50,820 nucleotides of DNA, taken from positions 1 to 50,820 of the forward strand of contig JAEOTS010000001.1 of the NCBI GenBank assembly GCA_016839745.1, written 5' to 3'. The number at the start of each line of letters is the position of its first letter. Positions within the stretch are counted from its first letter, which is position 1. Both the position numbers and the translations under genes were made by a program. Below are positions 1-50,820 of this stretch, one piece after another. The stretch comes from Promethearchaeota archaeon (GTDB lineage Archaea > Asgardarchaeota > Lokiarchaeia > Sigyniarchaeales > SOKP01). The notes beneath the pieces are model-generated. The model had not been told where the DNA came from, made no database searches, and saw only the letters and a list, made by a program, of their open reading frames with translations.

Positions 1-2
1 AA

Positions 3-638
3 AGCTAAAATCTCTATAACAATTAAAGATAGCAATCCTCCTACTAAATTACTAAAAAGTCCTAAAATAATTGTAATTACCCCTAATGAGAACCATTTTA
101 TTCTATTTTTAGTTTCTCCCTCTATTTTTCTATTTATTACTATATATCTTAAAGCAGCATATATGGCTAGAAATATCCGAATAGCATTTACAAAAATTAA
201 CAACCCGGGAAGAGTATGAGTATTGACTATACCAAGGGCGTAATCACCCATGTCTAGATAGGGAGGAAATATAAAATAACCAATACTCATGGCGAAGAAT
301 ATGATTAGCATAGTTCCTAGATACTTCATGCTCATGGCGATCTTGGTATGTTTTTCTAACACAAACAGGGTCATTGTGAGGGAAATTGAGTTAAAATTGA
401 AAAAGATATGGGCTGTCACCATTAGTGGAATAATTATATCCTTATTATTTAAAATTAAATGGTAAATAGCATAGATTGTAAATCCTAAGGACGAGGATAT
501 AAAGTATAAGGCAAACCATCTATTCAACAAGTCACTTTTGTTTAAAGAAAGAACCCGTAATCCAATAATTAGTGCTATAACGGCTGTGATTATTGTCGTG
601 ATTATTTTTAGTATATTTAGAGGATCCAAATTAGACAA
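3..638 (-). CDS. Polytopic membrane protein (HisKA_7TM-like N-terminal sensor type), runs off the window's left edge
   Basis: Manual translation from TTG at 638 (alternative 629): LSNLDPLNILKIITTIITAVIALIIGLRVLSLNKSDLLNRWFALYF...; open to the edge with at least 6 hydrophobic segments; absent from the ORF track because its stop lies outside the window. Confidence 0.7.
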   Translation of the reverse strand, partial: MSNLDPLNILKIITTIITAVIALIIGLRVLSLNKSDLLNRWFALYFISSSLGFTIYAIYHLILNNKDIIIPLMVTAHIFFNFNSISLTMTLFVLEKHTKIAMSMKYLGTMLIIFFAMSIGYFIFPPYLDMGDYALGIVNTHTLPGLLIFVNAIRIFLAIYAALRYIVINRKIEGETKNRIKWFSLGVITIILGLFSNLVGGLLSLIVIEILA

Positions 639-893
639 ACCTTCTAATTTAATTATTTTTTATATAGTAATTAGGCGCATATAAAATATATATAACTGCT
701 TTTTCGATTATCATACAATTATTAATAGTGGTTTTTTCCTATTATTCGCGTTATAAAAGGGAATAAAGCGCAAATATTAAAAATATTGATGGAGATTTAT
801 TATGTGCAATTTACTTCTTCGAGTGAAGAAGTATAAATAGGTATAAAATATATATAAATCATCTTAATGAGATATATTAGGAGTAGAGATTAA

Positions 894-1676
894 ATGATAT
901 CGTTTGAAGCAGAGAGAAATCCCCCTTGGTTTTTCCCGTATATAGAAAATTTTTCCCACATTATGTTAGAAATGAGATTTAGGACTGAAGACTCTTCAGT
1001 CGAGATGTTTAACTTTTCGCTTGATTTAGAAATTCAGGGATTTGAAGGGATGATATTTTATATTTACAAACCTTCACTAAATAAGATAGAATTCGAAATT
1101 CTCGATCACCGAACCGAGCTTATCCATACAATAAAGAATCTCTATATTAATGTGAACGATTATACTTCTTCAGACTCGTTAGACTTCATTATTATTCCTT
1201 TTGGTCATTTTAAAGAGAACCATAAGTTTATTCCGGTGCTTCATAGTGGAAAATTAGCGTCTAACTATCAAACTTTTACATGGACTCCTTCGCTACTCTT
1301 TAAAAACATTAAATCGGTAATTAAAATCGCAAATAAATACGACGAAATAATCGCAAGGGAATATTTTGATCGATATTATTACCAATTTGATAACTCATTT
1401 AAAGGAAATAAGACAGAATATCTGTTTAGTCTTATTAACATTCTCGTTCGGCTCGAAGATATTCCCAATATTGACCCTTTGGTATCCAAGGTAAAGGTAT
1501 TAATCTCAAAAACGAACGAAATGCTTTTCGAGCTATGTCAAAGGTCCATTCCTTTAGAAATGATAAATCTTCTTAAAGAAATCGAAAGGTTAAAATTTAA
1601 CCTTGATAATTTATCGAAGGAAGAGATTTTTAACTGGCTAGACGATTTACTGAACTTTTACAGCAATACGATTTAG
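894..1676 (+). CDS. Hypothetical protein
   Basis: 260-aa ORF with GGAG upstream; no recognisable motif; helical C-terminal half. Confidence 0.6.
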   Translation: MISFEAERNPPWFFPYIENFSHIMLEMRFRTEDSSVEMFNFSLDLEIQGFEGMIFYIYKPSLNKIEFEILDHRTELIHTIKNLYINVNDYTSSDSLDFIIIPFGHFKENHKFIPVLHSGKLASNYQTFTWTPSLLFKNIKSVIKIANKYDEIIAREYFDRYYYQFDNSFKGNKTEYLFSLINILVRLEDIPNIDPLVSKVKVLISKTNEMLFELCQRSIPLEMINLLKEIERLKFNLDNLSKEEIFNWLDDLLNFYSNTI

Positions 1677-1742
1677 AAGGTGCTATTTTTAATAAAACCC
1701 ATCTAACTTTGCCTTTTATTAAAGAATAAAAGAAAAATTTTC

Positions 1743-2294
1743 TTAGTCTTGTTTTTTAATCTTTTTAATGATAAGTAATACTAGCGCTATCAAGAAGAAG
1801 ATTGCCCCGACTAACAAGAACCCGAATTTAATTGTTGCCGATACCGAAGCAATTAACGGTACGAACGATGCAAAATTTGGTGTCTCGTTTAGCATAATTA
1901 GTAAATTAATATTTTCAATTAAATCAAAAATTCCAGCCACGATTGGTGTTAGGCTCATATAGAGTCCGATGGTTGTCATTCTGTCTTCTAGTCTTCTCGA
2001 AAGGTATAATATCAAAGCAAAAAGAGGTATAACGTAACCAAAGATGTAAAGAAAATCCCAATATACTCCCGCTGCTTGCAATGTCATTCCATCGGGGCCC
2101 CATGTGAAGAATATCGTTAAAATTTGCTCTTTAGTCCACGCAAATTCGAAATCTAAGATGCCATACAGATAAACAGATTTTGCCATTGTTTCAAAAATCA
2201 AGATATTGATGGTTAGAAGAATTATGATACCAATTGCCGCTGCTATCAGTAGTAATAAATCACTGGGATATTTTTTCAATCTATCTAAAATCAT
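1743..2294 (-). CDS. Membrane protein, about 4 TM
   Basis: Hydrophobic segments, DFLYIFGY and FDLIENI motifs, basic C-terminus. Confidence 0.65.
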   Translation of the reverse strand: MILDRLKKYPSDLLLLIAAAIGIIILLTINILIFETMAKSVYLYGILDFEFAWTKEQILTIFFTWGPDGMTLQAAGVYWDFLYIFGYVIPLFALILYLSRRLEDRMTTIGLYMSLTPIVAGIFDLIENINLLIMLNETPNFASFVPLIASVSATIKFGFLLVGAIFFLIALVLLIIKKIKKQD

Positions 2295-2471
2295 ACTTTT
2301 ACACTAAAAATTATGATACTATGTTAAGATAAAATATTATGTTAAGTTATATAAAGGATTCGCGTAAAATAAAAAGAGATTAATGATAGATATTTAACCC
2401 ATTATAATCATTAATTTTTTTTAGATTAGAATATTAAAAAGTATAGTTAAAATTGCTTTGCTTAATAATCA

Positions 2472-2714
2472 ATGTGTCTCGCGATTCCTGGTAAAATTGT
2501 CAAAATCGATGGAAATTCCGCACTAGTTGATTTTGATGGAATACAACAAGAAGTCATCATTGCTTTAGTTTTAAATCCTGAAGTTGGGAAATATGTTATT
2601 GTTCACGCTGGCTATGCTATTGAGCAAATGGAAGAAAAAGACGCATTAGAAGCGATCGAACAGTGGAAAGAAATCGCAGACGATCAAAGCCTTGATTTGT
2701 CTGATATGTTATAA
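2472..2714 (+). CDS. hypC: [NiFe]-hydrogenase maturation chaperone HypC/HupF
   Basis: N-terminal MCLAIPGK, plus VDFDG and YVIVHAGYAI signature motifs. Confidence 0.95.
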   Translation: MCLAIPGKIVKIDGNSALVDFDGIQQEVIIALVLNPEVGKYVIVHAGYAIEQMEEKDALEAIEQWKEIADDQSLDLSDML

Positions 2715-2738
2715 GTGATATATCTAAAAAAAAATAGA

Positions 2739-2975
2739 CTATTTCTTCTTTTGGTCAGTACTTGATAGTACTAAATACCACGCATTAGAGAAAATCGCAA
2801 TAGTTATGAAAAGCAACATAACGACATCAAGAACTAAGTTCGCATTTCCGAACATTTCAAAGATAAACGCCGAAATCAAGCATAACATCCCTAAGACCAG
2901 TAAATTTTCTTTTTTCTTCACCATCTTGATCTCATCCCTCCTTTTAGTAATTTTCATATTTTTGGATTGCTCCAA
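2739..2975 (-). CDS. Small 2-TM membrane protein (true start probably a downstream ATG)
   Basis: Two hydrophobic stretches and a KKK tail. Confidence 0.5.
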   Translation of the reverse strand: MEQSKNMKITKRRDEIKMVKKKENLLVLGMLCLISAFIFEMFGNANLVLDVVMLLFITIAIFSNAWYLVLSSTDQKKK

Positions 2976-3083
2976 TCTACAAGATAAAATTAGAATATTT
3001 ATTGCTAATATATATAGTCTATATATATCATCTCTTAGTTATGAAACGAGAAAAATAAGGAGGAAAAGAATACACCAACCGCG

Positions 3084-3887
3084 CTATAAATCAAATAATT
3101 CTAATTTTAACTTCTTTAACTTACTAAAAAGTCCTTTAATAGAGTTAATAGCTTTTGAATTAGAATTAAAATCTAAAGGAGAAGCACCGTCCAAATCAGC
3201 TTTCCCAATTTCGAGATCGAAAGGAATAGAATGATACAATGGGACATTCCAATTTTTAATTCGATCGTTAATAATATCTATTTGCGAATCATCGATTACT
3301 TTATTAGCAATAAGGTAAACATTGATTACACCTAATTTTTTCGATAATTCTATTATTTTTTGACAGAGATCCAAGGATTTTTGTGAGGGTTCAGTTACAA
3401 CTAGCATAACATCGATTCCTTTGGCAGTTCCGCGTCCTAAGTGTTCTAAACCTGCTTCAAAATCTACCACCACAACTTCATCTCGTTTTACAAGTAAATT
3501 GTATAGTAGCGTTCTTATTAACGCATTTTCCGGACATAAACAGCCAGTAGCAGGTTCTTCAATACCTCCAAGTACTAAAAGCTGTAAACCGTCTGGACCT
3601 GTGACTTTAAACCTATCGGGAATGTCAGAAACATCGGGATTAATGTTATAAACTCCAGGACCTGCTCCCTTAACCACTGTGCGCTCTTCTATCATATTTT
3701 TCATTTCTGATATCGGAACGATTTTTGATTTAACTTCTTCTTCAATTCCCAGCGTATAACTTAAGTTCATCGCCGAGTCGTTATCGATTGCTAACACTTT
3801 AAAACCATCCTTGGCAAATAGCCTGGCTAAAGTCCCAGCAACTAAGGTCTTACCAACCCCGCCCTTACCAGATATTGCTATTTTAAT
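3084..3887 (-). CDS. cooC: CO dehydrogenase/acetyl-CoA synthase nickel-insertion ATPase CooC
   Basis: GCLCPEN metal motif and DFEAGLEHLGRG. The frame extends 30 codons upstream of the track ORF to KIAISGKGGVGKT (deviant Walker A); inferred ATT start at 3887 after GGGGA, with an in-frame TAA just upstream. Confidence 0.9.
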   Translation of the reverse strand: MKIAISGKGGVGKTLVAGTLARLFAKDGFKVLAIDNDSAMNLSYTLGIEEEVKSKIVPISEMKNMIEERTVVKGAGPGVYNINPDVSDIPDRFKVTGPDGLQLLVLGGIEEPATGCLCPENALIRTLLYNLLVKRDEVVVVDFEAGLEHLGRGTAKGIDVMLVVTEPSQKSLDLCQKIIELSKKLGVINVYLIANKVIDDSQIDIINDRIKNWNVPLYHSIPFDLEIGKADLDGASPLDFNSNSKAINSIKGLFSKLKKLKLELFDL

Positions 3888-4058
3888 AATTATTCCCCTT
3901 TAATTACTATTCTTTTATATATGTTATTTTATTAAGGGTATAAAATCTTGAGATTTATTTCTGTAAATGACAACAAATAATTGTTTATCATTGATAAGAA
4001 ATTTACCTAATTATTAATAATATATTACCTTAGAAGGAGTTGGAACAATTGCATAAAT

Positions 4059-4328
4059 TTAGCAAGTTTTACCCATAAACTGCATTCTTTTGGATATTTT
4101 CATCATTTCCTTAAAAATTTTAGAGTTTTCTTCTGGATCCTTGCAAGCGATCAATTTATCGTTTAAAACCTTGATTTTTACTATCGATTCGGTGAATTGC
4201 TTAGGAGCTTTTATTTGATAATGATAAACTAACTCTCCGTTGTCTTTGCTCTCAATAAAAACCCATTTATTATCTTCTTGAGACCAATTCCATCTGTTAA
4301 TAGTAAATCCTCTTGTCATGCTATTCAA
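4059..4328 (-). CDS. Hypothetical protein
   Basis: 89-aa ORF co-oriented with its neighbours; no motif recognised. Confidence 0.5.
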   Translation of the reverse strand: MNSMTRGFTINRWNWSQEDNKWVFIESKDNGELVYHYQIKAPKQFTESIVKIKVLNDKLIACKDPEENSKIFKEMMKISKRMQFMGKTC

Positions 4329-4461
4329 TCGTTGAAAAAAGATTTAGATTAGATAGAAAACATGTAACTAATAGCTTATACCTTATTCTTAATTAATATT
4401 TTATTTGAATGGGTATATATTTTTTTACCAAAAAAAGATATTAACTGAGTAATAAAAAAAA

Positions 4462-5916
4462 TTATTGGATATCTAACTTCGAGAGCATTTCTACAGCAGC
4501 TTCTCGAACATCAGGATCTCTATCCACTTGAAGAATTTTTAATAATTCAGCTATTTCGCTATACTCAAAATTACGTAGAGCTTTTATTAGATAGAGTTTT
4601 ACGATCCAATCTTCATCTTTAACGAGTTCTTTCAATTCATCGAAAATTTTAGGTCCATTAATTGCGCTTAGTATCTTTATGGCGTAGGTTTTAGAATCTC
4701 GATTATCACTCTTTAAATCTTCTATAAGTTGATCTACGATTAAAGTTTTATAATCATTAGTGAGCATCTTATACATCCTAAAAAATAATGTGGGGGGATA
4801 GTGCTCAAAAACAGTTTGCTTAGGGATAGTATCAAGTTCAACGCGATCCTCTATCGTGTCTTCTAGGACTTTTAATTCCACAATTAAATCGCTCAGTTGT
4901 CTATTAGCAGTTTCGATCTTCTGCAACTTAAGATTTAGGATATTTAATTCTTCGTCTTTTTCTAAAGCTTTCTGTCGAAGTTCATCCAATTTTTGATCTT
5001 CAATTTTAGCTTTTTCTTCTAGTTCATTTTCGATGTTTTGGTCCCGCTGTTTTAGATTTTTAATGATTGTTATATTAGTATTTATTATATTTTTCAAATC
5101 ATTATTTTCTACTTCTAAGTCGAATAGTTTTTGATTTATTTCTTCGTAGTCCGTACCTTTTTCAACTTCCATAATTTGTTCTTCTTGAAGTTTTACGGTT
5201 TCTTCTAATTTTTTCTGGAGGTAATTGACTTTTTCCTGATATTGATCGTTGTCAAAAGTTAACTGATCTAGAATTTTATTTACTTCATTTATTTCGTGTA
5301 AATATTGAGTTTTTAGAGCTTCGTTCTCCTGTTCTATTCTTTTTAATTCTTCGATTTCATGCCTCGAAGATTCGATTTGGACGCGATTGATACCGTTTTC
5401 TTCCGTTAGTTTAATAATTAATTTTTTTGCATCTATTAGTTCAGGATTATCTTCTCCAACTTTGATCGTTGTTTCGTCTTTTTTGCTCTGCAACTCTATT
5501 ATTGCGTTAGTTAAATCTTCAACTTGTTTTTTATACAATTCGTTTTCTTCAGTTAATTGCACGATTTCTTTGTTGGCATAAATTAATTCTTCGTTTTCTC
5601 CCTCGAATTTTTGTACATTTTCCAATTCTGTAGATATATCGGCGATAGCTTGTTGGAGAATCTCAATATCCTTATCCTTCTTAATTATATCTTGACGCTG
5701 TTCCGATACTAAATCTTTTAATACTGTAATGTCTTTGGGGATGTTATTTTCAGAAATTTTTGATTTTTGGTTTTGGATAATTTGTTTTTGTTCGCTCACG
5801 GTAAAATTAAGACGCTGTACTTCCTCCTTCAAATACCTAATCATGGTTTCTAAATCGGAGTGCGCTTGGTTCGCAGAATCAACTGAATCTATTAAATCTT
5901 TTAATTCTTTACTCAT
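4462..5916 (-). CDS. Long coiled-coil protein with C-terminal HEAT repeats
   Basis: About 350 aa of E/K/Q/L heptad pattern; C-terminal DEDWIVKLYLIKAL and DRDPDVREAAVEML HEAT-like repeats. Confidence 0.8.
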   Translation of the reverse strand: MSKELKDLIDSVDSANQAHSDLETMIRYLKEEVQRLNFTVSEQKQIIQNQKSKISENNIPKDITVLKDLVSEQRQDIIKKDKDIEILQQAIADISTELENVQKFEGENEELIYANKEIVQLTEENELYKKQVEDLTNAIIELQSKKDETTIKVGEDNPELIDAKKLIIKLTEENGINRVQIESSRHEIEELKRIEQENEALKTQYLHEINEVNKILDQLTFDNDQYQEKVNYLQKKLEETVKLQEEQIMEVEKGTDYEEINQKLFDLEVENNDLKNIINTNITIIKNLKQRDQNIENELEEKAKIEDQKLDELRQKALEKDEELNILNLKLQKIETANRQLSDLIVELKVLEDTIEDRVELDTIPKQTVFEHYPPTLFFRMYKMLTNDYKTLIVDQLIEDLKSDNRDSKTYAIKILSAINGPKIFDELKELVKDEDWIVKLYLIKALRNFEYSEIAELLKILQVDRDPDVREAAVEMLSKLDIQ

Positions 5917-6020
5917 TTTAAAAGCAAAATAATGATCTAATTTGAATTATTAATAAAGCCATTGGCTAATAAATCTTTTGATCGTAATCTTTAAAAAACA
6001 TTCGATATTTGTATTTCAAT

Positions 6021-6030
6021 TAATATATAA
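6021..6030 (+). promoter_or_regulatory. TATA-box-like element, conserved in both repeat units (second copy 6285-6294)
   Basis: taatatataa is identical in both copies, about 65 nt upstream of each ATG. Confidence 0.45.
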
Positions 6031-6094
6031 TGGATTTTAAAAAAAAATAGGTTAAATAAAATTACATAGTCGATCAAAGTGGGGGTTTATCTTT

Positions 6095-6241
6095 ATGGAG
6101 GATGAAAATTTATGTAATGAATATGAAGGTAGAGAAGAATTTGACGATGATGATGAGTGGGAAGAAGATGACGAAGATTACGACGACGACGAAGATGGTG
6201 AAGACTATAATGATGGTGATTGGGACGAAGAAGACGATTAA
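6095..6241 (+). CDS. 48-aa highly acidic micro-protein, copy 1
   Basis: MEDENLCNEYEGREEFDDDDEWEEDDEDYDDDEDGEDYNDGDWDEEDD*; GGGGG SD-like run upstream; paralog next door. Confidence 0.75.
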   Translation: MEDENLCNEYEGREEFDDDDEWEEDDEDYDDDEDGEDYNDGDWDEEDD

Positions 6242-6356
6242 CTGATCGTAATCTTTAAAAAACATTAGTGATTAATATTTCAAATAATATATAATGGATT
6301 TAAAAAAAAAAAGTTAAATTAAATTACATAAATAATCAAATCAGGGGTTGGTTATT

Positions 6357-6521
6357 ATGGAGGACAAAAATTTATTTAATAAATTTAGAGATAGAGAAGA
6401 TCTAGATTTAGGATATGATTATGACGATGATGATGATTGGGACGATGAATTCGAAGATTACGATGATGATGATGACTTTGACGACTATAATGATGGAGAA
6501 TGGGATGAAGAAGACTTTTAA
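6357..6521 (+). CDS. 54-aa highly acidic micro-protein, copy 2
   Basis: MEDKNLFNKFRDREDLDLGYDYDDDDDWDDEFEDYDDDDDFDDYNDGEWDEEDF*; AGGGG upstream; length differs from copy 1 by a multiple of three. Confidence 0.75.
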   Translation: MEDKNLFNKFRDREDLDLGYDYDDDDDWDDEFEDYDDDDDFDDYNDGEWDEEDF

Positions 6522-6601
6522 CTCATATCTTTAACTTTTCTAGCTTAAAAAAAGAAAAATATATTATTAAAAATTGATAAAAAAGAAGTAAGTTCGAGAG
6601 A

Positions 6602-7078
6602 TTAAATAATTTCAATTTTTTTTATTTTATCTCCTTTTCTTATAGCATCCACTACAACTTGATCTGCGGGACCTATAACTTCTCCAAAGATTGTGTGTTT
6701 GTTATTCAGGTGCGGAGTAGGTACGTGAGTTATGAAAAACTGTGAACCATTCGTGCTTGGTCCAGCGTTTGCCATTGCTAAAATACCTGGTTTGTTGAAG
6801 ACTTTTCCTGACTTAAACTCGTCTGCATAAGGATACGATATCTCCCGGCCCTGAAATGGAAATGAGTGTACTCCAACAGCTTTAGGGCCTCCCGTACCAT
6901 TACCAAGAGGGTCGCCTCCTTGAATCATAAAGTCTGCTATAACTCGATGGAAAACAATCCCGTCGTAAAAACCTTTTTTTGCTAAAAACAAAAAGCTCGA
7001 AACTGTTAATGGCGCTTCGTTGTCAAATAAATTAAGATTGATGTCTCCTTTAGTAGTTATAATTTTTACTTTTGTCAT
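6602..7078 (-). CDS. Cyclophilin-type peptidyl-prolyl cis-trans isomerase
   Basis: FHRVIADFMIQGGDPLGNGTGGP, LAMANAGPSTNGSQFFIT and HTIFGEV. Confidence 0.97.
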   Translation of the reverse strand: MTKVKIITTKGDINLNLFDNEAPLTVSSFLFLAKKGFYDGIVFHRVIADFMIQGGDPLGNGTGGPKAVGVHSFPFQGREISYPYADEFKSGKVFNKPGILAMANAGPSTNGSQFFITHVPTPHLNNKHTIFGEVIGPADQVVVDAIRKGDKIKKIEII

Positions 7079-7243
7079 AATATTTCGTATAGTGAGTTAT
7101 AATTAAAAAACAATTGTACTGGTAAACTAAGACATGTGTAGGTCAAAACTCATCTCCTATTCAAAAAATATAAATACTTTTAAATTAATAGTAATAAAAC
7201 TCTGTAAGGATTAATCTTAAAATCAACTAGCGTTCGTTTAATA

Positions 7244-9412
7244 ATGGTCAAAAATAACGATATATCTTTCTTTTTTAACCCGAAAAGCATTGCAGTCATT
7301 GGAGCGAGTGGAACCCCAGGTAAAGTGGGATATAATGTGTTAAAAAACATTATTGACTCGAAATATTCTGGTAAATTATACCCTATAAATCCTAAAGCGA
7401 ATGAGATACTAGGAAATAAAGCTTACAAGAGTGTTTTTGATGTTCAAGAAAATATTGAAATAGCGATAGTTGTCATTCCAGGGAAATTTGTAAATCAAAT
7501 TGCAGATGAGTGTGGAAAAAAAGGTATAAAAGGATTGGTCGTCATTACTGCCGGGTTTAAAGAAATCGGTGGGGAAGGCATTAAGCGAGAACAAGAACTA
7601 ATTAAGATTGCTAAGAAGCATGGAATGAGAATTATAGGTCCAAACTGCCTTGGATTCATCGGTATTAATTATAATGGTTCTTTTGCTGCTAACACACCTA
7701 AAAAAGGAGAAATTGCGATGATATCTCAATCAGGTGCTATGTTAACCGGAATGATGGATTATTCTATGGACCAAGCGTTTGGTTTCTCGTGTAATATTAG
7801 TTTAGGTAATAAAGCCGATCTGGACGAAGTTGATTTTATTGAATATTTAGCTGAAGATCCAAACACGAAAGTCATTTTATGCTATTTAGAGAGCATTGAA
7901 AATGGAAATAAGTTTTTAGAAGTAGTCTCAAAAGTTGCACGAAAGAAACCAATAATTATCTTAAAATCGGGTGTCAGTGCTGCTGGAGCTAGAGCGGCTT
8001 CTAGTCATACGGGGGCTTTAGCTGGTTTGGATATTGCGTACGAGTTAGCTTTCGATAAATGTGGAGTTTTAAGAGCAAATACGATAGCAGACCTATTCGA
8101 TTATGGAGAAATTTTCTTATTCCAACCGATTCCTAAGATGAATTCTTTTGCAATAGTTACCAATGCTGGTGGTCCTGGTATCGTTGCTACAGATGCATTT
8201 GAGCGAGAAGGGTTAAAATTTGCTCAATTTTCTGAATCAATATTGCATAAGCTGCGCGAAAACTTACCAGCCGAAGCGGCAATTTTTAATCCAATTGATA
8301 TCATAGGTGACGCTTCTCCTGTTAGATATGAATTCACCATAAAGACGATATTTGGTTTAAATAATGAAGGAAGTCATGATGATATAGACGAGGACGATAT
8401 TACAACTTACGGAGCTCTTATTATTATGAGTCCACAAGCTCAAACGCAGCCAACTGATGTAGCTAAACTAATTCATAGATTATCATCTAAATCGTTATTA
8501 GATAAACCAATCGTTACAGCACTCGTAGGTGGAGTTTCAATGGTTGAAGCTACGAATTATTTAAAACAGAATCACATTCCTTGTTATCGATTTCCCGAAA
8601 GAGCTGCAGAAACTCTTAAAGCAATGGTTAAATATAATGATTTCCTCAATAGAGAGTCGTACGATAAGATAGAAATTCCAAAATTTAAAGTTAAAAAAGA
8701 AAGAGTTAGAGAAATTTTCGAAAACGCTAGAAAAGAAGGGAGAACAGTATTGCTAAGTCATGAAACGAGTGAAATTTTCGAAAATTATGGTATAATATCT
8801 CCTAAATCTCGATTAGCCAGAACACCGACCGAAGCAAGTAAATTACAAAATGAAATAGGTAAATCCGTTTTAAAGATTGTCAGTCCTCAAATAATCCATA
8901 AAACAGATGTAGGGGGTATTTTTTTAAACATAGAATCAGAACAGGACGCGTTTGAGGCGTATGTGCAAATTCTTGGCAATGTTAAAAGATTTGGTCCTCA
9001 AAACGCTCGTATTTTTGGCGTAGAAGTTCAAGAAATGATTGATTTTAAGAAACAAACAAAAGTAAACGAAATAATTATTGGTATGTCTAAAGATCCGCAG
9101 TTTGGTCCGTTAATTATGTTTGGAACAGGTGGTATTTATGCAAATTTCATGAAAGACGTATCTTTTGCGTTATCGTATAAATTTTCAAAAGATAGTGCAA
9201 AGAAATTAATCGAAAATACCAAGATATTTAGCCTTTTACAAGGCGTTAGAGGCGAACCTTCGTCAGATATTGACGCAATTATAGACGTTCTGTTAAGACT
9301 TTCTCAACTAGTAAACGATTTTCCCGAGATTGTCGAATTAGATATAAATCCTCTTCTATCGTTTGTAAAGGGATACAGTGCAGTAGATATAAAGATAACA
9401 ATATCACGATAA
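7244..9412 (+). CDS. ADP-forming acetate/acyl-CoA ligase, fused alpha and beta subunits
   Basis: CoA-binding PKSIAVIGAS, GPNCLG, phospho-His SHTGALAG, TNAGGPG, ATP-grasp KIVSPQIIHKTDVGG, DPQFGP and ELDINPL. Confidence 0.93.
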   Translation: MVKNNDISFFFNPKSIAVIGASGTPGKVGYNVLKNIIDSKYSGKLYPINPKANEILGNKAYKSVFDVQENIEIAIVVIPGKFVNQIADECGKKGIKGLVVITAGFKEIGGEGIKREQELIKIAKKHGMRIIGPNCLGFIGINYNGSFAANTPKKGEIAMISQSGAMLTGMMDYSMDQAFGFSCNISLGNKADLDEVDFIEYLAEDPNTKVILCYLESIENGNKFLEVVSKVARKKPIIILKSGVSAAGARAASSHTGALAGLDIAYELAFDKCGVLRANTIADLFDYGEIFLFQPIPKMNSFAIVTNAGGPGIVATDAFEREGLKFAQFSESILHKLRENLPAEAAIFNPIDIIGDASPVRYEFTIKTIFGLNNEGSHDDIDEDDITTYGALIIMSPQAQTQPTDVAKLIHRLSSKSLLDKPIVTALVGGVSMVEATNYLKQNHIPCYRFPERAAETLKAMVKYNDFLNRESYDKIEIPKFKVKKERVREIFENARKEGRTVLLSHETSEIFENYGIISPKSRLARTPTEASKLQNEIGKSVLKIVSPQIIHKTDVGGIFLNIESEQDAFEAYVQILGNVKRFGPQNARIFGVEVQEMIDFKKQTKVNEIIIGMSKDPQFGPLIMFGTGGIYANFMKDVSFALSYKFSKDSAKKLIENTKIFSLLQGVRGEPSSDIDAIIDVLLRLSQLVNDFPEIVELDINPLLSFVKGYSAVDIKITISR

Positions 9413-9468
9413 TAGTAATAATTTAAGTTAAAATTAATATAAAAAAAAGTAAAATAAGAGTTAAAAAA

Positions 9469-10542
9469 GTGAGAAAAATGGTAAAAGCGTTTTATTTGTG
9501 TTCGTTGAAGGAACGAGCTGGAAAAAGTTTTCTTTCTATTGGCTTTATTCAAAAATTACAAAAAGAAGGTAAGAAATTTGCTTACTTTAAACCAATCGGA
9601 TGCCCAAAAGGGGCGTTTAGTTTAAAGGCTGATAAAGACATAGATTTTATATTAAGAACTGTATATAAGGGTAAGGAGCCTTACGATAAAGTTTGTCCAA
9701 TCTCTATCCCTGATGCGTACTATATTGACTTAATAGATGCTGATAAGAAAGTGGAGTATTTAGATAAGATTATGTCAACTTATGAAGAAATTTCTAAAGC
9801 TGTAGATTATGTAATAATTGAAGGAGCGCCTTCGGTCAGAAAATTCGTGAGAGTTGGTATTGACGATGTGAGCATAGCAAAGTCGTTAGGAATCAAGGAT
9901 ATGATATATGTAAGCCCCGAATCTTCAGATAAATGCATTGATAATATTTTTTTCACTAAAAACTATTTTGATTTCCGCGAAGTTAATCTGTCTGCAATCA
10001 TTTTTAATAAAATTGATTTCGAATACATACCAAGAATAAAAGAGCTTCAAAAAGGTCACATCGATAAGTATAACATTCCAGTATTGGGGATAATTGAAAG
10101 AAGCATCGAATTATTTTCTCCTCGGGTAATGGAAGTGTTAGAAGCTATCGGTGGAGAATTGATTAATGAAGCAGCTACAGCAGGATTGAGCAATACAGTT
10201 GAGACGATCATCATCGGGGCTATGAACGCTCAAGCCGCGTTGAAATACTTAAGACAAGTTAAAAAAGCTGCTGTAATTACAGGAGGAGATAGAGCAGATC
10301 TTGCCTTAGCAGCTCTGAACGAGGATGTGTCAGTGCTGATTTTAACGGGATTCATTCAACCTGATGCAAAAGTTGTAAATGTAGCCAACGAAAAGAAGAT
10401 TCCCATTATTTTGAGCCCATCAGACACATATACTACTATGAGAAACTTAGAGCGGTTAAAACCAGGGATACAAGAAGACGAAATTCAAGCAGTCTTGGAT
10501 TTGATGGAGAGTCAAATAGATTGGGAATTCTTGTTAAAATAA
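9469..10542 (+). CDS. Phosphotransacetylase N-terminal (BioD-like P-loop plus DRTGG) protein
   Basis: RAGKS, YFKPIG, IIEGA, and ITGGDRADL (DRTGG domain); lacks the PTA catalytic domain. Confidence 0.85.
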   Translation: MRKMVKAFYLCSLKERAGKSFLSIGFIQKLQKEGKKFAYFKPIGCPKGAFSLKADKDIDFILRTVYKGKEPYDKVCPISIPDAYYIDLIDADKKVEYLDKIMSTYEEISKAVDYVIIEGAPSVRKFVRVGIDDVSIAKSLGIKDMIYVSPESSDKCIDNIFFTKNYFDFREVNLSAIIFNKIDFEYIPRIKELQKGHIDKYNIPVLGIIERSIELFSPRVMEVLEAIGGELINEAATAGLSNTVETIIIGAMNAQAALKYLRQVKKAAVITGGDRADLALAALNEDVSVLILTGFIQPDAKVVNVANEKKIPIILSPSDTYTTMRNLERLKPGIQEDEIQAVLDLMESQIDWEFLLK

Positions 10543-10583
10543 AAAAAAAAGTTTAAATCTCGAATTTGCAGCGTAATTTCCAT

Positions 10584-10871
10584 CTATGTTAGTCCTTCAA
10601 GAAGAGCTCCAAGTCCTATAAGGATGAAAAGAAATGCTAGCATCGGTAGTATAAAAATAATAAATACTATACCAATAATACCTAGAATTAATCCTGCTAT
10701 CGCCATACCTTTAGGATCATCTGCAATTATACCGATTACTCCAAAAACAATTGCCGCTCCTGGCAAATAGAAAGCACCGTAGGGAAGAGTTCCTAACAGC
10801 ATCCATGCAAAGAAACCTAATATACCACAAAGTAGAGCAAGAATACCAAATATTTTTCCCATTTTATTCAC
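10584..10871 (-). CDS. Small membrane protein (DUF4190-like)
   Basis: Three TM segments; GMAIAGLILGIIGI motif. Confidence 0.6.
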   Translation of the reverse strand: MNKMGKIFGILALLCGILGFFAWMLLGTLPYGAFYLPGAAIVFGVIGIIADDPKGMAIAGLILGIIGIVFIIFILPMLAFLFILIGLGALLEGLT

Positions 10872-10990
10872 TAATTTCTCTTTTATTATTTTCTTTTTAA
10901 ATTTATATGATAATATGAGGAGAAGATCTATAAAAAAGTTAGTATAATAAATTGAATAATAATATTATGATTAAGCTTAAATGTGTAACT

Positions 10991-11680
10991 TTACTGGACT
11001 GATCCACAACTCGGGCAAAATTTAGCTTCAATCGGAACTTTTGTACCGCAATGAGCACAAAATTGTGGTTTTGTACCATAGTCTTCAGCTTCTATCTGGC
11101 CTTCTAAAGGCTTAGCAGGCGTATCGGTAGTAATTGGACTTGTAATACCTTGTTTAAACTTAGAAATCTTCGCTTCGATTTCTGCTCCGCTTTTACGTTT
11201 TTTTGCAAAAGAATTCGTAAGAACCCAGAATATTATCATCGCTGGTAGAAGTGCTATTATTGCAACGATGGAGAATATCATGTTGAAAATTGAGCCAAAC
11301 ATACCCATATACCCATAATCTACTGGGAAGAGCCCGAGAGAAAAGAGTATTGCAACAATAAATCCAATAGTCGTACCAATAGAAGCTATTAGTGATAGAT
11401 AGTAAGTCCAATCTTGAGATGTTTCTAAAAGATTTTCTTCAGTATTCCTTGTTTGGTTTATTATATAATTTATTCTAACTTTATTTCCTGTCGTGTAAGT
11501 TCCAAATATGATAACATCATCTGAAGAGCTTGCTAGCGAACCTTTTTTTGTCGAGAAACAATAATGGAGATTATTTGAAGAGTCTTCTAGCGTAAAAGAT
11601 AAATTCCCGGAATAGGACTTAGTAAATTCTCTAACTTTACCTTTCAGAACGATCGTACTTTCTGACATTTTACATTTCAC
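10991..11680 (-). CDS. 2-TM membrane protein with C-terminal double zinc ribbon
   Basis: FCAHCG...KFCPSCG; beta-rich, possibly OB-like N-terminus. Confidence 0.75.
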   Translation of the reverse strand: MKCKMSESTIVLKGKVREFTKSYSGNLSFTLEDSSNNLHYCFSTKKGSLASSSDDVIIFGTYTTGNKVRINYIINQTRNTEENLLETSQDWTYYLSLIASIGTTIGFIVAILFSLGLFPVDYGYMGMFGSIFNMIFSIVAIIALLPAMIIFWVLTNSFAKKRKSGAEIEAKISKFKQGITSPITTDTPAKPLEGQIEAEDYGTKPQFCAHCGTKVPIEAKFCPSCGSVQ

Positions 11681-11836
11681 TCTAAATTTTTTGACGAATT
11701 TATTTGATTCCTATTGATATAACATATATTTACCAATATAATTCTTTATTATTTACGCCATATTTCCTAGTTAAGAACTAATAATTTGAATTATAGATGT
11801 TGTTAGTTCTCTGTTAGGAACCAATTTAACCTTAAT

Positions 11837-12412
11837 TTAGGTTTTCTTAGTTCGGAAACCGTGTTCATATAATTTATCTCTAATAGGTTTCATTCCAGGA
11901 CAATCATCCCAATTTCCTTGATATTCACAACTAATACAATCCTTTTTAATACGGTTTGATCTTATGTAGGCTATTGCTCCTACTAAAAAATTAATTTCTA
12001 ACAATGTAAGTATTTTTATAAATAATGGGAACGGTAATAGAAATACGGAAACGAGATGTAAACCCACACCTATTCCGTTAGAGGCTTTTGAGAATATTTT
12101 TAGGAATCGGTACTTAGTTAAACCTACGACATTAAGAATTATAGGTAAAAAGAAGATAATAGAAATGAGATACATACCTATCAAATTGAAAACATTTCGT
12201 TCTACAAACAATAAAGTAAGAATTATAGTGATTATTACCATGGGGTAGAAAGTAAAGCACCCAATACAAAGGTGACGTTTTCCTACGTGATACACATGGT
12301 CTGAGAACTTGTCGCAATTTGGATGATGTGACAACATGATCGGTTTAAAATCTGATAAAAGTAAGCGGAAACGAGAAAATTTCAACTTTATCTTTTTAAA
12401 AAAATTTACCAT
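11837..12412 (-). CDS. Cys/His-containing membrane protein (DUF2085-like)
   Basis: LSHHPNC...HLCIGCF, about 4 TM, C-terminal CISC...CPG; ATG at 12412 preferred over the track's TTG. Confidence 0.6.
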   Translation of the reverse strand: MVNFFKKIKLKFSRFRLLLSDFKPIMLSHHPNCDKFSDHVYHVGKRHLCIGCFTFYPMVIITIILTLLFVERNVFNLIGMYLISIIFFLPIILNVVGLTKYRFLKIFSKASNGIGVGLHLVSVFLLPFPLFIKILTLLEINFLVGAIAYIRSNRIKKDCISCEYQGNWDDCPGMKPIRDKLYEHGFRTKKT

Positions 12413-12513
12413 AGTTAGTAATTTTCCCTCAAATATTTTTACGAAAATAGTTTTAATTGATTCCAAACAAATAAAAAAAAAAAAAGTAAATTATTGATAA
12501 ATAATATTCGAAA

Positions 12514-12726
12514 TTAATCTCTAACGACTAAATAGATGATACAGCCTATACATCCCGTAACCAAAACAATTAATAACCAGACTGCAGCATTCATGTCTCT
12601 TTTCTTAGCGTCCTTATAGACCCAAATTGCAATTAATAACGCGACGACAAACCATATTATTACAAAAACGATTATCATCAGATAAAGTCCGCCTAATAGT
12701 GCAAATGGATCAACTGGAAGAGTCAT
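12514..12726 (-). CDS. PLDc_N-like small 2-TM protein
   Basis: WVYKDAKKRDMNAAVWLLIV...G.IIYLVVR pattern. Confidence 0.7.
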   Translation of the reverse strand: MTLPVDPFALLGGLYLMIIVFVIIWFVVALLIAIWVYKDAKKRDMNAAVWLLIVLVTGCIGCIIYLVVRD

Positions 12727-13178
12727 TTTTTTTTTTCCTCAGTTTTAATTTTGTTAACTACAATTTTAAAAATTTGTTGTAATTAACATGGGTTTTCTAT
12801 TATTTAAAGGTGCTTATTTCCCAACACTAGCCCATTATCATAATACTTTCAATAGTTGGAATTATATATTTCTTTAAATTTAATTTCTGTTTGATAATTA
12901 TTATTTTTAAGTGCAAAAAAGGGTCAGCTTTAAAGAGGTATAAGCAAATTTTCAATCAGTATCGAACAACGCACCTCGCTTTCGTGATAATATTCTTAAT
13001 TTAAAATGTTATTTTTTGTCATAATTGGGGAATTTGTTAGCCTATTCGTCATTTCAATTATAAAAGTACTTAACTACACTTCGATTACAATTATAATTTA
13101 TAGAATTTTGTTTAGGTCGAGATGAAAATGTTCTACACAAAAAGTTTAATTATTGAGATGTAATTAAAGGAAATTAAT

Positions 13179-14729
13179 ATGAAATTAAGTACATCTACTT
13201 ATTTTCAGATAATTGCGCATCTTATTCTATTATCGTTTCAGTTAATGTTTTGGAATTTTATTATTGACGATGCGTTTATATCCTTTAGGTATGCTAAAAA
13301 CCTTTATTTCAATCAACAACTTGTTTTTAACGTAAACGAGACTCCCGTTGAAGGATATTCAAATTTTTTATGGGTATTATGGATAATAATGAGTTTTCCA
13401 TTAGATATTGAAATAATTCTATTCTCCAAAATATCTGGCGTAATTTTTAGCCACCTGAGCGTAATTATTCTTTATAAATTGGCGTTCAAAATCAATAATT
13501 CTAAGAATTTTAGTAATATGGTTATTTTATTCTATGTTCTAACTCCCAATATTGCATTGTGGTCAATAGGAGGGTTAGAAACATCGCTATTTTCTTTTTT
13601 ACTATTACTCTCCGTATATTCTTTTGTTCTCGATATAATTATTAGGAGAAATAAAATTATTAAGATGTCTCCTCTTTTTTTCGTACTCTTAAGCCTAACT
13701 CGTCATGAGGGTGCAATTGTATTCGGAATAACCTGTGTTTTTTTCATATTTTTACTTCTCCGGAAAAACAATGCTTCTTTAGTCACCAAATTATTCCAAT
13801 TCCTTTACTTTGTAGGGATTTTCTCAATAGTCTATTTTCCGTATTTCCTATGGAGAGTCCTTTACTATAATAATATATTACCACATACATTTATTGCTAA
13901 ACAGGGTGGATTCTCTATCCTTTCTTTCTTAGAACGATTTCTTTTTTATCTTCCCTTGTTAATCTTTCTTTTTCCAATTTTGGTTCTTATTGGCACTCAT
14001 TATATTAAAAACTTAAAAGTTCAATTTAGAAATGAGAAAAAACTATATCTTGTTTTAGTTATTCTAACTTTGTGTGTTTTATTACTCCTTTTAACGAGTT
14101 GGATGCCCGGATTTAGATTTACAGTGCCTATACTACCTTTAATTTATCTTTTACTCCCAAAATCTCTTAACTTTCTTATGATTTTAAATAATAACAAAGT
14201 AAAGCCCCCAAAAATTAGGAAAAATGTAAAGAAACTAACAATTTTAACAATATGTGTATCAAATATTTCACTTTTAGTAACTTTTTACCCGTTTGTTCAA
14301 ATATACGGTGCTGGAATAAGAGAGTGCAATATTACATTAGGAAATTGGATTAACGAGAACACTTTTAGCAACGCTTCTCTTGCAGTGTGGGATGCAGGAA
14401 CGATCCCTTTCTATTCCGATATACGCACAATAGATATATATCCAGATAGTTTACAGGATTTGCATCTATATAACAATCCAGAAGATGCAAATTACATTTT
14501 AAATCAGAATATAACTTTTCTTATATTGAATGACGAGTATTTTAGCTATATTAAAACGGATATTCGTTTTATTAATAATTACCACCTCATCTTTTACGCC
14601 CAGTTTTATTACGCTGATGGTTTCTATGGACAGGATTATATCTACCAGATATATTTGTTCAATGATTTTAATGTCTCTGAATCAGCGATAAACGCATTGA
14701 TTAACTCTTCTGAAAAGTTTTATATTTAA
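13179..14729 (+). CDS. GT-C fold polytopic glycosyltransferase (PMT/ArnT-like)
   Basis: DDAFISFRYAKNL, VEGYSNFLW, GGLET, TRHEG and DAGTIPFYS; more than 10 TM. Confidence 0.8.
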   Translation: MKLSTSTYFQIIAHLILLSFQLMFWNFIIDDAFISFRYAKNLYFNQQLVFNVNETPVEGYSNFLWVLWIIMSFPLDIEIILFSKISGVIFSHLSVIILYKLAFKINNSKNFSNMVILFYVLTPNIALWSIGGLETSLFSFLLLLSVYSFVLDIIIRRNKIIKMSPLFFVLLSLTRHEGAIVFGITCVFFIFLLLRKNNASLVTKLFQFLYFVGIFSIVYFPYFLWRVLYYNNILPHTFIAKQGGFSILSFLERFLFYLPLLIFLFPILVLIGTHYIKNLKVQFRNEKKLYLVLVILTLCVLLLLLTSWMPGFRFTVPILPLIYLLLPKSLNFLMILNNNKVKPPKIRKNVKKLTILTICVSNISLLVTFYPFVQIYGAGIRECNITLGNWINENTFSNASLAVWDAGTIPFYSDIRTIDIYPDSLQDLHLYNNPEDANYILNQNITFLILNDEYFSYIKTDIRFINNYHLIFYAQFYYADGFYGQDYIYQIYLFNDFNVSESAINALINSSEKFYI

Positions 14730-14734
14730 GAAAT

Positions 14735-15550
14735 TTACTCTAATTTTAACCCCTTAACCGGTTTTCGTGAGCGAGGAGGGCAACGCTTATAAGTAATATT
14801 AGGATAGCCAATTGTAAAAGCGCCCATATGTTTCCCTCTTATACCTGCCAATTTCATTACTTTTTTACTTTCTAGTGCTGCGATCTGGACCCACCCGATC
14901 CAGCATGTACCCAAACCTAGTGATTGGGCTGCTAATCTCCCGTAGGTTATTATTATGCCTATGTTATGATCCGTAACAGGCATGTCCAATAATGAATATA
15001 CAAATATTACGTGAGGAGCGTCATGAAAGACGGGAACTTCAAAATACTTTTTTCTGATATTAAAATTTTCTTCATATTGTGCTTTCATTCCAGGATTTCG
15101 TGTTAAAGTTTCAATTACTGCATCTGAAATATTCTTCAATTTTTCTCGATCCGAAATAACTACATATTTCTCATATTGTAGATTATTCGCGGTAGGTGCA
15201 TATTGCATTATGTCTAATACTTTCTTTAATGTCTCTTTCGGAACTTCTCTTCTTTTATAATGTCGAATTGAACGAGTGGCTCTTATAAACTTGTAGAAAC
15301 TTTCATAGGGTACGACAGTTTCTAATTTGTCAATACCTTCAAAAGTAAAAGTGTCATCCCCGAAGCCTTCATATAATATGGCATCTTCGGGGCAAATAGC
15401 AATACAATGCCCACACAAATTACACGTATTGTCAACATCTTCAAAAAAAACTCTATTGTTTGATTCATCTATGAAAAAACGTCTGGGACATTCTTTTATA
15501 CACATTCGACAGCTATTACATTTTTCATAATTAATTCCTATTATTGGCAT
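14735..15550 (-). CDS. Nitroreductase family protein with N-terminal 2x[4Fe-4S] ferredoxin
   Basis: CNSCRMCIKECP, CNLCGHCIAICP, RSIRHY, APTANNLQ and GLGTCWIG. Confidence 0.93.
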   Translation of the reverse strand: MPIIGINYEKCNSCRMCIKECPRRFFIDESNNRVFFEDVDNTCNLCGHCIAICPEDAILYEGFGDDTFTFEGIDKLETVVPYESFYKFIRATRSIRHYKRREVPKETLKKVLDIMQYAPTANNLQYEKYVVISDREKLKNISDAVIETLTRNPGMKAQYEENFNIRKKYFEVPVFHDAPHVIFVYSLLDMPVTDHNIGIIITYGRLAAQSLGLGTCWIGWVQIAALESKKVMKLAGIRGKHMGAFTIGYPNITYKRCPPRSRKPVKGLKLE

Positions 15551-15679
15551 TATATTCCCTTTTTAATTTAGAATCGACATCATGCGATTAAGATAATAAA
15601 GAAATATAGGGAAAAGCAGCATTTATAATTTGATATTTAGAACTCCTAAGAATTACCAATCTTCAGATAGAATTAATGA

Positions 15680-16822
15680 ATGATTTTTAAATCAACAAGT
15701 AATATTTTACTCATGATTAATGAATTTTACGTAAAATTAGCCAAATTAGCAGTAAACTATGCTATAGAAGTTAAAAAAGGGCAACGCGTGCTCATAAGAG
15801 GACCAGCAATAGCACAAGAACTTTTTCAAGCTATTTACGCTGAGGTTCTAAAGGCTGGTGGTCATCCCTTATTAATTCCCGAAATCGAAGGAACAGACGA
15901 ATTACTTTATAAACATGGTTCTGAAGAACAACTTTTATATGTTGACGATGTTATAAAAACTATTGTTAAAGAATTTGATTGCCTCATCAATATTTTTGGA
16001 GATTATAATCGTAAAAAGCTCTCTTTAGTCGATCCAAAATTAATCGCCAAAGTTAAGGGCTCACCCGCTAACAAAGAGTTAGCAATGATATATATGAAAC
16101 GAGCTGCTGACGGAGAATTGAATTGGGTGGTTGTTCCTTACCCTTGCCATTCTTTTGCGCAAGAAGCAAACATGGATTTATTTTCTTATTCAGAGTTCGT
16201 TCAAAATGCATTACTTTTAGATAAGGAAGATCCCGTCAAGGAATGGAAGGAAATAGAGAAAAAACAAGATAAAATGGTTGAATTTTTGAACGAAGTTGAT
16301 AAAATTCAAGTTTTAGGTGAAGATACTAATTTAACGCTTTTAGTGAAGGGGAGAATATGGATAAACTCTTGTGGTCATCATAACTTACCTGATGGTGAAG
16401 TTGCTACATGTCCTTTGGAGAATTCTGTAAATGGACGCATAAGATTTACCTATCCCGGAATTTATCAAGGAAAAGAAATCGAAAATATCTATCTAGAATT
16501 TAAAGATGGTAAAGTAACAAAAGCTACAGCAGACAAGGCTGAAGATTTACTACAAGAGATAATAGCAATAAAAAACGCGAATATTATTGGTGAATTTGCT
16601 ATCGGAACAAACTATGGTATAACTGAATTTACTAAGAATATGCTCTTTGACGAGAAAATCGGAGGTACAATGCATTGTGCACTTGGATTTGGATTCCCAG
16701 AAACCGGATCAAAAAATGTAAGTGCCATTCATTGGGATATTCTTAAGGATATGACGCTTCCAGGTTCAAAAATTATTGCAGATGGGAAAGTTATATACGA
16801 AGAGGGTCAGTGGAAGATTTAA
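15680..16822 (+). CDS. Peptidase M29 aminopeptidase (AmpS/AmpT family)
   Basis: NLPDGEV, GEFAIGTN, LFDEKIGGTMHCALG and SAIHWD; start may be the ATG at 15713. Confidence 0.93.
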   Translation: MIFKSTSNILLMINEFYVKLAKLAVNYAIEVKKGQRVLIRGPAIAQELFQAIYAEVLKAGGHPLLIPEIEGTDELLYKHGSEEQLLYVDDVIKTIVKEFDCLINIFGDYNRKKLSLVDPKLIAKVKGSPANKELAMIYMKRAADGELNWVVVPYPCHSFAQEANMDLFSYSEFVQNALLLDKEDPVKEWKEIEKKQDKMVEFLNEVDKIQVLGEDTNLTLLVKGRIWINSCGHHNLPDGEVATCPLENSVNGRIRFTYPGIYQGKEIENIYLEFKDGKVTKATADKAEDLLQEIIAIKNANIIGEFAIGTNYGITEFTKNMLFDEKIGGTMHCALGFGFPETGSKNVSAIHWDILKDMTLPGSKIIADGKVIYEEGQWKI

Positions 16823-16924
16823 ACAAAATTCTATTTTATTTTCTTTCATATTCTTGTTGTTAATAAACCTTTTAACTAATTTTTATCTTTAAATCTTTAA
16901 ATACAATAAATTTTACTTAGAAAT

Positions 16925-17914
16925 TTGGCCCAAGAAGAAGAAAGTCTTCCCACACAACCAAGAAGGATTTTAAGCATAGATGTTTTTAAAGGGCTAACTG
17001 TCCTCTTGATGGTTTTTCTTAACAGTTTTCACCCCTATGACGATGTACCAGCGTGGACTAAACACGCTGGAGACTATGGTCTAACCTATGTTGATTTAGT
17101 AGCATCTTTTTTTGTATTTATGCTTGCGCTTAACTTGAATATTTCTTATAAGCGACGCGTCGAAAAGGTTGGGAAGAAAAGAGCTTCGTTAAGATATATC
17201 CGTAGATTTTTAATTTTTATAGGTATAGGCTTAATTTTAACTATATATATAGATGTTAATGAGTTTTATTTTCGATGGGGCACCCTTCAAGTTTTAGGGA
17301 CTTCCGGTTTAATGCTACTACCACTACTTAATTTAAAACCATATATAAAGTTAATATTTGCTATAATTTTTATGATTTTACATCAATATCTTCTTTTCAC
17401 GCCGATAAGCATTATAATTTACGAATCGGTAGAAGGAGGAATCTTAGGTGTGTTTTCGTGGGGCTCAATGATGATTTTATCTTCCTTTTTAGCTGAAGGT
17501 TTAGAGAAGGGGAAGGAATACATAAGACGTTATTTCTTATTTGGAGGGTTTATTTGCCTGCTACTTGGGATTGGATCTGCTTTCTTTTGGGGAATAAGCA
17601 GACCTTATATTTCAATACCCTACATTTTAATTTCTGTGGGAGTAGCATCGATACTTTACTATTTTTTATATTATATATTTGAAGATTGGGGGAAGAATTA
17701 TAATTTCGTAAATAAAGAGAGAATTTTTAGCGCCGTAGGGAAAAATGCGTTTATCTTTTATTTAATTCATATGTTGATTGCATACTCGATTTATATGATA
17801 TTCCCCTTCGATACCCCTAGCATAATTCTCTTTCCATTAGCCATCGTTCATACCGCGTTCATTTGGCTATTAGCGTATTACATGAACAAACTAGAAATTT
17901 TTATCGTCATATAA
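16925..17914 (+). CDS. HGSNAT-like membrane acyltransferase (DUF1624/DUF5009-type)
   Basis: RILSIDVFKGLTVLLMVFLN, WTKHA, TYVDLV..FF and GTLQVLG. Confidence 0.75.
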   Translation: MAQEEESLPTQPRRILSIDVFKGLTVLLMVFLNSFHPYDDVPAWTKHAGDYGLTYVDLVASFFVFMLALNLNISYKRRVEKVGKKRASLRYIRRFLIFIGIGLILTIYIDVNEFYFRWGTLQVLGTSGLMLLPLLNLKPYIKLIFAIIFMILHQYLLFTPISIIIYESVEGGILGVFSWGSMMILSSFLAEGLEKGKEYIRRYFLFGGFICLLLGIGSAFFWGISRPYISIPYILISVGVASILYYFLYYIFEDWGKNYNFVNKERIFSAVGKNAFIFYLIHMLIAYSIYMIFPFDTPSIILFPLAIVHTAFIWLLAYYMNKLEIFIVI

Positions 17915-18020
17915 GATTGAATATTTTCTCAAAACATTCAGTTACATAATAAAGCTTATAATACAGAATTGCATAATTGTTATTTGCACGCTATTGTTAA
18001 ATTACTTAACGGGAATTAAG

Positions 18021-18326
18021 ATGAGTGTTTTAGAAGAACAATTTCTATTATTAGAAATAGATGAAGAAAACGAAGATTTTAGAGAAATTAAAGAAATTGA
18101 AGATGCAATTGACACTATATTTGATTCATTATCAATCTTCATAATTGTGGACCCTATGGATAAAACAATTTGGATATGGATGGGCGAGCACGCGAGTATT
18201 AGAAAGAAATTTATTGCAACTCAGAACGCTCCTAATATTCGAGATAAATATGGTGTAGATTTTAAAATTTTGACAGTGGACGATGGAAGCGAGCCACCTG
18301 AATTTAAAGCAATCGTAGGTTTATAA
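18021..18326 (+). CDS. Single-domain gelsolin-like protein
   Basis: IFIIVD...TIWIWMGEHAS...KF.A...A and VDDGSEPPEF match the gelsolin-repeat pattern; ATG at 18021 preferred over TTG at 17994. Confidence 0.8.
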   Translation: MSVLEEQFLLLEIDEENEDFREIKEIEDAIDTIFDSLSIFIIVDPMDKTIWIWMGEHASIRKKFIATQNAPNIRDKYGVDFKILTVDDGSEPPEFKAIVGL

Positions 18327-18460
18327 CATTTTTTTTCTCTAAAGTGTTCGAATAATGTCGTAAGGGCGAATATCATAATATGTAGATGTAATTCTACTAT
18401 TACGGGTGTATATACAAATGAGCGTGAAATCTATCTTTCACGATCTTAATATCGTGTATC

Positions 18461-19498
18461 CTACTTTAATGCATTGTAAAGAATTTCTGCTATAGTATAG
18501 AACGCTTGCTCAACGTTTTCACCGGTTAAGGCGGATGTTTCTATGTATCCGAGGTTAAGGTACCTTGCAATATCAGAGCCTTTTTCTGAGATACTATCGG
18601 AATCATGGGTTAAATCTTTCTTATTTCCAATAACAAAACCAGTTAAAGCCGGTCTATCTTTTAATTGATTTTGGATATCGTAATACCAATTTGAAACGCT
18701 TTCTAACGAGTTTGGCTTTGACAAATCAAATATAAGGAACAAACCGTCAGATCCTAAATAGAATTGTTGTCTCATAGTTTGAAATTTCTGCTGTCCTGCA
18801 ATATCCCATAGAACTAATTGTATATAAGAATCTTTAACTTGAAATATCTTATCCGAAACGTGAACTCCAAGAGTTGGAATATAATGCCTTCGAAACGCGT
18901 TATTGGTAAATCTTAGTATTAAAGAGGATTTACCAACAGAAGGATCACCACAAATAACTATTTTAAATTTGTAGTTAATTAAATTAGCTTCTTTTATTTT
19001 TTGATCAGGAAAAGCTTTAGCATCTTCCTCGGCAATTTCGTTATTTTTAAATTCGTTTAAAAATTGATCAAGAGTAAGTGAAAGATCGTTCAAGATATCT
19101 ATATAACTTTCTCTTGGAGCTTTTGATTTTTGCAAATTTGCAATTTTCTCAGCTACTTCTTCAAACGGAGTATCAAAATAATTTAAATATTTATAAAAAA
19201 TAACATCGTCCGATTCATTAAACAATAAAGTAATTGCCCCTTGCCCAATTCCTCCCCGCCTCGATTCATCATCCCATTTTATATATTTTATTAAACCCTT
19301 TAGATTTAAGGAAGTAAATGGAAGAATTACTAACGATTCTGGGATAAGACCACTTTCTCCTGATAGAACTGTAATTGTTTTAACACTAATATGAAGTCTA
19401 CTGGATTGAGGTATATCTCCTATCCATACAAATGGATTCGGCCCCACCTCATCGTCCAATTCAGTATATAATATTCCTTTTATTATTTTTGCTTCCAT
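18461..19498 (-). CDS. Longin (uDENN-type) fused to a Rab-like small GTPase
   Basis: N-terminal ELDDEVGPNP...DESRRGG; G1 GDPSVGKSS, YIPTLGV, WDIAGQ, GNKKD and ETSALTG; no C-terminal Cys. Confidence 0.85.
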   Translation of the reverse strand: MEAKIIKGILYTELDDEVGPNPFVWIGDIPQSSRLHISVKTITVLSGESGLIPESLVILPFTSLNLKGLIKYIKWDDESRRGGIGQGAITLLFNESDDVIFYKYLNYFDTPFEEVAEKIANLQKSKAPRESYIDILNDLSLTLDQFLNEFKNNEIAEEDAKAFPDQKIKEANLINYKFKIVICGDPSVGKSSLILRFTNNAFRRHYIPTLGVHVSDKIFQVKDSYIQLVLWDIAGQQKFQTMRQQFYLGSDGLFLIFDLSKPNSLESVSNWYYDIQNQLKDRPALTGFVIGNKKDLTHDSDSISEKGSDIARYLNLGYIETSALTGENVEQAFYTIAEILYNALK

Positions 19499-19633
19499 AG
19501 TTAGACAATGTTATTGCAAACAAAAAATTGAAAATTTCTTAATATAATTAGGGTGTAAAAATATAAATATTAAAGCTTTTTAGATTGAAAAAGTTTAAAT
19601 TAACGACTTTCCTTCAAGATTACCACAAAAAAA

Positions 19634-19734
19634 TGGGAAAGGGGGGAGTTGAACCCCCGACCTCTCAGTTCCGAACCGAGATTAACGCTAAAACTTAGAA
19701 GTTTCAGTATCATTCCAAGCTAGACCACCTTCCC
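19634..19734 (-). tRNA. tRNA-Pro(CGG) with a 27-nt BHB intron at position 25/26 (intron 19682-19708)
   Basis: Acceptor GGGAAGG/CTTTCCC-A, anticodon arm CTCGG-TTCGGAA-CTGAG, T arm GGGGG-TTCAACT-CCCCC; no encoded CCA; T7 run immediately downstream. Confidence 0.92.
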
Positions 19735-19805
19735 GATATAAAATCGACATTTCAAGTGGAAACTATTTACTAATGATAAATAGGACGAATTAAAAATAAG
19801 GTATG

Positions 19806-20087
19806 TTAGTCTTTTATATTTTCTAACAATGAAATTATCCGATATATTGTCGTACGTGAATGAAATGGAATATTTGCATCTTGAGACAAATCTGTGATCA
19901 TGTACATAACATTGCTTGCAAGAACTGCAGGTGTATCGTCGTCACGCTGTAATTCATCAATTCCCTTCTGAGCAACGCGTTTGATGTTTCTTGGAACTCC
20001 TCGGTCTTTGATCATGCCATTTAATAGATAATCGACTTTTTCAAATGTATCAAGTATTTCTTCTGTAAATTCATTACCCCTCGGCAA
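19806..20087 (-). CDS. UPF0147 family archaeal protein
   Basis: D.GVPRNIKR.A and DANIPFHSRTTIYRIIS.LE. Confidence 0.9.
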   Translation of the reverse strand: MPRGNEFTEEILDTFEKVDYLLNGMIKDRGVPRNIKRVAQKGIDELQRDDDTPAVLASNVMYMITDLSQDANIPFHSRTTIYRIISLLENIKD

Positions 20088-20232
20088 TATTATCCCACCA
20101 GAGTATTTGTTTAAATAAAAAATTAATTAAAAATCTCAGTATCTTGCTTTTTTTGAATATTCATTGAAATTTAATTTTTTTGATTTTAAAAAAAATAGAA
20201 CATATTAAGAGGTAGAAAATTAAATTTAAAAA

Positions 20233-23148
20233 TTAGAATATCCCAAATTCACGAATTTGTCTCGTTAATTTTGGAATTTCTCCCTCGCTAATGGTGATCT
20301 TTTCGTTATATTTATTGTATAACTTAGAAAACGCTTTAATATCTCCTTGATTTAAATCTCTTATAAAATTATACGAAATTTCAGAAATTTCCTTAAAAAT
20401 GTCATCAAATTTTTGTGTTATTTCTAACAAGTTCTTATCTATTTCCTTTAATTGCTTTCTTACCATATTTCGTAATTTTCCACGAGGTATTCTAATAGTT
20501 TCTATTAAGTTATCGCACCGATCTAGAAATTTATAAGTATTTACCTTGTTTTCTTCCGTTAATTTCGACTCAATAATTTCAGTGCGCCAAGTATTAATTC
20601 GTCCACGAGCAAAAGTATCAAAATTAAGCGATATAGAATCAATTCCTTCTCTAACTAAAAATCTTAAAAATTCTGGGTCGTCACTAGGGGCTTGTCCGCA
20701 AATTCCGACCTTTTTTTTTCGCGCGTGGGCGGTTTCAATTAAATGGCTAACTGATCTTCGAATAGATTCGCTATTAGTATTATACTCATAACTATTCATT
20801 AATGGAATCATTTTTTCGTTGTCTCGACCTACGCCATATGTTAGTTGGGTAAGATCGTTGCTACCTATACTGAATCCATCGAAATATTCGCAGAAGATAT
20901 CAGCACAAATAATGTTTGAAGGTATCTCAGCCATAACATAGACCTTAAGACCATCTTGACCCCTAACTAAACCTTCACTTTCCATAATCTCTATTATTTT
21001 TTTAGCTTCTGCAGGACTTCTACAAAACGGAAGCATGGGAATTATGTTAATTAGTCCCCATTCTCGTGCTTTCTTAATAGCTTTCAGTTCCAAAATAAAC
21101 GCTTCTTGGAATTCTTCATGAACGTAACGTGAACACCCCCTAAATCCAAGCATTGGATTATTTTCTTCTCCTTCGTATATCCATCCCCCAATTAGATTGG
21201 CATACTCGTTAGTTTTAAAATCTGAAAGCCGAACTACACATTCTCCTATTTCGCCGTTAGGTAATACCTTCCAAACACCTGCTGCAATTGTTGCAATTCC
21301 TTCCGCCAATTTTTCGATGTAATATTCTTCCTTGTCATCGTATCCCGTTGTTATTTCTCTAATCGTATCAATCGTCTCTTTTAATTTCACGATTTCCCTG
21401 TTAAATGGATCCTTATGGTATAAGTCGCTTTTCTTTATATTTTCTATTTTTTTTCTGTGTTCCAGTAGAACTCCATACCTCATAACTAAAGAATCAAACT
21501 CGATTAAAGCATTTGGATGAATTTTAATTTCGTCGTTTATTATAAACTCTAATCGGGCTAATCCTGTACCATCTGGATACTTACCTGACGAAAGAGCACC
21601 CTTTGGAATTCCTAAGTTAACCAAAACCTGAGTTTTTGTATGTGGGAGTTGTGAAAATTCGATCGAATCATAATCGTAACTGACATCTTTCAACCATATT
21701 CGCGGTTCCCCTTCACTACAATCGATGGTAACGCTTTCAAGGCCGTCTCGCTGTTTTTCCTTAATTTTTTCTATTATATTGTCTGCTCCGACTATTGAAG
21801 CGATATTTAACTCTCGGGATACTATCGCAGCATGACAAGTCGGGCCACCTTTTTCCGTAATAACGCCCCCTAAGTTCTGCATATAAGAAGTCCAATCGGG
21901 GTTAGTTTCTTCAGTAATTAAAATGTCCCCCTCCTCTAATAGATGGGCGTCGTTAATTGAAACGATTAGCTTGATTTTACCATATCCGATTCTGCGACCA
22001 ATTGCGGTTCCATTATTTTCTATTAAAAACCCATCTTCTATAAGTTTTATAGGATCTTCTAATAAATAATAGATTTCTTCGGTATCTCCTTTCTGTGAGT
22101 GAACAGTTTCAGGTCGAGCTTGTACTATATATACTTTTCCGTCGTTACCTAAAGCCCATTCGATATCCATACGTCGCTCGTAATGTTCTCGTATTTTAAT
22201 AGCATATTCTGCTAAAATTCTAACTTCTTCCTCAGCTAAACAAAACTGTTTTTGTCTTTCTAATTCCACCGGTAGAGTAATAGTCCCTCCTTTTTCCGAG
22301 TCAAATATCATCATCTGTTCTTTTTTGACTAATTCGCGACTAATTATTTGTAGCTTAGGACCGTGTTTGAATACAATAAACTCGTCTCCTTTCTCTACTC
22401 CTTGAACGATAAGTTCTCCAAGACCAACAGTTCCTCGAATCACAACTACATTTGGATTTCCCGAATCTGGATCTTCAGTAAACATAACGCCAGATGATTT
22501 TACTCCTTTTAATCCTCCAGCGATTTCTTGTACACCCACGCTTAGTTTAACTGTGAAGTGATCGAAACCAGCTCTCTCTCTGTACATAGTAGCTCTAGTT
22601 GTGAAAATTGACGCCATATCTTTAAGTATATATTCTAATATCTGATTTTCCCCTGAGATATTTAAATGTGTATCTTGCTGTCCAGCAAATGAAGCGTCAG
22701 GTAGATCCTCTGCAGTGGCAGAGCTTCTAATTGCAAAAGTACTTTCACTTCCGATCCGATCCACCAAAATGTGGTATGCTTCTAAAATCTCGTCGGCTAA
22801 ACTATCGGGTATTTTTGCTTGTTCAATTACGTACCTGATATCAGCACAGAATTTATCAACCTTTTGAATAGATTTTATGTCTTCTTTTTTAAGCTCCTCC
22901 GCGATCTTGTCGATATCTCGTTTAATATAATTCTTTAGCGTTATCTCTTCGTTCTTAATCCTGAAATAATTAGTCTCTAAAATATAATCATATGCATCTG
23001 CTGTAACTGCGAATCCTAAGGGTACTGGGATACCAAAGGAGAGAAGTTCTCCTAAAGAAGCGTTTTTTCCTCCAACAATACCCACATCATTAGCTCTAAC
23101 ATCGTCGAAAAATTTAATATAGCGAAAGCTTGGTTTTTCTTCTTCCAT
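20233..23148 (-). CDS. ppsA: Phosphoenolpyruvate synthase (pyruvate,water dikinase)
   Basis: VGGKNASLGE, RSSATAEDLPDASFAGQQDT, QARPETVHS, phospho-His TCHAAIVSRE, NPMLGFRG and FSIGSNDLTQ. Confidence 0.96.
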   Translation of the reverse strand: MEEEKPSFRYIKFFDDVRANDVGIVGGKNASLGELLSFGIPVPLGFAVTADAYDYILETNYFRIKNEEITLKNYIKRDIDKIAEELKKEDIKSIQKVDKFCADIRYVIEQAKIPDSLADEILEAYHILVDRIGSESTFAIRSSATAEDLPDASFAGQQDTHLNISGENQILEYILKDMASIFTTRATMYRERAGFDHFTVKLSVGVQEIAGGLKGVKSSGVMFTEDPDSGNPNVVVIRGTVGLGELIVQGVEKGDEFIVFKHGPKLQIISRELVKKEQMMIFDSEKGGTITLPVELERQKQFCLAEEEVRILAEYAIKIREHYERRMDIEWALGNDGKVYIVQARPETVHSQKGDTEEIYYLLEDPIKLIEDGFLIENNGTAIGRRIGYGKIKLIVSINDAHLLEEGDILITEETNPDWTSYMQNLGGVITEKGGPTCHAAIVSRELNIASIVGADNIIEKIKEKQRDGLESVTIDCSEGEPRIWLKDVSYDYDSIEFSQLPHTKTQVLVNLGIPKGALSSGKYPDGTGLARLEFIINDEIKIHPNALIEFDSLVMRYGVLLEHRKKIENIKKSDLYHKDPFNREIVKLKETIDTIREITTGYDDKEEYYIEKLAEGIATIAAGVWKVLPNGEIGECVVRLSDFKTNEYANLIGGWIYEGEENNPMLGFRGCSRYVHEEFQEAFILELKAIKKAREWGLINIIPMLPFCRSPAEAKKIIEIMESEGLVRGQDGLKVYVMAEIPSNIICADIFCEYFDGFSIGSNDLTQLTYGVGRDNEKMIPLMNSYEYNTNSESIRRSVSHLIETAHARKKKVGICGQAPSDDPEFLRFLVREGIDSISLNFDTFARGRINTWRTEIIESKLTEENKVNTYKFLDRCDNLIETIRIPRGKLRNMVRKQLKEIDKNLLEITQKFDDIFKEISEISYNFIRDLNQGDIKAFSKLYNKYNEKITISEGEIPKLTRQIREFGIF

Positions 23149-23393
23149 CGCAAAATCACAAAAAATTTATTTTTCTTTTACTCTCTTTTTTAAGTTTTTT
23201 AAGTTTTTTATAAATTGTCAATTTATGGGATACATAATCCTTTCTTCCCATCCTTAAAAAGTTAATTTCTCTATTTTAGTAATATTAGATAATTTTAGAC
23301 ACAATTGTAAGATTTTTATATCACTGTTTCTAGTTATTTATTACCGCGAAATTAAATTTACTAATAAAATTAATAGCGAGATGAATATGAAAA

Positions 23394-23720
23394 ATGCCAT
23401 ATCTATTTACAACGTCTTCTTACCCGACCGATTTAAGAGATGAGGTAGTCGAAGCTTATTTTAAAATGTTAAAAGAAATGCCTTTTGATAAATCTCTCGG
23501 AAAAGAAACAATACAGGTAGCAGTTACAACAAATCCTAAGGGAGTAGAGTCTTTAAGTATAATGAATGTAAAAGAGGGTAAACTTACGGAAGCCATATTA
23601 TGGACTTATAAAAGGATGACCTATTTTCAGTTAATCAAAGGATTTGAGTATAAAATTCGAGTGTGGACTACTATAGTAGAGGCGTTGGAAAGTATCAATC
23701 GAAGTTTACCAGACCAATAA
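23394..23720 (+). CDS. Hypothetical small alpha/beta protein
   Basis: 108-aa ORF followed by a T-rich tract. Confidence 0.6.
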   Translation: MPYLFTTSSYPTDLRDEVVEAYFKMLKEMPFDKSLGKETIQVAVTTNPKGVESLSIMNVKEGKLTEAILWTYKRMTYFQLIKGFEYKIRVWTTIVEALESINRSLPDQ

Positions 23721-23728
23721 AATAACTA

Positions 23729-23748
23729 TTTTTTTTTATTTTTCTTTT
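23729..23748 (+). terminator. Oligo-T archaeal terminator
   Basis: Long T-rich tract just after the stop at 23720. Confidence 0.45.
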
Positions 23749-23875
23749 AAAAAAGAAGTCAAAATGAGTAAATTCTGAATCTCCTCTTTCTTCAAAAAAA
23801 AAGATAATTAGAATTTTAGATTTTGATGAATTATTTACTGGAACTCCTTGATAAGAAATATAAATCTCTTTATTG

Positions 23876-24190
23876 TTATCCTTTTATTTGTTTTTTCAAT
23901 TTCACCATGATTGGGAGCATTTTAACTACTTCCATGGCAGGAGTGGATTTCATGGATCTAATAAAACCGGGTTTAGAGATTCTCCACATGTTAACATTCC
24001 TCGCGAGAGCTTCTTCACTGTCGGCTTCATCTATGCCAATACCCCAGTAATCCGAGGTACTCATATAAAATGCGATTTGTTTAACTCCTTCTGAGGGGAA
24101 GGCTTTTTTACTAATAAGCTCTTGAGCAATTTCAGATAATTCTGCGGGATCAAAATCAGGATTTAACTCCCAATATGAAATAAATATCAT
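23876..24190 (-). CDS. DUF3303-like small protein
   Basis: MIFISYW...P.EGVKQI...WG.GI.EADSEEAL...W...TPAM pattern; AGGTGG SD upstream. Confidence 0.6.
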   Translation of the reverse strand: MIFISYWELNPDFDPAELSEIAQELISKKAFPSEGVKQIAFYMSTSDYWGIGIDEADSEEALARNVNMWRISKPGFIRSMKSTPAMEVVKMLPIMVKLKKQIKG

Positions 24191-24473
24191 TTTTATTTAC
24201 CACCTATATAATTTAATTTTTAATATAATTTTTTTAGATTAGATTTCGATACAGATTACTAATTTATAATAAGTCATTTAAAATTTTACTTTACTGGCAA
24301 AAAAGACAGAAATTATTTGAAAAAAGCGTAATCTTATCAGGAGTAAATAAAAAAAGAGAAAAATGAAAATTAAGTGATTAAAAATGGAGTTACAAAAATA
24401 GTCTATTTCATATTTTTAAATCTTTTTTTTTTTAACTAATTTGTACTAGAAGAGGATACTAAAATTCTAATAG

Positions 24474-25010
24474 TTAATAAGTTTTTGAAATTTGATTTAA
24501 CTCTTCGTTAAATACTTCAAAATCCGGTTCTGAGAATAAACAGAAAACGATTTCTCTTATTTGAGTTTCTCCAGCAAGATATTCTTTAGCAGTCAGGATC
24601 ATAATTTTTGCGCATCTATCAATTGGATATCCAAAAATTCCAGTAGATATAGCAGGAAACGCGATTGTTTTTAATCCATGCTCGTCCATTAGTTTAAAGC
24701 TGTTTAAAACTGCGCTTCTTAATTTAATATCTTCATTACCTTTACCCATACGAGGACCCACAGCATGAATTACATGTCTAGCTTTTAAATTTCCTCCAGT
24801 TGTAATAACTGCGCCCCCTACGAATGTGCCTCCTATTTTATCACATTCCATTTGAATTGCTGCTCCTCCTTTGCGTCTAATTGCGCCAGCTACTCCTCCA
24901 CCTAAAATTAATTGAGCATTCGCTGCGTTAACGATAACATCTGTGTTTAATTCTGTAATATCTCCTTGAACCAACTTTATTATAGAATTTTTAACTTTTA
25001 TTTCTTTCAT
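24474..25010 (-). CDS. Macro domain protein (ADP-ribose binding/hydrolase)
   Basis: QGDIT, IVNAAN, GGGVAGAI, IHAVGP and AFPAISTGIFGYP. Confidence 0.95.
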   Translation of the reverse strand: MKEIKVKNSIIKLVQGDITELNTDVIVNAANAQLILGGGVAGAIRRKGGAAIQMECDKIGGTFVGGAVITTGGNLKARHVIHAVGPRMGKGNEDIKLRSAVLNSFKLMDEHGLKTIAFPAISTGIFGYPIDRCAKIMILTAKEYLAGETQIREIVFCLFSEPDFEVFNEELNQISKTY

Positions 25011-25062
25011 CTAAAATTTAAACTCTTATATTAGTGTTTTAAAAAAAGTATAGAAAAGAAAT

Positions 25063-25803
25063 TTATTCTGATGAAGGTTCCTGATCTTTCTTTAAAATCT
25101 CATCGAGTTTTGATCGATCTTCCTCGCTCATTTTACTCATTGCTTCCATATTTTGTCTCATTAGGTCCATCATAACTTTCTGTGAAATTAACTGACTTAA
25201 AACCGGTAACGCAATTCTCATACGAGTCAGTTCGTAAAACATTTGTTTGGCAGTATCTCTCATTTCCTTTAGATCGTCCTTAGTCATGCCCTCTTCACCA
25301 ATACCGGGGCATTCAACGTCAACAACCGTAAAATTTTTACCATCATATTCCAAGGGGTAAGTTCTACAACTTAAAGGACGATTATCGTAAACTAAACACT
25401 CGTTTTTCTCTTTATTATAGAGGGGACATTTTACTTCTAATAAGTCTTCGATGGGAACAGCTCCAAATGGATCTTTTGGTTTCTCTTCTTCTCCTTCTTT
25501 AGGAGGTGGTGGTAGGGGTTTAAGAACTAGATCAATTCCTCCGTCCGGTTTACTGTATATGTCCATATAAGGTAAAAAATTTGCTACAACGCCGTTTCTT
25601 GCCCATAATTCTAAGTCCCAAAAGGTAATTGGTATAGGTCCTCGATTTTGACAACATTTGTCACATCGGGTACATTTAAAAGTAAATTTTGCTTTAGGTT
25701 CTTCAGCATCAGTTTTCGCATCATTAATTTCTTTATCTTGTTTTGCTTCCTCAATTTCGTCTATTAATTCTGATTCTTCTTCATTTTTACTATTTTCCGT
25801 CAT
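25063..25803 (-). CDS. YkgJ-family CxxCxxCC cysteine-cluster protein
   Basis: CTRCDKCC...CPLY...CLVYDNRPLSCRTYP. Confidence 0.88.
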   Translation of the reverse strand: MTENSKNEEESELIDEIEEAKQDKEINDAKTDAEEPKAKFTFKCTRCDKCCQNRGPIPITFWDLELWARNGVVANFLPYMDIYSKPDGGIDLVLKPLPPPPKEGEEEKPKDPFGAVPIEDLLEVKCPLYNKEKNECLVYDNRPLSCRTYPLEYDGKNFTVVDVECPGIGEEGMTKDDLKEMRDTAKQMFYELTRMRIALPVLSQLISQKVMMDLMRQNMEAMSKMSEEDRSKLDEILKKDQEPSSE

Positions 25804-26039
25804 TTCTACACACTATCAATATTTTTTTTATACTTTAATTATTGTTTTTCAATTTGAAGAATAATACCTTGAAAAAAAAATTTATTTTTTTATGAGATAA
25901 ATTAGCACAATATTCTATAAATTTTAGTGATTTTTAGTTCTTTTAATTGCTCTACAAAAAGGTATTAATGAATTTTTAAATTAGTACATATATCTTAATT
26001 TTCGTTTAAAAACAATTAAACTTAAAATTAGTCTTTAAA

Positions 26040-27275
26040 ATGCCAGGACCGGGTATGGATATTATTGGTGAGGAAGAAAAAGAAGCTCTTTTAGAAGTAA
26101 TTGAATCTGGATATTTATATAGATATGGAGATTTACAAAATCCTAATTTCAAGGCAAAAGTTTGGAACTTGGAACGAGATTTTGCGAAATATACCAAAGC
26201 GACTTATGCTTTAGCAGTGAATTCAGGCACATCTGCCCTAATAACGGCCTTATGGGCTTTGAAAATAGGACCGGGAGACGAAGTGATAGTTCCAGGATAC
26301 ACCTTTATTGCAAGCATTACTTCAATTATATTTGCTAGAGCTATACCAATTTTAGCTGAAGTAGATGACACATTAACCCTTGATCCAAAGGATGTGAGAA
26401 ATAAAATTACTCCGCGCACTAAAGCTATTATGCTCGTACACATGTTAGGGAATCCTGGACACTTAGATGAATTAGTTAGAATAGCAGAAGAACACAATCT
26501 AATATTGATTGAAGATTGTGCTCAAGCTTTTGGTGCATCTTTTCGTGGAAAATCCGTGGGAACATACGGTAAAATGGGCGCTTTCAGTTTAAATGTCTAT
26601 AAAACGATTACAGCGGGTGATGGTGGAATGGTAATTACTAACGATGAAAATTTATATAAAAGAGCGTTTGCGATTCACGATCAAGGACATCTACCATTAC
26701 GGCAGGGAGTAGAACAAGGTAATAGAACTGTTCTAGGTTTAAATTTTAGGATGAATGAACTCACTGCTGCTGTAGCTGGAGCGCAACTGAACAAGATCAA
26801 ATATATTAAAGAAAAACTTCGGAGCAATAAGAAGTATCTAAAATCTATTCTTTCAAAAGTCAAAGAGATTAGATTTCGAAGAATACTCGACGAGGAAGGC
26901 GATGTAGGAACTCTTTTAACATTCTTCATGCCGACTGTAGAGAGCGCGGAAAATTTAGCAAAGAAATTAAATTGCACTACTATTGCTAAATCTGGTTGGC
27001 ATGTCTATAATAATATGGAACACTTTTTAAACCAGAATACTGTAACGGATGAAGGTTGTCCTTTTAAATGCGCTTATTACGAAGGGAAATCTGTTAAATA
27101 TAGTAAGGGCATGTTACCTTACACCGATGAACTCCTTAAAAGAGCTATCAATATTAGTGTAGGCGTTTCTGATGCGGGTCTCGGCTCCAATTTTGGTATT
27201 AGAATAAATAGTTCTGAAGAAGAAATTAAAACTAAAGGACAAAAAATTGTAGAATTGATTAGAGAAAGTTTGTAG
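26040..27275 (+). CDS. DegT/DnrJ/EryC1/StrS PLP-dependent aminotransferase
   Basis: NSGTSAL, GPGDEVIVP, IEDCAQA and FSLNVYKTITAGDGG (PLP lysine). Confidence 0.93.
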   Translation: MPGPGMDIIGEEEKEALLEVIESGYLYRYGDLQNPNFKAKVWNLERDFAKYTKATYALAVNSGTSALITALWALKIGPGDEVIVPGYTFIASITSIIFARAIPILAEVDDTLTLDPKDVRNKITPRTKAIMLVHMLGNPGHLDELVRIAEEHNLILIEDCAQAFGASFRGKSVGTYGKMGAFSLNVYKTITAGDGGMVITNDENLYKRAFAIHDQGHLPLRQGVEQGNRTVLGLNFRMNELTAAVAGAQLNKIKYIKEKLRSNKKYLKSILSKVKEIRFRRILDEEGDVGTLLTFFMPTVESAENLAKKLNCTTIAKSGWHVYNNMEHFLNQNTVTDEGCPFKCAYYEGKSVKYSKGMLPYTDELLKRAINISVGVSDAGLGSNFGIRINSSEEEIKTKGQKIVELIRESL

Positions 27276-27407
27276 TTTATGAGTTATTTTGTAGTATCAT
27301 TTACTTAAAGAGTAACCAAAAAGAATCTAACAAATAATCTTAAATATTATTAACATTTAACTCTTGCATCTAGTCTCTAAGGAATTAATCAATAATCTCT
27401 GGATATA

Positions 27408-28475
27408 ATGAAAATAAATTTTACTAATAAATACCTGGTTTGGGTTGGATTATCAATAATTCTGATATTAGGTTTTATACTTAGTATTCTCATACCTCTT
27501 CTTGCTTCAGATTTAAGTAGTGTTATTCTATTTATTACAATCTTTTTATTATTCGTCGTTCAAGCCTATTTAATATTGAAGTTTGTCGGGACGAGATTAG
27601 ACAAAAACCAAAAATTTGGCATCATATTATATCACTCGTTAAATTTACTGTTCACTGTTGTAATAGGATTTTCCATACCTCTAATGGAATCTGATTTTAG
27701 AAATAATACCGGAATAGTAATGCTTCCAATGGTTTTGATATTAGGTTTAATTATAACGGATAAATACGATAAGAATATTAAAAATATTCACTACGATCAA
27801 GATTTAAATGATATTAAAGCACAAGATAAACCGGTAATTGAGTTTGAAGATAAAAAATATGTATTCTCTGTAAACTCCCTATTGCTATTAGGGATTGGCA
27901 CACCTTTATTAGCCTATGGAATATACCTATTTTTTGATACCGAAGCTCAATTTTGGTTGCACGAAATTGTAGTCAAACAAACGGTATATTTCCTCAATTT
28001 ATTCTTTAATATGGATGTGTCACCAAGTTATGCTCCTGTTGGTAAGTATCACTGGAGTTTTGATTTTGTAGGCAATATCAATGGTGATCCGTTAGGGAGT
28101 ATTTTCTTTGAGACATTTTGTACTGGAATTCAAGCAATTTGCGTATTTGCGGGTATTATTATATGCGTTCCCCATTCTCGAGATAAAAACACAAATAAAG
28201 ATATTATTTGGAGAAAAACTAAAGCACTAGTCGTTTCTTCTCTTATATTTTACGTGGTAAATATTATTCGGATGCTAATTCAAATTGAATTGTATTATCT
28301 TGGTTACCCTTGGGAAAGTATTCATGTATCTATCAGTGCTGCTAGTTCATTTATAGCAGCAATAATTATCCTTTTACTTCATAAGTGGATCCCCGAATTT
28401 ATAATCAGTATCATTTATGCTGGCACTTTAATTAGCAAAAAATTTAAACAGATACGAAATCCAAAAGAAGATTAG
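27408..28475 (+). CDS. Archaeosortase/exosortase family protein (probably the Lokiarchaeal archaeosortase H type) with an extra N-terminal TM domain
   Basis: Catalytic triad pattern FCTG (Cys), NIIR (Arg) and WESIH (His) in a multi-TM protein. Confidence 0.8.
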   Translation: MKINFTNKYLVWVGLSIILILGFILSILIPLLASDLSSVILFITIFLLFVVQAYLILKFVGTRLDKNQKFGIILYHSLNLLFTVVIGFSIPLMESDFRNNTGIVMLPMVLILGLIITDKYDKNIKNIHYDQDLNDIKAQDKPVIEFEDKKYVFSVNSLLLLGIGTPLLAYGIYLFFDTEAQFWLHEIVVKQTVYFLNLFFNMDVSPSYAPVGKYHWSFDFVGNINGDPLGSIFFETFCTGIQAICVFAGIIICVPHSRDKNTNKDIIWRKTKALVVSSLIFYVVNIIRMLIQIELYYLGYPWESIHVSISAASSFIAAIIILLLHKWIPEFIISIIYAGTLISKKFKQIRNPKED

Positions 28476-28529
28476 TAATATTTTAATGATACTAATTGTT
28501 CACTAAATCAAATTTTTTTAGGGATTATT

Positions 28530-29432
28530 ATGTTGAATTTTGAAAAAGAACAAAAAGTAGTAGAAATTGGACCTACTCGTATAGGAGGTCAACCGGGAGA
28601 AAATCCCGTTGTTATGATTGCTACCGTTTTCTATACTAATCACGCTGCTTTATTAGACGAAAAAACGGGTGATTTCGATAAAAAACTCGTAGAGCAGGAA
28701 TTAAACGAATATTCAGAGATTATCGAAGAAACTGGAATGCAGGGGATAATTGATATAGTTGGAGCTTATCCGGAAGCTTTATTGAAAGAATGTGAATTTG
28801 TAGCTGATATTGTCGATTATCCATTTTTAGTTGATGGTCTGAACGATAATTCGCGAATTCCGGCAATGGAAGGCTTAAAAGAGGTGGGACTTTCGGATAG
28901 AGCCATCTTAAACAGTTTAGACGAAGCTACATCTGAAGAAAGTCTTACTAAAATGAAAGAAATAGGTGTAAAATCCGCTGTTTTATTAACTTTCGGAAAT
29001 AGATACATATTTCCTCACCAAAAGATAGAATTTCTAAAGAATGTATTGATCCCGAAAGCACAAAAAGCTAATATTGAAAATATTATTGTGGACACAGCAG
29101 TGTTAGATTTACCTTCAATTGGAATTAATGTTGAAACCACGAGATTAGTAAAATCTGAATTAGGATTACCTACTGGGTTTGCTCCCGCTAACGCGATTTA
29201 TGGATGGGATTTTGTTAAAAAATATGGCAGTAAATCTAGATGTGGTGGAATTACTTCATTAATGGCTTATTGTATTAATGCTGGAAGCGATTTTGTATTA
29301 TTTGGACCTATAAAATTTGCTAAATGTGTTATTCCTGCCATGGCTCTCATATCAGGAATAAATTCTTATTATCGTAAACGAATTTTGAGGAAGAAAATTT
29401 CGGATCGAACTCCATTGAAGCACATTTTTTAA
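28530..29432 (+). CDS. Tetrahydromethanopterin S-methyltransferase subunit H (MtrH) family protein
   Basis: FEKEQKV.EIG...IGGQPGENP...T.FY, ILNS, IVDTAV and DFVLFGPI; no other mtr genes nearby. Confidence 0.85.
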   Translation: MLNFEKEQKVVEIGPTRIGGQPGENPVVMIATVFYTNHAALLDEKTGDFDKKLVEQELNEYSEIIEETGMQGIIDIVGAYPEALLKECEFVADIVDYPFLVDGLNDNSRIPAMEGLKEVGLSDRAILNSLDEATSEESLTKMKEIGVKSAVLLTFGNRYIFPHQKIEFLKNVLIPKAQKANIENIIVDTAVLDLPSIGINVETTRLVKSELGLPTGFAPANAIYGWDFVKKYGSKSRCGGITSLMAYCINAGSDFVLFGPIKFAKCVIPAMALISGINSYYRKRILRKKISDRTPLKHIF

Positions 29433-30940
29433 GAAATATACCTGATTAAGAGATCTTGGGTACGATTTAGGAATTCTTGCAGATTTTGATTAATTTGTTC
29501 TTTTTTGTTTTCTTCATCTAATAGAAAAAGAACATACATATCGTAATTTAACACGCGTATTTTCTTAAACAAAATAACTGAGTCTGAAACTTTAAATGTT
29601 GCTTCATCTTTCTCTGTGGCTTTGAAATTTGAAAATATTTTAAATAGCATAGTAAATTGTGGAGCCACTACCTCAAATACATTCAATAAATCCTCAGACT
29701 TTTGCATCTCAGTGATTTGTAGTGCTTTAGGCGTAAAAGATTCAGCTAATACTAATCCATCGCTACTAAGGAGGAGAATTAAAGAAGCGCCTGTTGCTGA
29801 AGAAAATTCGCGAAGATTATGTTCGACTAAATTCCTATTTGGGCTGAGTTTAGCTATTCCTGAAGAAAAGGCTCTTAAAATAGAGAAAATTTGAAAAAGA
29901 CTCGTTATATAAATTTCGGGAGGTTTATCCGGAGATAGTTTAGCTAGCTTACTTGTTACTGATTTTATATGGCTTTTAATTTCTTTAGATTGAATAATAT
30001 CAGAATCTCCTTTCGATAAAACATAGATAATTGGTGTTTTCTGTTCTAATTGCGCCAACGCCTTTTTCATATTATTAAGATATTCTATGCTTTCTTCAAA
30101 GCGATCTTTATCTCTGATATCAATAAAATAGAATAATAAATCTGCTTCGAACAAGTAAATTTGAGCTTTACTAAGGTACCTTTCGTGGTACTGCTTTTGA
30201 CCCCCTAAATCCCACAAGAAAATAGTTGCTCCCAGCGCTTCTATTGAACTCACATCTGCACCTCTGGTTGGGCTTAGTCCGATCAACTTTGAGAATTTTC
30301 TGTCAATTGAAAGCAAAAAGCTCGTTTTTCCACTATTGTCCAAACCAGCGAATAAAATTTTCATTTTTCTCTGGGAAGATATGGGAGTGGAAGGAGTGTG
30401 TTCAATAGTAATAATCTTTCGTAGAAGCCTTTTAAAGTCTGATTCTACCTTCTCTTGAGGTTGAAATTCAGCAGTTATTTTATTATCAAATTTAGAAAAA
30501 AAATCTATTACGATGTTTTTAAGTCTATTAATATTATTGTATAGAAAACTCCTTTTTTTCTCGTCTATTAAAATGCAGAAAGCACTTGCTGTTGGCATTT
30601 CAGTAGACTTTGTATCGATAAAGTGAAAGAACGTAAGAGATGTTAGTTGAAGATCTGGAAAGGGAATAATTCCAAAGTATTGGTAATTTTTCAATATATT
30701 AATTTCTTTATTATATACAGCTCCATCCCCTATTAAGAGAGAAATATTTTTGATGGCTATCTGGATGTATTCCCTCAAAGAGATCGTAAGTATATTTTTA
30801 GCCCTATCCTCTTTTTTTTTATTTTCTAATTCTTCTGTCTCTAATGGTTTAGGAAACATATAAATTGGCTGAGGACCTAGCTTATCGAAAGCGCAAAAGA
30901 CCAATCCTTTGATGATTGAAGATTCAATTAATTTGTCCAT
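29429..30940 (-). CDS. Longin + Arf/Rag-like GTPase + roadblock fusion
   Basis: AFDKLGPQP N-terminus; GLDNSGKTS, PTRG, WDLGGQ, SKGD and TSLF; C-terminal ILLLSSDGLVLA roadblock-like start. Confidence 0.85.
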   Translation of the reverse strand: MDKLIESSIIKGLVFCAFDKLGPQPIYMFPKPLETEELENKKKEDRAKNILTISLREYIQIAIKNISLLIGDGAVYNKEINILKNYQYFGIIPFPDLQLTSLTFFHFIDTKSTEMPTASAFCILIDEKKRSFLYNNINRLKNIVIDFFSKFDNKITAEFQPQEKVESDFKRLLRKIITIEHTPSTPISSQRKMKILFAGLDNSGKTSFLLSIDRKFSKLIGLSPTRGADVSSIEALGATIFLWDLGGQKQYHERYLSKAQIYLFEADLLFYFIDIRDKDRFEESIEYLNNMKKALAQLEQKTPIIYVLSKGDSDIIQSKEIKSHIKSVTSKLAKLSPDKPPEIYITSLFQIFSILRAFSSGIAKLSPNRNLVEHNLREFSSATGASLILLLSSDGLVLAESFTPKALQITEMQKSEDLLNVFEVVAPQFTMLFKIFSNFKATEKDEATFKVSDSVILFKKIRVLNYDMYVLFLLDEENKKEQINQNLQEFLNRTQDLLIRYIS

Positions 30941-31021
30941 TAGATGGAGTTTCTTGTATATTATTTTCTAATAATAAATGGTAGGAAATTTAATTATATA
31001 TAGCTTTATTCTAGAACATTA

Positions 31022-31987
31022 ATGCTAGAAAAAATTGCAGACTATATACGAAATAACAAGAATATTCTAGAAAAAGAAGAACTTAATCCTATTGTTCATT
31101 TCATTAGCACGAACTCTTTTAAGAGTCCTCGTATCTTTTCTGATGTAGGACAAGATTCTGCTGCCATTACAAACGATAATGATATGTACACCTTGGTTTC
31201 AACGGATAGGATAAAAACAAGCTACATCGAAAAATACCCTTTTGGTGCGGGATTTAGTTCTATCTTAGTTGGGGTTGATGATATTTATGCTTGTGGGGGA
31301 ACACCATTAGCCGCAACCATTATTATTTCCTTTAAAGAACAAAAAATTGGTCAAAAAATGATTGAAGGTGTCTGCGAAGGCTCAAACAAATTTAAGGTTC
31401 CTATAATTAGAGGTCATACCAATACGAAAGAGTATTACGAATTAAGTTCCACCTTAATAGGTGAAATCAAGAGTAGTGACTATATATCTGCAATCAACGC
31501 CCAAGAAAACGATAATATAATTTTAGCTGTAGATTTTGATGGACAAATAGGAAGAGCAAGTAAGCTACATTGGGACACAGTAACACACAAATCTTCTGAA
31601 GAAGTTTTATATAAGAGAACATCTATGAATGTCATCGCTAAACGACATCTTGTAAACGCTTCAAAAGATGTGTCAAACGCAGGAATTTTCGGCACAATTT
31701 TACAACTAATAAAATATTCTAAAGTCGGAGCAGATATTAATGTTGAAAAGATCGTTATTCCTCCTAAACTAGTAGAAAGAGGTTACGATCTAAAAACCTA
31801 TGTGCAAATGTTTTTAACAACTTCTTATATTTTAACCGCACCAGAAGAGGCATGCCAGGAGGTATTAAAGATTTTCAACGATCATGACATGTCTGCTGTT
31901 GTAATTGGAAGGATAAGGAATGAATCGGAATTGAATATTAATGATGGTAAGGACTCAATTAAAGTTTTTTACTTGACTTTATACTAA
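31022..31987 (+). CDS. AIR synthase-related (PurM/ThiL/SelD superfamily) protein
   Basis: GQDSAAI, DDIYACGGTP, VPIIRGHT and KDVSNAGIFGT. Confidence 0.8.
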   Translation: MLEKIADYIRNNKNILEKEELNPIVHFISTNSFKSPRIFSDVGQDSAAITNDNDMYTLVSTDRIKTSYIEKYPFGAGFSSILVGVDDIYACGGTPLAATIIISFKEQKIGQKMIEGVCEGSNKFKVPIIRGHTNTKEYYELSSTLIGEIKSSDYISAINAQENDNIILAVDFDGQIGRASKLHWDTVTHKSSEEVLYKRTSMNVIAKRHLVNASKDVSNAGIFGTILQLIKYSKVGADINVEKIVIPPKLVERGYDLKTYVQMFLTTSYILTAPEEACQEVLKIFNDHDMSAVVIGRIRNESELNINDGKDSIKVFYLTLY

Positions 31988-32106
31988 TTATTAAATAAAT
32001 ATTTCTATAAAAGAACTTTTCCGATTAGTATGCGATTAGTAAGCAATTTATATATAACTAAAACATTCTTTAATTATTAAAACAAAAATAAGGATGAAAA
32101 TCTAAG

Positions 32107-32826
32107 ATGGAAAGAAAGGAAAAATTATTTTTTGTGATTCTATTAAGTTTATCACTTTCAGCAATATTAACAAACGTTTTCGGACAAACAACTTATACAT
32201 GTAAAGTTAAGGATGGAGATGAGTATATTTTTACATGTACAAAATTAGAGGAAAGATTTCTGGGAATATCTGGATCAGGATTATGGGATGTCAATGCTGT
32301 TGGTGATAAAATTAAAGTCAAGATTACAGATATTAGAGAGACAGAGAGGGTTTTTTATATAGATTACGACAGATGGGAGCCTATATCTGAAGGTGAATTG
32401 TTTGGAGCTGTCTCAGAATTGACAGGCACACATGACCTCTATAATGATCCTTCTAATTCCCATCTACTTATTAAATTTATAGCACTTACCCCCGTAAGTA
32501 ATTATCTCGCAGAATATGCAGAAACAAACACCGGTTTATACGGTATATACGGAGTTCTTTCAAGTTCCGAAAATGTTTTAACCGAGCGTAGGCTCATTTA
32601 CGGCGAGTATTGGGAAGTAGTTATAGAATTTGACTCTAATGGGATTGCCTCTAAAATCCAATTCTCAATTGATGCTACAGTACTTTATGTTCTGACTAGA
32701 ACGGGTTTAGAAATTCCTGGATATGATCTACTAATGTTGATAGGATTAACCGCTATTACAGGCGTAATTATAATTTATATTGTAAAGAAAAAAGTGTTAA
32801 AATCAGAAGCTCAAGTAAATTTTTGA
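32107..32826 (+). CDS. Secreted surface protein with an IPGY-TM-KKK (Loki-CTERM-like) sorting signal
   Basis: N-terminal signal peptide; C-terminal EIPGYDLLMLIGLTAITGVIIIYIVKKK. Confidence 0.8.
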   Translation: MERKEKLFFVILLSLSLSAILTNVFGQTTYTCKVKDGDEYIFTCTKLEERFLGISGSGLWDVNAVGDKIKVKITDIRETERVFYIDYDRWEPISEGELFGAVSELTGTHDLYNDPSNSHLLIKFIALTPVSNYLAEYAETNTGLYGIYGVLSSSENVLTERRLIYGEYWEVVIEFDSNGIASKIQFSIDATVLYVLTRTGLEIPGYDLLMLIGLTAITGVIIIYIVKKKVLKSEAQVNF

Positions 32827-32917
32827 AAAGTAGGGAAGTAAGTAATATTACGTGTTAGATTACAGAAGACATCAAATTTTATTGATAAAAAATTATAAAA
32901 TATAATGTTGACAGTTT

Positions 32918-33478
32918 ATGAATTTTGATTTTAAAAGAAATTTTAAGGGAACTATCTCAATTATTGGCACGAGCGAAATCAACTCTGCAACAGAAGAAGT
33001 TACAATTGAATTAGGACGATTATTAGCTAAGAATCATTACGCAATTTCTTGCGGAGGACTTTCTGGTGTTATGGAAGCTGTTTGTAAAGGGGCAAAGCAA
33101 GAAGGTGGCTTTACAATAGGAATTATCCCTTTTGAAGACAAAAAGAAAGCAAATAAGTATGTAGATGTGGTTGTTCCGGTTCCATTTTCTCAAGCTCGAA
33201 ATGTTATTGTCGTGTTAAGCGGTGATGCATGTGTTGCAATAGAAGGAAAAGCAGGTACGCTATCTGAGATGTGTTTTGCTTGGATATATGGGAAACCAAT
33301 TATTGCACTAACTGGGGGAATTAACGGTTGGTCATCGAAGATGGCAGGAACGAAAATTGACGATAGGAGAAGTGACACAATTTATGGCGCTAAAACGGCT
33401 CAAGAAGTAGTTGAAAAACTCAATAATATATTTAAATCTCTCCCTAATATTACATATGATATGCCAACGGAGTTCTAA
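32918..33478 (+). CDS. TIGR00725/LOG-family Rossmann-fold protein
   Basis: CGGLSGVMEA, GGFTIGIIP, ARN and GKAGTLSE. Confidence 0.88.
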   Translation: MNFDFKRNFKGTISIIGTSEINSATEEVTIELGRLLAKNHYAISCGGLSGVMEAVCKGAKQEGGFTIGIIPFEDKKKANKYVDVVVPVPFSQARNVIVVLSGDACVAIEGKAGTLSEMCFAWIYGKPIIALTGGINGWSSKMAGTKIDDRRSDTIYGAKTAQEVVEKLNNIFKSLPNITYDMPTEF

Positions 33479-33665
33479 AAACAGCAACTCTTATTAATCA
33501 TTAAATAAATGGAACTTTATTTGAGAAAATATCGCTTCTCTTTTCTTAAAAATGCTAAAGATTTTAATATTTAAGTTTAAGATAATTTTATAAGAATGAT
33601 TGCAATATTATCTTACATAAGAATATATACAAAAATTACATTTTCTAATTCAAGGTGATTCTTTT

Positions 33666-34634
33666 TTGGCAATTCAATATTTAACTAAAGAAAAGAAGGA
33701 TAAGAAGAAAGTTACCTCAGCTTCAAAGCTACTCTTTACTGGCTTAGACAACGCTGGCAAAACGACAATAATCTACGGAATCCAGCGTGAATTCTCGAAA
33801 ATAGCTTTCCTTAAGCCAACTCGTGGAGCTCAAAGGCGAATATTTGAGTTCATGGGACGAGAAATCGCAGAATGGGATTTAGGAGGGCAAATTTCTTACC
33901 GAATTTCTTATTTGAAAAACCCTGGAAAATATTTCGATGACACGGAAATAGCCGTTTATGTAATAGATGTTCAGAATAAAATAAGGTTACCTGAAGCAAT
34001 TAGCTATCTTAAAGATGTTGTAGAACAATTCAGAAAACTCGAAATCGCCCCGCCTATTTATATATTTCTCCATAAATATGATCCCGCATTAAAACGAAAC
34101 GCTTTAAACGAAATGAAAAATCTCGAAGTAGAAATAAAAGAAAAAATAAAAAAAAATGTGGAATATAAACAAATCTTTTATTATAACACAAGCATCTACG
34201 ACCTTCCTTCAATCATAAAAGCTATGTCAGAAATACTATTAAGTTTATATTCAAAATCAGAATTAATAGAAAAAACGATTTTCGAGTTTGGTAAAAAAAC
34301 ATATTCAGATGGGATTGTTTTACTTGATGACAATTCTTTAATCATAGGAAGTTATTATAAGGATGATGAAACAAAGAATTTGCTTTCTGCTAGCACTCCC
34401 TATTTTCTAACCCTTAATGATAGCTTTGTTTTTACCGAAGTTCAGCCCAGCCGTAAAGAAGAGGAAAATCATATGGTTGTTCAAAGATTCGGCAGAAATT
34501 TCATATTTAAGCAACTGTCTTTAAAAGAAGGTATTAATCCATATTATCTTCTCATGCTCAAGCAAGACACTCACATCAATAAAGAAGATATAGATTGTTT
34601 TTCTAACTTATTGAAAGAGATACTTTACAGCTAA
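33666..34634 (+). CDS. Rag/Gtr-like small GTPase with C-terminal roadblock domain
   Basis: GLDNAGKTT, PTRG, WDLGGQ, Rag-type G4 HKYD and G5 TSIYD; IVLLDDNSLIIG; AAGGTGA SD before the TTG. Confidence 0.88.
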   Translation: MAIQYLTKEKKDKKKVTSASKLLFTGLDNAGKTTIIYGIQREFSKIAFLKPTRGAQRRIFEFMGREIAEWDLGGQISYRISYLKNPGKYFDDTEIAVYVIDVQNKIRLPEAISYLKDVVEQFRKLEIAPPIYIFLHKYDPALKRNALNEMKNLEVEIKEKIKKNVEYKQIFYYNTSIYDLPSIIKAMSEILLSLYSKSELIEKTIFEFGKKTYSDGIVLLDDNSLIIGSYYKDDETKNLLSASTPYFLTLNDSFVFTEVQPSRKEEENHMVVQRFGRNFIFKQLSLKEGINPYYLLMLKQDTHINKEDIDCFSNLLKEILYS

Positions 34635-34760
34635 CTCTTTTATTTTTTATATTTGTTTTTGTCAATATTAATAAAATTGTATTTTTTTACTACTATTATA
34701 GTCAAAACATTAAAAAAGTTATATTTCTGATTTTAACAATTAGTAGAAGAGATAAGTAAA

Positions 34761-35744
34761 ATGATTATTTGTTCCAACTGTGGGACTACAAACAACGAAA
34801 CAAGCGGGCGTATTTGTAGAAAATGTGGAGCGTTACTTCCAATTTCTAATAAACCTCCAAGAATAAAGATTTCTCCGAAAAAAGCAGAAAAACCACATAT
34901 TAAGGAACAGAGAGCTCCACCTCAAAAAAAAGAAGCTAAGAAGAAAACTGTTGCTAAGCCAGAAATCTTAGATCTTCACGAAATTCCTCAACCTGAAAAT
35001 GAAAGCGAGGAAGATTTTTTAGAGGATGACATAGAAAGCGAGTTGGATGAAGCAAATGATCATGGTGAAATTTTACAAGAAATTAAACCACAACCTTTCA
35101 GAGGTTCAATTATAGCAGATAAAGGCGTTTATGGACATCCTCAGCAAACAAAAATATCAGCAGATTCAAAATCTGGAAAATCTCAAAGTGCTCTCATTTC
35201 TTCCCCCAATATCGAATCAACTCTTCTAAAACAGAAACAATTAGAAGAAGATATGACGAAGGTACTTTCTTTTCTCTCAAAAAAGATTACAGTAAAACCT
35301 CTGAAAACGCTTAAAAAAGACGAGAAAATTAAAGAGGAGCCAGAAAAGGTCATTCCTCCTTCAAGTATGAGCGAAATTTTAAAAGATCTTTTGAAATTGG
35401 ATTTACACATTGAAGCCTCTGCGATCATAAAGAACGATGGTACCATACTTGCTTCGGCAATTAGTTCGAGGATATCTGATTCTCTGTTTGCCACAATTGG
35501 CCAGAATTTATCCATGATTGGTAATGATATTATTAAAGGATTAAGTGCTGGAACTTTGTTGAACATTTCCATTAGGGGTTCTAATGGAGTTTTAGATCTT
35601 GCGCCTATTGGGTCCAAAGACACTAAGGGAGGTGATATGATTTTGATAATCCTTTCACACCCTCGAGTGAAGAGTGGAATCATACATTTCGCCGTATCTA
35701 TTGTAAGTAAACAAGTAAAACAGTACCTAGGATTATCAAAATAG
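34761..35744 (+). CDS. Zinc ribbon + disordered linker + roadblock/LAMTOR-like domain
   Basis: CSNCG...CRKCG; IEASAIIKNDGTILASA...ISIRGSNG. Confidence 0.8.
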   Translation: MIICSNCGTTNNETSGRICRKCGALLPISNKPPRIKISPKKAEKPHIKEQRAPPQKKEAKKKTVAKPEILDLHEIPQPENESEEDFLEDDIESELDEANDHGEILQEIKPQPFRGSIIADKGVYGHPQQTKISADSKSGKSQSALISSPNIESTLLKQKQLEEDMTKVLSFLSKKITVKPLKTLKKDEKIKEEPEKVIPPSSMSEILKDLLKLDLHIEASAIIKNDGTILASAISSRISDSLFATIGQNLSMIGNDIIKGLSAGTLLNISIRGSNGVLDLAPIGSKDTKGGDMILIILSHPRVKSGIIHFAVSIVSKQVKQYLGLSK

Positions 35745-35761
35745 AAAAAATTGGTTTATTT

Positions 35762-36559
35762 TTAGAGTAATTGTTTTTGAGCAATTATTTTTGAGATTTT
35801 TACTGTTTTAAAATATTGTAAATTAAACTGTAGTTCATGCAAAAAAGAATTTAAATTATGTATTCCCACAAGAGGAACAGAATTTTCATTAATCTTAATC
35901 CAATTAGGCTCTAATGTTACCATAATTGGAATTAGAGTAAACGGTAATCTTTTCCGAACGTTACAACTCATTCCTAATAGTCTCTGAATTAAATCCGAAA
36001 TTGTCTCAGGATTTTTTTTTAAAGCAACGACTCTTTGGTATTGTAAATTCGCAGCTTTATTCATAGCACCATAAGAATCTTTCCTTTTCCATTGTTTAGC
36101 GTCAATTATGAGTATATAACTTTGATAAATACCTATAACATCAATTTCGTACCGCTTTTGAGATGTTTCGTATTTCAGATTCGATCTATCAGAAAACCTA
36201 AAATTCTTAATTGTTCTAAAATTGTTTTGAGATAAAATCTCTTGAATTAAAGCTTCAAATCCGTCATAATTTAATAATATAGACAAATGATTAACATCTA
36301 ACTCTAAAAATTGAACACACCGAGTAATAAAGATAATTTTATTTATCACAATGTAATTAGTATAATTTCCTTTCTGAATAGAAATAAAATCAAACCTTTC
36401 TAAAAACTCGCGGAGTTTTAAATCACTAAAATTCTTGAAAAATTCAATTTCTGAAATTTCAAACCATAATTGGATTACCTCAGAATTTCCCTCCCTTAGA
36501 AGATTATAAATTTCTAAGAAAAATTGTTTTAGCGATGGAGTTGAAAATAAATCAGACAT
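35762..36559 (-). CDS. PD-(D/E)XK endonuclease-fold protein (Mrr/NERD-like)
   Basis: FEALIQEIL, EIDVIG and IIDAKQW. Confidence 0.75.
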   Translation of the reverse strand: MSDLFSTPSLKQFFLEIYNLLREGNSEVIQLWFEISEIEFFKNFSDLKLREFLERFDFISIQKGNYTNYIVINKIIFITRCVQFLELDVNHLSILLNYDGFEALIQEILSQNNFRTIKNFRFSDRSNLKYETSQKRYEIDVIGIYQSYILIIDAKQWKRKDSYGAMNKAANLQYQRVVALKKNPETISDLIQRLLGMSCNVRKRLPFTLIPIMVTLEPNWIKINENSVPLVGIHNLNSFLHELQFNLQYFKTVKISKIIAQKQLL

Positions 36560-36628
36560 AATCCAATTTATGCTAATGTTCTAAAATAAATGAAGGAGAG
36601 CAATGATATAATGATTAATTATCAGAAC

Positions 36629-37054
36629 TCAATTAGAATTATCTGAACTTTCAATTAATTTTTTAACTTCATTATATTCGTCTATAACTCCTGTGTAAAT
36701 GAATTCTTTAAATTCTTCCACATCGTTACAATCTGCTATTTTTTCCTCTAAATCTTTATAGGGAAATCCTATTCTTGTATTCTGTAGACGCGCAATTTCG
36801 AAACCAAATTTTGACAGCGAATAACTAACTAACTCTCTTATGAGAGGTGCTGTTAATATTTTAAGATTGGACGATGTTATAAAGCGAAAAACATCAATAG
36901 TTATTTTTTCGGCATCTTGCTCAGAAAGATCCGTTTCTTTAAGCAATGAGATGTAAATTCGATTGGGATCAAATTTATCTTTTTTCACGATCCCCGATTT
37001 TTTATCTTTAAAGAGCACTTCTGGTAACGAATCATAAATTTTTTCTTCAAACAT
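36629..37054 (-). CDS. Stand-alone ATP-cone domain protein (NrdD N-terminus-like)
   Basis: KFDPNRIYISLLKET, LTAPLIRELV and TRIGFP; ATG at 37054 preferred. Confidence 0.75.
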   Translation of the reverse strand: MFEEKIYDSLPEVLFKDKKSGIVKKDKFDPNRIYISLLKETDLSEQDAEKITIDVFRFITSSNLKILTAPLIRELVSYSLSKFGFEIARLQNTRIGFPYKDLEEKIADCNDVEEFKEFIYTGVIDEYNEVKKLIESSDNSN

Positions 37055-37434
37055 TTTTTCTCCAACATGCAAGACGAAATTGTTTATTTGATGATAATAA
37101 TTAAGAAAGTAATCATTCTCAATAAAAGCAATTATTAATTTTTTATTAATTCTAATTAAATACTAGGAGAATAGTACTCTAAGAATTTACTAGTTTATTT
37201 CAGGGATTACCATTAGTTTAAGATTGCTTTTCTAATTTTATTAGGATTGTTTGTTATTTTTAAAAAATAAAGATTTAATTAAAAATTCTTTTTTAATATA
37301 TTAGAATAATATAATATTTTAAATCAGTTTAGAAGAATTAGGAAAAGTAGAATTATATCTTTTGATTTAAAAGCCGCGAATCATTGCTTACTTTCTTTTA
37401 AATCTATAGGAATATCAAGGGATTTCATAGAATT

Positions 37435-38847
37435 ATGTCAAAAACAAAGAACAATATAATCAAGTCAATCGTTTTAAGTTTGTTTGATGACGATGGACCA
37501 ACGCCAAAAATATATTGGCCAGAAATGATGGATGAATCTTCGAGGCTATTGATTGCTATGAAAACTATTTCCCTATTGATGGGCGATACGGTATATCAAA
37601 ATGGCACTTCCACTGAAGATGTAAATTATTTTGGAATTTTGCCTTTTCCAGATTTAAAATTAAACGGTTTAACTTACTTTTTCTTAATATTGGATCCAAC
37701 AGCTCGTGGGAATGCTAAAGCAGCGACTATAACTGTTTTGATTGATGAAGACGATCGTGTTTTTTTCTACGAAAACATGAAATACCTAAGAATTATAATA
37801 GATAGTGCAGCTTCAAAGGTTCAAACGGCGAAAACTCTTGACGAAAATCAAGTTATAATGGACGAATTAAAAGGAGAATTGTTCGAATTTACTAGCGAAA
37901 TAAAAGACCCCTTTTCATTAAAGCGTCAAATTAAGATTCTTATGACCGGTTTAGATCGCGCGGGAAAAACTAGTTTTCTTCATGCCGTTAAAAAGAGATA
38001 CTCTAAAATTATTAAAACGCTTCCAACGAAAGGAGTAGCGAGAAGTGAAGAGAAAATTTTTGATGAACAAAATTCAACCATATCAGTATGGGATCTTGGA
38101 GGTCAAAAAACTTATCGAGAAAAATTTCTTGAACAACGAAAGGTATACTTATACAACGTAGATTTACTCTTTTATTTTATAGATGTTCAAGACTCTTCAC
38201 GAATTAACGAATCTGTCGATTTATTCAGTAAAGTAATAGATTCACTTATAGAATTAGAAGAATTTCCTCCAATTGTTGTATGTCTAAATAAATGCGATCC
38301 AGACATAAAGAAATCAGGAGATATTAGAGCTAATATTAACGCTATTATTGAAAAAATTAATGAAGTCTCTAAGCGGTTTTTCATAAAAATTTTTGAAACC
38401 TCTATCTTCGATGGATTTTCGTTAATATCTGCTTATTCCTACGGATTATCGCAATTATCTCCTAATAGAGAATTGTTCGAGAATCAATTGAAGCATTTTG
38501 CTAAGAAAATCAACTCAGATGCAATACTTTTACTTAACGAAAATGGAATAATATTATCGAATTTCTCTAGAATCGGCATTTCTGAAAAGGTTTTTGAAAT
38601 CTCTGCTCCACATTTTCAAACTCTATACAAAACATTTAAGGAATTTAAATTGCTCAAGCAAGATTTCCTAATTTCTTCAGGAATAACTGACGAATCAAAA
38701 AAAATAATATTTAAAAGGATTACAGTTGAAAAATACAACCTATATTTATTGATGTTTATGGAAAAAGACTTAAATCTAGATAAGATTGAAAAATTTTTAC
38801 CTAAATTTTCAAAAAATCTTAACGATTTAATTCAAACCTATATCTAA
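37435..38847 (+). CDS. Longin + Arf/Rag-like GTPase + roadblock fusion
   Basis: SLFDDDGPTP and DPTARG; GLDRAGKTS, PTKG, WDLGGQ, NKCD and TSIFD; AILLLNENGIILS; clear paralog of 29429-30940. Confidence 0.88.
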   Translation: MSKTKNNIIKSIVLSLFDDDGPTPKIYWPEMMDESSRLLIAMKTISLLMGDTVYQNGTSTEDVNYFGILPFPDLKLNGLTYFFLILDPTARGNAKAATITVLIDEDDRVFFYENMKYLRIIIDSAASKVQTAKTLDENQVIMDELKGELFEFTSEIKDPFSLKRQIKILMTGLDRAGKTSFLHAVKKRYSKIIKTLPTKGVARSEEKIFDEQNSTISVWDLGGQKTYREKFLEQRKVYLYNVDLLFYFIDVQDSSRINESVDLFSKVIDSLIELEEFPPIVVCLNKCDPDIKKSGDIRANINAIIEKINEVSKRFFIKIFETSIFDGFSLISAYSYGLSQLSPNRELFENQLKHFAKKINSDAILLLNENGIILSNFSRIGISEKVFEISAPHFQTLYKTFKEFKLLKQDFLISSGITDESKKIIFKRITVEKYNLYLLMFMEKDLNLDKIEKFLPKFSKNLNDLIQTYI

Positions 38848-38862
38848 TAACTTAAAAAAATA

Positions 38863-40128
38863 CTAATAATTTGAGTAGCTAGTCTCTTTAAATCTCTTTT
38901 TCCTACTCCGTCTGATTAAGATTGTTATTCCAATGGCAAGAACTGCAAGTATCACACCAATTATTATGAGAACAATAATTTCTGGAGCAATTAGATTAAC
39001 ACCTATTACACTCACTTTGAAGCTATATTCATAATCAAATACTGATGTAACATATGAGACAATACACGGATGAGGAAATTCGCTCGTATCATTTAGTTGA
39101 GGAATAGAAAACCAAGCTCCAACATTAAAATTGAAACGCATATAATCTATGTGATTAAAATAGTTGGTTTGTTCATCCCAAGTAGGATCACATGCAATCC
39201 ATCCTATGTTTGGAACATAGTATTCAACCCACGCATGTCCTAAAATATTAGATGGCTTACTTGAACTTGAATAAAAATTCCACTCTTGACCGATATAGGG
39301 TTTCGTAGAAGCAACGTTAGAAATAACAAAACCAGTAACTTTGCGTGCTGGTATTCCTTGACATCGTAAGAGTGTAATCATTAAACTAGAATATTCGCTA
39401 CAATCGCCCATTTGATTTTCGTAAGCCCATTTAGCTCCTTTCTCTTGATCGGGAAGACTACCATTGTATTCTAAGTGATCAACAACCCAATCACAAATTT
39501 TTTGAGCTTTAACCACAGGATTATCGCTGGGATTAACAATACTATAAGAGGTAGCATTTATGTTAAAATCGTTTTTTTCGTAGTAAGTTTCGGAGTTATT
39601 ACAATATAACGCAAAAATCTCATCAGAAGTATCATAAACACCTATTTCTGATGAATCAATATTGTTAAAGAAGACTTCATTTAATTTAACCCGGTATTTT
39701 TGATTTAAAGTAATTGTTTCACTTGGTAAAAGATTAGAAGCATTAAAAACATCGTAGGTATTGTTAAATCTATCTCTATATATGAATGGAGTAGTATCAC
39801 TGCCAGTTATACTACTATACTGTAATTCACTTTCTTGATATGGTCCCGAATATTGAGTTAAAGAGGAATTTGGATGACGATCGTTTAACCTTGAAAACTT
39901 AAACCAGTAATCAGGGTTAATCCCCGCTGAATGCGTTAATGTAAAGTTTATTTCCACACTGTATGTAACGCTTTGAGGAATTTCATAATTTGAAACCCCA
40001 ATACTAGATTTAATCGCTATTGCTGTAAATTTTAATTGATTTGGGGCTGCTATAACCATCGAAAACGGTAAGACAATAAGAGGAAATAATATTACGATTA
40101 GAATAAATGTAAATTTTAATGATCTCAT
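38863..40128 (-). CDS. Membrane-anchored secreted transglutaminase-like protein
   Basis: GDCSEYS, HAWVEYY and WIACDPTW triad; signal peptide; C-terminal TM followed by RRSRKKR. Confidence 0.9.
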   Translation of the reverse strand: MRSLKFTFILIVILFPLIVLPFSMVIAAPNQLKFTAIAIKSSIGVSNYEIPQSVTYSVEINFTLTHSAGINPDYWFKFSRLNDRHPNSSLTQYSGPYQESELQYSSITGSDTTPFIYRDRFNNTYDVFNASNLLPSETITLNQKYRVKLNEVFFNNIDSSEIGVYDTSDEIFALYCNNSETYYEKNDFNINATSYSIVNPSDNPVVKAQKICDWVVDHLEYNGSLPDQEKGAKWAYENQMGDCSEYSSLMITLLRCQGIPARKVTGFVISNVASTKPYIGQEWNFYSSSSKPSNILGHAWVEYYVPNIGWIACDPTWDEQTNYFNHIDYMRFNFNVGAWFSIPQLNDTSEFPHPCIVSYVTSVFDYEYSFKVSVIGVNLIAPEIIVLIIIGVILAVLAIGITILIRRSRKKRFKETSYSNY

Positions 40129-40280
40129 AATAAATAAAACCTAACCCTAATTTCTACTACAATAATAAAAATCTCTCTTTTTAATTCTTCTGGTATTTTT
40201 ATTAAAAAAGAACATTATTAAGACAGAATTTTTATTATGGTAGTAATTAAAATTTGTGATAATACTAAGGGTAAGGTACT

Positions 40281-40922
40281 ATTATCTACAAGATTTTTCT
40301 AATTGATAGCGACAATGGAATTTCTCTTTTAGAAGCTACTTTTAAATCTTTAAAGGAGGATAATAAAAGTAAAGATGTCATTCCTGGTTTCTTTAATGAA
40401 ATCAATGATATAATTGATAAAATACAGGATGCTATGGTAAAAGGTAGTAATAGAGAAGACATGACAAGAATTGTAGAATCTGAAAATTCAACTATTATTA
40501 TTATCTATCATCTACTTTCAAGAATATTATTTTGTTCAATCTCTGACCCTGATGACGATGTAGATAAAACAATTGAAGTAATTCATAAAATTTCGAGTCG
40601 GTTTTGGAAAAAACATCAATCAGACATAAAAATGTTTCGAACAACATCGCAGAAATCTCGTTTTCAAACAATTATTGCTGATATTGAAAACATATGTCAA
40701 GGGGGCAAAATAGCAGAGGTCTTTCCTAAATTATTAGTAGTGAAGAAAGTTTTAGAAAAGATAATGTCAATGGGAATGATAAACGAGGAAGATTTCCAAG
40801 TTGCTTTAAGATGCACTGGTGAAGCCTCCCCGTTAAGAATAGCAAGAATGATAGCCAAACCTCGCAACGATGTAAATATTGTATTAAAAAAATTAGAAGA
40901 ATTAGATATTGTAAGTTTTTAA
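40281..40922 (+). CDS. Longin domain + winged-helix protein (N-terminus extended to an inferred ATT start)
   Basis: Frame is open from 40275 (TAA at 40272): IIYKIFLIDSDNGISLLEATF...; C-terminal SPLRIARMIAKPRNDVNIVLKKLEELDIV resembles a wHTH. Confidence 0.7.
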   Translation: MIYKIFLIDSDNGISLLEATFKSLKEDNKSKDVIPGFFNEINDIIDKIQDAMVKGSNREDMTRIVESENSTIIIIYHLLSRILFCSISDPDDDVDKTIEVIHKISSRFWKKHQSDIKMFRTTSQKSRFQTIIADIENICQGGKIAEVFPKLLVVKKVLEKIMSMGMINEEDFQVALRCTGEASPLRIARMIAKPRNDVNIVLKKLEELDIVSF

Positions 40923-41084
40923 TTATAACAATTTTATCGTCTAAGCTTCTCCTTTAAATATAAAATAAACTTGCCTTAAAAACAATCTTTAAACTTAATA
41001 TCAAAGGATATTGAAATAGAAAAAAATAAAAGTCTTCTAAATTTATCTCATTTACCTTGTAATGAACTTGGTGACTCTTTGATT

Positions 41085-41690
41085 ATGGAAAATAATAAAA
41101 TTATCGTAGCGATGGCAATATCCCCAGCAAAAGATGCTCATCTACGCAATGGGAAAGGATTTTCTTTGTTGGAAATAAAAGAAGCTGGTAAAACAGTGGA
41201 ATTATTAAGAGAATTAAATATAAATATCGATTTCTTCAGGAAATCTAAACACAAAGCTAACATTGAAGCGCTAAAAAAATTAAAACTAGATAGCAAAACG
41301 AGGAAAAAAAAGAAACCTTACGAGTTTAAAGAAAAGAAAAGAACGCCATTCAAACCAAAACAAGAAAAAGCGAGAAAGAAACCCGCTAAAGTGAAAAAAG
41401 TAACGCAAGAACCTAAAGCTATAAAAAAGGCACCACCTCCAAAGAAAGAGAAGGTTAAAAAAGAACCAAAACCAGCAAAGAAGGAATTGTCAACAACCGA
41501 AACGACAAAGTTAACTTCTTTATCAGGTTTGGGTCCTACGACCGCGAAAAAATTTGAAGAACTTGGAGTAAGTTGCGTTGAAGAGCTTGTCAATGAGGAT
41601 CCTGCAGAATTAGCGTCTTTAATTAAAGGAGTATCTGAAGAACGAATAGCAAATTGGATCAATGAATGCAAAGAATTGTTAAATAAATGA
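41085..41690 (+). CDS. rpl13e: Ribosomal protein eL13 fused to a Lys-rich linker and a helix-hairpin-helix domain
   Basis: R.GKGFSL.EIKEAG...ID..RKS.H..N (L13e); C-terminal LTSLSGLGPTTAKKFEELGV...IKGVSEE. Confidence 0.8.
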   Translation: MENNKIIVAMAISPAKDAHLRNGKGFSLLEIKEAGKTVELLRELNINIDFFRKSKHKANIEALKKLKLDSKTRKKKKPYEFKEKKRTPFKPKQEKARKKPAKVKKVTQEPKAIKKAPPPKKEKVKKEPKPAKKELSTTETTKLTSLSGLGPTTAKKFEELGVSCVEELVNEDPAELASLIKGVSEERIANWINECKELLNK

Positions 41691-41729
41691 TATCCTAACT
41701 ATTTTTTATAAATTATATCAATACGCGAT

Positions 41730-42230
41730 TTGGCAATGGAGTATAATTACTACAGTTACGAAAAGCCGGAAGGTAAAATAGAGGTTCAAAAATTACCTAT
41801 ATGGTTTAAAGAGGTAAAATTTGAGGGCAACGAAATGGAAGGCAATATAACTCTTCATTCTCAAAACGATTACGACGAGATTTATGGTTCTAACGCCAAA
41901 ATGGACATCTCTTGGGAAAAAAGATATAGAAATACTTTGTATCATGGGAAGGAAGTACAAAAATCAATCGAGCTATATAATGCCCTTGACTTCGTTATTA
42001 CTCAAAGAGAAAATACTTGGCTTCTTTCGCATGAGTTTGTGTCTTGGTTTGGACAAAGAACAAAAATGATTAGGAAACGATATTACCGAGAGAAATGTAT
42101 CCATGGAATTTTCTACTGCGATATAACTGAACGCTTAATTAATATTCATATTAATGTTATTGATAAACATTACGAAAATTTCAAACCTTTTATAGTAAAA
42201 TCCCTTACTACATTTGTTTGTCACAAGTAG
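41730..42230 (+). CDS. Hypothetical protein
   Basis: 166-aa ORF; beta-rich with HGIFYCDITERL. Confidence 0.6.
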   Translation: MAMEYNYYSYEKPEGKIEVQKLPIWFKEVKFEGNEMEGNITLHSQNDYDEIYGSNAKMDISWEKRYRNTLYHGKEVQKSIELYNALDFVITQRENTWLLSHEFVSWFGQRTKMIRKRYYREKCIHGIFYCDITERLINIHINVIDKHYENFKPFIVKSLTTFVCHK

Positions 42231-42241
42231 ACTTAATTGCT

Positions 42242-42997
42242 TTATGTTTTTTCTTTAACGACTTTTTGTGTTAAAATAAAGAAATTATCTTTTCGATTAG
42301 GACCACCCTTCTTTGATATTACCCTGATTATATAGATTTTCAACAAGTTCTTTATTTCCTTAAGAGAAAAAAAGTGGTAATACCTATTATAAGTAATATT
42401 CTTATTCGAAATGGTCCAAGGGATGTATTTATCTCCATATTCTATCAAACCTAGATTTTCTTGAATTTTGTCATATTTTGATATAAAAAATCTTTTAATC
42501 CTATCATTAATGAAATAGAATCGATATTTTTTTTGATATCGACGCCACACTGTAAGGACAAAAAATCCATTATTTTTTAAGATACTATAGAGTTGGGACA
42601 TAATATCATTTCGGTGGTTGTCTCTTCTTATGTGATGAATTGTAGCAATTGAAAATATGTTTTTAATGGCGTTAGGTCTCAAAGGTAAAAATTTTACATC
42701 GCTAAGAATTATATTGACAGATTTAGGATTAAATTTCGATTTAATGTTTTGTTCCTCTAATCTATTTCGCGCTAATCTTAAAAGTTCTATAGAGTTATCT
42801 ATAGCAACTAATTTACTATTAGAATGTAGAAATAAATCGAAATTTCTGCCATTTGCACATCCTAAATCAAGATTAGTACCATGAAAGTGAATTCCTTTAT
42901 CAGCTAGCTCCCTTAGAAAAATTTCTAAATCTTTCCAATGATAACGTCGCTTATTATGATAATCGTTTGCGAAAAAATCGTAGGAATTTTTTTCCAT
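42242..42997 (-). CDS. Class I SAM methyltransferase, Trm9/ALKBH8-like
   Basis: DLGCANGRN, SIATIHHI, LTVW and IPW...YNRYYHFF. Confidence 0.75.
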   Translation of the reverse strand: MEKNSYDFFANDYHNKRRYHWKDLEIFLRELADKGIHFHGTNLDLGCANGRNFDLFLHSNSKLVAIDNSIELLRLARNRLEEQNIKSKFNPKSVNIILSDVKFLPLRPNAIKNIFSIATIHHIRRDNHRNDIMSQLYSILKNNGFFVLTVWRRYQKKYRFYFINDRIKRFFISKYDKIQENLGLIEYGDKYIPWTISNKNITYNRYYHFFSLKEIKNLLKIYIIRVISKKGGPNRKDNFFILTQKVVKEKT

Positions 42998-43160
42998 AGT
43001 TTAATTTATGACTGATTTTTTAATTTATAAAATTTTATTAATATAAATATTATAACGAATTATTCACTATTTAGGAAGGAATAACTAAAAAAATTAAGAT
43101 TATCTAATTTATTAAATTTTGAACTTATCTACAGAGTTATTATAATCACACGAGAGTAAA

Positions 43161-44744
43161 ATGGAAGATCTAAAAACTATAATTACAGAACTAGTTGATT
43201 CATTGAAAGAAGATATAGGGGAATTCTATAAGATTTATGAGGCATACTTGACCGACCTTATACTCTCAAAAAATATTAATGTTTCATTAATTATTGATTC
43301 AGATGAACAAAAGGATACGAAAAACAAAATTCTTTCTATTATAGCTCTTACAAATTCTGCGTTTATTACAATAGGAGTGTCAAAAAATAAATTAACTGCA
43401 GATACTGAGCTATACCAAGAATTATATGAAAATAATAGAAGTAGTTTTAGTACTTATTTATCTTTTTTGCAACTAGGATTAAACGATTACATTAATAAGC
43501 ACCTATTTATTATAATTTTAGAGTATTTAATAGACAAGGATGACAAGATAATCGAAAATTTAGATCTTTTTGATTTGTTACCTCACGAATTTCGCAAAAA
43601 ATTAACTAGATTGAGGAACGAAAGCAAATTATCAGGAAAAATAAAGAAACATCTTAAAATTTTTAATAAGGAGTTGTTAAAATATTTTAATCCTTCTAAA
43701 TTAACATTTAAAGTGGAGGATTTTAAGATAGAAGATCCCATGGAAACGATATCTGAAGAAGAAATATTGAAAAAATTACAGGAAGCTCGCCAAGACAACA
43801 TAGAAGCTATTACCCAAACCTCATACCAAGTAAGCAATGATAATCTACTAAATAAAGGAAAAACGCCCTCACTCTTAAATTATTTCGTGAATTTTCCTAA
43901 ATTAAATCAATCTATTACGAATAAAATAAATATCAATATAAAACAGCTAAGAACATTTATTACCTCTTCTCCTGAATTTCTAGATTTAGAAAATTTGTAT
44001 TACATAGTTAATATTTTTAAGATGTTTGGAGAGGAACTACAACTAGAACCGGGATATGTTAAAAATATCGTAAATAATTTTATTAGTGGAAAAATATTTA
44101 GCACTGGTAGATACCATAAACCAAATTCAATTAGTGTATGTCATGGTCTTTCTGTTCTTTTTGAATTAGATTTTTTGAATAAATCAGAACTTGTTGATTT
44201 ATTAGATATTGAAATGTTTTTAGAAAACGAACTCAACCCTTTTATTCCTGTTAATTTATATTTTAATTTTTTTACCATTTTAAGCTTAAAAATGTTAAAA
44301 AAAAGCGGTGGAATTATAACAAACAAAAGTCATCTTATTGAACCACTGGTAAAACTTGATTTATTCAATTTAGAAGGATTTAAACCATCCTCAGATATGT
44401 TTTTTTACTTAGGTCTATTGAAGTTGTTAGATGATAGAATTGATTTTAATAATTTACGAGCTCCCTATTTAACCGAATTAGAAAAACAAATACTCCCCAA
44501 TGGATCTGTCAATGGTAATATTACAGACACAGCTAGAACATTATTAACATTAGTGTTACTGGATTCAACTGAGAAAGAAATAAGCATCATTTCCGAGTTA
44601 TTAAAGTTTTTAAATCAGGATTTAAATTTCTTTACAGAAAGCCAAGTTTTCGGTGATTTTACTTGGGATCATAACAAAATCGCATTCAAAATCGAGTTGC
44701 GCATGTTATTTTGGATGTTATTAGCGCTCTCGCAATTTTTTTAA
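43161..44744 (+). CDS. Hypothetical helical protein, possible C-terminal alpha/alpha toroid
   Basis: 527-aa ORF; repeated Leu-rich helices; PNGSVNGNITDTARTLL. Confidence 0.6.
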   Translation: MEDLKTIITELVDSLKEDIGEFYKIYEAYLTDLILSKNINVSLIIDSDEQKDTKNKILSIIALTNSAFITIGVSKNKLTADTELYQELYENNRSSFSTYLSFLQLGLNDYINKHLFIIILEYLIDKDDKIIENLDLFDLLPHEFRKKLTRLRNESKLSGKIKKHLKIFNKELLKYFNPSKLTFKVEDFKIEDPMETISEEEILKKLQEARQDNIEAITQTSYQVSNDNLLNKGKTPSLLNYFVNFPKLNQSITNKININIKQLRTFITSSPEFLDLENLYYIVNIFKMFGEELQLEPGYVKNIVNNFISGKIFSTGRYHKPNSISVCHGLSVLFELDFLNKSELVDLLDIEMFLENELNPFIPVNLYFNFFTILSLKMLKKSGGIITNKSHLIEPLVKLDLFNLEGFKPSSDMFFYLGLLKLLDDRIDFNNLRAPYLTELEKQILPNGSVNGNITDTARTLLTLVLLDSTEKEISIISELLKFLNQDLNFFTESQVFGDFTWDHNKIAFKIELRMLFWMLLALSQFF

Positions 44745-44759
44745 ATCGGGAGAGTAAGG

Positions 44760-45377
44760 TTATCTTTCTAAATTAAAAATCGTTAGGATAAAATTACTTA
44801 CTGAAGGTATAATTAACCCTTCTTTAACACTTTCATTCCATTTTTTGATTAACACTGTGTTTTTAGTTAAATCTTGGATAACTTTTTGACCCAATTGGAT
44901 CCAAGTCTCCTTTTCGATGATTGGTTTTTCTTCTCCAATTCCTTGACAATATTGAAGTCCTTTTTCAGTATAAAATACTTTAATGGAATTTTCAGTTGAA
45001 TTTACTTTATTAATAAGGAGCTTAAAGGTAAAAGGAAAAGTCCTACAAAAATTTGGTCTAAATTTGTAAATCGAACATCTCTTTTCTTTGGTGTTGTAGA
45101 AGTAACATTGACCATTTGATTTTTTTTTAAGCCCGGTAAACGCTAAACCTCTTTCTGTCTCAATAGGAGGAACAACCATTCTATCTATTTCTTTAGTTGT
45201 TGGTTTTTTATCGAATATGTAGAACCCTAAAATTTCAATGACTTCATCTTGAGTAAGATTTAAGCCATCTCTGATGCGAAGAATATCTAAATAAGTAGTA
45301 TTTACAAGTGTGTTTAAATCGGTACAACATTTACCACAATGTACGCATTCAAACTTTAAATCACTTATATTGTTCAT
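44760..45377 (-). CDS. YkgJ-family CxxCxxCC cysteine-cluster protein
   Basis: CVHCGKCC...CYFY...CSIYKFRPNFCRTFPF. Confidence 0.88.
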   Translation of the reverse strand: MNNISDLKFECVHCGKCCTDLNTLVNTTYLDILRIRDGLNLTQDEVIEILGFYIFDKKPTTKEIDRMVVPPIETERGLAFTGLKKKSNGQCYFYNTKEKRCSIYKFRPNFCRTFPFTFKLLINKVNSTENSIKVFYTEKGLQYCQGIGEEKPIIEKETWIQLGQKVIQDLTKNTVLIKKWNESVKEGLIIPSVSNFILTIFNLER

Positions 45378-45417
45378 AATTAAATTAAGAAAAAATAAAT
45401 AAAAAATAGCTATTAAT

Positions 45418-48400
45418 TTATTTTGTTGATGGTATAATAAGTTGCTTCTTTATCAAGGTTTCAATGCCATCTATAACAGTATCTCGATTTTTTTCGTGAA
45501 TAAGTTCAAATACTGTCTCAAGATAAAACTCTTGTTTACTTTTAGCAATCGAATAGATAACGTTCAAAATGCGGGTTTCCATTGAATTTAATTCATCCTC
45601 CTTTCTTATTTTAGCTATGAATTCTGCGTTATTTATAGTAAAAGCCTCTTTGTAAGATAATTCTACGTATTTTTTTACAATTGGGGGGAACATGGATTCA
45701 AATTCGTGAATAGCTCCATCCCAATTCCCTATTTGCTCTGAAAGCTCCAACATTGCCCCTAGAGATAAATCAGAAATCTGCTTTTTCATTCGATCAGAAG
45801 CTCTGTCGGTGAGAAGAAAAATAATACGCAAGTCCTGTCGATCACAGATCAAACAATAAAAATATTTGAAGTCCAGTTCTAAGATTGTTCGAGTGCCATC
45901 TTCTTCGTCAAGTTCGACTAATTCTCTACCTTCTCCTCTTTTGCCAACCATTTCCTCTCCTACTGTTATTATAGCTTGAATAAACCCGGAAAAGATTTCT
46001 TTTTTGTGTTTTTCTAGAATAGAATAGCTTTTAGTATAAAGTGGAATTCCGCTATCTCTATGAATAGCAACGATTGCTTGAATATTTTCTATATCTTTAA
46101 ACCTTTGAGTTCTAGCTAGTAATTCTGCTTCTCTTCTTCTTCTCCTTGGCAAAATAACGTACGATCTCAAGCTCAGTATGCCTAAAGCACCAATAATTAT
46201 AGCTGAAATTAAAATTATAATCCAAATCAGAAAAGTAGGAAATTGTGGTTCACCTATAACTAAAAGAAATGAAGATTGCGTTGTCTTGTATACTGTTCCC
46301 TCCTTCGATATGATGAGATTAAATATAAAATTTCCTTGCAAGTTTTCAGGCAATCCTACTGATAGTTGATATGTGCCGGGAGTTATTTCTTCTAACTCCC
46401 CCACTCCATAAGTCCATTTGTATAAAACAGAAGCATTTTCGATAGGTTGATTAGTTTCAATATCTAATAGTTCTATTTGTAGCACTAATGATCCTCCTAT
46501 ATCAACTTTTATGGTTGGATTTGCATCTTCATGACCAACTATATCCACATCAAATTCAATTCGATCAATCAAAATTTCAAAGCCAAATGTTTGCTTTCTG
46601 TAATTAGAATGTTCAAACTTCAAATATATAAAATTGATTCCAGATGAGAAATTTTCCGGTAAACATTCAATCGATGAGTTATACCAGTCATCTACATATT
46701 CTGTTAAATTTTTTTTGTATGACGCGCTAATCCAAGTAAAATTGCCTCCCGAAATATTATTTTTATCTATGATTGACATCGCTTTAGCTGAAATATTGAT
46801 TATATCAAAGTAAGCAACCTCATTCAGAGAATTCTCTTGAATTTCAATCGAATTGATGTAAACTGAGAGGTTAACAGATTGCTTGATAATTTGAAATTGA
46901 TATACATAATGTTGAGGTTCATACTCATTTGCGGAAAACGTAAAATTAATCTGATATATACCGATATTATCAATATAGGAAGTATTAAATTCAATGTCAT
47001 AAGTTCCATTGCCAAGATTCTCAATTGAATAATAGGAGGGATTATTTATACTAACATTTACTGTTGCTCCATCAATACCGTCCCCACTATAATCAGTAAA
47101 CTTAAACTTAATGGTACTATTTGCGTGTAATTCTATATTATATTCAGATTCGAGTCTTTGTAAGCCAGTTTCTTCCCCTAGATTTATTTCAAGTGTAAGG
47201 TTACTTTCTATAAAGCCTAGTTTCGACGAGTTTATTAAAATCTCGTATACACCTTTTGAAGTTAGATCAGCGGTATCAAGAATAGTTTCATAAATACCAA
47301 TAGCAGCTTCAGTAAAGTTAAGAATGGATCCCCCAGTCCAATTATAGGAAACTATTGCATCAGAAATAGATAGATCATTTTCTGGATCGGTTAGAATAAT
47401 TCTTACAGGAATTATATCGCCTACAAATCCATCAGTTACTAAATCTGGTTTAGCATCGTCAGGTTTTAACAACTGAATTTGGCTTTGATGGTTTACAATA
47501 AAATTAGATTTAACACCACCTAACGCTGTTCCATTACTCCAGAATAAAGTATAGTCAAATTGACCCCCTGTAGTATTTAACGCAGAGAATGTAATTTCTG
47601 AAAAGAACACTGTTCCATTTGACAAGGGCGAATTCACTTCTGAATACCATTGATTTCCTTCGGGGTCAAATATCGTTAAATTTACTTCTGTTAACTCAAT
47701 ATTTATAGGAATTCGACCACTGTAGTTTACTTGAGTTTTAATTCTTGTTGATTCACCAGTATCAAAATTAGTGTGTGTCCATTCACCTTGTTTTAATAAT
47801 TTTGTATTTGATTGATTTAAAAAATTAGGTGATGTTGCTTTAAAAGTCCACCAACCAGGAAAAATTGCATAAGATTTATTGATTTTAAGTAAAGGATCTC
47901 CAACTTTGCCATCTTCGAAGGTTATTTCTTGTAGAGTGGGATCCAATGCTGATATGATTTCCCAATCTTCTGGCTTATTGATATCAATTTCAATATCAGT
48001 ATATTGATTTGGGATGTATAAATTGTGATAATATTTCCAATAGATAGTCCCATTTTCTAATATTTCGTATAAAACACCTTCAGTATTTTGTTGATTAATC
48101 ATTGAATTCCCGAAATTATATCCATAAACAGTTGTATCCAAATCAAATTCAAGGTGAGGAGAAGTTGTATTTATTGTTAATGTAATAGGATTTGTATCCC
48201 AAATTTGACTAATTGTTTGATTTGATGAACCCCAATCTGAACTATCTTGTAAGGTCTGTGAATTAATAGTTAAATCAACTCCAGGTTGAGTGGCGTTTGC
48301 TTTAGTTGTTACAACTAAAGAAACATTATCAAACCATACAATATTTGTAAAGCCATCTTCAATCGCCCATCCGCTTGTATAGGTGTAGCCCGAACCAATT

Positions 48401-49593
48401 ATAAATCCTACTGAAATATTGAAATTTTTTAAATCTCCCTCAAAGATATTCGTCGTATTATCCCAGGAATCCGTATATAATCTTCCAGATGTTAGCCATT
48501 TCCGTTTACCCAATTCAGAAATATCTAACATTCCCTTACTAAAGATTTTTTCATTATTTATCTTAACATATAGGTAGTGGTCATTCGTAGGTAATGCATA
48601 TTGGCAGTAATAGTCAAAACTTAAATACGCTTCAACAAATGGGCCACTCTCAATAGTAAATTCTTGGAATAATTCGGAATAAGCACCAGTATCAAAATCT
48701 ACTTCAAATTCACTAACATAGTCTCCATACAAAGCAACATACATTGCTGAAGCGTTATCTACTTCTCCAGGACCGTAATCGTTCCAACAATCAATACCTA
48801 CATTATAATTAAATTGCCAACTGGCAGAATTTATATCAATATTCGAGCTTGAATTCATAAATTCATAATAATCAATATCATAACCATAATAATGATCTTT
48901 GTTATCAGAATCGTAGTCAATTTTTATTGTATCACCAATAACCCAAGGAGAGTAGAAATTATATACATTTTCTGAGGTAGTATTGACATAATAATAATTA
49001 ACTGCTGTAGAATTTGTGATGTATACCCAATCATAACCATATTCAAACTGTAATCTAGAAAAATGAACTCGAATATACTTTGCTCCTGATACGGTAATTT
49101 CATCTTCAGGAGAAAGCCAGTCAGGATTGTGATTAACATAAGGATGTGGTGTACCGTAAATATCCATCGTATCGTATACTCGATAAATAATAGGTGATTC
49201 AAAACCAGAATTATTTATCCAATTTCTTTTATCAACTATATTTTCTAAGGAGTTTTCAACCTTATAAGCTTTCCAGTCGTGTGCAGAATCAAGATAATAA
49301 TTTAAATTAAGTTCTTCTTGATTGTTTAAGGAAATTTCTTGATTATACTTATATAAATTTCCATAGTCTGTTATATTTAAGGCATTTTCATTTCCTTCAA
49401 ATAAAACTGAATCAATATCTGCAATTAAGGGCAGTTGGGAGGGACTATTAAAATCTCTATCTATTTCTGTTTTTAAATTGGAATTTGGAATGAGAAAACT
49501 ACTCGAAAGAAATATTGCTAAGAAAGAAATAAGAATTGCTGTTCTTCGAACTGATATTTTTTTTAAGAGTGAATTATTAGAAAAAATTTTCAT
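45418..49593 (-). CDS. Large single-pass surface glycoprotein: CUB-like and Ig-like ectodomain, TM, cytoplasmic longin + wHTH
   Basis: N-terminal signal/TM; CUB-like HPY...IRVHF...EYGYDWVYI...DSD...YG; many NxS/T sites; TM FLIWIIIL...; RRRRR; IVAIHRDSGIPLY...FSGFIQAI longin. Confidence 0.85.
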   Translation of the reverse strand: MKIFSNNSLLKKISVRRTAILISFLAIFLSSSFLIPNSNLKTEIDRDFNSPSQLPLIADIDSVLFEGNENALNITDYGNLYKYNQEISLNNQEELNLNYYLDSAHDWKAYKVENSLENIVDKRNWINNSGFESPIIYRVYDTMDIYGTPHPYVNHNPDWLSPEDEITVSGAKYIRVHFSRLQFEYGYDWVYITNSTAVNYYYVNTTSENVYNFYSPWVIGDTIKIDYDSDNKDHYYGYDIDYYEFMNSSSNIDINSASWQFNYNVGIDCWNDYGPGEVDNASAMYVALYGDYVSEFEVDFDTGAYSELFQEFTIESGPFVEAYLSFDYYCQYALPTNDHYLYVKINNEKIFSKGMLDISELGKRKWLTSGRLYTDSWDNTTNIFEGDLKNFNISVGFIIGSGYTYTSGWAIEDGFTNIVWFDNVSLVVTTKANATQPGVDLTINSQTLQDSSDWGSSNQTISQIWDTNPITLTINTTSPHLEFDLDTTVYGYNFGNSMINQQNTEGVLYEILENGTIYWKYYHNLYIPNQYTDIEIDINKPEDWEIISALDPTLQEITFEDGKVGDPLLKINKSYAIFPGWWTFKATSPNFLNQSNTKLLKQGEWTHTNFDTGESTRIKTQVNYSGRIPINIELTEVNLTIFDPEGNQWYSEVNSPLSNGTVFFSEITFSALNTTGGQFDYTLFWSNGTALGGVKSNFIVNHQSQIQLLKPDDAKPDLVTDGFVGDIIPVRIILTDPENDLSISDAIVSYNWTGGSILNFTEAAIGIYETILDTADLTSKGVYEILINSSKLGFIESNLTLEINLGEETGLQRLESEYNIELHANSTIKFKFTDYSGDGIDGATVNVSINNPSYYSIENLGNGTYDIEFNTSYIDNIGIYQINFTFSANEYEPQHYVYQFQIIKQSVNLSVYINSIEIQENSLNEVAYFDIINISAKAMSIIDKNNISGGNFTWISASYKKNLTEYVDDWYNSSIECLPENFSSGINFIYLKFEHSNYRKQTFGFEILIDRIEFDVDIVGHEDANPTIKVDIGGSLVLQIELLDIETNQPIENASVLYKWTYGVGELEEITPGTYQLSVGLPENLQGNFIFNLIISKEGTVYKTTQSSFLLVIGEPQFPTFLIWIIILISAIIIGALGILSLRSYVILPRRRRREAELLARTQRFKDIENIQAIVAIHRDSGIPLYTKSYSILEKHKKEIFSGFIQAIITVGEEMVGKRGEGRELVELDEEDGTRTILELDFKYFYCLICDRQDLRIIFLLTDRASDRMKKQISDLSLGAMLELSEQIGNWDGAIHEFESMFPPIVKKYVELSYKEAFTINNAEFIAKIRKEDELNSMETRILNVIYSIAKSKQEFYLETVFELIHEKNRDTVIDGIETLIKKQLIIPSTK

Positions 49594-49764
49594 AATATCC
49601 CCTGTTATTGATTAGAATAATTATAAAATTTATAAAAACTAAAATTAATAAATTTAAGTTTTAAGTAAAAAGAAAGAAATATAGGTTAGAAGTATTTTTT
49701 AACATGCTTCAACCTAGAATATAACGATAGGAACGCTGGATTAAACGACTATTCTATCTGATAC

Positions 49765-50088
49765 TTAGTTAGGAACATCACTTATGAATTCTGATTTTAG
49801 TAGATTAACATATGAGAGTTTATCGCTATTTGTTAACGAGTTTACTTTAATTCCCCTGTTATTATAAATATCTGGTGGCATCTCATCAAAAAGAGAGAGA
49901 ATAAGGATAATAGCATTTTTTACCAACTCCTTGTTTCTGGTTCGTTTTAATACTTTCATTAATTGAATAAATGATTTATTTTTCCAGATTTCTGTTGTTT
50001 CTTTGTTTGTGTCTTGGTTTTGAAAGAAATCAATAATACTTAGATAATAATCAAGTTCGTAATTATCGTTGTTATTTGACATAATCAT
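49765..50088 (-). CDS. Hypothetical protein
   Basis: 107-aa helical ORF co-oriented with its neighbours. Confidence 0.5.
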   Translation of the reverse strand: MIMSNNNDNYELDYYLSIIDFFQNQDTNKETTEIWKNKSFIQLMKVLKRTRNKELVKNAIILILSLFDEMPPDIYNNRGIKVNSLTNSDKLSYVNLLKSEFISDVPN

Positions 50089-50322
50089 TATTCTTAAACC
50101 GTATTCTTACATATATAACCTTAGAATTTGTTTTTAAATTAGAGGAGATTATTAGTTTTTTGTTATTATTTTCGCACGTGTTCATTTATTGAGGTTATTT
50201 AAAATATTTTACTTGGAAAATGAATCTTACCTTATTCAGTTTAAAAATTCGTATGGGCATTTTATTATTTTATGTGATATTTGGATAATATATCACAATC
50301 GAAAGTTGGAAAGGGAAAAATT

Positions 50323-50820
50323 TTAGAGTTTTTCTAACTCTGGAGGAATATGTCCATAAGTTTTTTGAAATCGTGTTCTAACACTTTCAATGTCATAAAT
50401 TTGCGTTTGAGCACCGCTGGTTTCAACTACAAAAGAACCTAATATGGACCCTAATCTGCAAGAGTCTAAGAGATTCATATTTAAGATTAATCCCGTGAGA
50501 ATTCCCGCACGATACCCATCTCCTGCTCCAGTCGCGTCCACGGTACTATTAGGTTTTGCGATAGGAATTTTAATGCTCTTTAATTCCTCAGAATCTGTTT
50601 TAAAAATTAATTCTGAACCCTCTGAGCCTTTTGTTTTTATTATTGTTTTAACCAACTTAAGAATGTTTTGTTCGTCTAAATCTGTCTTTTTTATTACTTG
50701 ATTTATTTCGAATGAATTCCCAATTAAAATCTCCGATTTCTTTAAAATCTCTACTAAATTATCCTTGGAAAAGAGAGGGGTAATTTGTCCAGGATCAAAT
50801 ATCATAGGAATATTTAAATC
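50323..50820 (-). CDS. PfkB-family carbohydrate/nucleoside kinase, 5' part outside the window
   Basis: FDPGQ, N.FE, TKGSEGS and VDATGAGDGYRAG. Confidence 0.9.
   Translation of the reverse strand, partial: DLNIPMIFDPGQITPLFSKDNLVEILKKSEILIGNSFEINQVIKKTDLDEQNILKLVKTIIKTKGSEGSELIFKTDSEELKSIKIPIAKPNSTVDATGAGDGYRAGILTGLILNMNLLDSCRLGSILGSFVVETSGAQTQIYDIESVRTRFQKTYGHIPPELEKL

Follow-up and report, generated by a model that had tools for sequence, protein, structure and literature searches.

Tandem genes for hyper-acidic microproteins with a conserved NDGxW core in a Lokiarchaeal genome

Two very short and extremely acidic open reading frames (ORFs) lie next to each other in a Lokiarchaeal genome. 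Are they genuine genes and, if so, what might their products do? The window considered here is the whole stretch of DNA that was analyzed (50,820 nucleotides of contig JAEOTS010000001.1). A sequence-only reading of the window had described the two ORFs as unannotated tandem duplicates and had suggested that the encoded peptides might resemble Sem1/DSS1 or actin regulators of the WASP family.

The tandem gene pair and its duplicated upstream region

Copy 1 (6095..6241, forward strand) codes for a protein of 48 aa with a net charge of −31, and copy 2 (6357..6521, forward strand) for a protein of 54 aa, counted from the ATG, with a net charge of −26. Asp and Glu make up 32 residues of ORF1 (67%) and 30 residues of ORF2 (56%), so that both are more than half acidic, as had been read from the letters alone. 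The two proteins show 63% amino acid sequence identity. Copy 1 starts with MEDENLCNEY; copy 2 starts with MEDKNLFNKF, carries a six-residue insertion, and has a C-terminal Phe. Four motifs had been listed as common to both copies with the frame kept (MEDxNL, DDDD[ED]W, EDYDDD, and DYNDG[DE]WDEED), and all four were found. The core motif reads D-Y-N-D-G-D-W-D in copy 1 (6203..6226, forward strand; residues 37–44, with Trp43 encoded at 6221–6223) and D-Y-N-D-G-E-W-D in copy 2 (6483..6506, forward strand; residues 43–50, with Trp49). ORF1 and ORF2 are tandem paralogous genes.

The similarity of the copies extends beyond the coding region. The 122 nt which precede ORF1 are repeated 5′ of ORF2 with 82% sequence identity (E = 6.5e-28). 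Within this repeated stretch are GATCGTAATCTTTAAAAAAC and, 8–9 nt before each ATG, a G-rich Shine-Dalgarno-like site. The unit of duplication is the whole gene, upstream region included, and not the ORF alone. The claim that each ORF has its own duplicated TATA-like and Shine-Dalgarno-like element is thus borne out. The Shine-Dalgarno-like sites are GGGGGT for copy 1 (6081..6086, forward strand) and GGGGT for copy 2 (6344..6348, forward strand), both 8 nt before the ATG. In orthologues, the equally spaced site reads GGAGG, GGTGAG, or GGGAG.

Further upstream, a BRE/TATA-like box of copy 1, consisting of GATCGTAATC and TTTAAAAAA, is located at 5980..5998 (forward strand), about 97–115 nt upstream of the ATG. 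The identical 19-mer GATCGTAATCTTTAAAAAA, present at 5980–5998, recurs as the box of copy 2 at 6244..6262 (forward strand), where it begins 3 nt past the stop codon of copy 1. Judged by the archaeal BRE/TATA consensus, the two boxes are putative promoters, one for each copy. The ..GTAA..TTTAAAAA.. core is kept 5′ of 18 orthologues, distant ones among them, and the box of copy 2 is retained 5′ of copy-2 orthologues in two other species. A T-rich stretch with CTTTT motifs, read from the sequence 3′ of copy 2 (6522..6560, forward strand), might be an archaeal oligo-T terminator.

A six-frame scan of the 3.53-Mb genome (32% G+C) showed that the two ORFs contain the two most acidic 20-residue segments, with 17 and 16 acidic residues out of 20. 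In the same scan, NDGxW[DE] sites occurred in ORF1 and ORF2 only, and no further short acidic ORFs with Trp were detected in the genome. The fact that the most acidic windows and the only NDGxW[DE] sites of the whole genome coincide in these two ORFs indicates that the pair goes beyond chance. Neither of the exact proteins has an entry in a collection of 15 billion proteins, which is consistent with the ORFs having been left unannotated.

Conservation and distribution of the family

A profile built from the two copies located syntenic ORFs in related genomes. Only 10 of 36 genomes from the genus scored with this profile and most of the distant members were missed, so these counts understate the distribution and searches based on synteny and on a DNA pattern were needed.

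In order to avoid circularity, loci were also collected in a motif-blind manner, with the N-terminus of the neighboring coiled-coil/HEAT protein as the probe. Almost every one of the 42 genomes in the GTDB genus encodes an orthologue of that protein. Between its gene and the cyclophilin gene, an acidic ORF was present in 33 of the 41 other genomes of the genus, even though the HEAT proteins at these loci share only 36–82% sequence identity.

For the pattern search, a 20-nt degenerate pattern for N-D-G-[DE]-W-D-[DE] was run on 400 genomes of the phylum; its matches in the window are at 6209–6228 (copy 1) and 6489–6508 (copy 2). There were matches in 29 of the 400 genomes, all within one GTDB family, comprising 24 of the 41 other genomes from the home genus and one genome in each of four sister genera. 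None of 266 genomes outside that GTDB family matched, and a control with the reversed pattern gave zero matches in all genomes. A degenerate DNA pattern of the core was also found in the genomes of 18 archaeal species, assigned to Promethearchaeota/Promethearchaeia. These are Asgard archaea of the Lokiarchaeota type, and the Asgard origin implied by the sequence-only reading is thus correct. About 38 extra members were obtained from metagenome contigs. Fifty pattern matches in a viral collection proved to be chance matches inside unrelated larger proteins, so that no viral member is known from this search. A HMMER search of 1.84 billion representative proteins returned only four matches, all of them family members; one relative is on record as a “Candidatus Lokiarchaeota archaeon” hypothetical protein.

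The family was delimited as ORFs of 45–80 aa that contain at least 44% Asp/Glu, begin with M-x-[ND]-E-x-L, and have aromatic columns upstream of the core [DN]-Y-N-D-G-[ED]-W-D. Both ORFs from the window have all of these features, and profile matches reach E = 1e-25 and 5e-18. Literature searches retrieved no published description. By these shared features, the microproteins form an undescribed, lineage-restricted family of hyper-acidic NDGxW proteins of 45–80 residues. Longer, fused forms were not found, which is weak evidence that the NDGxW microprotein may be a stand-alone protein.

A full-length alignment of 31 sequences, comprising both ORFs from the window and 29 orthologues or paralogues, was used to examine conservation. 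Met1 is invariant in all 31 sequences, as are Asn, Gly, and Trp within the core, for which the consensus is D-[DN]-Y-N-D-G-E-W-D. Two Asp (30/31 each), the Glu (27/31), and the Tyr (27 of 30–31) of the core are nearly invariant. Two upstream columns are aromatic in 24/26 and 25/29 sequences, which gives four conserved aromatic columns overall, and an N-terminal module, M-x-[ND]-E-x-L...[KR]-[DE], is conserved as well.

At the DNA level, the codons for these residues vary. The invariant Gly is encoded by GGA, GGT, GGC, and GGG in 16, 6, 6, and 3 sequences, respectively, and for each of the invariant or nearly invariant Asn, Tyr, and Asp residues both synonymous codons are in use. Nucleotide diversity in the core is 0.046, 0.019, and 0.354 at codon positions 1, 2, and 3, and pN/pS ranges from 0.15 to 0.70 in 10 pairs. 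Synonymous codon variation combined with fixed core residues points to selection at the protein level. The start position is conserved behind a site of the Shine-Dalgarno type (GGAGG, GGTGAG, GGGG), and most genomes have ATG as the start codon; two lineages use GTG and three use ATA. The stop position is also conserved. Judged by this pattern of variation, the ORFs are genuine protein-coding genes under clear purifying selection. The view that they are real protein genes thus gains firm ground from the syntenic orthologues, the pN/pS values, and the synonymous codon usage. The sequence-only reading had left room for a lack of homologs and for aromatic positions that are not conserved in relatives; homologs do exist, the core Trp is present in every aligned sequence, and the core Tyr is conserved.

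We consider it very improbable that the region is non-coding, be it that the frames are incidental in GAT/GAC-rich DNA, that a C/D-box sRNA is encoded, or that an antisense hydrophobic ORF (6110–6265, reverse strand) is the real gene. It is true that GAY repeats are naturally open in the frame of the ORFs and that TGATGA and CTGA strings lead to weak matches to C/D-box sRNAs (15–21 bits, E 0.3–0.9). However, these Rfam matches are far under the gathering scores of 38–45 bits. In addition, variation is concentrated at the third codon positions of the acidic frame, pN/pS is below 1, and the start with its Shine-Dalgarno site, the stop, and specific residues beyond composition are conserved.

Outside the core, Asp and Glu swap freely (e.g., 14/14), whereas Asp in the core is almost never replaced by Glu. 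Because acidic residues interchange in the flanks while core residues are fixed, and because four aromatic columns are kept, the alignment points to the N-D-G-x-W core as a specific recognition element that goes beyond mere composition.

Gene neighborhood, duplication, and loss

The divergently oriented gene upstream of the pair (4462..5916, reverse strand) codes for a coiled-coil protein of 484 aa with C-terminal HEAT repeats (Pfam HEAT_2, E = 6.8e-11) and a net charge of −40. The convergent gene downstream (6602..7078, reverse strand) codes for a single-domain cyclophilin of 158 aa (Pfam Pro_isomerase, E = 1.6e-43) with a pI of about 9 and a net charge of +3. There is thus no very basic neighbor at the locus. 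In the main subfamily, the gene order is HEAT/coiled-coil protein (divergent), microprotein, cyclophilin (convergent), and ADP-forming acetyl-CoA synthetase, and this four-gene order is kept across the home genus and genus g19. A role as leader peptide or uORF was considered and rejected: the next gene is convergent, and a leader-peptide role is excluded because there is no downstream gene on the same strand.

The conserved neighborhood might suggest that the microprotein is the dedicated partner of the divergent coiled-coil/HEAT protein, with the peptide bound in the HEAT solenoid in analogy to W-acidic motifs in kinesin light chain. The head-to-head layout is indeed kept in the genus and in g19, down to a HEAT-protein identity of 34–36%, and a search of five genomes from two other families detected no HEAT protein. 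Yet the HEAT protein is itself strongly acidic (net charge −18 to −45), with a HEAT domain that is approximately neutral. It is retained in all eight genomes that lack the microprotein, and no residue separates the two groups of HEAT proteins. Moreover, some family members occur without a HEAT gene, either next to cyclophilin alone or in unrelated contexts. As the whole four-gene block is syntenic, the adjacency is explained by inheritance alone, and we regard such a partnership as improbable.

Single-copy orthologues begin with MGDENLCNEY. Because this agrees with the N-terminus of copy 1, copy 1 is, by this comparison, the ancestral type and copy 2 the derived paralogue. Copy 2 is shared by at least two more species, and the copy-2 orthologues from two species with a tandem pair of their own are 74–78% identical to it. 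The two copy types occur in reverse order in one metagenomic lineage.

In 8 of the 41 other genomes of the genus, only 140–200 bp separate the HEAT gene from the cyclophilin gene and no ORF is present. Seven of these eight genomes have similar HEAT proteins (about 62% identity to that of the window), while the eighth has 46% identity. The core motif was absent from the rest of the genome in the five of the eight that were checked (92–100% complete). The microprotein gene has therefore been lost, probably at least twice. Given its loss from eight of 41 genomes, the gene is dispensable.

Divergent members of the family are found in other settings. One of them (L108) adjoins the cyclophilin gene without a HEAT gene, and another (L116, L211) is located between an alpha/beta-hydrolase-like and a dipeptidase-like gene, as judged from translations only. 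In two genomes of the genus, different loci carry a second subfamily (L126, L209, L219) with a Lys-rich N-terminus (..KDKKKKKFG..), and one of its members has a duplicated NDGDWDDD unit. As divergent members reside in unrelated contexts, the gene neighborhood is uninformative on function.

Possible modes of action and comparison with known acidic proteins

Both structure models point to disorder. AlphaFold2, run with the 31-sequence alignment, gave a mean pLDDT of 60, a pTM of 0.11, and no secondary structure, and an ESM Atlas model of a homolog has a pLDDT of 0.26. The microproteins are thus predicted to be intrinsically disordered. Their net charge ranges from −16 to −51 across the family. 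Pro is almost absent, Cys occurs 0–1 times per member, and each member has 1–5 Trp along with several Tyr/Phe. Lys and Arg together number only 1–4 in the microproteins. C-termini are variable across the family, but all 17 of the longer forms end in an aromatic residue.

We tentatively favor the reading that the microprotein is a disordered polyanionic ligand which docks its aromatic anchors, above all the Trp, on a basic partner, even if we would not call it established. The Asp/Glu tracts would provide long-range attraction toward a basic surface, and the aromatic residues spaced along the chain (at the DDW, DY, and DF positions) would act as anchors. The Asn-Asp-Gly-x-Trp element might form a tight turn that places the Trp, and usually also the Tyr five residues earlier, in a hydrophobic pocket of the partner, which would as a result be clamped, chaperoned, or competitively masked. 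The tandem copies could be two differently tuned versions, copy 1 being shorter and more acidic and copy 2 more aromatic and ending in Phe. The general idea of the sequence-only reading, namely an acidic disordered peptide that binds a partner via aromatic anchors, is therefore plausible. By analogy, the microproteins may bind in the same physical way as Sem1/DSS1 and as acidic histone-chaperone regions, while being homologous to neither.

Some observations speak against docking. The neighbors at the locus are acidic (HEAT protein, −40) or mildly basic (cyclophilin, +3). The gene has been lost in eight of 41 genomes of the genus, and divergent members are found in unrelated contexts. The core is partly similar to an EF-hand loop and is compatible with metal binding.

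Metal binding at an EF-loop-like site is the main rival to docking, and cation buffering had also been proposed from the sequence alone. In that case, the core D-D-Y-N-D-G-E-W-D-E-E-D would represent a degenerate loop of the EF-hand type, and the Asp/Glu tracts would bind cations with low affinity. In the PROSITE-type EF-hand pattern, the loop spans 12 residues; positions 1, 3, 5, and 12 are ligands, position 6 is Gly, and position 8 is aliphatic. If the invariant Gly (31/31) is placed at loop position 6, Asp falls on positions 1 (26/31), 5 (30/31), and 9 (30/31) and a hydrophobic residue on position 8, which is a likeness to EF-hand or DxDxDG loops and to lanthanide-binding tags. Engineered lanthanide-binding tags and lanmodulin loops have N-D-G beside a hydrophobic or Trp residue, and proteins with the charge found in this family must bind cations to some degree. 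The loop nevertheless differs from an EF-hand: Tyr is found at position 3 (27/31) and Trp at position 8 (31/31), position 12 is often non-acidic (12/31), and the pattern is matched by none of the 31 sequences. There is no Pfam EF-hand match at E ≤ 10 and AlphaFold2 predicts no flanking helices, so that the helix-loop-helix arrangement is missing. The invariant Asn at loop position 4 and the conserved aromatic columns would be left unexplained. We thus consider a metal-binding microprotein unlikely, and equally so a role in buffering or sensing Ca2+, Mg2+, or other hard cations.

The extreme charge and the predicted disorder would also fit a generic polyanion that has no dedicated partner and acts as a nucleic acid mimic or chaperones very basic proteins (histones with Lys-rich tails, ribosomal proteins). 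Histone chaperones have acidic regions with acidic-then-aromatic repeats, and the microproteins are like these regions in that they are disordered and polyanionic and contain repeated [DE]n-[FYW] units. However, those regions are part of large folded chaperones which recognize eukaryotic H2A-H2B. We know of no archaeal counterpart to them, and the present evidence holds no link between the NDGxW family and histones. For a generic role, the invariant N-D-G-x-W core would be superfluous, and a basic neighbor is absent at the locus. Histones and ribosomes are found throughout the archaeal family to which the microproteins are restricted, yet the microprotein gene has been lost in one of its subclades. 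A generic polyanion thus does not seem likely to us.

Sem1/DSS1 is a small disordered adaptor, rich in acidic residues, that serves the proteasome lid, TREX-2, and BRCA2; its Trp and Phe anchor in basic grooves. The microproteins are like it in size (50–90 aa), in disorder, in having acidic tracts with conserved Trp/Phe, and in being free-standing. Unlike it, they have no detectable sequence relationship to that family, no C-terminal helix, an N-D-G-x-W core, and a distribution confined to one Lokiarchaeal family. DSS1_SEM1 (PF05160; curated cut-off 32.2 bits) had no match at E ≤ 10 in either protein or in the six-frame translation of the genome. The 31-sequence profile gave no match at E ≤ 10 among 177,635 distinct PDB sequences, which include DSS1/Sem1 chains. 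AlphaFold2 predicts no Sem1-type C-terminal helix, and many members end right after the core. The proposal of Sem1-like peptides, taken as membership in the Sem1/DSS1 family, therefore fails on the Pfam and PDB searches and on the missing helix. The partners of Sem1/DSS1 are PCI-domain complexes (Rpn3/Rpn7, Thp1/Sac3). A PCI HMM had only marginal matches in the genome (up to 25 bits), all in large proteins; bacterial control genomes match as well.

The WASP-family A motif and the W-acidic motifs recognized by kinesin light chain have a docking Trp; they are short linear motifs within large proteins and act together with WH2/C elements. The microproteins share with them a single Trp amid Asp/Glu (..EWDEED). 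They differ from WASP VCA and W-acidic motifs because the acidic tract, together with a short N-terminal module, makes up the whole microprotein (48–54 aa), with no V or C element. Membership among the WASP-family actin regulators, which had also been suggested, is likewise not upheld: only the acidic tract resembles VCA, and there is no Pfam WH2 match. It is hardly credible that the microprotein is a very divergent true homolog of Sem1/DSS1 or of a WASP-family acidic tail. Such homology could appeal to compositional likeness only (acidic runs with Trp), against which stand the missing HMM and PDB matches, the missing C-terminal helix, the missing WH2/C element, and a distribution in one family that is unlike that of an ancestral eukaryotic signature protein.

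A bolder reading would be that the family is an independently evolved archaeal counterpart of eukaryotic acidic disordered adaptors or chaperones, such as Sem1/DSS1 and the acidic arms of histone chaperones. As a free polyanionic carrier of a short linear motif, it would clamp or chaperone a basic partner in Lokiarchaeia (e.g., Lys-rich tailed histones) and form a branch of a wider, undescribed class of Trp-acidic microproteins in Asgard archaea. We rate this as rather improbable.

Microproteins and motif-based, disorder-mediated interactions are regarded as a eukaryotic speciality; to our knowledge, they are almost unexplored in archaea. The gene described here has been overlooked by annotation and is nearly absent from protein databases with billions of entries. 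A docking partner, if found, would reveal how Asgard archaea use polyanionic disordered ligands. The family is suited for peptide-based experiments, and its invariant seven-residue element can be mutated in a synthetic peptide. As its distribution is limited to a single Lokiarchaeal family, in which one subclade dispenses with it, the microprotein is a lineage-specific accessory rather than part of machinery ancestral to eukaryotes.

LysW has a Zn-ribbon formed by four Cys/His and ends in a conserved EDWGE, the last residue being Glu. Like the microproteins, LysW/ArgW are acidic archaeal proteins (about 54 aa) in which a Trp lies close to the acidic C-terminus. The microproteins differ by their 0–1 Cys and variable C-termini and by the absence of lysine/arginine biosynthesis genes nearby. 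As both the Zn-ribbon ligands and the EDWGE terminus are missing, an identity as LysW/ArgW carrier is not supported.

When both proteins were compared with Pfam at E ≤ 10, the only match was a meaningless one to Importin_rep_6 (E = 9.4). The structure-based results from ESM Atlas were dismissed as meaningless, being derived from the model with a pLDDT of 0.26. The ESM Atlas search also returned sub-threshold clusters of “highly acidic protein” (0.78–0.82), among which the Pfam family PF28156 is named.

The coiled-coil/HEAT neighbour and the contigs that carry it

The gene at 4462-5916 (minus strand) of the window, which neighbours the tandem microprotein genes, codes for a protein of 484 aa that consists of a coiled coil of about 385 aa followed by HEAT_2 repeats at the C-terminus and has a net charge of about -40. 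Orthologues are encoded at loci L025-L074. The protein was found in nearly all of the 42 genomes of the window's genus and in one sister genus; five genomes from two other families of the order yielded no match at E<=1e-5. It appears to be a lineage-specific protein.

Two contigs with the same Lokiarchaeal gene block are titled 'Candidatus Nanopelagicaceae bacterium' (DATKTW010000156.1, locus L026) and 'Candidatus Hermodarchaeota archaeon' (JBHLLO010000057.1, locus L034). They correspond to genomes G011 and G020, both of which are assigned to the window's genus by GTDB. The organisms seem to be misnamed at NCBI, or named there in an obsolete way.

Start codons and a second subfamily

At the conserved initiation position, ATG is replaced by ATA or GTG in some microprotein orthologues (loci L011/L012/L124, which are orthologues of copy 1, and L121; L111 and L098/L123). 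A Shine-Dalgarno site lies at the normal spacing ahead of these positions, and the remaining ORF and the core motif are intact. ATA may serve as a weak start codon.

Members of a second subfamily (L126, 60-254; L209, on contig C42 of genome G036; L219, 317-538, on contig C122 of genome G016) have a Lys-rich N-terminus (..NDKDKKKKKFGE.AGDLEEDWED..) ahead of the acidic NDGDWD core, and in one copy the NDGDWDDD unit is tandemly duplicated. Their loci differ from the main locus and adjoin genes which, by their translations only, are MobA-like or old-yellow-enzyme-like. This subfamily is absent from the genome to which the window belongs.

Similar motifs and strings in other contexts

The motif FNDG[DE]WD[DE] also occurs in a recurrent family of viral proteins of 350-390 aa (L133, L135, L145-L147, L150-L154, and other loci). 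Here the motif is embedded in non-acidic, apparently folded surroundings. This family is unrelated to the microproteins.

Only one other acidic Trp segment is present in the window's genome; it forms the C-terminal tail (..DDDEEAEDDDEWAKFDGF) of a protein, about 255 aa long, that is encoded on contig C17 (about 7344-8120, plus strand). Judged by eye, the middle part of this protein looks like Spt5/NusG (NGN and KOW). It has acidic extensions at both the N- and the C-terminus, an unusual feature in an archaeal Spt5.

Within the acidic codon runs of the microprotein genes, GATGATGA and CTGA strings give rise to sub-threshold Rfam matches to C/D-box sRNAs (15-21 bits; window positions 6143-6194 and 6390-6483, plus strand). 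In AT-rich archaea, such strings probably lead to spurious sRNA predictions within Asp-rich genes.

Follow-up and report, generated by a model that had tools for sequence, protein, structure and literature searches.

Gene A and its neighborhood

The window analyzed in this work, i.e., the whole stretch of 50,820 nucleotides (G+C content 31%) from the genome of a Promethearchaeota archaeon, contains an open reading frame, gene A (P0001), whose product combines a longin domain, a Rag-like GTPase domain and a roadblock domain within a single chain. The features of the locus that are considered here, together with the evidence upon which each of them is based, are as follows.

18461..19498, reverse strand: protein of 345 aa in which a longin with the GP and Arg motifs (loop DDESRRGG) is fused to a Ras/Rab-type G domain (BLASTP, Pfam)
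29429..30940, reverse strand: gene B, a paralogous longin-Rag-roadblock protein of 503 aa (same three-domain layout as A)
33666..34634, forward strand: gene C, a plain Rag-like GTPase-roadblock protein of 322 aa (Pfam, match to 8yl2)
34761..35744, forward strand: gene D, a zinc ribbon, a long linker and a roadblock-like domain (weak Pfam matches to Zn_ribbon_3 and Robl_LC7)
37435..38847, forward strand: gene A, longin-Rag-like GTPase-roadblock protein of 470 aa (open ORF and translation)
37435..37914, forward strand: residues 1-160 of gene A, predicted FLCN-type longin domain (AF2 model, VIA-align, Foldseek)
37477..37506, forward strand: beta1-beta2 hairpin with F17 and G21-P22, the GP motif (position, conservation, FLCN register)
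37693..37710, forward strand: loop D87-P-T-A-R91-G92 with the candidate arginine finger R91 (AF2 model, conservation, FLCN register)
37924..38460, forward strand: residues 164-342, Rag/Arf-like G domain (Pfam, motifs, structure alignment)
38467..38844, forward strand: residues 345-470, C-terminal roadblock with the order alpha-beta-beta-alpha-beta-beta-beta-alpha (secondary structure of the model)

A sequence-only reading of this DNA had assigned to gene A an N-terminal domain with a GP hairpin and an arginine-bearing loop like those of folliculin (FLCN), followed by a full G domain and a roadblock. When the ORF was checked by means of a script, all of the motifs quoted in that reading, including R91, were found at the positions claimed for them. 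The hairpin SLFDDDGPTP is formed by residues 15-24 (37477-37506) and the segment FFLILDPTARGNAK by residues 82-95 (37678-37719), with R91 encoded by the codon CGT at 37705-37707. Of the GTPase motifs, the G1/P-loop GLDRAGKTS corresponds to residues 172-180, G3 (WDLGGQ) to 219-224, G4 (NKCD) to 285-288 and G5 (TSIFD) to 322-326. Close homologues of gene A are from Lokiarchaeota/Promethearchaeota metagenome bins, and their public annotations describe them as 'Arf-like', 'SAR1 family' or 'Rab family', with folliculin being absent from all of the public names.

Genes C and D are encoded on the same strand as gene A. Gene C, a conserved neighbor of A, is matched by the Pfam family Gtr1_RagA (87 bits) and by the structure of LokiRagO (PDB 8yl2; E 2e-86), and it adjoins gene A in the genus g1, in family f2 (genomes G036 and G038) and in genome G030; in G038, the A orthologue has as its neighbor a C orthologue identical to PDB 8yl2. 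Two other PDB entries, 8zla and 9m28, are those of LokiRagM. Gene D lies downstream of C in the genus g1 and also in G030, where it is part of a C-D-A' operon, whereas no copy of D was detected in the interval from C to A in G036 and G038. A NERD-like gene, which is present on the opposite strand between C and A, is also conserved.

The C-terminal part of gene A is a Rag-type GTPase

The assignment of residues 165-468 of gene A to a Rag-type G domain plus roadblock is based upon the Pfam family Gtr1_RagA and upon alignments to Rag structures. The Gtr1_RagA family matched gene A with a score of 90.1 bits over residues 167-374 (cut-off 22), and Arf matched it with 74 bits. In the structural comparisons, the best match was LokiRagO (8yl2; Z 24.2 over 272 residues, with a sequence E value of 5.7e-35), although the latter protein does not contain a longin. 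High scores were also obtained for RagC (Z 22.0), RagA (20.8) and Gtr1/Gtr2 (about 20), with 272-283 residues aligned, and the roadblock could be aligned through residues 466-470 with the chains of RagA, RagC, Gtr1/2 and LokiRagO. The succession of a full G domain and a roadblock that had been read from the sequence is therefore confirmed. As residues 165-468 are of the Rag type and not DENN, gene A shares only the longin module with FLCN and SMCR8 and is not their orthologue. For the full-length protein, the AF2 model has a pLDDT of 76 and a pTM of 0.70.

The G4 motif of this G domain shows some variation. In P0001 and its genus the sequence is NKCD or NKFD, in contrast to the HKxD of Rag-type GTPases, whereas among 12 A orthologues that were fetched from other families, HKxD was present in 10 and HKSE in the other two. 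In the representative P0127, the corresponding sequence is SKVD.

The N-terminal domain is predicted to be a longin of the folliculin class

Residues 1-160 of gene A were modeled by AF2 with a pLDDT of 90.4, using an alignment of 73 rows. The secondary structure elements of this model (beta9-18, beta21-28, alpha34-48, beta65-71, beta76-86, beta94-104, alpha105-131 and alpha135-155) follow exactly the beta-beta-alpha-beta-beta-beta-alpha-alpha order of a longin, with G21-P22 at the start of the second strand (residues 21-28) and R91 in the loop between beta4 and beta5. Many solved longins could be aligned with this domain by VIA-align, with Z scores ranging from 8 to 18.6. The best match, which was ranked first by Foldseek as well, was the longin of a Lokiarchaeal Roadblock-Longin protein (8yqg; Z 18.6); this protein contains the GP motif, but its loop is devoid of the Arg, and in place of a GTPase it has a roadblock at the N-terminus. 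It was followed by Lst4 (Z 13.3), FLCN (13.3/12.6), C9orf72 (12.5) and NPRL2 (11.7), whereas for the longins of Ykt6, TRAPP, VAMP7 and Sec22b the Z scores were only 8.9-9.3. The order obtained by Foldseek agrees in placing the gene A longin nearer to the longins of GAP complexes than to those of SNARE, TRAPP or AP proteins. These comparisons of the model support the placement of the N-terminal domain within the FLCN/FNIP/C9orf72/NPRL2 structural class of longins. The earlier proposal that this domain would model as a longin close to those of FLCN and NPRL2 is thus borne out, both by the pLDDT of the model and by the Foldseek and VIA-align results (Z 11.7-13.3).

In sequence-based searches, the Pfam Folliculin family (PF11704) matched P0001 with 16-17.5 bits, which is below its cut-off of 23.3. 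However, this family was matched at an E value of 0.1 or better by 26 of the 73 homologues, two of which exceeded the curated cut-off (P0212, 28.7 bits; P0228, 24.5 bits), and it was the sole non-GTPase family of Pfam matched among the homologues of gene A. In five of six independent matches, the Arg was located at about column 59-61 of the Folliculin profile, and for the sixth (P0197) the columns were 49-61. When the longin-only profile A3 was compared with PDB sequences, only 8yqg was found and not FLCN, and a phmmer search of PDB sequences with P0212 similarly detected only 8yqg. In the ESM Atlas, the matches consisted only of Promethearchaeota clusters and one lead cluster, in which the NPR2 Pfam family was present in 19% of the members.

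The GP hairpin and a candidate arginine finger

As the sequence searches from the Asgard side reached only 8yqg, the comparison with FLCN is based upon two short fragments of the human protein, both of which were checked against PDB chain 6ulg_L. The first of these (FLCN 1-23) contains F10 and G15-P16, and the second (FLCN 154-179) contains D160-S-L-A-R164-G165 as well as S171-I172. The sequence D87-P-T-A-R91-G92...T98-I99 of P0001 is in a gapless register with D160-S-L-A-R164-G165...S171-I172 of FLCN. In the ranges aligned by VIA-align (residues 9..156 of the gene A model on residues 2..268 of FLCN), F17 falls onto F10, with the GP motif being one residue closer. The presence in gene A of a GP hairpin and an Arg loop resembling those of folliculin, as had been suggested, was hence upheld against the actual FLCN residues. 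The putative equivalence of these motifs in the two proteins is well supported at the sequence level and so is that of R91 with FLCN R164, the latter as judged from the register and the aligned ranges only. FLCN makes a key contact with RagC through F10, and R164 serves as its catalytic finger (PMC9473554). According to a recent study, the GP motif is specific for longins of the GAP type and absent in those of the GEF type (PMC12290439).

To determine the conservation of these residues, the N-terminal domain of gene A was compared by phmmer with 1.84 billion representative sequences. Of the 115 proteins that were retrieved, 76 N-domains spanning the domain, taken from cluster representatives at 50% identity, were used for counting. 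G21 is retained in 75 of these 76 sequences, P22 in 72, R91 in 64 and G92 in 62, and D87 was observed to co-vary with R91. In 24 A orthologues, whose identity extends down to 33%, the residues S15, F17, G21, P22, F82-F83-L84, D87, R91 and G92 are all invariant; the conservation of R91 and of D-x-x-x-R-G across Asgard homologues, which had been named earlier as a check, therefore holds for 24 of 24 orthologues. Due to their conservation across the 76 N-domains and their invariance in the orthologues, the GP and Arg motifs are not a chance occurrence.

The Arg is not limited to proteins with the domain layout of gene A. It is present in all nine of the Rag-type A proteins, in 27 of 29 fusions with a Ras/Rab-type G domain, in all eight roadblock-longin proteins (which contain an N-terminal roadblock-like extension) and in nine of 11 proteins with other C-terminal parts, and it is also retained in stand-alone longin forms. 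The Arg-bearing longin is thus found immediately upstream of two classes of GTPases, viz. Rag-type and Ras/Rab-type. Seven ORFs with this longin domain are present in this genome, and the protein encoded at 18461..19498 provides an example of the second class: it was matched to gene A by BLASTP (2e-24) with the two loops aligned, and it has a Pfam Ras score of 149.6 bits.

Species distribution of the fusion and the Arg-less paralogue B

The fusion of a longin with a Rag-type GTPase and a roadblock was found in one order only, comprising families f1-f4, of the approximately 30 families sampled within the phylum. Orthologues of gene A are present throughout this order, including in genomes that consist of a single contig. 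Given this occurrence in a single order, the fusion looks like a lineage-specific trait. The sequence-only reading had seen in the fused protein an ancestor of the nutrient-sensing machinery formed by FLCN/GATOR1 and Rag, and this suggestion is not supported in view of the confinement of the fusion to families f1-f4 of this order. The longin domain with the GP and Arg motifs has a wider distribution, and profile A3 detected it in 101 of 251 genomes belonging to about nine of 30 families.

Gene B shares 34% identity with gene A and, although it retains the GP hairpin, the Arg motif is absent and its G4 sequence is deviant (SKGD). Similar characteristics were observed in other B-type sequences, all 20 of which contain the GP motif and none of which contains D-x-x-A-R-G. 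The G4 motif is [ST]KxD in 18 of these 20 sequences, and in six of the 20 either K, S or T takes the place of the glutamine of G3; in a seventh, P0146, the motif is absent entirely. In a set of 41 relatives, 36 genomes contained A and 31 contained B, and in 15 genomes the two genes are located on one contig, 6-13 kb apart and in opposite orientation. In the phylum-wide sample of 251 genomes, 60 were positive, 52 of which had two or more matches, and the A-B pair was present only in families f1 (54 of 55 genomes) and f2 (four of five), where B is syntenic with A. In five genomes from families f3 and f4 that contain A, B was missing even when B itself was used as the query. As these two families carry A without B, the Arg-bearing form is the general one, and B looks like a later duplicate from which the Arg was lost. 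An obligate A-B heterodimer, considered as a general mode of action for these proteins, is ruled out by the lack of B in the same five genomes.

Possible function of the fused longin

Based upon its domains and motifs, gene A encodes a Rag-family GTPase with a longin of the class to which the catalytic longins of FLCN, NPRL2 and SMCR8 belong, and the protein may form a dimer with R91 serving as an arginine finger on a Rag-like G domain. We regard the chances for and against this proposal as being evenly balanced. GAP activity of the longin is, in our view, a good hypothesis, with dimerization, catalysis and the target all being inferred. According to this proposal, gene A would dimerize via its roadblock and longin domains, pairing with itself in families f3 and f4, whereas in the genome studied here it may also pair with B or C. 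The pair of longins would then cup one Rag-like G domain, for which F17 and the G21-P22 hairpin would provide the contact surface, and R91, reaching into the nucleotide pocket as an arginine finger, would accelerate the hydrolysis of GTP. That longins of this class work with Rag-like GTPases is a reasonable conclusion from the fusion, by Rosetta-stone inference.

The G domain that R91 acts upon could in principle be that of its own chain. For a strictly intramolecular auto-GAP, the longin would fold onto the G domain that follows it and R91 would function in cis as a built-in timer, a role which is played by an internal arginine in the G-alpha proteins. The longin always directly precedes the G domain, and the spacing is similar in the Rag- and Rab-type proteins, whose P-loop begins near residues 170-190; the linker between helix alpha3 and strand beta1 of the G domain is only about 8 residues long. 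Additionally, the monomer model, with its pTM of 0.70, points to a defined arrangement of the domains, all of which is compatible with action in cis. However, A-like proteins with a destroyed G3 motif and switch I have retained both the GP and the ARG. One of these is encoded within the compact C-D-A' operon of G030 (L012:3797-5158), and its sequence keeps GP and D-E-L-A-R-G while the switch I threonine and DxxGQ are lost (WDYKPK). P0130, which is apparently from the same lineage, also has a decayed G domain with GP and ARG kept, and a separate protein, P0132, shows the same pattern of decay with GP and ARG although it is still recognized as Gtr1_RagA. The retention of the Arg by these relatives with decayed G domains argues against its being kept solely for the G domain of the same protein, with which it would otherwise be expected to decay. 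Together with the stand-alone and roadblock-longin carriers of the Arg (eight of eight for the latter), these proteins favor its action on another G domain, either that of the partner protomer or of B or C. In the solved complexes of longin GAPs, the GTPase is also placed on a dimer of longins (PMC8213707, PMC9473554). Action in trans is hence somewhat more likely than a strictly intramolecular one, and we consider the latter to be improbable.

Most eukaryotic longins serve as platforms for GEFs rather than as GAPs. The fused longin could accordingly be non-catalytic, providing a platform for dimerization, a GEF or an effector, with D-x-x-A-R-G serving a structural or binding role. Dimers of longin and roadblock domains have been described as serving mainly as GEF platforms (PMC10933270). 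Further, 8yqg, the solved Asgard relative, keeps the fold without the Arg, which counts against the GAP reading, as the fold can then also function without this residue, and gene B has retained the whole domain after losing it. D87 and R91 could likewise be a structural pair, and their co-variation is compatible with a salt bridge. In contrast, three separate functional elements of FLCN (F10, GP and R164) have invariant counterparts in gene A, the GP motif is reported to belong to GAP-type and not GEF-type longins (PMC12290439), and the nearest folds are those of the longins in GAP complexes instead of the TRAPP, SNARE or AP longins. In view of these observations, a non-catalytic function appears rather unlikely, although it has to be taken seriously.

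The longin could also be a GAP whose targets are unrelated Arf-related or Ras/Rab-like GTPases, with its own G domain and roadblock serving to regulate or localize it. A precedent is provided by SMCR8, which has a longin of the same class and acts on ARF1 (PMC8213707), and the genome encodes many small GTPases besides the Rab-type G domains to which the same longin is fused. However, beyond a general GTPase island, the genomic context does not link gene A with Arf-like or stand-alone Rab-like genes; its conserved neighbors (C and B) are Rag-like, and a fusion usually marks the functional partner. Such a function is thus regarded as very improbable.

Relationship to known systems and significance

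Two aspects of the gene A protein have precedents in the literature. The Rag-like GTPases of Ca. Prometheoarchaeum syntrophicum MK-D1 with a longin-GTPase-roadblock (L-G-R) layout, which was cataloged from AF2 models (Tran, 2024; PMC10933270), share with it this three-domain layout and the Rag/Arf-like class of the G domain; that work does not include an assignment of the longin to the FLCN type, the GP and Arg motifs, a pair of Arg-plus and Arg-minus proteins or the C-A context. Asgard longins of a 'Folliculin/SMCR8-type', with GP at the start of beta2, an arginine finger and a possible GAP function, have been described for 15 proteins (Traffic, 2025; PMC12290439). The motifs and the GAP proposal of the latter study are the same as those considered here for gene A, but in the portion of it that is accessible the proteins are treated as longin proteins and the choice between Arf-related and Rag GTPases as their partners is left open, whereas gene A joins its longin covalently to a Rag-like GTPase and its paralogues join theirs to Ras/Rab-like GTPases. 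These fusions suggest what the partners are, and the gene A family thus offers a Rosetta-stone style answer to the question as it is posed in that text. In the literature searched, no statement was found that the fused longin is of the FLCN type, nor any description of the Arg-plus/Arg-minus pair or of the C-A context, and no paper was found on 8yl2, 8zla, 9m28 or 8yqg. The layout and the GP/Arg motif have each been published already (PMC10933270, PMC12290439), and the pairing of the two is a testable addition.

The human GAP complexes to which these proteins may be compared are FLCN-FNIP2, NPRL2-NPRL3 (GATOR1) and C9orf72-SMCR8, whose respective targets are RagC, RagA and ARF1. Gene A shares with the FLCN, NPRL2 and SMCR8 systems the fold class of the longin (Z 11.7-13.3) and, with FLCN, also the F, GP and D-x-x-A-R-G elements. 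In both the human systems and the A/B pair, one longin paralogue bears the Arg and the other lacks it, and the substrate class has a Rag architecture. Gene B resembles C9orf72 in this regard, in which GP is kept while the Arg is lost (PMC12290439). However, unlike the human GAP subunits, gene A lacks a DENN domain or any other domain of a GAP subunit at its C-terminus, its longin and GTPase are part of one chain, and there is no context of Ragulator, mTORC1 or lysosomes. Further, in contrast to the human pairs, the Arg-less partner is missing in the two families f3 and f4.

The descent of the eukaryotic machinery from the gene A fusion is not implied by these data. A farther-reaching reading is that the f3/f4 protein represents a pre-eukaryotic, self-regulating homodimer and that the A/B duplication mirrors, or shares ancestry with, the split between FLCN and FNIP, NPRL2 and NPRL3, and RagA and RagC. 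We hold this to be quite improbable but, if it were true, the partnership between Rag GTPases and longin GAPs would predate the eukaryotes. Irrespective of this, the system consisting of A, B, C (crystallized as LokiRagO) and D is small, soluble and wholly prokaryotic, and it makes it possible to test in a prokaryote whether the GAP chemistry of a longin arginine finger acting on Rag-type GTPases is older than the eukaryotes.

Gene C and its neighbourhood

The plain Rag-like GTPase-roadblock gene C (33666-34634, forward strand; also L001:4932-5954 in a relative) is an orthologue of PDB entry 8yl2, which is LokiRagO, a homotetrameric RagA-like GTPase. The crystallised chain is identical to the copy of C in the related genome G038, where this copy adjoins an orthologue of A, the longin-Rag-like GTPase-roadblock gene. 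A literature search found no paper on 8yl2 or on the other Lokiarchaeal entries 8zla, 9m28 and 8yqg. In the relative G030, the C-like frame (L012:1570-2532) is open for about 321 codons. Its first ATG, GTG or TTG, however, yields a product of only 222 aa from which the P-loop is cut off, which suggests either that the true start codon is non-canonical or that the assembly contains an error.

Two other genes lie close to A:

35762-36559, reverse strand (also L001:4055-4918 and L002:3410-4264): NERD-like protein, between C and A on the opposite strand
38863-40128, reverse strand (also L012:5158-6417): transglutaminase-core membrane protein

The former is conserved in the genus g1 and the family f2 (29% identity, E 3e-19), and the latter is convergent with the 3' end of A, as it is with that of the A-like gene in G030. 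A database record with 88% identity to the N-terminal domain of A, P0041 (HUW90091.1), was deposited as 'Candidatus Nanopelagicaceae bacterium'; its source is probably a mis-binned Lokiarchaeial contig.

Longins with the GP hairpin and arginine in other proteins

A longin of this type is followed by a non-GTPase C-terminal region in an ORF of this genome (contig C47, 386 aa) and in P0150, P0209, P0228 and P0231. This region includes a TrmB winged helix in P0150, and P0228 passed the Pfam Folliculin cut-off. In P0164, P0172, P0181, P0196, P0197 and P0235 (about 280 aa), a roadblock-like N-terminal domain precedes an arginine-bearing GP longin. The same domain order is seen in the crystallised Roadblock-Longin protein 8yqg, whose loop, however, lacks the arginine that these six possess.

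Four Rab-type fusions of this genome share the same longin:

C23:14230-15261, forward strand: neither GP motif nor arginine
C74 ORF, 348 aa: neither GP motif nor arginine
18461-19498 in the window: both GP motif and arginine
C151 ORF, 352 aa: both GP motif and arginine

As two of these lack both features whereas two have both, there is a second Arg-plus/Arg-minus split, here within the Rab-type branch.

A-like proteins with a decayed G domain

In three A-like longin-Rag-roadblock proteins the G domain has decayed:

L012:3797-5158 (A' of G030): part of a tight operon with C and D (zinc ribbon plus roadblock-like protein)
P0130
P0132: P-loop Ser/Thr also lost

The decay has destroyed the G3 motif (DxxGQ) and the switch I motif in all of them, yet each retains the GP hairpin as well as the D-x-x-A-R-G loop. 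The three proteins look like pseudo-GTPases with a live candidate arginine finger.
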